A DNA stretch of 16,124 bases from Promethearchaeota archaeon (GTDB taxonomy: Archaea > Asgardarchaeota > Lokiarchaeia > Sigyniarchaeales > SOKP01): positions 1 to 16,124 of the forward strand of contig JAEOTR010000085.1 of the NCBI GenBank assembly GCA_016839705.1, in the 5' to 3' direction. How positions within the stretch are numbered: the stretch's first letter is position 1; every line of letters starts with the position of its first letter. Below are positions 1 through 16,124 of the stretch, piece by piece. The position numbers and the translations under genes were made by a program. Below the pieces are notes generated by a model. The model was not told the DNA's origin and searched no databases. It saw only the letters and a program-made list of their open reading frames with translations.

Positions 1-2
1 AA

Positions 3-440
3 AACATGAATTTATTCCCGGGGGATTCAATTGGGGGGCATCATCTAGGTTCAGGATTTTCTCGACCGACTGCATATCCTCCTCATTTTAATCACGTATC
101 TTATTCTAAAACTGTTAAGAAGTTATCACAGATTGATAATATGAAATCTGTAAGTTTAGCTCATTTTGGTGTAGCTACCGGCCCTGAAGTTCAAGAAGTA
201 TTTAAAATATCAGAAGATGTATTCAAAGCTTACAAAGATACAGTAGTTGAAAGTTATCAGAAGTATAATGGTGATCTCAATTCAATAATAACTGCTCTTC
301 TAGATAAATTTGGTCGTTCTCCAAACGAAATTAAGCATAATCGACCCAACTCGTTGATTTTCAGGACATTAGGTGGAATATCGATTGGGTTTATAAACGC
401 GTTGGGTCTAAAATCTAAATTTAAAGTAGATTCAAAATAA
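3..440 (+). CDS. MBL-fold metallo-hydrolase, C-terminal part (gene starts before the window)
   Basis: The frame is open from the window edge (aac atg aat tta ttc ccg ggg gat). LFPGDS, PTAYPPHF and SLAHFG match the late motifs of metallo-beta-lactamase-fold hydrolases (LFxGD ... HFG). The HxHxDH motif would lie upstream, outside the window. Confidence 0.7.
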   Translation, partial: NMNLFPGDSIGGHHLGSGFSRPTAYPPHFNHVSYSKTVKKLSQIDNMKSVSLAHFGVATGPEVQEVFKISEDVFKAYKDTVVESYQKYNGDLNSIITALLDKFGRSPNEIKHNRPNSLIFRTLGGISIGFINALGLKSKFKVDSK

Positions 441-517
441 TTTGCTTTTAAAAGCCTTTATACAATTTCAAATCTTCATTTGGAGAAAACAGTGTAAGTA
501 ACGAAGGATTGATTGTT

Positions 518-1222
518 TTAACTCAAAAATATTTCTTTTATAAAAACTTCAAGAAAAGGAAAATCCTTTGTCTCAATAACTTGACCTGTGTTATAATATA
601 CATCGAGAATTTTTCTTATAGGATCGTTTTCTTGGAGTTTCTCAGCAAATCTAGATAATTTTTGCTGAGCTTGATAGGATTGTCCCTTAAATACATAGCA
701 AATTATGAAATTAGAAACTGATTTCATAAGTACCGTAAACTCACCAAATCTAGCTCTATCAAGTTCCCGAGAGAAAAATTCATTGCTAAACGATGTAAAA
801 GCTGATAAGAAATTTCCGAAAATATCATTGTTACTTTTCCATTCTTCAGTAAAAGGATATGAAAACATCAAAGCACCGCCCTCTGTTATTATTAGGAGTA
901 CAAGTGGATCTTCATTAATGAGTTCCGGAATGTCAATTTGCTTTTTTTCTTGTATCCGATCTATGGTTTCATCTAACGATGCTAAATCTATTCGCTCTGA
1001 TATTGTTGCTTTTCTTCTTTTTAAATCTTCCCACTCATTAAATTGTTCTAATAATTTATCATGTTCACTTGAAATTTGATATGCTAATAACTGAAGTCCG
1101 TGAGGTTCAGCAATCTGTTGAGCCTTAGTTAAATATAGTCTTGCATCTCCTAAATTCATTCTTAATAAAGAAACTTTTCCTTGCAATAGATATGCTTGAG
1201 CTTGGAGTGAATAAGAATTCAT
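518..1222 (-). CDS. TPR-like helical segment plus C-terminal longin-like domain; probably the 5'-truncated remnant of a longer Asgard TPR protein
   Basis: AQAYLLQGKVSLLRMNLGDARLYLTKAQQIAE is a TPR-like helix pair. The C-terminal PLVLLIITEGGALMFSYPF...FLSAFTSFSNEFF...FGEFTVLM...IICYVFKG fits the beta-beta-alpha-beta-beta-beta-alpha longin pattern. An in-frame TAG lies 9 codons upstream of the ATG. Confidence 0.65.
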   Translation of the reverse strand: MNSYSLQAQAYLLQGKVSLLRMNLGDARLYLTKAQQIAEPHGLQLLAYQISSEHDKLLEQFNEWEDLKRRKATISERIDLASLDETIDRIQEKKQIDIPELINEDPLVLLIITEGGALMFSYPFTEEWKSNNDIFGNFLSAFTSFSNEFFSRELDRARFGEFTVLMKSVSNFIICYVFKGQSYQAQQKLSRFAEKLQENDPIRKILDVYYNTGQVIETKDFPFLEVFIKEIFLS

Positions 1223-1447
1223 TAGCTTTGCTGAAATCTTTACCCACTAAATTTTAGTAAGTTCAATTTTTTACTCGGTTTAAAGAAAACTAAGCTTAAA
1301 GTACCTAACAGAAACAAATCTACCTCTCAAAAAGTTGGAAAAATCTTTATTAACTATCGTGTTAAAATTACCCGAGACAAATATAACTTAAAAAATAATT
1401 ATAAATATGATCAAGATAATATAATTATTAAATTAAAATTTTGATAG

Positions 1448-1663
1448 GTGGTTACCATAAAACAAATATCAGACTTGTTGGAAACTGGTCTCTATGAGAC
1501 GTTCACTCCCGATCGAGAAATGTTGGTTGCTGATCTTCTAAAAGAATTGAACTTGGAAGATAAATATTTCGGTATCTTAGTCAATGGAAAGAAGGCAGAA
1601 CCTAATACAAAAATTAAGGAAACCGATGAAATAGTTATCTTACCTCACATTGCGGGAGGATAA
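1448..1663 (+). CDS. MoaD/ThiS family ubiquitin-like sulfur carrier (SAMP-like)
   Basis: 71 aa, GTG start, beta-grasp signature (VADLLKEL, ILVNG, DEIVILP) and C-terminal AGG followed by stop. Confidence 0.9.
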   Translation: MVTIKQISDLLETGLYETFTPDREMLVADLLKELNLEDKYFGILVNGKKAEPNTKIKETDEIVILPHIAGG

Positions 1664-1670
1664 TAACTAA

Positions 1671-1699
1671 CTTATTATTTTTTTATTCTCTTATTTTTT
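1671..1699 (+). terminator. T-rich archaeal-type terminator between the convergent ThiS-like gene and rnz
   Basis: cttattatttttttattctcttatttttt lies just after the ThiS-like stop codon. Confidence 0.4.
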
Positions 1700-1724
1700 A
1701 AGATCGATATCTACAATAATTAAA

Positions 1725-2711
1725 TTATTTTAGCTCAATTTTAAGTAGGTCTTCTGCTAAAATGGTGTTAGGAAAGATTTCTTTGGCTTCTTCAAGAAGT
1801 TTCAGAGCGTCCTCTTGATATCTAGTTGAAATGTGAGTAAGAATTAATTGTTTTGCATTCATTTCTTTGGCATCCATAGCAGCATCAGTAGAGGTTGAAT
1901 GTTTCTTTTCTTTCGCAATTTCCGCCAATTTTACGGCGAATGTTGCTTCATGAATCAAAATATCTGAGTTCTTACCTAAATCAATAAGGGACTTAGTTGG
2001 TCTTAAATCACCGGAATATGTTATTTTCCTTCCAGGTCTTTTTGGTCCGACAATTCCTTCTTTATTTGGATCTATTTCTTTTCCATTAAATTCAACCATT
2101 TGCCCTTCTTGCAATTTACTCCATAGATGACTCTCAGGAATAGCTAACTCTCTTACTCTTTCGGGATTAAATTTGCCAGGACGAGGTTTTTCGATAAATG
2201 AATAAGCATACGTAATAACAGAATGATCTACTAAAGCGAATTTCATTGAAAAGTATTTTGTATCAAAAATAATCTTATCCGTTATTTTACTCGTTGTTTT
2301 TGGGGTTTCTGATTCTAATCCTTCAAATTCAATTAATTCGCCAGTCGTATAATCAATTTCTACAATTTTGATGGGATATTTAGCTTTTAAGCCAAGAATT
2401 TTATAATGAGTGTAAAGATATAAAAATAGGTTTCTAGGTCCAAACACTGATAGTGGAGCAGTTCGTTCGTTTAAACTTAAGCGAAATAAAAATCCGGGAA
2501 GACCAATTATATGATCTCCATGGAAATGGCTAATAAAAATCATCAAGGGTTTATTAAATTTTAAACCAGCTTCAGCAAACCTACGTTGGAAGTCTTCTCC
2601 ACAATCAAATAATATGATTTGATTTCGATACCTGAGCGCAATTGAGGATAGATTACGTTCTCTTGTAGGTGTGGCTGCAGAGCTGCCCAAAATAATTAGG
2701 TCTAGACTCAT
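1725..2711 (-). CDS. rnz: Ribonuclease Z (tRNA 3' processing endonuclease)
   Basis: LGSSAATPTRERN, LFDCGE, SHFHGDH metal motif, exosite arm (PGKF...GPKRPGRK), YSGD, HEATF, HST and LTHISTRY. Confidence 0.95.
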   Translation of the reverse strand: MSLDLIILGSSAATPTRERNLSSIALRYRNQIILFDCGEDFQRRFAEAGLKFNKPLMIFISHFHGDHIIGLPGFLFRLSLNERTAPLSVFGPRNLFLYLYTHYKILGLKAKYPIKIVEIDYTTGELIEFEGLESETPKTTSKITDKIIFDTKYFSMKFALVDHSVITYAYSFIEKPRPGKFNPERVRELAIPESHLWSKLQEGQMVEFNGKEIDPNKEGIVGPKRPGRKITYSGDLRPTKSLIDLGKNSDILIHEATFAVKLAEIAKEKKHSTSTDAAMDAKEMNAKQLILTHISTRYQEDALKLLEEAKEIFPNTILAEDLLKIELK

Positions 2712-4024
2712 TTTTTTCGTAGTTGAGCAATTTCTAATCTTTGTTCAACATTTTGTTTTTCTAAATCTTGAACGATCCCTTTTAGTTCTCGCAGTCTTAA
2801 TGTTAAATGGGGATCTTCTTGAGGTTGAGGAGGAGCTCGAATAGTCTGTTCTTCGTATTGTTTTTGTATCTCATTAAGTTTTTGATCTCTTAATTTTAAT
2901 TGGTTTTCTAATTGCCTATACCTTTTTTTAATTTGCACTGCCTCATTCTTAATCGTTTCAATTTCTTCCTCTTTTGTTTTTAATTGTTTCTGCAAAAACA
3001 TTGCCAGTTCTCTTTGCATTTTTAAGTTCCCTTCTGATTCTTTCTGTGATTTACTTGTTCCAGGTGTGTCTCCACTTTTATATTTGTTTATTTGTTCTTG
3101 AAGTGATCTTACTTGTAATTTTGATTTATTTAATTGGTTTTGTAAATCTTCTTTTAGGGTTTTCATCACTCCTGATGACACAGCATCAGATTGCCCTGAA
3201 GTTACAGGAATTTCACCTTTGCTAGATCTTTTATTTTTCAGACTTTCCATTTCGCGATTTTTGGAATCTAATAGTTCTTCTAACTCTTTATTTCTCCCTT
3301 CCATTTTTTTTATTTCTTTGGTATCACTTTTTTTATCTGGTTTTTTAGATTTTTTAGAGAGTTTCTGTTTTAAATCGATTATTTCCATCTTAGACTTATT
3401 CAATTGGTTTTGCAGATCTTCTATTAAATCTTTAGCCATTGAATCACCACTTTCACTAGCAGAGGTAGTACTCAAATCTTTTATTTTCTGGTTTAGTCCA
3501 TTGATATCTGATTTATAAGTTTCGATAATACTTTCATAGTTCCTTACCTTTTCAATAGACTCTTCCGCTTGCTTAATAATAGCTTGTAATTGGGTTATTT
3601 CTGATTTTTGCTTATTCACTTTATCCTGTAATTCTTTTACCAAGGCATTTAGCGGTGGTTTTTCTCTCAAATCTTCTACTCTGATAACCGATGAGCTTTC
3701 TTGGCTTTTTTTAAGCTTCCCCAAATCTTGTTGGAACCGAACATTTTCTTTTCTTAGGAAACCCATTCTGTCTTTTAAATCTCTAATTTCCTCATCTTTT
3801 TCCCTAAGTCTGAGAGTCATCTTAGATTCAGCTGCCTGTCTCTTCTTACCTTTTTTTTTATCATCTGGAACAAGTTGCTCTAATTGCATAACCTGAGCTT
3901 CAAGTTGTTCAAGTTTGTAGAGATAATCGATGATTTCATTATCTTTTTCTGCTATTTCTCCCTCTAACTCTCTAGTTCTAGACTCTAGTTCTGTAATTCT
4001 GGTATTATGTGTCTCTTCTGACAT
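2708..4024 (-). CDS. Long coiled-coil hypothetical protein with an internal repeat
   Basis: 438 aa, rich in K/E/Q/L with heptad periodicity. No signal peptide, TM helix or ATPase motif is visible. Its TGA overlaps the rnz ATG (ATGA). Confidence 0.8.
   Translation of the reverse strand: MSEETHNTRITELESRTRELEGEIAEKDNEIIDYLYKLEQLEAQVMQLEQLVPDDKKKGKKRQAAESKMTLRLREKDEEIRDLKDRMGFLRKENVRFQQDLGKLKKSQESSSVIRVEDLREKPPLNALVKELQDKVNKQKSEITQLQAIIKQAEESIEKVRNYESIIETYKSDINGLNQKIKDLSTTSASESGDSMAKDLIEDLQNQLNKSKMEIIDLKQKLSKKSKKPDKKSDTKEIKKMEGRNKELEELLDSKNREMESLKNKRSSKGEIPVTSGQSDAVSSGVMKTLKEDLQNQLNKSKLQVRSLQEQINKYKSGDTPGTSKSQKESEGNLKMQRELAMFLQKQLKTKEEEIETIKNEAVQIKKRYRQLENQLKLRDQKLNEIQKQYEEQTIRAPPQPQEDPHLTLRLRELKGIVQDLEKQNVEQRLEIAQLRKK
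3119..3421 (-). repeat. Two-copy intragenic repeat encoding EDLQNQLNKSK (3389-3421 and 3119-3151)
   Basis: Identical 11-aa peptide at residues 202-212 and 292-302, 270 nt apart, differing only at synonymous sites. Confidence 0.85.
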
Positions 4025-4137
4025 AAGGAATAATCATCTAACTCTGGAAATTATGATATTAATAAATATATTGATTTTAAAATTTAACTCATTCTGTTTA
4101 TTATATATTTCCATATTTTTCAAGAAATCAGAAATTG

Positions 4138-6051
4138 TTAATAAATATCAAAATCTTTAATTGAAAATCGATTGATTTTTTTCATAATAGGAATGAGACT
4201 GAGAAAATTAAACAGTATAAATATTAAAAAGATAATAATGAATACTGTAAATGGAATATATAGTGGGGGTAAGTAAACACGACCAAAAATGATGATTGAA
4301 TTGAGTATCATGCCGATACTTAAACTTACTAGTAGTGAAGGAATAATAACAAAAAGGGATTCAAAAAAGAGAATTCTTTTCAATGATTTGTTCTTCGCAC
4401 CTACTGCCCGCATAATTAAGAAATCTCTTGCTTTTTCTATTATTCCGCCTTTTTGATAATTATATAATGATAAAACAGCAAGAACAGCAATTACTATAAT
4501 TAAAAACATCGGGTAAAGAGAAAGATTTGAGATGAAACTCAAATTTTTCTCGAAAGCACCGTCTAATCTAAGATGTGTAAAGTCATCTCCCAAAGTTGCC
4601 GAAATGTTGTTAAGTTCATCTTTTACCTCATTGTAAAAATCTGGTGTAAGCTTTAAGACCAGTAAATTGATTTCTTCATTCATAAGGTTTAACATTATTC
4701 GGGTTTCATTTATACTAGCATAACCAACCCATCCTGAGTAAAAGCTATCGATAACAACGCCACTAATATGGAATGAAGTTGCATAAGAACTAAGTTCTAA
4801 ACTCTGGTCTAAGGCGTAGTCGAATAAATTGTAAGCCAAACTATGACCTATCGTAATATTATCATAAGCATCCTCATTTGTGAAGAATTTTCCCTCTATT
4901 TCAAAATTTTGGATAATATTATCGGGATTTACTCCTATAATCGGGATAATTGCTTCTCTATTTTGTCCTACTTGTCTAAATTCTTCTATATCTTCAAAGA
5001 AGTGTATTCCTAGTTTTTCTTGGACTTCATAAAAACTAATTAATCTTTCATCAAATTCTTCGATCCCTTCAATATTCTTAATTTCATTGACATCGCTTAG
5101 GTTAAATAGATATTGTGATTCAGTAAAGTTAATTGCATTATTATCAATTAAGATCTCTGGATTTGAAAACATCTGATACATTAAAGAATAATTATAAATA
5201 ACCTCTTGATGCCCAAATATGATAATGTTATCACTTTGTGATCTATGAATCCACTCCTCTGATGATGTCTTTAAAACTATTGTCCCTAATCCTAAAGTAA
5301 AAATTATAAGGCAAATTAATGAAAATACAACAAGGTATCTCCGAAATTCACCCTTTCGTCTTAAAGTATTAATAATTGATATCTTGATATTAATACCGAA
5401 TGATGATAACCATTTTGGGATAAACTGAGTTTTTTTTGAAGCACTATAATCAACAGGAATATCTTTTGAAAATGATTTCATTATTGGTTCTCTCCCTATT
5501 TTTCTTAGGGTATATCCTGTTATGATATAAATGCTAAAAAAGCAAGAAACGAATAAGATTGGGGTAAAAACCATATCTATTTGAAACTTAATAGTTATAA
5601 AGAAACTATTCATTATTAAACTAAATATACCGAACGAGATTAGGCCAGTAATTAATCCAAGGAAGAAACCTATGAAAAATATTATATACACTTCGAGGAG
5701 ATAAAAACTATACAATCTGCGGGGTAAAGTACCTAAAGCTTTCATTATCCCAATATCTTTTTTTTTATTGATAATATGAGTGGTTGTAATTGTAACTACG
5801 ATGAAAACTGCTAAAATCAGAAATAAAATCTGTATAAATGTATTAAACTGTGTATAGACGACGTTAATACTTCCAGAGAAAAAAAACTCATTTGAAAAAG
5901 AAGTTTGGATAAAGATGTTTAAGCCTAAAGAGGAAGTAAAATATATTAGGAACTCTGTAATTGCTATTACAAAAGTAATAACAATTAAATAAGGATAGGT
6001 TTGGCCTTTTTTACGATAGAAATCTTTTAATGCAAAATCAAATGATGACAT
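4138..6051 (-). CDS. ABC transporter permease, FtsX/MacB (type VII) family
   Basis: Multiple TM segments, two FtsX-type motifs (KKKDIGIMKALG and KARDFLIMRAVGA) and a large extracytoplasmic domain in the second half. It lies directly downstream of an ABC ATPase. Confidence 0.88.
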   Translation of the reverse strand: MSSFDFALKDFYRKKGQTYPYLIVITFVIAITEFLIYFTSSLGLNIFIQTSFSNEFFFSGSINVVYTQFNTFIQILFLILAVFIVVTITTTHIINKKKDIGIMKALGTLPRRLYSFYLLEVYIIFFIGFFLGLITGLISFGIFSLIMNSFFITIKFQIDMVFTPILFVSCFFSIYIITGYTLRKIGREPIMKSFSKDIPVDYSASKKTQFIPKWLSSFGINIKISIINTLRRKGEFRRYLVVFSLICLIIFTLGLGTIVLKTSSEEWIHRSQSDNIIIFGHQEVIYNYSLMYQMFSNPEILIDNNAINFTESQYLFNLSDVNEIKNIEGIEEFDERLISFYEVQEKLGIHFFEDIEEFRQVGQNREAIIPIIGVNPDNIIQNFEIEGKFFTNEDAYDNITIGHSLAYNLFDYALDQSLELSSYATSFHISGVVIDSFYSGWVGYASINETRIMLNLMNEEINLLVLKLTPDFYNEVKDELNNISATLGDDFTHLRLDGAFEKNLSFISNLSLYPMFLIIVIAVLAVLSLYNYQKGGIIEKARDFLIMRAVGAKNKSLKRILFFESLFVIIPSLLVSLSIGMILNSIIIFGRVYLPPLYIPFTVFIIIFLIFILFNFLSLIPIMKKINRFSIKDFDIY

Positions 6052-6074
6052 ATGCTAATTTTTAGATTTTTTTT

Positions 6075-6833
6075 TTAATTTAGATCTCTTTCTTGTTCAA
6101 TAATATTACCTTGATCAAATAAGATGACTTTATCTGCAAGTGCTATTAAATCATCATCGTGAGTTACAACTATAATTGTTTTTTCTCCATTTTTTAATTC
6201 ATTAAAAAGATCTCTTATGAATTGACTGGATTTTTTATCCAGATTTGCAGTAGGTTCATCAGCTAAAATCACGGGGGGATCATTAGATAAGGCTCTAGCA
6301 ATAGCTACTCTTTGCTGTTCACCCGCAGATAATTGGAAAGGTAAATGTTCCCTCCTATCACCAAGTCTCATTTCTTTTAACAATTTGACCGCTCGGTTCC
6401 TTTGTTCTTCAAGTTTCATACCTGAGAGATTCATAGGGAACATTACATTTTCTTCAGCTGTAAGAGTGCTAATCAAATTATAATTTTGAAAAATAAATCC
6501 TGAATTCATCAAACGGAATAAAGTTAACGATTCTTGGTCCATATCAGAAATTTTTACTCCTTGATTGTATATTATCCCAGAATTGGGAGAATCTAAACCC
6601 CCTAATAAATTTAATAAGCTGGTCTTTCCAGCGCCACTCGGTCCTTTAATAACAATGAATTCACCAAATTTTACATTTAATGAAACCCCATCCACAGCTT
6701 TTACAATAAAATCTCCAATTTCATAATTTTTAACGAGATCTTTTCCAATTATTATCAAATCTGTCTTAGTTAACTCCTCTGCCAAATTATTTTCATTTGG
6801 ATCTTTAAATTCTACTAATGTATCGTCCTTCAT
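6075..6833 (-). CDS. ABC transporter ATP-binding protein, LolD/MacB-like
   Basis: Walker A GPSGAGKT, Q-loop FIFQNYNL, signature LSAGEQQ, Walker B ILADEPT and H-loop VTHD. Confidence 0.95.
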   Translation of the reverse strand: MKDDTLVEFKDPNENNLAEELTKTDLIIIGKDLVKNYEIGDFIVKAVDGVSLNVKFGEFIVIKGPSGAGKTSLLNLLGGLDSPNSGIIYNQGVKISDMDQESLTLFRLMNSGFIFQNYNLISTLTAEENVMFPMNLSGMKLEEQRNRAVKLLKEMRLGDRREHLPFQLSAGEQQRVAIARALSNDPPVILADEPTANLDKKSSQFIRDLFNELKNGEKTIIVVTHDDDLIALADKVILFDQGNIIEQERDLN

Positions 6834-7200
6834 TTCTTATTTATATCCCGTTTCTATAACTTGTAAGATTAGATTCGAATATGCTAAAATTTAGATTATT
6901 ATGCTCAAAGGTTTTACGATGATTGCGTTTATTCTAAAATTTGATGTAAAGAATTAATATTGTATTTTTATAATTTATGTTTAAATTTAAAATAAATTTA
7001 AATATTAAGGTGTCATATTAATATTTCGAGGGAAGATCGAGAAAATTCTAAAATATCCCCTAATTTCCTAATTAAAATGGTAAGTAACTAAATTTAAACC
7101 AAAGTCTTAAACTTCCTTTTTAAGATTTTGTATTTTTCTCCTCTCCCTCACTCTCCTTTCGTAATTTAAGCTCCTATTAAGTGTAGAATCCACATTATCT

Positions 7201-7217
7201 AAAAAACAAAATTTATA
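7201..7217 (+). promoter_or_regulatory. Candidate BRE/TATA for the corrinoid protein gene
   Basis: An A-rich run followed by TTTATA (7212-7217), about 65 nt before the ATG. The AT-rich context makes this uncertain. Confidence 0.3.
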
Positions 7218-7283
7218 GGATTAATTTAATTTACTACCAAATATAATTATTACAAATTTTTAATAATATTTGCGTAGATTTTT

Positions 7284-7919
7284 ATGGATTTTGAAAAATT
7301 AACTGAGTTAATAATCGAATTAGAGGTTGATGACATATCTGATGCAGTAAAAGAAGCATTAGATGAGGGTAAAGAACCTTTTGATGTATTAAATGCCTTA
7401 ACGAAGGGAATGGATGAAGTGGGGAGAAGATATGAAACAAAAGAATATTATCTCACTGAACTGGTTTTAGCAGGAGAAACAATGAAGGAAGCGTTTACGA
7501 TTTTAAAGCCTGCTTTAGCAGCAACAGATACGTCTACAGATAGAGTAAAAATAATTCTAGGTACTGTGAAAGGAGATAATCATGATATAGGAAAAAATAT
7601 TCTTGGTTCGCTCTTATTAAGCTCTGGTTTCGAATTGCTCGATCTAGGGATGGATGTAGATGAAAATACAATAGTAGAAACGGTTAAAGAAACTGGTGCC
7701 TCTATCGTAGCGTTAAGTTCATTGCTTACAATGACCGTCGAACAAATTAAAGTTGTCCACGAGGCTTTAATAGCAGCAGGTATTCGAGATAAGGTCAAAT
7801 TAATTGTTGGTGGTGCGCCCTTAAATGAAGAACTCGCGAAAAAACTAGGTGCAGATGATTTTGCTGATGATGCTGTTGATGGAGTTAAACATATTAAAAA
7901 GTTAGCGGGAAAAAATTAA
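7284..7919 (+). CDS. Corrinoid (cobalamin-binding) protein of methyltransferase systems, MtbC/MttC/MtaC-like
   Basis: N-terminal helical cap (ALTKGMDEVGRRYE...YYLTELVLAGETM) followed by the B12-binding Rossmann domain with GTVKGDNHDIGKNI (DxHxxG), SSLLT and VGGAP. Confidence 0.93.
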   Translation: MDFEKLTELIIELEVDDISDAVKEALDEGKEPFDVLNALTKGMDEVGRRYETKEYYLTELVLAGETMKEAFTILKPALAATDTSTDRVKIILGTVKGDNHDIGKNILGSLLLSSGFELLDLGMDVDENTIVETVKETGASIVALSSLLTMTVEQIKVVHEALIAAGIRDKVKLIVGGAPLNEELAKKLGADDFADDAVDGVKHIKKLAGKN

Positions 7920-8027
7920 TGTCTCGATAATTTATTTTTGATCTATTTTAATTACCATCTTACTTTTTTTAAGTTGCTTTTTTAAGATATTTATATTTTA
8001 AAAGATCATTATTTTAACTACTTTATC

Positions 8028-8055
8028 TCAATTTGAAGATTAATATTGAAATTGA
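8028..8055. promoter_or_regulatory. 28-bp imperfect palindrome, candidate operator upstream of tusA-iscS-iscU
   Basis: TCAATTTGAAGATTAATATTGAAATTGA has 12 of 14 symmetric pairs and lies about 20 bp upstream of TTTATA at 8075-8080. Confidence 0.45.
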
Positions 8056-8141
8056 TTAAAATATAATGAGAACATTTATACCTATTCGTAATCGTTTAGA
8101 TCCCAAGAACCAATAAAATAAAACAAACTATATAAGATTAA

Positions 8142-8411
8142 ATGGAGGATAAAAATATGTCTGATAATGAAAGCAATGAGCTTAAATATGATGAAGAATT
8201 AGACACTCGGGGGTTGTACTGCCCAGAACCTTTATTTGAAGTTAGGAATTTAAGTGAAAATCTTGAAATTGGGCAATGTTTTAAAGTACTCGCAGATGAT
8301 CCGGCAGCTGAAGAAGATCTTAAACGATGGGCTAAGAGAACAGAAACTAAACTAGTAGAATTTCAAAAAGATGGTGAGGATTTAATCTTTTATTTTCAAA
8401 AAGTTAAATAA
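8142..8411 (+). CDS. tusA: Sulfurtransferase TusA/SirA family protein
   Basis: LDTRGLYCPEP (CPxP motif) and VLADDPAAEEDLKRWA. GGAGG at 8144-8148 suggests the true start is the in-frame ATG at 8157. Confidence 0.92.
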   Translation: MEDKNMSDNESNELKYDEELDTRGLYCPEPLFEVRNLSENLEIGQCFKVLADDPAAEEDLKRWAKRTETKLVEFQKDGEDLIFYFQKVK

Positions 8412-8426
8412 TCGAGGTTATTCAAT

Positions 8427-9620
8427 ATGAGTATATATTTAGACTATCAAGCAGCCAAACCGGTTGATGTTCGAGTTATATCAGAGATGACGGTATATTT
8501 AAACAATAAATTCGCCAATCCTTCTTCCCTCCATTGTGATGGAGATGAAGCTACAGATACATTAAGCGATTACCGACGTAAAGTTGCAGATTTCATAAAT
8601 GCTCCAGAACCTGCTTCTATAATATTTACATCTGGGGCAACCGAATCAAATAATTTAGCGATAATTGGAGGTGCAATGCGAATCAAGAAGAAAGGGAATC
8701 ATATAATAATTTCAGAAATCGAACACATTTCAATTTTAAATATAGCAAAATATTTAGAAAGACAGGGATTTGAAGTTAGTAGAGTTCCTGTAGATCAGTT
8801 TGGAATTGTAAGACTTGATAAACTTGAACGCTTAATTACCAATAAAACTATTTTAATTTCTATCTCTACTGCGAGTAATGAAGTGGGATCTATTCAACCT
8901 ATAAAAGAAATTAGCGATATTGCAGTTAAAAATAAGATTCTTTTCCACACTGACGCTGTTGCTAGTGAAAGCATTATCCCATTTGATGTCCAAAAGATCC
9001 CGGTCGATATGTTAACTCTGTCTTCAAATGATATATACGGACCCAGAGGTGTTGGAGCTTTATATCTGAAAAAAGGTGTAAGAGTGAATCCGATCATAAT
9101 TGGGGGCGGTCAGGAAAAGGGGATGAGATCTGGTTCTGAAAACATTCCAGGTATAGTAGGATTTGGCAAAGCTGCTGAGATTATGAAGTCAGAAATAGAT
9201 GATGAATCAGTCAGGTTAAAACTTTTAAGAGATAAATTAATCAAAGGAATCTTAGAAACCATTCCAAAATCCTATTTAAATGGTCATCCAGAAAAGAGAC
9301 TTCCGCATAATGCCCATTTTAGATTTGATTACATTGAAGGTGAATCGCTAATTCTGAGTCTGAAAGATGAGAAAATAGCGGCAGCCACAGGTTCAGCATG
9401 TTCTTCTAAAACGTTAGAACCATCCCATACTTTAATTGCAATGGGGTTACTACATGAAGAGGCCCATGGCTCGCTTATGATTACTTTAGGAAGAGATACA
9501 AAAGAAGAAGATGTAAATGAGTTATTGGAAAAATTACCAAATATTGTAAAAAGATTAAGATTATTATCTCCACTAACTCCTCCAGATTTAATAAAAAAGT
9601 ATAATGAGGTGAATGAATAA
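8427..9620 (+). CDS. iscS: IscS/NifS-family (group I) cysteine-desulfurase-like protein with Asp in place of the PLP lysine
   Basis: NPSSLH, FTSGATESNN, EHISI, GGGQE, RSGSEN and the catalytic loop TGSACSS (Cys325) are present. SSNDIYGP replaces the canonical SxHKxYGP. SD-like GAGGT at 8414-8418. Confidence 0.93.
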   Translation: MSIYLDYQAAKPVDVRVISEMTVYLNNKFANPSSLHCDGDEATDTLSDYRRKVADFINAPEPASIIFTSGATESNNLAIIGGAMRIKKKGNHIIISEIEHISILNIAKYLERQGFEVSRVPVDQFGIVRLDKLERLITNKTILISISTASNEVGSIQPIKEISDIAVKNKILFHTDAVASESIIPFDVQKIPVDMLTLSSNDIYGPRGVGALYLKKGVRVNPIIIGGGQEKGMRSGSENIPGIVGFGKAAEIMKSEIDDESVRLKLLRDKLIKGILETIPKSYLNGHPEKRLPHNAHFRFDYIEGESLILSLKDEKIAAATGSACSSKTLEPSHTLIAMGLLHEEAHGSLMITLGRDTKEEDVNELLEKLPNIVKRLRLLSPLTPPDLIKKYNEVNE

Positions 9621-10425
9621 TATGAGTGATATGAAATCAACCCAATATTCAGAAAAAGTATTAGAGCATTTTCGAAATCCTAGAAATGTAGGGGTAATAG
9701 AAAAAGCTGATGGTTATGGAAAGGTTGGAAATCCTGTTTGTGGCGATTTAATGGAAATATTCATCAAAGTGGAAAAAGATAAAGCAGGTGATGACATAAT
9801 TGACGATGTGAAATTTAGAACTTTCGGTTGTGGTTCAGCCGTAGCAACTTCGTCAATGGTAACAACAATGGCTAAAGGCATGAAAGTTGATGATGCTTAT
9901 GAAATTACTCGAAGTGATGTTGCTGAAGAATTGGATGGATTACCCCCAATAAAGATGCATTGTTCTAATTTAGCCGCTGACGCGTTAAAAGCAGCAATAG
10001 ATAATTATCGAGGTAAGGAAGACTCATATGTTGAAGTAGAGCATAAAGCATGTGCGGCGACAGAAGTACAAGTGATTCTAGGTATTGATGAATTTCTCGG
10101 TAAAGGTGTTTACAAGAAAGTTGATGATTTAACGGAGTTTGATAACAAAAGAGTTTTAATATTAGATACAGGAGATCAATCTTTAGAATTAGCTTTAGAA
10201 TTAACAAATCATACCGGAAGAGTTATATTAGTAACATCTGCAAAATACACGCCAGGTTCTGAAGAATTAAAAAAGAAGCTCAAAATGTCTGATGTAAAGA
10301 TTTTGCATCAATCTGAGTTATTAGAAATTCAGGGAACTGATGATGTGGAGAAGACGATTATACACGATACTGATGAGAATGAAAATTATGAGCTCTTTAT
10401 CGACGTTGTAATAATTCTTGAATAG
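9613..10425 (+). CDS. iscU: IscU/NifU-N Fe-S scaffold fused to a C-terminal degenerate thioredoxin-reductase-like (NADPH-domain) module
   Basis: YSEKVLEHFRNPRNVG, GNPVCGD, FGCGSA and LPPIKMHCSNLA give all three scaffold Cys, followed by about 120 extra aa. GAGGTG at 9606-9611 favours the ATG at 9622 as the start. Confidence 0.9.
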   Translation: MNNMSDMKSTQYSEKVLEHFRNPRNVGVIEKADGYGKVGNPVCGDLMEIFIKVEKDKAGDDIIDDVKFRTFGCGSAVATSSMVTTMAKGMKVDDAYEITRSDVAEELDGLPPIKMHCSNLAADALKAAIDNYRGKEDSYVEVEHKACAATEVQVILGIDEFLGKGVYKKVDDLTEFDNKRVLILDTGDQSLELALELTNHTGRVILVTSAKYTPGSEELKKKLKMSDVKILHQSELLEIQGTDDVEKTIIHDTDENENYELFIDVVIILE

Positions 10426-10447
10426 ATTTAATTAATAATTTTTCTCT

Positions 10448-11581
10448 CTATTTTTTCATAGATTCTAATATGTAGTCAGTTATATATTTACTATCTTTAT
10501 ATGTTTGATTCTTATAATTCACATATCTAAAATTAAAAACACATAGAGGACAGGACGAGATTAAAACTTTTGTTTCTATTTTATTGAATAATTCTTTTCC
10601 AATTTTAATACAAATACTACTATCAACACCTCTAATTCCAGATCCTGCTCCACAACAAGGACCTTCACTAGGGGTAACTGCTAGTTCATTTATCTTCAAA
10701 CCACATTTTTTTAGTAGTATTCTAGGCTCAGAGAAAAGAGGACCATTTTTGTATTTCCTCCCAAGTCGACATGGATCATGATAAGTAATTGTTCTATTCA
10801 AGGGTTTTAGGTTGATTTTACCTTCTCCTTCTAGTTCATAAACAATGTCAATTATATGTTTCACAGTTAAATCATAATCCTTAAAGTATTTCCGATAAAC
10901 TTTATCGAAAGCATATAAACAACCCCCGCAAGTTACTAACAAATTCTTTACACCAATTTTCTTAAATAACTCAATGTTTTCTTTAAAGATTTTTTTTGCA
11001 ATATCAACGTTTCCTGCTGAATAGATATATTCCCCACAACAGGGTTCATTTTCTAAAATCTTAAAATTATAGCCTGCAAGCTTTAATATCTCATATGGCG
11101 CACTCGCACTTTCTCTAACTCGAAATGATGACATGCAGCCAAAAAAAAGTAACGTATCAGAGTTTTTCTTTTCAAAGATTTCTTCCTTTTTATATTTTTC
11201 AAGTAACCAATCTAACCGTTCATCTGGGTTTCCTCCAACTGAATTGTCTTTTTCAACTATTCCCTTAATAATTTTTTTGTGATTCTCTAATGGGCCTTTA
11301 TTTTCTTCAACTATTTTAATTTTTGAAGAATGAATAATATCTGCTATTGGTATAGATTGTTGACATACTAAATTACAGGATGCGCACAAAGTACACGTAT
11401 AAATGCCTAGAAGCTCTTCATTATTTATCTCTTGATTATTAAATATCTTTTCCGCAATCTTTAATCTCCCATTTGGAGATTTATATTCTTCTTCAGTGAC
11501 TTTATAGGTGTCACAAACCTCTAAGCATGTTTTACAATCCAAACAAGATTGTATGTAATTTAAAATCTCTTTTTCATTCAT
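10448..11581 (-). CDS. Fe-S oxidoreductase, HdrD/GlcF/GlpC-like: two 4Fe-4S motifs plus two CCG domains
   Basis: CLDCKTCLEVC and CTLCASCNLVC; FFGC...EPCCG...TCGGC; YHDPC...PCCGAGSG...SCPLC. Confidence 0.9.
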   Translation of the reverse strand: MNEKEILNYIQSCLDCKTCLEVCDTYKVTEEEYKSPNGRLKIAEKIFNNQEINNEELLGIYTCTLCASCNLVCQQSIPIADIIHSSKIKIVEENKGPLENHKKIIKGIVEKDNSVGGNPDERLDWLLEKYKKEEIFEKKNSDTLLFFGCMSSFRVRESASAPYEILKLAGYNFKILENEPCCGEYIYSAGNVDIAKKIFKENIELFKKIGVKNLLVTCGGCLYAFDKVYRKYFKDYDLTVKHIIDIVYELEGEGKINLKPLNRTITYHDPCRLGRKYKNGPLFSEPRILLKKCGLKINELAVTPSEGPCCGAGSGIRGVDSSICIKIGKELFNKIETKVLISSCPLCVFNFRYVNYKNQTYKDSKYITDYILESMKK

Positions 11582-11630
11582 TATTTTAGCTCTAGTTTTA
11601 AGATATAATACTTTTTTACTATATAATAAG

Positions 11631-11648
11631 ATAATAATCTATTATTAT
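11631..11648. promoter_or_regulatory. Perfect 8-2-8 inverted repeat in the divergent promoter region
   Basis: ATAATAAT-CT-ATTATTAT, just downstream of TATATAA (11620-11626). The arms contain only A and T. Confidence 0.3.
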
Positions 11649-11692
11649 AGTTTAATATCATCGAAAAAAATAAAGGAAATCAACGATTTGCT

Positions 11693-12247
11693 TTGATTAT
11701 GAGGAATAAATTAGTCTCAGATAAAACATTAAAAGCTTATATAGATCGCTATGAAAAATTGCATAAACATCGAGATACTGATGAAGGAAACAGATTATTT
11801 GTATCAAAAGTAACTGCGGTTTCAGAACAAATAGATAATTTGCATGTTAAAGCAACAGTTGGGAATTTTGTTATAGAAAATGACGGACCAAAAGATTTAG
11901 GAGGATCTGGTAACGTTCCGGGACCAATGCCGATGCTTCTAGCAAGTCTTGCAAATTGTTTAGAAATAACAGCTTTGCTCTATCTATCAGTGTCGAATGT
12001 GAAGGTGAATTCTATTAGTGTAAAAGTAGAAGCAAAGCACGACAAAAGAAGTGCGCTTAATCCTAAAAATGAGCCATTTCCTGGTTTTTTTGATATCAAA
12101 TATATGTGGTACATTGAGACGGACGAAAATTTAAAAAAGGTCGATAACCTTCTCAAAAAAGTTGAAGAAATATGTCCTGTGAAAGGAACTTGCAGTAAAC
12201 ATCATGAGTTCCCGAGAGAAATTCATTTAGTCGAAAAAAGTTTATAG
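11693..12247 (+). CDS. OsmC/Ohr family protein
   Basis: DGPKDLGGSGNVPGP...LLASLANC and EEICPV carry the two conserved Cys. The ATG at 11699 is the likely start. Confidence 0.88.
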   Translation: MIMRNKLVSDKTLKAYIDRYEKLHKHRDTDEGNRLFVSKVTAVSEQIDNLHVKATVGNFVIENDGPKDLGGSGNVPGPMPMLLASLANCLEITALLYLSVSNVKVNSISVKVEAKHDKRSALNPKNEPFPGFFDIKYMWYIETDENLKKVDNLLKKVEEICPVKGTCSKHHEFPREIHLVEKSL

Positions 12248-12328
12248 ATAACTTTAAATCGATTTGTAAGTGTTGTAGTATAGAAATTAGTTAAAAATGG
12301 TATTTAAACAAAAATTTAGGTAAAAAAA

Positions 12329-14716
12329 ATGGAACGTGTAATAATTGTAGGTGGAGTCGCTGGTGGGGCAAGCGCAGCAGCAAGACTTCGTCGCTTAAAA
12401 GAAGATTATGAAATCATTATGCTTGATAAAGGTCCTTATGTTAGTTTTGCAAACTGTGGGCTCCCTTATTACATTGGAAATATAATAAAGGATCGTGAGT
12501 CTTTAGAACTCGTGACTCCAGAAAGGTTTCTTGAAAGGTTCAATATTGATGTAAGGGTAATTAATGAGGTAACATCAATAGATAAAGAGAAAAGGAACGT
12601 TAAAGTCAGAGATTTAAGTAAAAATAAAGAATATACTCTCGAATATGATTCCTTAATCTTAGCAACTGGATCAAAACCTATAGTTCCACCCTTCCAAGGC
12701 CTTGATCAAGTCCCATATTTTACTGTGTGGACAATTCCAGATGCTGTAAAAATAAGGGAATATGTTGAAAAATATCATATCAAAAATGCCGTTATTGTTG
12801 GTGGAGGATTTATTGGCTTAGAGATGGTAGAAAACTTAGCAGAGAAAGGTGTTAGAGTAAAAATCGTTGAAATGTTAGATCAGGTTATACCCCCTATGGA
12901 TAAAGAAATGGCGCAGTTTATTCATCAAGAATTAATTTTGAATGGAGTATGCCTTGTTTTAAAAGATCCAGTTGATTCCTTTGGAAGTTCTGACGACGAT
13001 AAACCATATATTAAAACTAAAAGTGGGAGAATAATCGAAACAGATTTAATTATTTTATCCATAGGGATTAAACCTCAAAGTGAATTAGCAAAAAATACCG
13101 GTTTAGAAATATCAGAAAGAGGATATGTGGTAGTAAATAAAAGAATGCAAACATCTGATCCAAATATCTATGCTGTGGGAGATGTTGTTCAAGTTCAACA
13201 TTTTCAAACTCAAAAACCGATCTCAATGGCTTTAGCAGGTCCTGCAAATAAACAAGGAAGAATAGCGGCAGAAAATATTGCTGGGAGAAATTCAGAATAT
13301 AAAGGTGTTTTAGGAGCGTCTGTTGTTAAAATTTTTGACATGACCGTTGCAATGGTAGGTTTAACAGAAAAACAGTTACAAAATCTAGATATCGAATATG
13401 ATAAGATATATATCCATCCAAATAATCATGCAGGGTATTATCCTGGGGCCGTTCCTATGGCACTCAAACTGATATTTGAAATTCCTTCGGGGAAAGTTTT
13501 AGGGGCTCAAATAGTAGGTGGTGCTGGGAGTGAAAAAAGAGTGGATGTATTATCAACAATTATAAAAATGGGGGGAACTGTCTTCGACTTAGAAGAATTA
13601 GAATTAACCTATGCACCACCTTATGGTTCCGCAAAAGACCCTGTAAATATGGCTGGATTTGTTGCAGCGAATTATCTTAGAAAGGACATGCCTATTTGGC
13701 ATTGGCATGATTTTAGTAATATCGCAAAAAACGGGGGAATATTATTAGATGTCAGAACTAAAGAAGAATTTGCTGCAAGAACTATTGAAGGTTCAATAAA
13801 TATACCAATTGAAGAATTGAGAACCCGACTAAATGAAATTCCTTTCGATAAACCAATTTTTGCCTACTGTGAAGTAGGATATCGGAGTTATTTAGCATTA
13901 AGAATTCTTTTACAAAGTGGTTTTAATGAAGCGTATGAATTGACTGGAGGATTTAAACTTTTTGAGATGGCAAACGCTACCACAGAAGAAATTATGGCGG
14001 CATGCGGAGGATCCGAAAATGTTATCGAAGAATTTGTTCATGAAAAAGCTACTAAAACTGATGATTATATAGAAGTTGATGCTAGTGGGGTTTCATGCCC
14101 GGGACCATTGAATGCCTTAATTAAAGGGCTTGAAACATTACCAGAAAATAAGAAATTAAAAATATATGCAACAGACCCAGGATTTAAATCTAGTGTTGAG
14201 GCATATTCTAAATTGAATGAAACTGTAAAATTGTTATATCTTGGAAAAGAAAAAGGGATGCTAGTTGCGATTTTAGAAAAAGGTGAACATATTGTAGAAA
14301 CTGTAACACTTGTTAAAAAGAAAACTAGAAAGGAATTAAGGTCTCCTGACGCACCTCCAATTTCAGATATTAGTGTTGATGAGTTATATGAACGCCTTGA
14401 TACTGAAGATGAACCACCACTTTTAATAGATGTACGAACGCCACAAGAATATAATGGTCCCGCAGGTCATATTAAGAATACTAAATTGATTCCATTAGGA
14501 GAGCTTTTAAATAATACAGATGATATACAAAAATATAAAAATGATGAAATCGTCTCTATTTGCCACTCTGGTTCACGTTCTATGATGGCAGCCCAAATAT
14601 TAGCACGAGCAGGATTCAAAGATGTCAGAAACTTAACAGGTGGAATGATGATGTGGCATAGAAAAGGCTATCCTTTTAAATCAGAAGAATCGAGAATGAA
14701 AGGAACTTCTTATTGA
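12329..14716 (+). CDS. cdr: CoA-disulfide/persulfide reductase fused to rhodanese, TusA and a second rhodanese domain
   Basis: FAD motif GGVAGG, SFANC (Cys43), NAD(H) motif GGGFIG...VE, YAVGD and YAPPY. RHD1 has DVRT...YCEVGYRS (Cys514), the TusA domain has DASGVSCPGP (Cys590), and RHD2 has DVRTPQEY...ICHSGSRS (Cys745)...GGMMMW. Confidence 0.92.
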   Translation: MERVIIVGGVAGGASAAARLRRLKEDYEIIMLDKGPYVSFANCGLPYYIGNIIKDRESLELVTPERFLERFNIDVRVINEVTSIDKEKRNVKVRDLSKNKEYTLEYDSLILATGSKPIVPPFQGLDQVPYFTVWTIPDAVKIREYVEKYHIKNAVIVGGGFIGLEMVENLAEKGVRVKIVEMLDQVIPPMDKEMAQFIHQELILNGVCLVLKDPVDSFGSSDDDKPYIKTKSGRIIETDLIILSIGIKPQSELAKNTGLEISERGYVVVNKRMQTSDPNIYAVGDVVQVQHFQTQKPISMALAGPANKQGRIAAENIAGRNSEYKGVLGASVVKIFDMTVAMVGLTEKQLQNLDIEYDKIYIHPNNHAGYYPGAVPMALKLIFEIPSGKVLGAQIVGGAGSEKRVDVLSTIIKMGGTVFDLEELELTYAPPYGSAKDPVNMAGFVAANYLRKDMPIWHWHDFSNIAKNGGILLDVRTKEEFAARTIEGSINIPIEELRTRLNEIPFDKPIFAYCEVGYRSYLALRILLQSGFNEAYELTGGFKLFEMANATTEEIMAACGGSENVIEEFVHEKATKTDDYIEVDASGVSCPGPLNALIKGLETLPENKKLKIYATDPGFKSSVEAYSKLNETVKLLYLGKEKGMLVAILEKGEHIVETVTLVKKKTRKELRSPDAPPISDISVDELYERLDTEDEPPLLIDVRTPQEYNGPAGHIKNTKLIPLGELLNNTDDIQKYKNDEIVSICHSGSRSMMAAQILARAGFKDVRNLTGGMMMWHRKGYPFKSEESRMKGTSY

Positions 14717-14771
14717 TCTTATCTATTCTATTTCTCCTTTTAATTCATAAGTATAAACATTAAAATTTAGG

Positions 14772-14787
14772 GGAAATACTTATAAAT
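14772..14787 (+). promoter_or_regulatory. Candidate BRE/TATA for rubrerythrin
   Basis: GGAAATAC followed by TTATAAAT, about 55 nt before the ATG. SD-like GAGGT at 14831-14835. Confidence 0.4.
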
Positions 14788-14842
14788 CCAAGTACATTCA
14801 AAAATATCGAAAATTCAAATTAATAAAAAAGAGGTAAAAAGT

Positions 14843-15433
14843 ATGAAAGAAACAGCTAAAAAATTATTCACTGCCTTCGTTGGCGAATCACAGGCGAGAA
14901 ATCGCTATACACTATTTTCAAAAGTCGCTAAAAAAGAAGGGCTTGTATTAGTGTCTGAGATATTCCTTGAAACCGCAGATCAAGAAAGAGAACACGGAGG
15001 TTGGTTCTATCGGATGTTACAAGAGTTAAAAAATAAAGATCCCTTTGATGAGATGAAAGTACTCCCAGATGCAAGTTTTCCAACAACCCATGGAACTACA
15101 GTTGAAAATTTAAAGTCTGCCATTGCGGGTGAAGATATGGAATGGCAAACATTGTATCCCGATATAGCTAAGACTGCAGAAAAGGAAGGTTATAATGATA
15201 TTGCTGCAAGAGTGCACGCTATTATGGTTGCTGAAAAACATCATTCTGAGAGATACGGTAAACTCTTAAAATTGGTAGGTGATGATGCTTTTTTCAAACG
15301 TGGAGAGAAGGTTGTATGGGTATGTATGGAATGCGGGTATGAAGTAGAAATGAAAGAATTACCTAAAGACTTTAAATGTCCCTCATGTGACCATCCTAGA
15401 TCCTACTATAGAAAGAAATCTGAAGAATTCTAA
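14843..15433 (+). CDS. rbr: Rubrerythrin
   Basis: Di-iron motifs AFVGESQARNRY, QEREH, AIAGE and AEKHH, plus a C-terminal rubredoxin-like domain CMECG...CPSCDH. Confidence 0.95.
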   Translation: MKETAKKLFTAFVGESQARNRYTLFSKVAKKEGLVLVSEIFLETADQEREHGGWFYRMLQELKNKDPFDEMKVLPDASFPTTHGTTVENLKSAIAGEDMEWQTLYPDIAKTAEKEGYNDIAARVHAIMVAEKHHSERYGKLLKLVGDDAFFKRGEKVVWVCMECGYEVEMKELPKDFKCPSCDHPRSYYRKKSEEF

Positions 15434-15437
15434 AAAC

Positions 15438-15460
15438 TTTTTTTATTTTATCTTTTTATT
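15438..15460 (+). terminator. T-rich terminator after rubrerythrin
   Basis: tttttttattttatctttttatt begins a few nt after the stop codon. Confidence 0.45.
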
Positions 15461-15638
15461 AATACGGTAAAATCAAGATGTAATGGTAATCCTTACTTTT
15501 TAACAAATTTAATATTTCTGTAAGTTCCATTTTGTTCGCCCAGATAATTAAGTACTTTTCGAAATATTGGTCTACTTATTATTAATATATTTGATCAATT
15601 TTGTCAGTATTATAAAATTATCTTTAAATTGATTTATT

Positions 15639-16124
15639 ATGATAAGTGAAAATAAAAACATAATAAATGAAAAACCGAAACTCAACATAAACTATGCAAA
15701 TAATAAGAAAAATCTTACCATTTTCTTTATTCTCAGTTTTGTCTTGATAATATTAACTGTAATTATCCAAATTGGGGTTAGAAATCTTATAGATAATTAT
15801 TTTGTAGACATGTTTTTTGCAATTTTAGCTATAACTACGCCAACTATTTCAGCTGTTATTATATCAGGTTTAAACGATGGGTGGCAAGGGATTAAGAATC
15901 TTTTTGCCGGATTTCGAATATGGAAAGTAAATTTTCTTTGGTATTTTGCAGGATTATTATTTATTATTGCTCCTTTGATTTTTGCTCTTATTTATCTTCT
16001 TTTTGGAGGTCAAGCCCCAGGAGCAGCACCAACTTATACATTACCAATATTTCTTCTAGATTTGTTTATATCATTAATAACTGGGCCTTTAAACGAAGAA
16101 GCTGGTTGGCGTGGATATGCATTA
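15639..16124 (+). CDS. CPBP (CAAX type II / Abi) family intramembrane metalloprotease, runs off the window end
   Basis: Not in the ORF track because it has no stop in the window. Manual translation from ATG 15639 gives MISENKNIINEKPKL..., several TM segments, PTISA, WKVNFLWY and the terminal GPLNEEAGWRGYAL, which is the EExxxR motif 1. Confidence 0.88.
   Translation, partial: MISENKNIINEKPKLNINYANNKKNLTIFFILSFVLIILTVIIQIGVRNLIDNYFVDMFFAILAITTPTISAVIISGLNDGWQGIKNLFAGFRIWKVNFLWYFAGLLFIIAPLIFALIYLLFGGQAPGAAPTYTLPIFLLDLFISLITGPLNEEAGWRGYAL

Follow-up and report, generated by a model that had tools for sequence, protein, structure and literature searches.

A lysine-less IscS linked to TusA in a Promethearchaeota archaeon: a candidate persulfide-fed Fe-S assembly locus

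Results

Gene content and layout of the locus

The analyzed stretch of DNA, hereafter the window, comprises 16,124 nucleotides of contig JAEOTR010000085.1 from a Promethearchaeota archaeon (assembly GCA_016839705.1). Open reading frames (ORFs) and Pfam domains bore out the seven genes that a sequence-only reading had assigned to positions 8142–15433: a TusA sulfur carrier, a lysine-less IscS, an IscU with an extra domain, a CCG-type Fe-S protein, an OsmC-like protein, a four-domain CoA-disulfide/persulfide reductase (CDR), and a rubrerythrin. The tusA, iscS, and iscU genes lie on one strand, spaced by 15 nt or overlapping, and the CCG gene, on the opposite strand, divides iscU from the OsmC, CDR, and rubrerythrin genes. 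Ferredoxin, HscAB, frataxin, and A-type carrier genes had been reported as missing, and Pfam domains of hscBA, fdx, iscA, and cyaY/iscX were indeed not found among window ORFs of at least 60 residues. Since these accessory-gene domains of the ISC system are absent from the window ORFs, the locus was filed as MIS-like and not as ISC. Searches of the window for Rfam families and tRNAs gave no matches.

Like the MIS (MisS/MisU) systems, the locus combines an IscS-like and an IscU-like protein and is devoid of HscAB, ferredoxin, frataxin, and A-type carrier genes (PMC13066941). By definition, however, a MIS system has an active cysteine desulfurase (PMC12192291), whereas the Asgard locus lacks the catalytic lysine and carries additional sulfur-carrier genes, so that the resemblance is one of composition and not of chemistry.

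The lysine-less IscS

The iscS gene (8427–9620, plus strand) encodes a MisS-like protein of the A. fulgidus IscS2 type with a type I IscS/NifS (class-V aminotransferase) fold (Pfam Aminotran_5, E = 5e-73), and it matches PDB entry 4EB5 (E = 7.2e-136) over its full length (residues 4–383). The position of the lysine that forms the Schiff base with PLP is occupied by Asp202, within a SSNDIYGP motif identical to that of A. fulgidus IscS2 (4EB5/4HVK). The corresponding motif is SSNKIYGP in the D199K mutant 4R5F, and SAHKLYGP and AAHKLYGP in the other two IscS paralogues of the same genome, both of which have the lysine; the absence of the PLP lysine, already claimed from the sequence, is thereby confirmed. 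The equivalent of Gln183, a second PLP-pocket residue, is also lost, while those of His104, Asp180, and Cys328 are kept, as is the loop cysteine Cys325 in the motif GSACSS. Both the loss of the Gln183 equivalent and the retention of the loop cysteine recur in the two lysine-less clades described below, a pattern consistent with selective maintenance of the cysteine and not of PLP chemistry. With the lysine and the Gln183 equivalent gone, the Asgard IscS is predicted to be devoid of cysteine desulfurase activity, and Cys325 is predicted to ligate the IscU cluster by analogy with the A. fulgidus structure.

An Asp-type IscS is not new, having been described before in A. fulgidus and as IscS1 of M. 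acetivorans; the A. fulgidus protein, with Asp199, has no desulfurase activity and donates a cysteine ligand to the IscU cluster (PMC8918507, PMC7585200). The Asgard pair shares with A. fulgidus IscS2-IscU (PDB 4EB5, 4EB7, 4HVK; variant 4R5F) and with M. acetivorans IscS1 the replacement of Lys by Asp, the SSNDIYGP motif, the cysteine loop, and the adjacent IscU. TusA, DsrE, and CDR partners, in contrast, are absent from the published accounts of these two systems, which were compared by description only.

IscU and its extra domain

The iscU gene (9613–10425, plus strand), whose start overlaps the end of iscS, consists of a scaffold domain (9613–10035) and a linker with a C-terminal domain (10036–10425, about 130 residues). 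The scaffold domain matches Pfam NifU_N (residues 11–136, E = 3e-47) and NCBIfam NifU_clost (194.4 bits versus a cut-off of 187.9), and Foldseek retrieves the IscU structures 7C8M and 4EB5_C, the latter being the A. fulgidus IscU, to which it is 63% identical. All cluster ligands (Cys43, Asp45, Cys73, His116, and Cys117) are present and invariant in 22 aligned sequences.

Unlike A. fulgidus IscU, the Asgard protein carries an added degenerate NADPH-binding domain of the TrxR/FNR type. This domain, correctly noticed as an extra part of IscU but now assigned to a family, is matched by PDB entry 2ZBW (phmmer, E = 8.2e-9), by 5XHU and 3LZW, by NCBIfam TRX_reduct at residues 155–268, and by TrxR/FNR structures in Foldseek, and it is found in 68/68 Asgard orthologues. 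Only the NADPH subdomain (2ZBW residues 131–247) is present; the FAD domain is missing, DTGDQS stands in place of the GGGDSA loop, and there is neither a CxxC nor an HRR motif. An active reductase was rejected on these grounds, and sequence comparison identifies the extension as a homologue of TrxR or TrxR-type FNR that is not itself a reductase. The linker is predicted to be disordered (residues 136–153, pLDDT < 50 in an AF2 model) and contains a cysteine, Cys147, that is likewise invariant and without counterpart in A. fulgidus IscU. The degenerate domain and Cys147 may each have a role.

Conserved linkage of TusA, DsrE, and IscS

The stand-alone TusA (89 aa; 8142–8411, plus strand) is encoded 15 nt 5' of iscS. 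It matches Pfam PF01206 (E = 6.6e-19; 68 bits versus a cut-off of 28.6) and keeps its cysteine in a CPxP-type motif, GLYCPEP, along with the acidic DDP/EED residues. In the Asgard loci, the iscS orthologue is preceded by a tusA gene in 66/66 cases, and in 36 of these 66 a dsrE gene, identified by Pfam, is inserted between the two. The locus studied here has no dsrE, and a protein query found no orthologue elsewhere in the genome.

Outside the Loki lineage, TusA and/or DsrE are encoded beside the lysine-less IscS in 7/9 cases, versus 0/7 for Lys-type relatives, a tally of few sampled and phylogenetically non-independent contexts. The flanked lysine-less proteins belong to two clades: clade A unites P0126, P0127, P0129, a Nitrospinota locus (L094), and the Hel/Sigyn loci, and clade B contains P0153 and P0176. 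In the Lys-type comparison set (P0130, P0131, P0133, P0137, and L095–L097), IscU is present and both TusA and DsrE are absent. Two lysine-less loci, P0140 and P0218, have neither gene adjacent, and in P0140 a second Aminotran_5 gene directly follows the lysine-less iscS and iscU. Lysine-less IscS sequences fall into at least two separate groups in a FastTree phylogeny, in which support values are local SH-like only; this weakens the idea that a single loss of the lysine fully accounts for the association with TusA/DsrE. Gene orders vary among their loci (for example, iscS-dsrE-tusA). Several of the lysine-less IscS-TusA pairs (P0126, P0153, P0176, and L094) have no adjacent IscU; the conserved partnership is therefore that of lysine-less IscS with TusA, and not necessarily Fe-S assembly.

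The earlier expectation of conserved linkage thus holds for the core of tusA, Asp-type iscS, and iscU with its TrxR-like extension, with the two lysine-less clades outside the Loki lineage in addition, and less strictly for CDR, located 3' of iscU in 42/51 Asgard loci, and for rubrerythrin, downstream in 37/47. It fails for the CCG gene, at the equivalent position in only 15/51 related loci, and for OsmC (7/51). A fixed seven-gene unit was accordingly rejected, the CCG gene, on its opposite strand, and OsmC being variable inserts. Unrelated upstream genes (an ABC transporter, a corrinoid protein, and ThiS) are also positionally conserved in the Asgard loci. A search of largely non-subscription literature found no paper describing a TusA/DsrE link to lysine-less IscS or an IscU-TrxR-like fusion.

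The same two protein families form the IscS-TusA relay of E. coli (PDB 3LVJ), in which TusA Cys19 docks about 4 Å from IscS Cys328 and TusA and IscU are mutually exclusive on IscS (PMC2854127). Sulfur there passes from cysteine to IscS and on to TusA, whereas the Asgard IscS is predicted to be unable to make persulfide; any flow would therefore be reversed with respect to E. coli, or IscS would be merely an adaptor. The adjacency of tusA and dsrE in roughly half of these relatives also recalls the DsrE3-TusA cascades of sHdr/rDsr sulfur oxidizers, for which persulfide transfer from DsrE3 to TusA and polysulfide loading of both proteins are established (PMC11094781). The Asgard loci differ in that sHdr/Dsr genes are absent and the acceptor would be a biosynthetic IscS-IscU pair, and the genome studied here has no dsrE.

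The CDR enzyme and the accompanying genes

The CDR gene (12329–14716, plus strand) encodes four domains in the order CDR, rhodanese, TusA, and rhodanese (Pfam Pyr_redox_2/Pyr_redox_dim, rhodanese, TusA, rhodanese). Its CDR and first rhodanese domains align over their whole length with CoADR-RHD, Npsr, and CoA-persulfide reductase (PDB 3ICR, E = 3.5e-177; 3NTA; and 8A56, respectively), and the redox cysteine (SFANCGLPY) and the active cysteine of the fused rhodanese align to those of 3ICR and 3NTA, as expected of a CoADR-RHD enzyme. Such an enzyme would also hold CoA tightly and reduce persulfide or polysulfide at the expense of NAD(P)H. In contrast to these relatives, the Asgard enzyme continues at its C terminus with a TusA domain and another rhodanese, both of which keep their cysteine, and all four carrier or catalytic cysteines are kept (SFANCGLPY, AYCEVGYRS, GVSCPGP, and SICHSGSRS). 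The characterized CoA-persulfide reductase (CoAPR) converts CoA persulfide to CoA and H2S (PMC9405070).

The Asgard gene adjoins Fe-S assembly genes and does not lie in a CstR-regulated cst operon; in 19/39 loci with measured distance, it directly adjoins iscU, on the same strand and starting no more than a few hundred bases from the iscU stop codon. CsoR/CstR-like and persulfide dioxygenase domains were not found by Pfam within the seven-gene region. The only metallo-beta-lactamase-fold gene (1725–2711), encoded on the other strand some 6 kb upstream, has tRNase Z-like Pfam matches. Linkage of CDR and rubrerythrin is confined to Loki-type lineages, being absent from the Hel/Sigyn loci and from non-Asgard examples, and could be inherited synteny.

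The rubrerythrin gene (14843–15433, plus strand) encodes a peroxide reductase with a di-iron four-helix domain and a rubredoxin-like domain (Pfam Rubrerythrin and RUBY_RBDX), and scores 217.5 bits against the NCBIfam equivalog RuberyRbr (cut-off 200). The OsmC-like thiol peroxidase (11693–12247, plus strand; Pfam OsmC, E = 2.8e-15) has both of its cysteines, in LANCLE and EICPV. The HdrD/TfrB-like Fe-S protein (10448–11581, minus strand) contains two [4Fe-4S] motifs and two CCG domains (Pfam Fer4_8 and CCG x2), and its best NCBIfam match, TfrB, lies below the cut-off.

Fe-S assembly genes elsewhere in the genome

In addition to the locus described here, the genome contains both Lys-type IscS paralogues and another three NifU_N matches, and no SufB/D match was found in this 93% complete assembly. 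One Lys-type IscS is accompanied by IscU genes of its own at a distance of about 2.7 kb, and none of the seven TusA matches in the genome shares a contig with either Lys-type IscS. The sequence-only reading had proposed cysteine-independent assembly; this can be upheld for the tusA-iscS-iscU module only, and independence of the whole organism was rejected in view of the Lys-type IscS genes and further IscU copies, through which cysteine could be the ultimate sulfur source.

Discussion

A proposed sulfur route

The sulfur source of lysine-less IscS-IscU pairs is an acknowledged open question (PMC8918507), and reviews consider both it and the electron donor in minimal Fe-S systems unresolved (PMC8918507, PMC13066941). 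We tentatively favor, as the best explanation and at a little less than an even chance, a minimal MIS-type pair with an inactive IscS that is fed with persulfide through TusA and is usually linked to CDR. The core would be an Fe-S assembly pair whose IscS cannot cleave cysteine. TusA, proposed to be co-transcribed, would bring protein-bound sulfane sulfur, loaded by DsrE in the approximately half of relatives that encode it, and the mobile Cys325 loop of IscS would accept the persulfide and, in the manner seen for A. fulgidus, provide a ligand to the [2Fe-2S] cluster forming on IscU. Transfer would thus run from TusA to IscS Cys325 and on to IscU. The CDR-rhodanese-TusA-rhodanese enzyme may participate as a supplier of electrons or sulfide: its carrier cysteines would take up sulfane sulfur, which the enzyme would then hand on or, alternatively, reduce to sulfide via CoA persulfide at the expense of NAD(P)H, a reduction giving two electrons per sulfur, which is the part of ferredoxin in bacterial ISC. 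Rubrerythrin, here together with OsmC, would clear peroxide that otherwise destroys clusters and persulfides. The gene content, the loss of the lysine and of a second PLP-pocket residue, the preservation of all carrier cysteines, and the conserved linkage speak for this route. Points against it are the Lys-type IscS genes and other IscU copies of the genome, the lysine-less IscS-TusA pairs that have no IscU beside them, the two lysine-less loci devoid of TusA and DsrE, the confinement of the CDR-rubrerythrin linkage to Loki-type lineages, and the mutual exclusion of TusA and IscU on E. coli IscS.

Alternative explanations

The lysine-less pair might instead build clusters from free sulfide, with TusA and DsrE serving elsewhere, in sulfur export to tRNA or molybdopterin thiolation or in sulfane-sulfur buffering, and not feeding IscS. 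Asgard archaea inhabit sulfidic sediments, which counts for such a scaffold, as does the lack of an adjacent IscU at some lysine-less IscS-TusA pairs. Sulfide is also the proposed source for A. fulgidus IscS-IscU (PMC8918507) and is used by M. maripaludis and the SMS systems (PMC7585200, PMC12192291). We nevertheless consider this explanation unlikely: it leaves the preference of TusA/DsrE for lysine-less over Lys-type IscS (7/9 versus 0/7) unexplained, an IscS without persulfide-making ability cannot donate to TusA, and the loop cysteine is kept in both lysine-less clades. If the Lys-type paralogues made the persulfide and TusA shuttled it to the inactive IscS-IscU pair, the route would be longer and dependent on cysteine. 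The two intact Lys-type genes, the canonical direction from IscS to TusA (PMC2854127), and the second Aminotran_5 gene of P0140 are consistent with such a relay, but the contig separation of both Lys-type genes from every TusA match and the pairing of one of them with its own IscU genes argue against it. DsrE, rhodanese, and CDR, moreover, typify the handling of inorganic sulfane sulfur and not of cysteine-derived sulfur (PMC11094781, PMC9405070), and we regard the relay as quite improbable.

A further explanation, which we also judge unlikely, divides the locus by function: CDR would detoxify reactive sulfur species as a CoA-persulfide/polysulfide reductase, rubrerythrin and OsmC would remove peroxide, and adjacency to tusA-iscS-iscU would result from inherited gene order or from joint regulation in aid of cluster repair, without a common sulfur pathway. 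The closest characterized relatives of CDR do act in clearance of reactive sulfur species (8A56; PMC9405070), and the restriction of CDR-rubrerythrin linkage to Loki-type lineages, the equal synteny of unrelated upstream genes, the coming and going of CCG and OsmC, and the opposite-strand CCG gene that here separates iscU from the OsmC, CDR, and rubrerythrin genes all point the same way. Against this stand the close same-strand spacing of CDR and iscU in nearly half of the measured loci, the match between the TusA domain of CDR and the stand-alone TusA beside IscS, and the failure to find the CstR-type regulator and persulfide dioxygenase of cst operons in the window.

The persulfide-fed pair could also be extended to a complete cysteine-free, NAD(P)H-driven Fe-S assembly line, in which CDR would give both sulfur and electrons, TusA (with or without DsrE) would pass the sulfur to Cys325, the NADPH domain of IscU would dock the flavoenzyme, and Cys147 would serve as a swinging persulfide arm or as a fourth ligand. 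This version we consider very doubtful; if true, CDR would stand in for cysteine desulfurase and ferredoxin together, using environmental sulfane sulfur.

Taken together, the link between lysine-less IscS and TusA/DsrE makes the question of sulfur supply testable with four or five small proteins, and in Loki-type Asgard archaea it reaches a persulfide-reducing flavoenzyme. It is also relevant to the way in which inorganic sulfur entered Fe-S clusters before cysteine desulfurases became dominant, and to the biogenesis of such clusters in archaea related to eukaryotes.

Gene content of the proposed island

The window, with 31% GC, forms the start of a contig in an Asgard (Promethearchaeota/Loki-type) genome bin of 3.36 Mb. 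The sequence-only reading had named seven genes of a candidate persulfide-fed, cysteine-independent Fe–S assembly island, all of which were recovered by ORF listing and Pfam: TusA (8142–8411, + strand), an IscS-like class-V aminotransferase (8427–9620, +), IscU with a C-terminal extension (9613–10425, +), an Fe–S protein with two CCG domains (10448–11581, −), OsmC (11693–12247, +), a 795-residue CDR–rhodanese–TusA–rhodanese protein (CDR, CoA-disulfide/persulfide reductase; 12329–14716, +), and rubrerythrin (14843–15433, +). The tusA, iscS, and iscU genes are spaced by 15 nt or overlap, and the CCG gene runs towards them from the opposite strand. On the 5′ side of tusA lie genes for a corrinoid protein (7284–7919, +), an ABC ATPase, an FtsX permease, and a ThiS-like protein. 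The corrinoid protein is of the methyltransferase type (MtbC/MtgC-like), and no cognate methyltransferase gene was found within the window. Among NCBIfam models, the OsmC-like protein best matches "OsmC-related (seleno)protein", under its cut-off; its ORF as listed begins with TTG, and an ATG two codons further in may be the true start. Four other ORFs of 145 to 438 residues (3–440, 518–1222, 2708–4024, and 15639–16124) have no above-threshold Pfam match, the 438-residue one showing only a faint LigT-like match. Scans of the window found no Rfam families or tRNAs.

The lysine-less IscS

The closest solved structure to the window IscS is Archaeoglobus fulgidus IscS2 (4EB5/4EB7/4HVK, E = 7e-136). 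Both proteins read SSNDIYGP at the Schiff-base position, where alone the engineered D199K variant 4R5F differs, while the two other IscS paralogues of the window's own genome read SAHKLYGP and AAHKLYGP. Alignment with 150 cluster representatives showed that the equivalent of Gln183 is also substituted and that the equivalents of His104, Asp180, and Cys328 are kept; the Cys loop GSACSS (Cys325) is retained. Desulfurase activity is lacking in A. fulgidus IscS, which provides a Cys ligand to the IscU [2Fe-2S] cluster, and M. acetivorans IscS1 likewise lacks the lysine (PMC8918507, PMC7585200). Judged by the SSNDIYGP match and these published lysine-less proteins, the window IscS is one more member of the known A. 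fulgidus type.

IscU and its extension

The full IscU domain spans residues 11–136, and its Cys43, Asp45, Cys73, His116, and Cys117 are invariant among 22 aligned orthologues. It is followed by a linker with predicted disorder (residues 136–153), whose single cysteine, Cys147, is also invariant in the 22 sequences. Residues ~155–268 share homology with the NADPH-binding subdomain found in thioredoxin reductases and in ferredoxin-NADP reductases of the TrxR type (2ZBW, E = 8e-9; 5XHU; 3LZW; NCBIfam TRX_reduct), an assignment with which a Foldseek search using the AF2 model of IscU (pLDDT 79.7) agrees. The extension contains no FAD domain and neither the CxxC nor the HRR motif, and GGGDSA is altered to DTGDQS, which together rule it out as a reductase on its own. 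It is present in 68/68 Asgard orthologues and is absent from the IscU proteins that adjoin lysine-less IscS of more remote kinship.

Two unusual forms of IscU were observed elsewhere. In the window's own genome, an IscU paralogue (G000:C85:74241-74642; L011:1471-1950) adjoins another IscU that is intact, and a Lys-type IscS is encoded ~2.7 kb away. The paralogue lacks an evident ATG start, and a 9-residue insertion immediately preceding its first cluster Cys contains an in-frame TGA (GNEI-TGA-KNLTQYPT-CGDLM); the gene may be decaying or may include a selenocysteine site. In two Methanomassiliicoccaceae genomes (L095:11163-12785 and L099:11163-12779), IscU genes of ~540 residues have a LAGLIDADG homing-endonuclease domain that interrupts the NifU_N match and thus probably marks an intein.

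Linkage within Asgard archaea

Scanning one genome per species yielded 80 loci, of which 73 are Asgard orthologous loci, and all window proteins were run against the scanned loci by tblastn. The locus proved to be a real, conserved feature: The residue at the lysine position of IscS is Asp or Glu at every locus and Lys at none, and TusA is encoded 5′ of iscS at all 66 loci with sufficient reach. A 120-residue gene, identified by Pfam as DsrE, lies between tusA and iscS in 36/66 loci; no orthologue of it was found in the window's own genome. Beyond this core, the proposed island holds in part. CDR follows 3′ on the same strand in 42/51 loci, its start being at most a few hundred bases past the iscU stop codon in 19 of the 39 measured, and rubrerythrin is often linked (37/47), but the CCG protein (15/51) and OsmC (7/51) are rare and peripheral. 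Part of the gene-order conservation is inherited, since the unrelated 5′ genes are also kept in place (the corrinoid protein immediately 5′ of tusA in 44/62 related Asgard loci; ABC/FtsX; ThiS).

One contig labelled Candidatus Deferrimicrobium, a bacterial MAG (L091, DATKTP010000110.1), encodes a TusA–DsrE–lysine-less IscS–extended IscU cassette that falls with Helarchaeota at short branch lengths; the contig is either Asgard DNA that was misbinned or the product of recent transfer.

Linkage outside the Loki lineage

A full HMMER search over 50%-identity cluster representatives returned 150 close IscS relatives, 19 of them without the lysine. In a FastTree phylogeny, these fall mostly into two separate groups: clade A, which comprises 12 rows, all lysine-less (support 95), including the window, and the distant clade B, with eight lysine-less rows and one Lys-type row. 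Gene orders in clade A, with IscS denoting the lysine-less protein, are ferredoxin–TusA–IscS (P0126), TusA–DsrE–IscS–IscU (P0127), DsrE–IscS–IscU (P0129), TusA–IscS (L094, Nitrospinota), and TusA–DsrE–IscS–extended IscU (Hel/Sigyn loci); at P0140 a second Aminotran_5 gene comes after IscS–IscU and there is no carrier, and the contig of P0134 is too short for judging context. In clade B, they are IscS–DsrE–TusA (P0153) and IscS–TusA (P0176), with no carrier at P0218. The Lys-type relatives P0130, P0131, P0133, and P0137 and the Lys-type Thermoplasmata loci L095, L096, and L097 adjoin IscU, with neither TusA nor DsrE. A TusA and/or DsrE neighbour thus accompanies 7/9 lysine-less versus 0/7 Lys-type proteins (Fisher ~0.003, for a small and phylogenetically non-independent sample). 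The differing gene orders and the occurrence in two clades argue that this linkage is selected, not merely inherited.

Sulfur flow and the role of CDR

The predicted linkage of lysine-less IscS with persulfide carriers is therefore well supported as an association, and such partnering is mechanistically plausible. In E. coli, TusA Cys19 docks ~4 Å from IscS Cys328 (PMC2854127), and polysulfide loads DsrE3 proteins and TusA, with sulfur passing from DsrE3 to TusA (PMC11094781). Because a lysine-less IscS could not make persulfide, it would not be the donor in the TusA pair, and its natural reading would be as acceptor or adaptor for TusA-borne persulfide; we infer the direction from TusA to IscS on this basis. 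Several such IscS–TusA pairs have no adjoining IscU. For A. fulgidus-type IscS, sulfide has been proposed as the sulfur source, which the literature describes as open (PMC8918507). Cysteine may still be the ultimate source in the present organism, as its genome holds two Lys-type IscS genes, and two IscU-like genes lie ~2.7 kb from one of these; SufB/D were not found in this genome (93% complete). Independence from cysteine would thus apply at most to the tusA–iscS–iscU module.

The case for CDR in persulfide feeding is weaker than that for the core pairing of IscS with carriers. Residues 1–550 can be aligned over their whole length to CoADR-RHD of B. anthracis (3ICR, E = 3.5e-177), Npsr of Shewanella (3NTA), and the CoA-persulfide reductase of E. 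faecalis (8A56), with conservation of both the redox and the rhodanese Cys. The C-terminal part comprises a TusA domain (GVSCPGP) and a second rhodanese (SICHSGSRS). CoA-persulfide reductase converts CoA persulfide to CoA and H2S via a persulfide on the rhodanese (PMC9405070), and the characterised relatives of CDR have a role in reactive-sulfur clearance. Linkage of CDR to the core genes is frequent, but restricted to Loki-type lineages. A further TusA-domain match, inside a 358-residue open frame at a contig start of the same genome (G000:C11:433-621), may be the tail of a four-domain CDR paralogue.

A literature search, with most subscription journals outside its reach, yielded no account of either the TusA/DsrE link or the IscU fusion. 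Taken together, the locus is of a kind already known, an A. fulgidus-type dead IscS with IscU resembling the minimal ISC system (MIS), in a genomic setting that is new and informative. The window adds a lineage that lacks dsrE and has tusA directly next to iscS, and a measure of how far the island is conserved, with CDR and rubrerythrin often and CCG and OsmC rarely retained.

Follow-up and report, generated by a model that had tools for sequence, protein, structure and literature searches.

What can an IscS homologue do once the lysine that should form the Schiff base with pyridoxal phosphate (PLP) has been replaced by an aspartate? The question is raised by one gene in the 16,124-nucleotide stretch of archaeal DNA that we analysed (hereafter, the window), which the initial annotation had read as a pseudo-enzyme or altered-mechanism IscS of the Archaeoglobus fulgidus class. 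On the basis of sequence and of analogy with A. fulgidus, we consider it likely, with a probability of roughly 0.8, that the product (IscS(D)) is not a desulfurase and instead pairs with IscU, with Cys325 acting as cluster ligand or sulfur hand-over point and with sulfur supplied as sulfide or via TusA-type carriers. The gene and its informative codons are the following:

8427..9620, + strand: IscS-like protein without the Schiff-base lysine, A. fulgidus IscS2 class (P0001), 397 aa, assigned by PF00266, PDB match and tree
8457..8459, + strand: K11 codon in YQAAKP, a clade-specific lysine where the Lys-type NAATTP has its second threonine
8961..8963, + strand: A179 codon, at the Gln183 position; A, P or S in the core clade, Q in 116/120 Lys-type sequences
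9021..9032, + strand: S199-S200-N201-D202 codons (tct tca aat gat) in place of S-x-H-K, in the frame of 8427-9620 and followed by IYGP to 9044
9399..9401, + strand: C325 codon, persulfide/ligand cysteine of the mobile loop GSACSS, from the residue comparison
9477..9479, + strand: M351 codon, at the position of the arginine for the substrate alpha-carboxylate (E. coli R354), from the residue comparison and pairwise alignment

Because the Pfam Aminotran_5 profile (PF00266) matches the protein from end to end (profile positions 1-371 of 371, 5e-73), the open reading frame encodes a full-length homologue of class V enzymes and no fragment. In a PDB profile search, IscS/NFS1/NifS structures matched across residues 3-388. 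The top match was A. fulgidus IscS2 (4eb5_A; also 4EB7 and 4HVK; E 7e-136, residues 4-383), which carries an identical SSNDIYGP, in agreement with the initial annotation; the next entry, 4R5F, is the D199K mutant of the same protein. D202 aligned with D199 of 4eb5, with the lysine of the 4r5f mutant and with the lysine of a Lys-type paralog from the same genome, and it is thus an aspartate that occupies the Schiff-base position, while N201 replaces the phosphate-binding histidine. Pairwise alignment with that paralog (50% identity) placed LSSND opposite SASAHK, DAVAS opposite DAVQA and YQAAKP opposite NAATTP; the loop GSACSS is the same in both proteins. These motif changes and the intact loop cysteine had all been read correctly from the DNA alone, and a further change had been missed: LMITLGR stands opposite LRVSLGR, so that the substrate arginine is lost at M351.

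The window protein falls below every NCBIfam equivalog cut-off (NifS, 461 against 530.75; IscS, 396 against 548 and 643). Along with the equivalog score, it lacks the Schiff-base lysine and the R354 and Gln183 equivalents of a canonical cysteine desulfurase (EC 2.8.1.7), and it retains the loop cysteine C325, the stacking histidine H100 and the pyridine-nitrogen aspartate D176. It has the type I fold, the Asp/Glu in the SSND motif, the loop cysteine and the clade placement of the A. fulgidus-type lysine-less IscS. We conclude that the gene is best classified with A. fulgidus IscS2, as a paralog of the type I cysteine desulfurase IscS that lacks the lysine; the previous reading as a pseudo-enzyme or altered IscS of that class agrees with the PDB match, and the loss of activity itself is what we would predict from the residues. 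Public records label the protein "cysteine desulfurase (family protein)", which bears out the expectation that automated annotation would mislabel it.

We compared the active sites of 37 core-clade and 120 Lys-type sequences, using E. coli IscS residue numbers mapped on to the positions of the window protein. The K206 equivalent (D202) is D or E in the core clade and K in the Lys-type sequences, and the H205 equivalent (N201) is invariantly N in the core clade against H in 99/120. At the R354 position, the lysine-less clade has L, Q, E, V or M, whereas 119 of the 120 Lys-type sequences have R. The position of K11 holds K in 34 of the 37 core sequences and R in the remainder, as opposed to T in 108/120. 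The loop cysteine C325 (C328) is invariant in the core clade (37/37) and present in 119/120 Lys-type sequences, and H100 (H104), D176 (D180), T72 (T76), S199 (S203), N151 (N155) and E152 (E156) are kept in all core sequences. In E. coli IscS, Gln183 hydrogen-bonds the O3' of PLP, and variants at K206, Q183, D180 and H104 lose activity (PMC9978102, from which the residue roles are also taken). The pocket for the cofactor ring and phosphate is thus preserved, whereas the residues for aldimine formation and cysteine binding are gone, a pattern that fits a bound, non-catalytic B6 cofactor. If PMP is bound, its amine could find a partner in the conserved carboxylate at 202.

The main rival to a non-desulfurase function is residual B6 chemistry that does not require the lysine. 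The bound cofactor would still be catalytic and still mobilise sulfur, perhaps only in complex with IscU, TusA or DsrE, through a pre-formed PLP-cysteine adduct, a PMP-type half reaction or another lysine such as K11. The cofactor pocket is perfectly conserved, beyond what a mere scaffold would strictly require, and some B6-dependent chemistry is therefore still conceivable. Moreover, the ring and phosphate ligands and the acid-base histidine are invariant in archaeal and bacterial members alike, position 202 is always acidic and not random, which suggests a specific interaction, and K11 is a new conserved lysine in the N-terminal segment of the active site. E. coli K206A, too, is reported with a very slow residual reaction (PMC9978102). 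However, the substrate-carboxylate arginine and Gln183 have been lost as well, and A. fulgidus IscS2, which has the same N-terminal lysine (SAKP), is described in PMC8918507 and PMC7585200 as having no cysteine desulfurase activity and as holding PMP (PLP in the complex) non-covalently. Restoring its lysine (D199K) reportedly does not bring back normal PLP binding. The behaviour of the A. fulgidus protein thus disfavours K11 as a substitute Schiff-base lysine, and K11 is also missing from deeper D-type branches (L089, P0123). We regard lysine-independent catalysis as unlikely.

The surroundings of the gene point to a function together with IscU. The features concerned are:

8142..8411, + strand: TusA sulfur carrier, 89 aa, CPEP cysteine motif (PF01206, 6.6e-19), ending 15 nt before IscS(D)
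9613..10425, + strand: IscU scaffold (PF01592, 3e-47) with a C-terminal NAD(P)H-like domain; start at 9613, 9622 or 9631
10033-10422, + strand: C-terminal domain of IscU, about 130 aa, an NAD(P)H domain of the TrxR/FNR type without the FAD domain
10448..11581, - strand: HdrD-like CCG/4Fe-4S protein (PF02754, PF13183), between the cassette and the flavoprotein
12329..14716, + strand: CoA-disulfide-reductase-like flavoprotein with rhodanese, TusA and a second rhodanese domain, 795 aa (PF07992, PF00581 twice, PF01206)

A scan with one genome per species returned 585 relatives, and our locus counts refer to the best 80 of these 585 loci. Among these 80, TusA lies upstream of IscS(D) in 76, with the CPxP motif in 76/76. 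In loci fetched separately by Pfam search, TusA was found within 1.5 kb of 10/10 D-type genes versus 0/11 Lys-bearing ones, a contrast drawn from related genomes and given as counts with no statistical test. A DsrE-family gene sits between TusA and IscS(D) in 40 of the best 80 loci, among them every bacterial cassette in which IscU is fused, as well as the Hel-, Sigyn-, Thor- and Odin-type loci; Pfam confirmed it in the two examples searched, L022 and L085 (PF02635, 4e-14 to 4e-16). These genes encode about 120 aa (L022:2580-2939 and L085:2622-2984), and a VCEAS cysteine is conserved in 27 of the 40 copies. The lineage of the window lacks DsrE: the gene is absent from the window itself, and one protein query found none in the genome.

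IscU follows IscS(D) closely. In the window its start overlaps the end of IscS(D) or comes within 10 nt of it, and among the best 80 loci the two genes overlap or are separated by no more than 16 nt in 75/76; the lone outlier (-373) is due to the IscU frame of L081, for which a start too far upstream was called. The IscU part (residues 11-136) has the three cysteines and the Asp and His ligands all present, and the cluster ligands are intact in 75/76 among the same 80. The C-terminal extension, kept in 74 of the best 80 loci with the bacterial ones included, matched 2zbw in a profile search of the PDB (2.6e-15), and its AF2 model (pLDDT 87) gave Foldseek TM scores of 0.81-0.84 to TrxR/FNR. By sequence and model, it is a homologue of the NAD(P)H domain found in thioredoxin reductase or TrxR-type ferredoxin-NADP reductase. 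Nucleotide binding by this domain is doubtful, since its glycine loop is degenerate (DTGDQS versus GGGDSA in TrxR); there is also no HRR motif. The cassette thus reads TusA, (DsrE), IscS(D), IscU::TrxR-like domain, and it spans Asgard lineages and several anaerobic bacterial phyla.

In most Asgard loci, a gene for a two-domain B12-binding protein (PF02607 and PF02310; 7284-7919, + strand, in the window) lies directly 5' of TusA, with 72-93% identity. On the other side, the HdrD-like CCG protein is conserved in the nearer relatives according to the neighbour table, and about 54 of the best 80 loci have a flavoprotein homologue on the downstream side of the cassette; these loci are Asgard except for one weak partial match in an Aminicenantes locus. 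Pfam also found OsmC and rubrerythrin genes downstream in the window.

Such a neighbourhood may suggest a sulfur relay not dedicated to Fe-S assembly, in which persulfide or polysulfide would be handled for detoxification, energy metabolism, thio-cofactor synthesis or tRNA thiolation, and IscU would be a redox or cluster-bearing accessory. The run of sulfur and thiol-redox genes in the window (TusA, CCG protein, OsmC, CoADR-rhodanese-TusA-rhodanese and rubrerythrin) speaks for it, and TusA and DsrE are classic carriers of dissimilatory sulfur metabolism and thiolation (PMC11094781). Yet no partner is invariant in Asgard and bacterial loci alike except TusA and an IscU whose cluster ligands are complete, and the CCG protein and, apart from the Aminicenantes match, the flavoprotein are absent from the bacterial cassettes. 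Furthermore, in the A. fulgidus complex IscU bears a [2Fe-2S] cluster whose fourth ligand is the loop cysteine of IscS (PMC8918507, PMC7585200 and PMC13066941). The A. fulgidus literature invoked in the initial annotation is borne out by these sources. We judge a relay outside Fe-S assembly to be improbable, even more so than lysine-independent catalysis.

The lysine replacement is conserved. SSND, SSNE or SAND is found in 120/120 of the closest protein clusters, all of which keep GSAC, and the nearest homologues, 84-92% identical, are named Promethearchaeota, Lokiarchaeota, Thor- or Hermodarchaeota, in line with the Asgard-like origin proposed from the DNA. Among the best 80 of 585 loci, the codon at position 202 is acidic in every case (GAT 59, GAC 16, GAA 3 and GAG 2), and synonymous variation is frequent in the four motif codons. 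Compared pairwise with seven relatives, the gene has a dN/dS of 0.04 to 0.07 (about 0.05), with dS near saturation. Taken together, the conserved acidic codons, the synonymous variation and the low dN/dS show strong purifying selection on the gene and selection for an acidic residue where the lysine would be. In a metagenome bin (93% complete, 6.8% estimated contamination) with a functional Lys-type paralog that could make this copy dispensable, one might suspect a mistake in sequencing or assembly, or a duplicate of the Lys-type IscS that is drifting as a pseudogene, but such an origin is ruled out by the dN/dS and by conservation, the frame being intact over its full length, the acidic motif recurring in 200 independent sequences (120 clusters and 80 loci) and the operon being conserved across two domains.

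In a FastTree phylogeny of 177 sequences, in which A. fulgidus IscS itself is absent, one clade (45 rows, SH-like 97) unites all D/E-type sequences and three other lysine-less variants, with the core SSND clade (SH-like 99) nested inside it. The window protein falls within this core, among Loki, Hod and Hermod sequences. Since the bacterial copies (WOR-3, Zixibacteria, Stahlbacteria, Aminicenantes and Humimicrobiia) group with Hel- and Sigynarchaeal ones, the tree suggests transfer of the lysine-less IscS between domains. A separate lysine-less IscS/NifS-like cluster branches among the Lys-type sequences (P0150, P0173, P0181, P0185, P0215, P0252, P0253 and P0269), with SAQG, SAHT, SAQQ, SARS, AGNQ, AANN, SPHL and TAHR at the lysine position. 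This separate branching shows independent losses of the Schiff-base lysine in the IscS/NifS family.

A close match (at least 71% identity) was found in 67 of the 68 sampled genomes of the window's own family. A tally of D-type genes by identity over 301 Asgard genomes was dropped below about 58%, where counting by identity alone is unreliable given the 50% identity of the Lys-type paralog, and the family-level figure alone is used. Far from being rare, the lysine-less class is near-universal among Asgard genomes. Neither this commonness nor the Lys-type paralogs of the same genome had been recognised in the initial annotation.

The genome contains two Lys-type IscS genes, on contigs C72 and C85, with SAAAHK/SASAHK, DAVQ, NAATTP and the arginine present. 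The C72 and C85 copies share synteny and may thus stem from two strains or from a duplication. Two plain IscU genes in tandem lie 3 kb from one Lys-type IscS. The first of the pair (G000:C85:74241-74642; L011, ~1501-1902) has an in-frame TGA (GNEI*KNLTQYPTCGD) in an insertion of about 10 residues just before the first cluster cysteine; this codon may encode selenocysteine, disrupt the gene or be an error.

A search for SufB/D (PF01458) that was positive in 14/14 control genomes gave no hit in the 93%-complete bin, nor in the complete cassette-bearing chromosomes of two Promethearchaeota and one WOR-3 (G301-G303; CP070805, CP070831 and CP070795). Those complete genomes have both D-type and Lys-type IscS. 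We also considered the D-type protein as the sole class V enzyme of a genome, and rejected this for five Asgard genomes, each of which has a Lys-bearing SufS-like gene; one Helarchaeota bin falls outside this rejection. A second kind of lysine-less class V protein, SufS-like (type II), was seen in Asgard family f9 (L111, L114, L117 and L118, in G046, G075, G200 and G055). It has S-[GA]-N-[IVT] at the lysine and Gln at the arginine position, keeps the loop cysteine, and has a normal Lys-bearing SufS-like gene next to it in these genomes.

How might IscS(D) work, then, if it is not a desulfurase? It would most likely form no internal aldimine with PLP and bind no cysteine as a substrate, and since both abilities have most likely been lost, it would probably abstract no sulfur from cysteine itself. 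Ordinary cysteine desulfuration would be left to the separate Lys-type IscS genes. With the IscU encoded directly downstream, IscS(D) would probably form an (IscS-IscU)2 complex, in which Cys325 of the mobile loop would be lent as fourth ligand, or as sulfur hand-over point, for a [2Fe-2S] cluster under construction. The protein would probably still hold vitamin B6, as PMP or PLP, non-covalently as a structural ligand that faces the conserved carboxylate at 202. The sulfur would be delivered as sulfide, or as persulfide on the co-encoded TusA, and DsrE in relatives and the rhodanese-bearing flavoprotein downstream in the window may be additions to the relay.

We infer the sulfur donor and the direction of flow from gene linkage, and TusA adjacency as such gives no direction. 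In E. coli, sulfur flows from IscS to TusA. The persulfide-relay version of the sulfur supply has, in our estimation, somewhat less than an even chance of being right. More speculative is the proposal that the TusA-(DsrE)-IscS(D/E)-IscU::TrxR-like cassette is a distinct, cysteine-independent Fe-S machine. TusA/DsrE would relay sulfane sulfur or sulfide to the loop cysteine of IscS and to IscU, a structural PMP would be held by Asp or Glu, and the cassette would have spread between Asgard archaea and anaerobic bacteria to serve as the main housekeeping Fe-S system of Loki-type archaea in which no SufB/D was found. We put this forward tentatively, and rather doubt it as a whole.

In favour of the non-desulfurase function we count the identity with the A. 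fulgidus class, the four changed catalytic and substrate positions, the dN/dS, the coupling to IscU, the linkage to TusA and the Lys-type paralogs. Against it we count, besides the conserved cofactor pocket, that one characterised relative, at an estimated identity of about 60%, is its basis, that there is no DsrE in the window, and that the accounts of the A. fulgidus protein disagree on PMP versus PLP.

From where the A. fulgidus-type IscS-IscU complex obtains its sulfur is acknowledged to be an open question (PMC8918507), and the Asgard cassette suggests a concrete, testable route, from TusA/DsrE persulfide or sulfide to Cys325 and on to IscU. The finding bears on the Fe-S machinery of the archaeal ancestor of eukaryotes. 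For annotation, it means that metabolic reconstructions should leave such genes out of the count of cysteine desulfurases. Our partial literature search found no paper on the Asgard copies or on the TusA-DsrE-IscS(D)-IscU::TrxR-domain cassette.

The class itself is already known, and the window gene is ordinary for its lineage. Lysine-less IscS of the A. fulgidus type has been known since 2012-2015. A. fulgidus IscS2 shares with the window protein the type I fold, SSNDIYGP, the SAKP/AAKP motif at the N-terminus and the GSACSS loop, and it likewise lacks the Gln (DATAS versus DAVAS) and the substrate arginine (LLLTLGR versus LMITLGR); the identity of about 60% is our estimate, as the search gave bit scores. 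In contrast to the A. fulgidus partner, the IscU of the window has an extra TrxR NAD(P)H-like domain, and the host is a Lokiarchaeon instead of a sulfate reducer; the TusA directly upstream is a feature we describe from the window side alone. Canonical IscS/NifS proteins (E. coli IscS, 1P3W, and the paralogs of the same genome) have the same length, fold, cofactor-ring and phosphate residues and loop cysteine, whereas the window protein is without the Schiff-base lysine, the substrate arginine, Gln183 and His205 and is TusA-linked, which the Lys-type loci are not.

Methanosarcina acetivorans IscS1, noted in 2020 as lacking the catalytic lysine and proposed to be A. fulgidus-like, occurs beside a functional IscS2-IscU2 (PMC7585200) and resembles the window protein by description. 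It may represent an independent loss, as our tree shows more than one loss of the lysine. Finally, the minimal ISC system (MIS, MisS-MisU; Garcia et al.) is likewise a two-gene core of IscS-like and IscU-like proteins with no chaperones or carriers, common in anaerobic archaea. However, MisS is described as a cysteine desulfurase, while the window copy lacks the catalytic residues and its class brings TusA, with or without DsrE, and a fused IscU domain.

Follow-up and report, generated by a model that had tools for sequence, protein, structure and literature searches.

An archaeal IscU scaffold fused to an excised NAD(P)H-binding domain of the thioredoxin reductase fold

The 16,124-nucleotide stretch of DNA analyzed here (the window) encodes an IscU-type scaffold protein with a C-terminal extension, and the locus raises the question of what this extension is, from what it descends and what it could contribute to Fe–S cluster assembly. 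The archaeal minimal IscS–IscU (MIS) system has been described without an electron donor, a chaperone or an iron-handling partner, and as the least studied Fe–S biogenesis system (PMC13066941). The accessory domain carried by the scaffold of Lokiarchaeia and Thorarchaeia is a concrete candidate for these missing functions, and complete IscU–flavoprotein fusions, encoded by Jordarchaeia and by methane-oxidizing Methanoperedens/ANME-2, are further candidates. No description of either the stripped or the full-length IscU fusion was found in the literature searched; the lineage of IscU fusions with TrxR-fold flavoproteins is defined here.

The fusion gene and its neighbours

The window gene is a complete archaeal IscU joined by a disordered linker (~17 residues) to an excised NAD(P)H-binding domain (~118 residues) of a TrxR-fold flavoprotein. 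The features of the locus, all on the forward strand, are as follows.

8142..8411, + strand: sulfur carrier of the TusA family (Pfam TusA, E = 6.6e-19), with which the conserved cluster begins
8427..9620, + strand: A. fulgidus-type IscS/MisS homologue, in which Asp stands in for the PLP lysine ("SSND") and the Cys of the loop is kept ("GSAC")
9613..10425, + strand: fusion ORF of 270 amino acids, with alternative starts at 9622 and 9631
9643..10020, + strand: IscU scaffold domain (residues 11–136), ligands C43, D45, C73, H116 and C117
10021..10068, + strand: disordered linker (residues 137–152) with Cys147 (codon 10051–10053), from pLDDT and alignment
10069..10422, + strand: residues 153–270, the stripped remnant of the NAD(P)H domain of a TrxR-fold flavoprotein, from TIGR01292, PDB and Foldseek
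10165..10182, + strand: degenerate dinucleotide-binding loop D185-T-G-D-Q-S190, in place of GxGxxA (127-sequence alignment)
10363..10404, + strand: acidic β-hairpin H251-D-x-D-E-x-E-x-Y-E-L-x-x-D264, conserved in the alignment

Translation of the fusion ORF gave exactly the residues quoted in the sequence-only reading, an earlier interpretation of this DNA made without database searches. The start codon is ambiguous between positions 9613, 9622 and 9631; the sequence GAGGTGA lies ahead of these candidates at 9606–9612, and MKSTQY is the N-terminus of most homologues of the fusion.

Pfam NifU_N (PF01592) spans residues 11–136 of the protein (E = 3e-47), and the score against TIGR03419, 194.4 bits, is above the cut-off of 187.9. 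All five ligand residues were invariant in 127 homologues, and Foldseek searches with the IscU domain returned 7c8m/7cnv at 67–69% identity and 4eb5_C at 63%. Judged by profile score, ligand residues and pairing with IscS, the domain belongs among the IscU/MisU scaffolds and is predicted to assemble clusters.

The best PDB match of the window IscS was 4eb5_A (E = 7e-136), and the SSND motif is present in both. IscS proteins of the A. fulgidus type, which lack the PLP lysine, are reported to be inactive as desulfurases and to supply a Cys as ligand of the IscU-bound cluster (PMC7585200, citing Pagnier 2014 and Yamanaka 2013). An IscS gene stands directly upstream of the fusion in the window, in seven of eight other loci encoding the same stripped form and in all 11 loci encoding the full-length fusions described below, and SSND and GSAC occur together in 18/18 IscS genes adjoining fusions of either kind. 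TusA was found upstream of IscS in 7/8 distant stripped-form loci, as well as in a Jordarchaeial full-length locus (L051); at one stripped-form locus (L038), neither IscS nor TusA lies beside the fusion. Two other IscS paralogues in the window genome retain AHK, and unfused IscUs are also encoded elsewhere in it. The fusion operon thus appears to be a specialized system that stands beside two canonical (AHK) IscS genes and unfused IscUs.

A SufB/D core was not found in the window genome (93% complete), and is present in divergent form in 45 of 55 genomes of the same family. This absence was treated as an assembly gap, and the fusion operon was not taken to be the sole Fe–S system because of it.

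Fold, motif losses and conservation of the C-terminal domain

The sequence-only reading had assigned the tail to a module resembling the NADPH domain of TrxR, and profile and structure searches both bore this out. Residues 155–268 matched positions 117–232 of the 300 positions of TIGR01292 (thioredoxin-disulfide reductase), corresponding to the NADPH domain, with E = 1e-12, and phmmer against the PDB returned 2zbw (E = 8e-9), 5xhu and 3lzw. An AlphaFold model of the window fusion had pLDDT values of 85–90 in the C-terminal domain, and Foldseek matched this domain to the NADPH domains of TrxR and FNR proteins (2zbw_B, E = 1.8e-12), with rmsd values of 1.4–1.5 Å over 110–118 columns for 3f8r, 5xhu and 6gas. 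The Rossmann/TrxR structural match, the lack of which had been named beforehand as grounds for giving up the assignment, is therefore present. Matches in the ESM Atlas were to generic Pyr_redox clusters only. The TIGR01292 score of the domain, at 45–47 bits, is so far under the family cut-off of 343 that the protein is not an enzyme of that family.

The motif states proposed from the letters were likewise found as claimed. Neither profile nor alignment revealed any FAD-domain residues on either side of the NAD(P)H module, and the remnant is without an FAD-binding domain. The GGGDSA of TrxR reads DTGDQS in the window protein and HRR reads TSAK, while no CxxC is present at the aligned position, which reads GVYKKVDD. 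An FAD-domain-only partner acting in trans was considered and rejected, with the window genome yielding only complete TrxR-like flavoproteins.

Position 185, the first Gly of GxGxxA, is Asp in 120 of 127 stripped-form sequences and Gly in none. Divergent members of the family carry loops as different as DRGEKS, EFDQKS, YKDNKS and HRSDES, and the HRR position is variable in the same way. From these sequences the remnant is almost certainly incapable of binding NAD(P)H and would represent a pseudo-enzyme domain. A non-canonical form of sensing or binding, in which NAD(P)H, ADP or a similar nucleotide would couple Fe–S assembly to redox or energy state, could draw on the Rossmann β-α-β core, which is predicted with high confidence, and on the conservation of G187 and the next helix within Lokiarchaeia. 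We nevertheless regard it as unlikely, given the carboxylate that the Asp places at the pyrophosphate position and the free variation of divergent members in the whole loop and in the residues after strand 2, unlike a conserved ligand site.

The part of the domain that is best retained lies elsewhere. In the acidic hairpin, D252, D254, E255, E257, Y259 and D264 are each kept in 120–127 of 127 sequences, and this "EDE" hairpin is common to the stripped and full-length IscU fusions and missing from standalone TrxR/FNR enzymes. The tail had been described as strongly acidic, and so it is across the family: the stripped domain has a median net charge of −9 versus −2 for standalone NAD(P)H domains, with pI values of 4.7 and 5.45, respectively. 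There are 18 invariant positions in the C-terminal domain. dN/dS was 0.12 in this domain, 0.07 in IscU and 0.19 in the linker, the fastest-evolving part, with dS near saturation in many pairs and the pairs not independent of each other. The stripped module is also widespread. More than 120 clusters of full-length homologues of the window fusion were recovered at 69–92% identity, and 224 of 400 Asgard genomes searched encode the module (Lokiarchaeia and Thorarchaeia), among them 114/134 genomes of the window's own family and 73/89 of the group containing Thorarchaeota. The C-terminal domain is held under strong purifying selection and is neither an artefact nor decaying. Neutral decay unique to this assembly had been put forward as the counter-case, and it does not fit a fusion found in hundreds of genomes with a dN/dS of ~0.12; a repurposed, non-catalytic domain, as the sequence-only reading had suggested, is the best reading of this conservation.

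The lone Cys147 to which that reading had drawn attention proved to be conserved as well, being found in the linker of 125/127 full-length homologues. It is missing from the divergent members P0121, P0123, P0127, P0128, P0133 and L044, and so cannot be essential to all members. Residues 136–152 of the AlphaFold model have pLDDT values below 50, and the model gives no confident placing of the C-terminal domain relative to IscU across this disordered tether (pTM 0.57).

Pseudo-enzyme domains are often kept for stability. The remnant might on these grounds be purely structural, contributing to solubility, oligomerization or scaffold stability with no specific role in the handling of iron, sulfur or electrons and with the linker Cys incidental; the lack of a predicted inter-domain contact and the lack of the Cys in some members are both consistent with this. 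The best-conserved part is, however, a surface-loop hairpin common to full-length enzymes rather than the core, and the Cys is kept in nearly every sequence although the linker around it evolves fastest. A purely structural role therefore seems rather improbable to us.

Full-length fusions and descent of the stripped form

Jordarchaeia and Methanoperedens/ANME-2/Methanosarcinaceae encode proteins of ~444 amino acids in which IscU is joined to a complete TrxR-fold flavoprotein. More than 100 clusters of these full-length fusions were found in Jordarchaeaceae and Methanoperedens/Methanosarcinales. One of them, L045 (448 amino acids), contains NifU_N and a complete Pyr_redox_2 domain (profile positions 1–291 of 291, E = 3e-44). 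Both halves of the FAD domain are kept in the full-length fusions, as are GxGxxG and GxGxxA, and there is no CxxC; they are plausibly active flavoenzymes. An AlphaFold model of a full-length fusion (pLDDT 85) matched TrxRs over ~310 columns, with a disordered tether and no confident placing of IscU and flavoprotein relative to each other (pTM 0.59). In databases these proteins are labelled "NifU", "IscU 2" or "thioredoxin reductase", and hundreds of entries with only a "NifU" or "thioredoxin reductase" label conceal the fusion architecture.

The Lokiarchaeial and Thorarchaeial protein is most likely a stripped descendant of such a full-length fusion, because the two forms have in common the EDE hairpin, the missing CxxC, the Lys-to-Asp IscS and a branch of the IscU tree. 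In the IscU-domain tree, which is unrooted and in which the unfused IscUs were picked by similarity to the window, fused and unfused sequences are split by a single branch (support 99/96, in 97% of bootstrap trees). The window NAD domain aligned with residues 269–374 of L045 at 38% identity (E = 6e-18), and in Thorarchaeial stripped forms the linker Cys takes the position of the hinge Cys ("LACGIPGE") of Jord-type full-length fusions. With its IscU on the fused side of the tree, its EDE hairpin, no CxxC, a Lys-to-Asp IscS and an incomplete flavoprotein moiety, the window protein is best described as a reduced derivative of the fusion lineage.

It is conceivable instead that the stripped and full-length forms arose separately, each through capture of a TrxR-like gene beside iscU, in which case the Lokiarchaeial and Thorarchaeial form would never have been a flavoprotein. 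The branch joining stripped and full-length forms in the NAD-domain tree (unrooted, 119 columns) has a support of 31, and the window IscU is nearer in identity to some unfused IscUs (70–78%) than to the Jordarchaeial fused form (61%), as independent origins would allow. Clean-edged capture of an inserted NAD(P)H domain by itself is, however, much less likely than deletion of the FAD halves, and it would leave the shared features, the hinge Cys correspondence and the well-supported IscU branch as coincidences; we consider it very improbable.

The same relatives bear on the CxxC motif. The sequence-only reading had called it "gone"; it is indeed absent, but the immediate ancestor of the stripped form probably never had it, since the nearest relatives (TrxR-type FNRs and full-length IscU fusions) are also without it. 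In low-Mr TrxR, thioredoxin binds to the NADPH domain, in which the CxxC also lies. A remnant of this domain could reuse that surface and let a thioredoxin, a PDO or a glutaredoxin-like protein dock on it. Against this, the full-length IscU fusions, as the closest relatives, have no CxxC and are hence probably not thioredoxin reductases, conservation of the CxxC-equivalent helix is poor among the stripped forms, and no Trx or TrxB gene was found in the conserved cluster at the 19 loci examined. Such docking is accordingly doubtful.

Proposed role and comparison with known systems

The explanation that we find probable is that the C-terminal domain is a non-catalytic remnant of a full-length IscU–flavoprotein fusion, retained as a tethered accessory for docking or metal handling together with a mobile thiol. 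The ancestor, itself without CxxC, would have combined IscU with FAD and NAD(P)H domains. On the way to Lokiarchaeia and Thorarchaeia, the FAD domain would have been deleted in both its halves, and decay of the 2'-phosphate motif and of the pyrophosphate loop would have followed. Selection would then keep not redox chemistry but the acidic β-hairpin surface inherited from the full-length enzymes and the mobile thiol of the linker. The C-terminal domain may dock on the IscS–IscU complex or may bind ferrous iron through the His, Asp and Glu residues of the hairpin. The assembly site could lie within reach of Cys147, which might act there as an extra ligand or in sulfur relay, for example by replacing the loop Cys of IscS when the complex dissociates.

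A bolder and more tentative reading, possible but clearly less probable than a tethered remnant, is that these archaeal scaffolds are or were "self-reducing". The full fusion would pass electrons from NAD(P)H directly to the nascent cluster or to bound sulfur, with the PLP-less IscS serving only as a ligand, and the Lokiarchaeial and Thorarchaeial pseudo-enzyme domain would have become a cis effector resembling frataxin or the ferredoxin site, docking on IscS, handling iron and taking over the fourth cluster ligand. If true, the "minimal" MIS system would have its missing accessory factor in the archaea most closely related to eukaryotes. The two fusion forms in any case constitute a natural experiment, in which a plausibly active enzyme can be set against a stripped pseudo-enzyme with the PLP-less IscS type common to both.

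Among known systems, the A. fulgidus MIS/MisSU pair (4eb5/4eb7) resembles the window in its IscU domain (63% identity to 4eb5_C), in an IscS with the identical Lys-to-Asp "SSND" and loop Cys, and in the order IscS then IscU. Its IscU is a single-domain protein, whereas that of the window is extended by the linker with its Cys and by the Rossmann remnant of 118 residues, and in the window TusA precedes IscS–IscU. The full-length IscU fusions share with the window protein one IscU lineage (99/96), 38% NAD-domain identity, the EDE hairpin, the absence of CxxC and a Lys-to-Asp IscS upstream, but they keep the FAD halves, GxGxxG and GxGxxA, all of which the window protein has lost.

Low-Mr TrxR (TIGR01292) and the TrxR-type FNRs (2zbw, YumC 3lzw and 5xhu) have an NAD(P)H domain that matches the remnant in fold and sequence, and the FNR branch resembles it also in lacking CxxC, but the remnant has no FAD domain, functional dinucleotide loop or HRR. 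Identity with a TrxR-type ferredoxin-NADP+ reductase was ruled out, as FAD domain and NADPH motifs are absent and only the lack of CxxC is held in common.

NifU proper consists of IscU, a ferredoxin-like [2Fe-2S] domain and an Nfu domain. The window protein is similar to it in concept, as an IscU scaffold with an added redox or cluster-handling domain, and the N-terminal domains are homologous; the added domain is, however, of unrelated fold and without cluster-binding cysteines. The earlier statement that this is not the NifU architecture holds, and NifU proper (TIGR02000) was ruled out by a score of 148.8 bits versus a cut-off of 273.3, with only the N-terminal domain matched (profile positions 3–125). 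Frataxin/CyaY and IscX were also ruled out as identities, since the Rossmann fold of the domain matches TrxR/FNR and Pfam gave no such match. They have no sequence or fold kinship with it; the likeness is one of analogy alone, in that a strongly acidic surface would be presented to the IscS–IscU machinery, with IscS binding by the window domain a hypothetical counterpart.

Domain make-up and fold of the fusion

The fused gene and the IscS gene adjoining it are located as follows.

8427-9620, IscS(K-to-D), upstream of the fusion; nearest to A. fulgidus IscS2 (4eb5_A, E 7e-136)
9613..10425, forward strand, fusion ORF of 270 aa

A sequence-only reading had described this ORF as IscU fused to a stripped, NADPH-domain-like module of thioredoxin reductase (TrxR), and its residues were found exactly as quoted there. 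The IscU scaffold domain occupies residues 11–136 (Pfam NifU_N, E 3e-47), and the protein scored above the TIGR03419 cut-off (194.4 versus 187.9 bits); the protein thus begins with a genuine IscU/MisU. Residues 155–268 matched profile positions 117–232 of 300 in the thioredoxin-reductase model TIGR01292, corresponding to the NADPH domain (E 1e-12), with a score far under the family cut-off of 343 bits. The nearest solved structures to this C-domain were TrxR-type ferredoxin-NADP+ reductases (FNRs) and TrxRs (2zbw, E 8e-9, then 5xhu and 3lzw).

An AlphaFold model of the window protein, with 43 homologues as input, had a mean pLDDT of 82.8 and comprised two well-folded domains separated by a disordered segment (136–152). 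By Foldseek, the N-domain was an archaeal IscU (7c8m/7cnv, 67–69% identity; A. fulgidus 4eb5_C, 63%), and the C-domain matched the NADPH domains of TrxRs/FNRs, the kind of hit that the sequence-only reading had proposed to look for (2zbw_B, E 1.8e-12; 3f8r, 5xhu and 6gas at rmsd 1.4–1.5 Å). Neither for the stripped form, which lacks the FAD domain (pTM 0.57), nor for the full-length form, which carries a complete flavoprotein (pTM 0.59), did AlphaFold predict that the extra domain packs against IscU in a fixed position.

At the gene start, the IscS stop codon (9618–9620) overlaps or abuts the start of the fusion, which suggests translational coupling. A Shine-Dalgarno-like GAGGTGA motif (9606–9612) abuts the first ATG (9613); two later ATGs, 9622 and 9631, have better spacing from it, and most homologues begin at the equivalent of 9631.

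Decay, conservation and occurrence of the stripped form

Aligned motifs were in the states originally described: CxxC and the FAD domain were absent, GGGDSA was replaced by DTGDQS, and HRR by TSAK. At position 185, where GxGxxA has its first Gly, 120 of 127 sequences had Asp and none had Gly. Divergent members carried DRGEKS, DKGVAS, EFDQKS, YKDNKS, EHGERS or HRSDES in this loop and were likewise variable in the residues following strand 2. Such loop variability is not the behaviour of a conserved nucleotide site. The C-terminal beta-meander was kept, chiefly an acidic hairpin, H251-D-x-D-E-x-E-x-Y-E-L-x-x-D264, whose acidic, Tyr and Asp residues were each conserved in 120–127 of 127 sequences and whose H251 was conserved in 104. 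The C-domain as a whole proved as acidic as claimed, with a median net charge of −9 and pI of 4.7; the corresponding values in standalone NAD(P)H domains were −2 and 5.45. The lone linker Cys (Cys147) was also real: 125 of the 127 full-length sequences had it, and a few divergent members lacked it.

More than 120 protein clusters of ~265 aa matched the window protein over its full length (69–92% identity), those with names being Lokiarchaeota/Promethearchaeota. Among 400 genomes of the phylum searched, 224 encoded the C-terminal module (E<=1e-8), in open frames of 255–300 aa. The window's own family contributed 114 of these (134 genomes searched), and a group that contains Thorarchaeota contributed 73 (89 searched). 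Of 1.84 billion representative proteins, only 33 carried the module at E<=1e-10; nearly all matches examined at full sequence were the stripped fusion or gene calls that miss its 5' end and start 'MHCSNLAADAL', while one (P0145) was a fragment of the full-length type. Within the family, dN/dS (Nei-Gojobori) was lowest in the IscU domain (0.07), intermediate in the C-domain (0.12) and highest in the linker (0.19); dS was near saturation in many pairs, pairs were non-independent, and closer pairs gave an equal ratio. A 43-sequence alignment contained 18 invariant C-domain positions. The stripped fusion is real, widespread and under selection. Given the structural match, wide occurrence, dN/dS and invariant positions, the two outcomes that the sequence-only reading had set against itself, no TrxR-like fold or a neutrally decaying fusion unique to this assembly, were not what was found.

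Full-length relatives and probable common descent

Outside the stripped proteins, the module had its best match within a 448-aa ORF from another family of the phylum (L045:700-2043); a same-contig protein carries the name Candidatus Freyarchaeum deiterrae, and close homologues are listed as Jordarchaeaceae. It combines IscU (NifU_N, residues 5–127) with a complete Pyr_redox_2 domain (profile positions 1–291 of 291, E 3e-44). Besides the GxGxxG for FAD, the protein contains 'GIYAAGD' and an NAD(P)H loop that is intact ('GNGDQA'); CxxC is absent. This ~444-aa architecture was found in >100 clusters, from Jordarchaeaceae (81–94% identity) and, at 49–58% identity, from Methanoperedens, other Methanosarcinales, Methanosarcinaceae and ANME-2, labelled 'NifU', 'IscU 2' or 'thioredoxin reductase'. 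The flavoprotein half resembled low-Mr TrxRs end to end (phmmer E 5e-43; Foldseek E ~1e-32, TM 0.87 to 5mh4), and the full-length model had a pLDDT of 85.

The Jordarchaeial ORF is unbroken in the DNA (G117:C1, ~2,004,000), and the NCBI-sourced protein for this contig is the 326-aa oxidoreductase part alone (P0261, 100% identity, 73% coverage). As P0262 and P0263 likewise lack IscU, public annotation hides the fusion in some genomes.

By BLASTP, the window protein and the Jordarchaeial fusion aligned IscU to IscU (61% identity, E 1e-58) and residues 164–268 to 269–374 (38% identity, E 6e-18); the window protein is thus equivalent to the full-length form without either half of the FAD domain. 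Every fused form, stripped or full-length, combined absence of CxxC with presence of the EDE hairpin, a combination not seen in standalone TrxR/FNR enzymes. In an unrooted IscU-domain tree (62 rows), a single branch separated all fused forms from the 30 closest unfused IscUs (UFBoot 99, SH-aLRT 96), a split recovered in 97% of bootstrap trees. In Thor-type stripped proteins, the linker Cys ('..PACVIGQDEF') aligned with the hinge Cys ('..LACGIPGENEF') of three of four Jord-type full-length proteins. Two results count against common descent. In the NAD-domain tree, also unrooted, stripped domains formed one clade (support 100, long stem of 0.83) and full-length fused domains another (support 96), joined by a branch with support of only 31. 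Identity to the window's IscU domain is 70–78% for unfused IscUs and 61% for the Jord fused IscU. The evolutionary direction reads as full-length to stripped, because the inserted domain is far easier to excise by deletion of the FAD halves than to gain by capture.

The IscS partner, proposed function and known systems

The Lys-to-Asp change in the adjacent IscS is identical to that of A. fulgidus IscS2 (4eb5_A), its closest match. According to PMC7585200 (citing Marinoni 2012, Yamanaka 2013 and Pagnier 2014), A. fulgidus IscS2 reportedly has no cysteine desulfurase activity and supplies a Cys as ligand for the [2Fe-2S] cluster that IscU carries. An IscS with 'SSND' replacing the PLP-lysine motif and its loop Cys kept lay immediately upstream of the fusion in each locus whose IscS was examined: the window, six other stripped loci, one Jordarchaeial locus and ten from Methanoperedens. 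This shared partner also speaks for common descent of the stripped and full-length forms. TusA was also present in Asgard loci with the fusion. The window's genome (G000) further encodes two IscS paralogues that keep the canonical AHK lysine, and a tandem pair of unfused IscU genes lies ~3 kb from one of them. The fused IscU thus stands apart from the canonical pair, in a specialised second module made up of TusA, IscS(K-to-D) and IscU.

The first tandem IscU (G000:C85:74238-75136; L002 1501-2408) has an in-frame TGA within an inserted loop right before the first ligand Cys, 'GNEI[TGA]KNLTQYPTCGD'. The codon could encode selenocysteine or mark a pseudogene; alternatively, translation could start at a downstream ATG and yield a truncated product of 94 aa. 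No SufB/D-core (PF01458) match was found in G000, a 93%-complete genome; a divergent ~325-aa homologue occurs in 45 of 55 same-family genomes (E ~1e-14 to 1e-17), and its absence from G000 is probably an assembly gap.

Around the cluster, a B12-binding-domain protein (7284–7919, forward strand, 211 aa) directly precedes TusA, an order also seen in two same-family genomes (L042, L043), the gene being nearby in a further locus (L039). An HdrD-like protein (10448–11581, reverse strand; two CCG domains and a 4Fe-4S dicluster domain) is convergent with the fusion gene, and none was found beside the cluster in other loci examined. One 795-aa protein (12329–14716, forward strand) fuses a CoA-disulfide-reductase-like flavoprotein, rhodanese, TusA and a second rhodanese; it adjoins the TusA-IscS-IscU cluster in L042 and L043 also, followed by rubrerythrin in L043 and the window.

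The C-domain is most likely a pseudo-enzyme retained for a surface function that would predate stripping and already be present in the full-length enzymes. The acidic hairpin is a putative site for docking on IscS/IscU or for Fe2+ binding, and tethered Cys147 might reach the assembly site as a candidate extra ligand or sulfur relay. Full-length relatives could pass NAD(P)H-derived electrons through FAD directly to the scaffold, a role that would be analogous in purpose to that of ferredoxin in ISC. A flavin was reportedly found on SufBC2D by Wollers in 2010, and the proposed role of the FAD would be analogous in purpose to it as well.

Neither fusion was found described in the searchable literature, where the full-length family appears to have gone unremarked. 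The C-terminal half lacks every defining feature of TrxR and TrxR-type FNR, its kinship being by fold and descent only; it equally lacks those of NifU proper, in line with the initial view that this is not a NifU architecture. The archaeal minimal IscS-IscU system (MIS) is explicitly described as being without accessory components (PMC13066941); what is new here, as judged from sequence, is, along with the full-length family, an IscU scaffold that bears a reductase domain as a relic.
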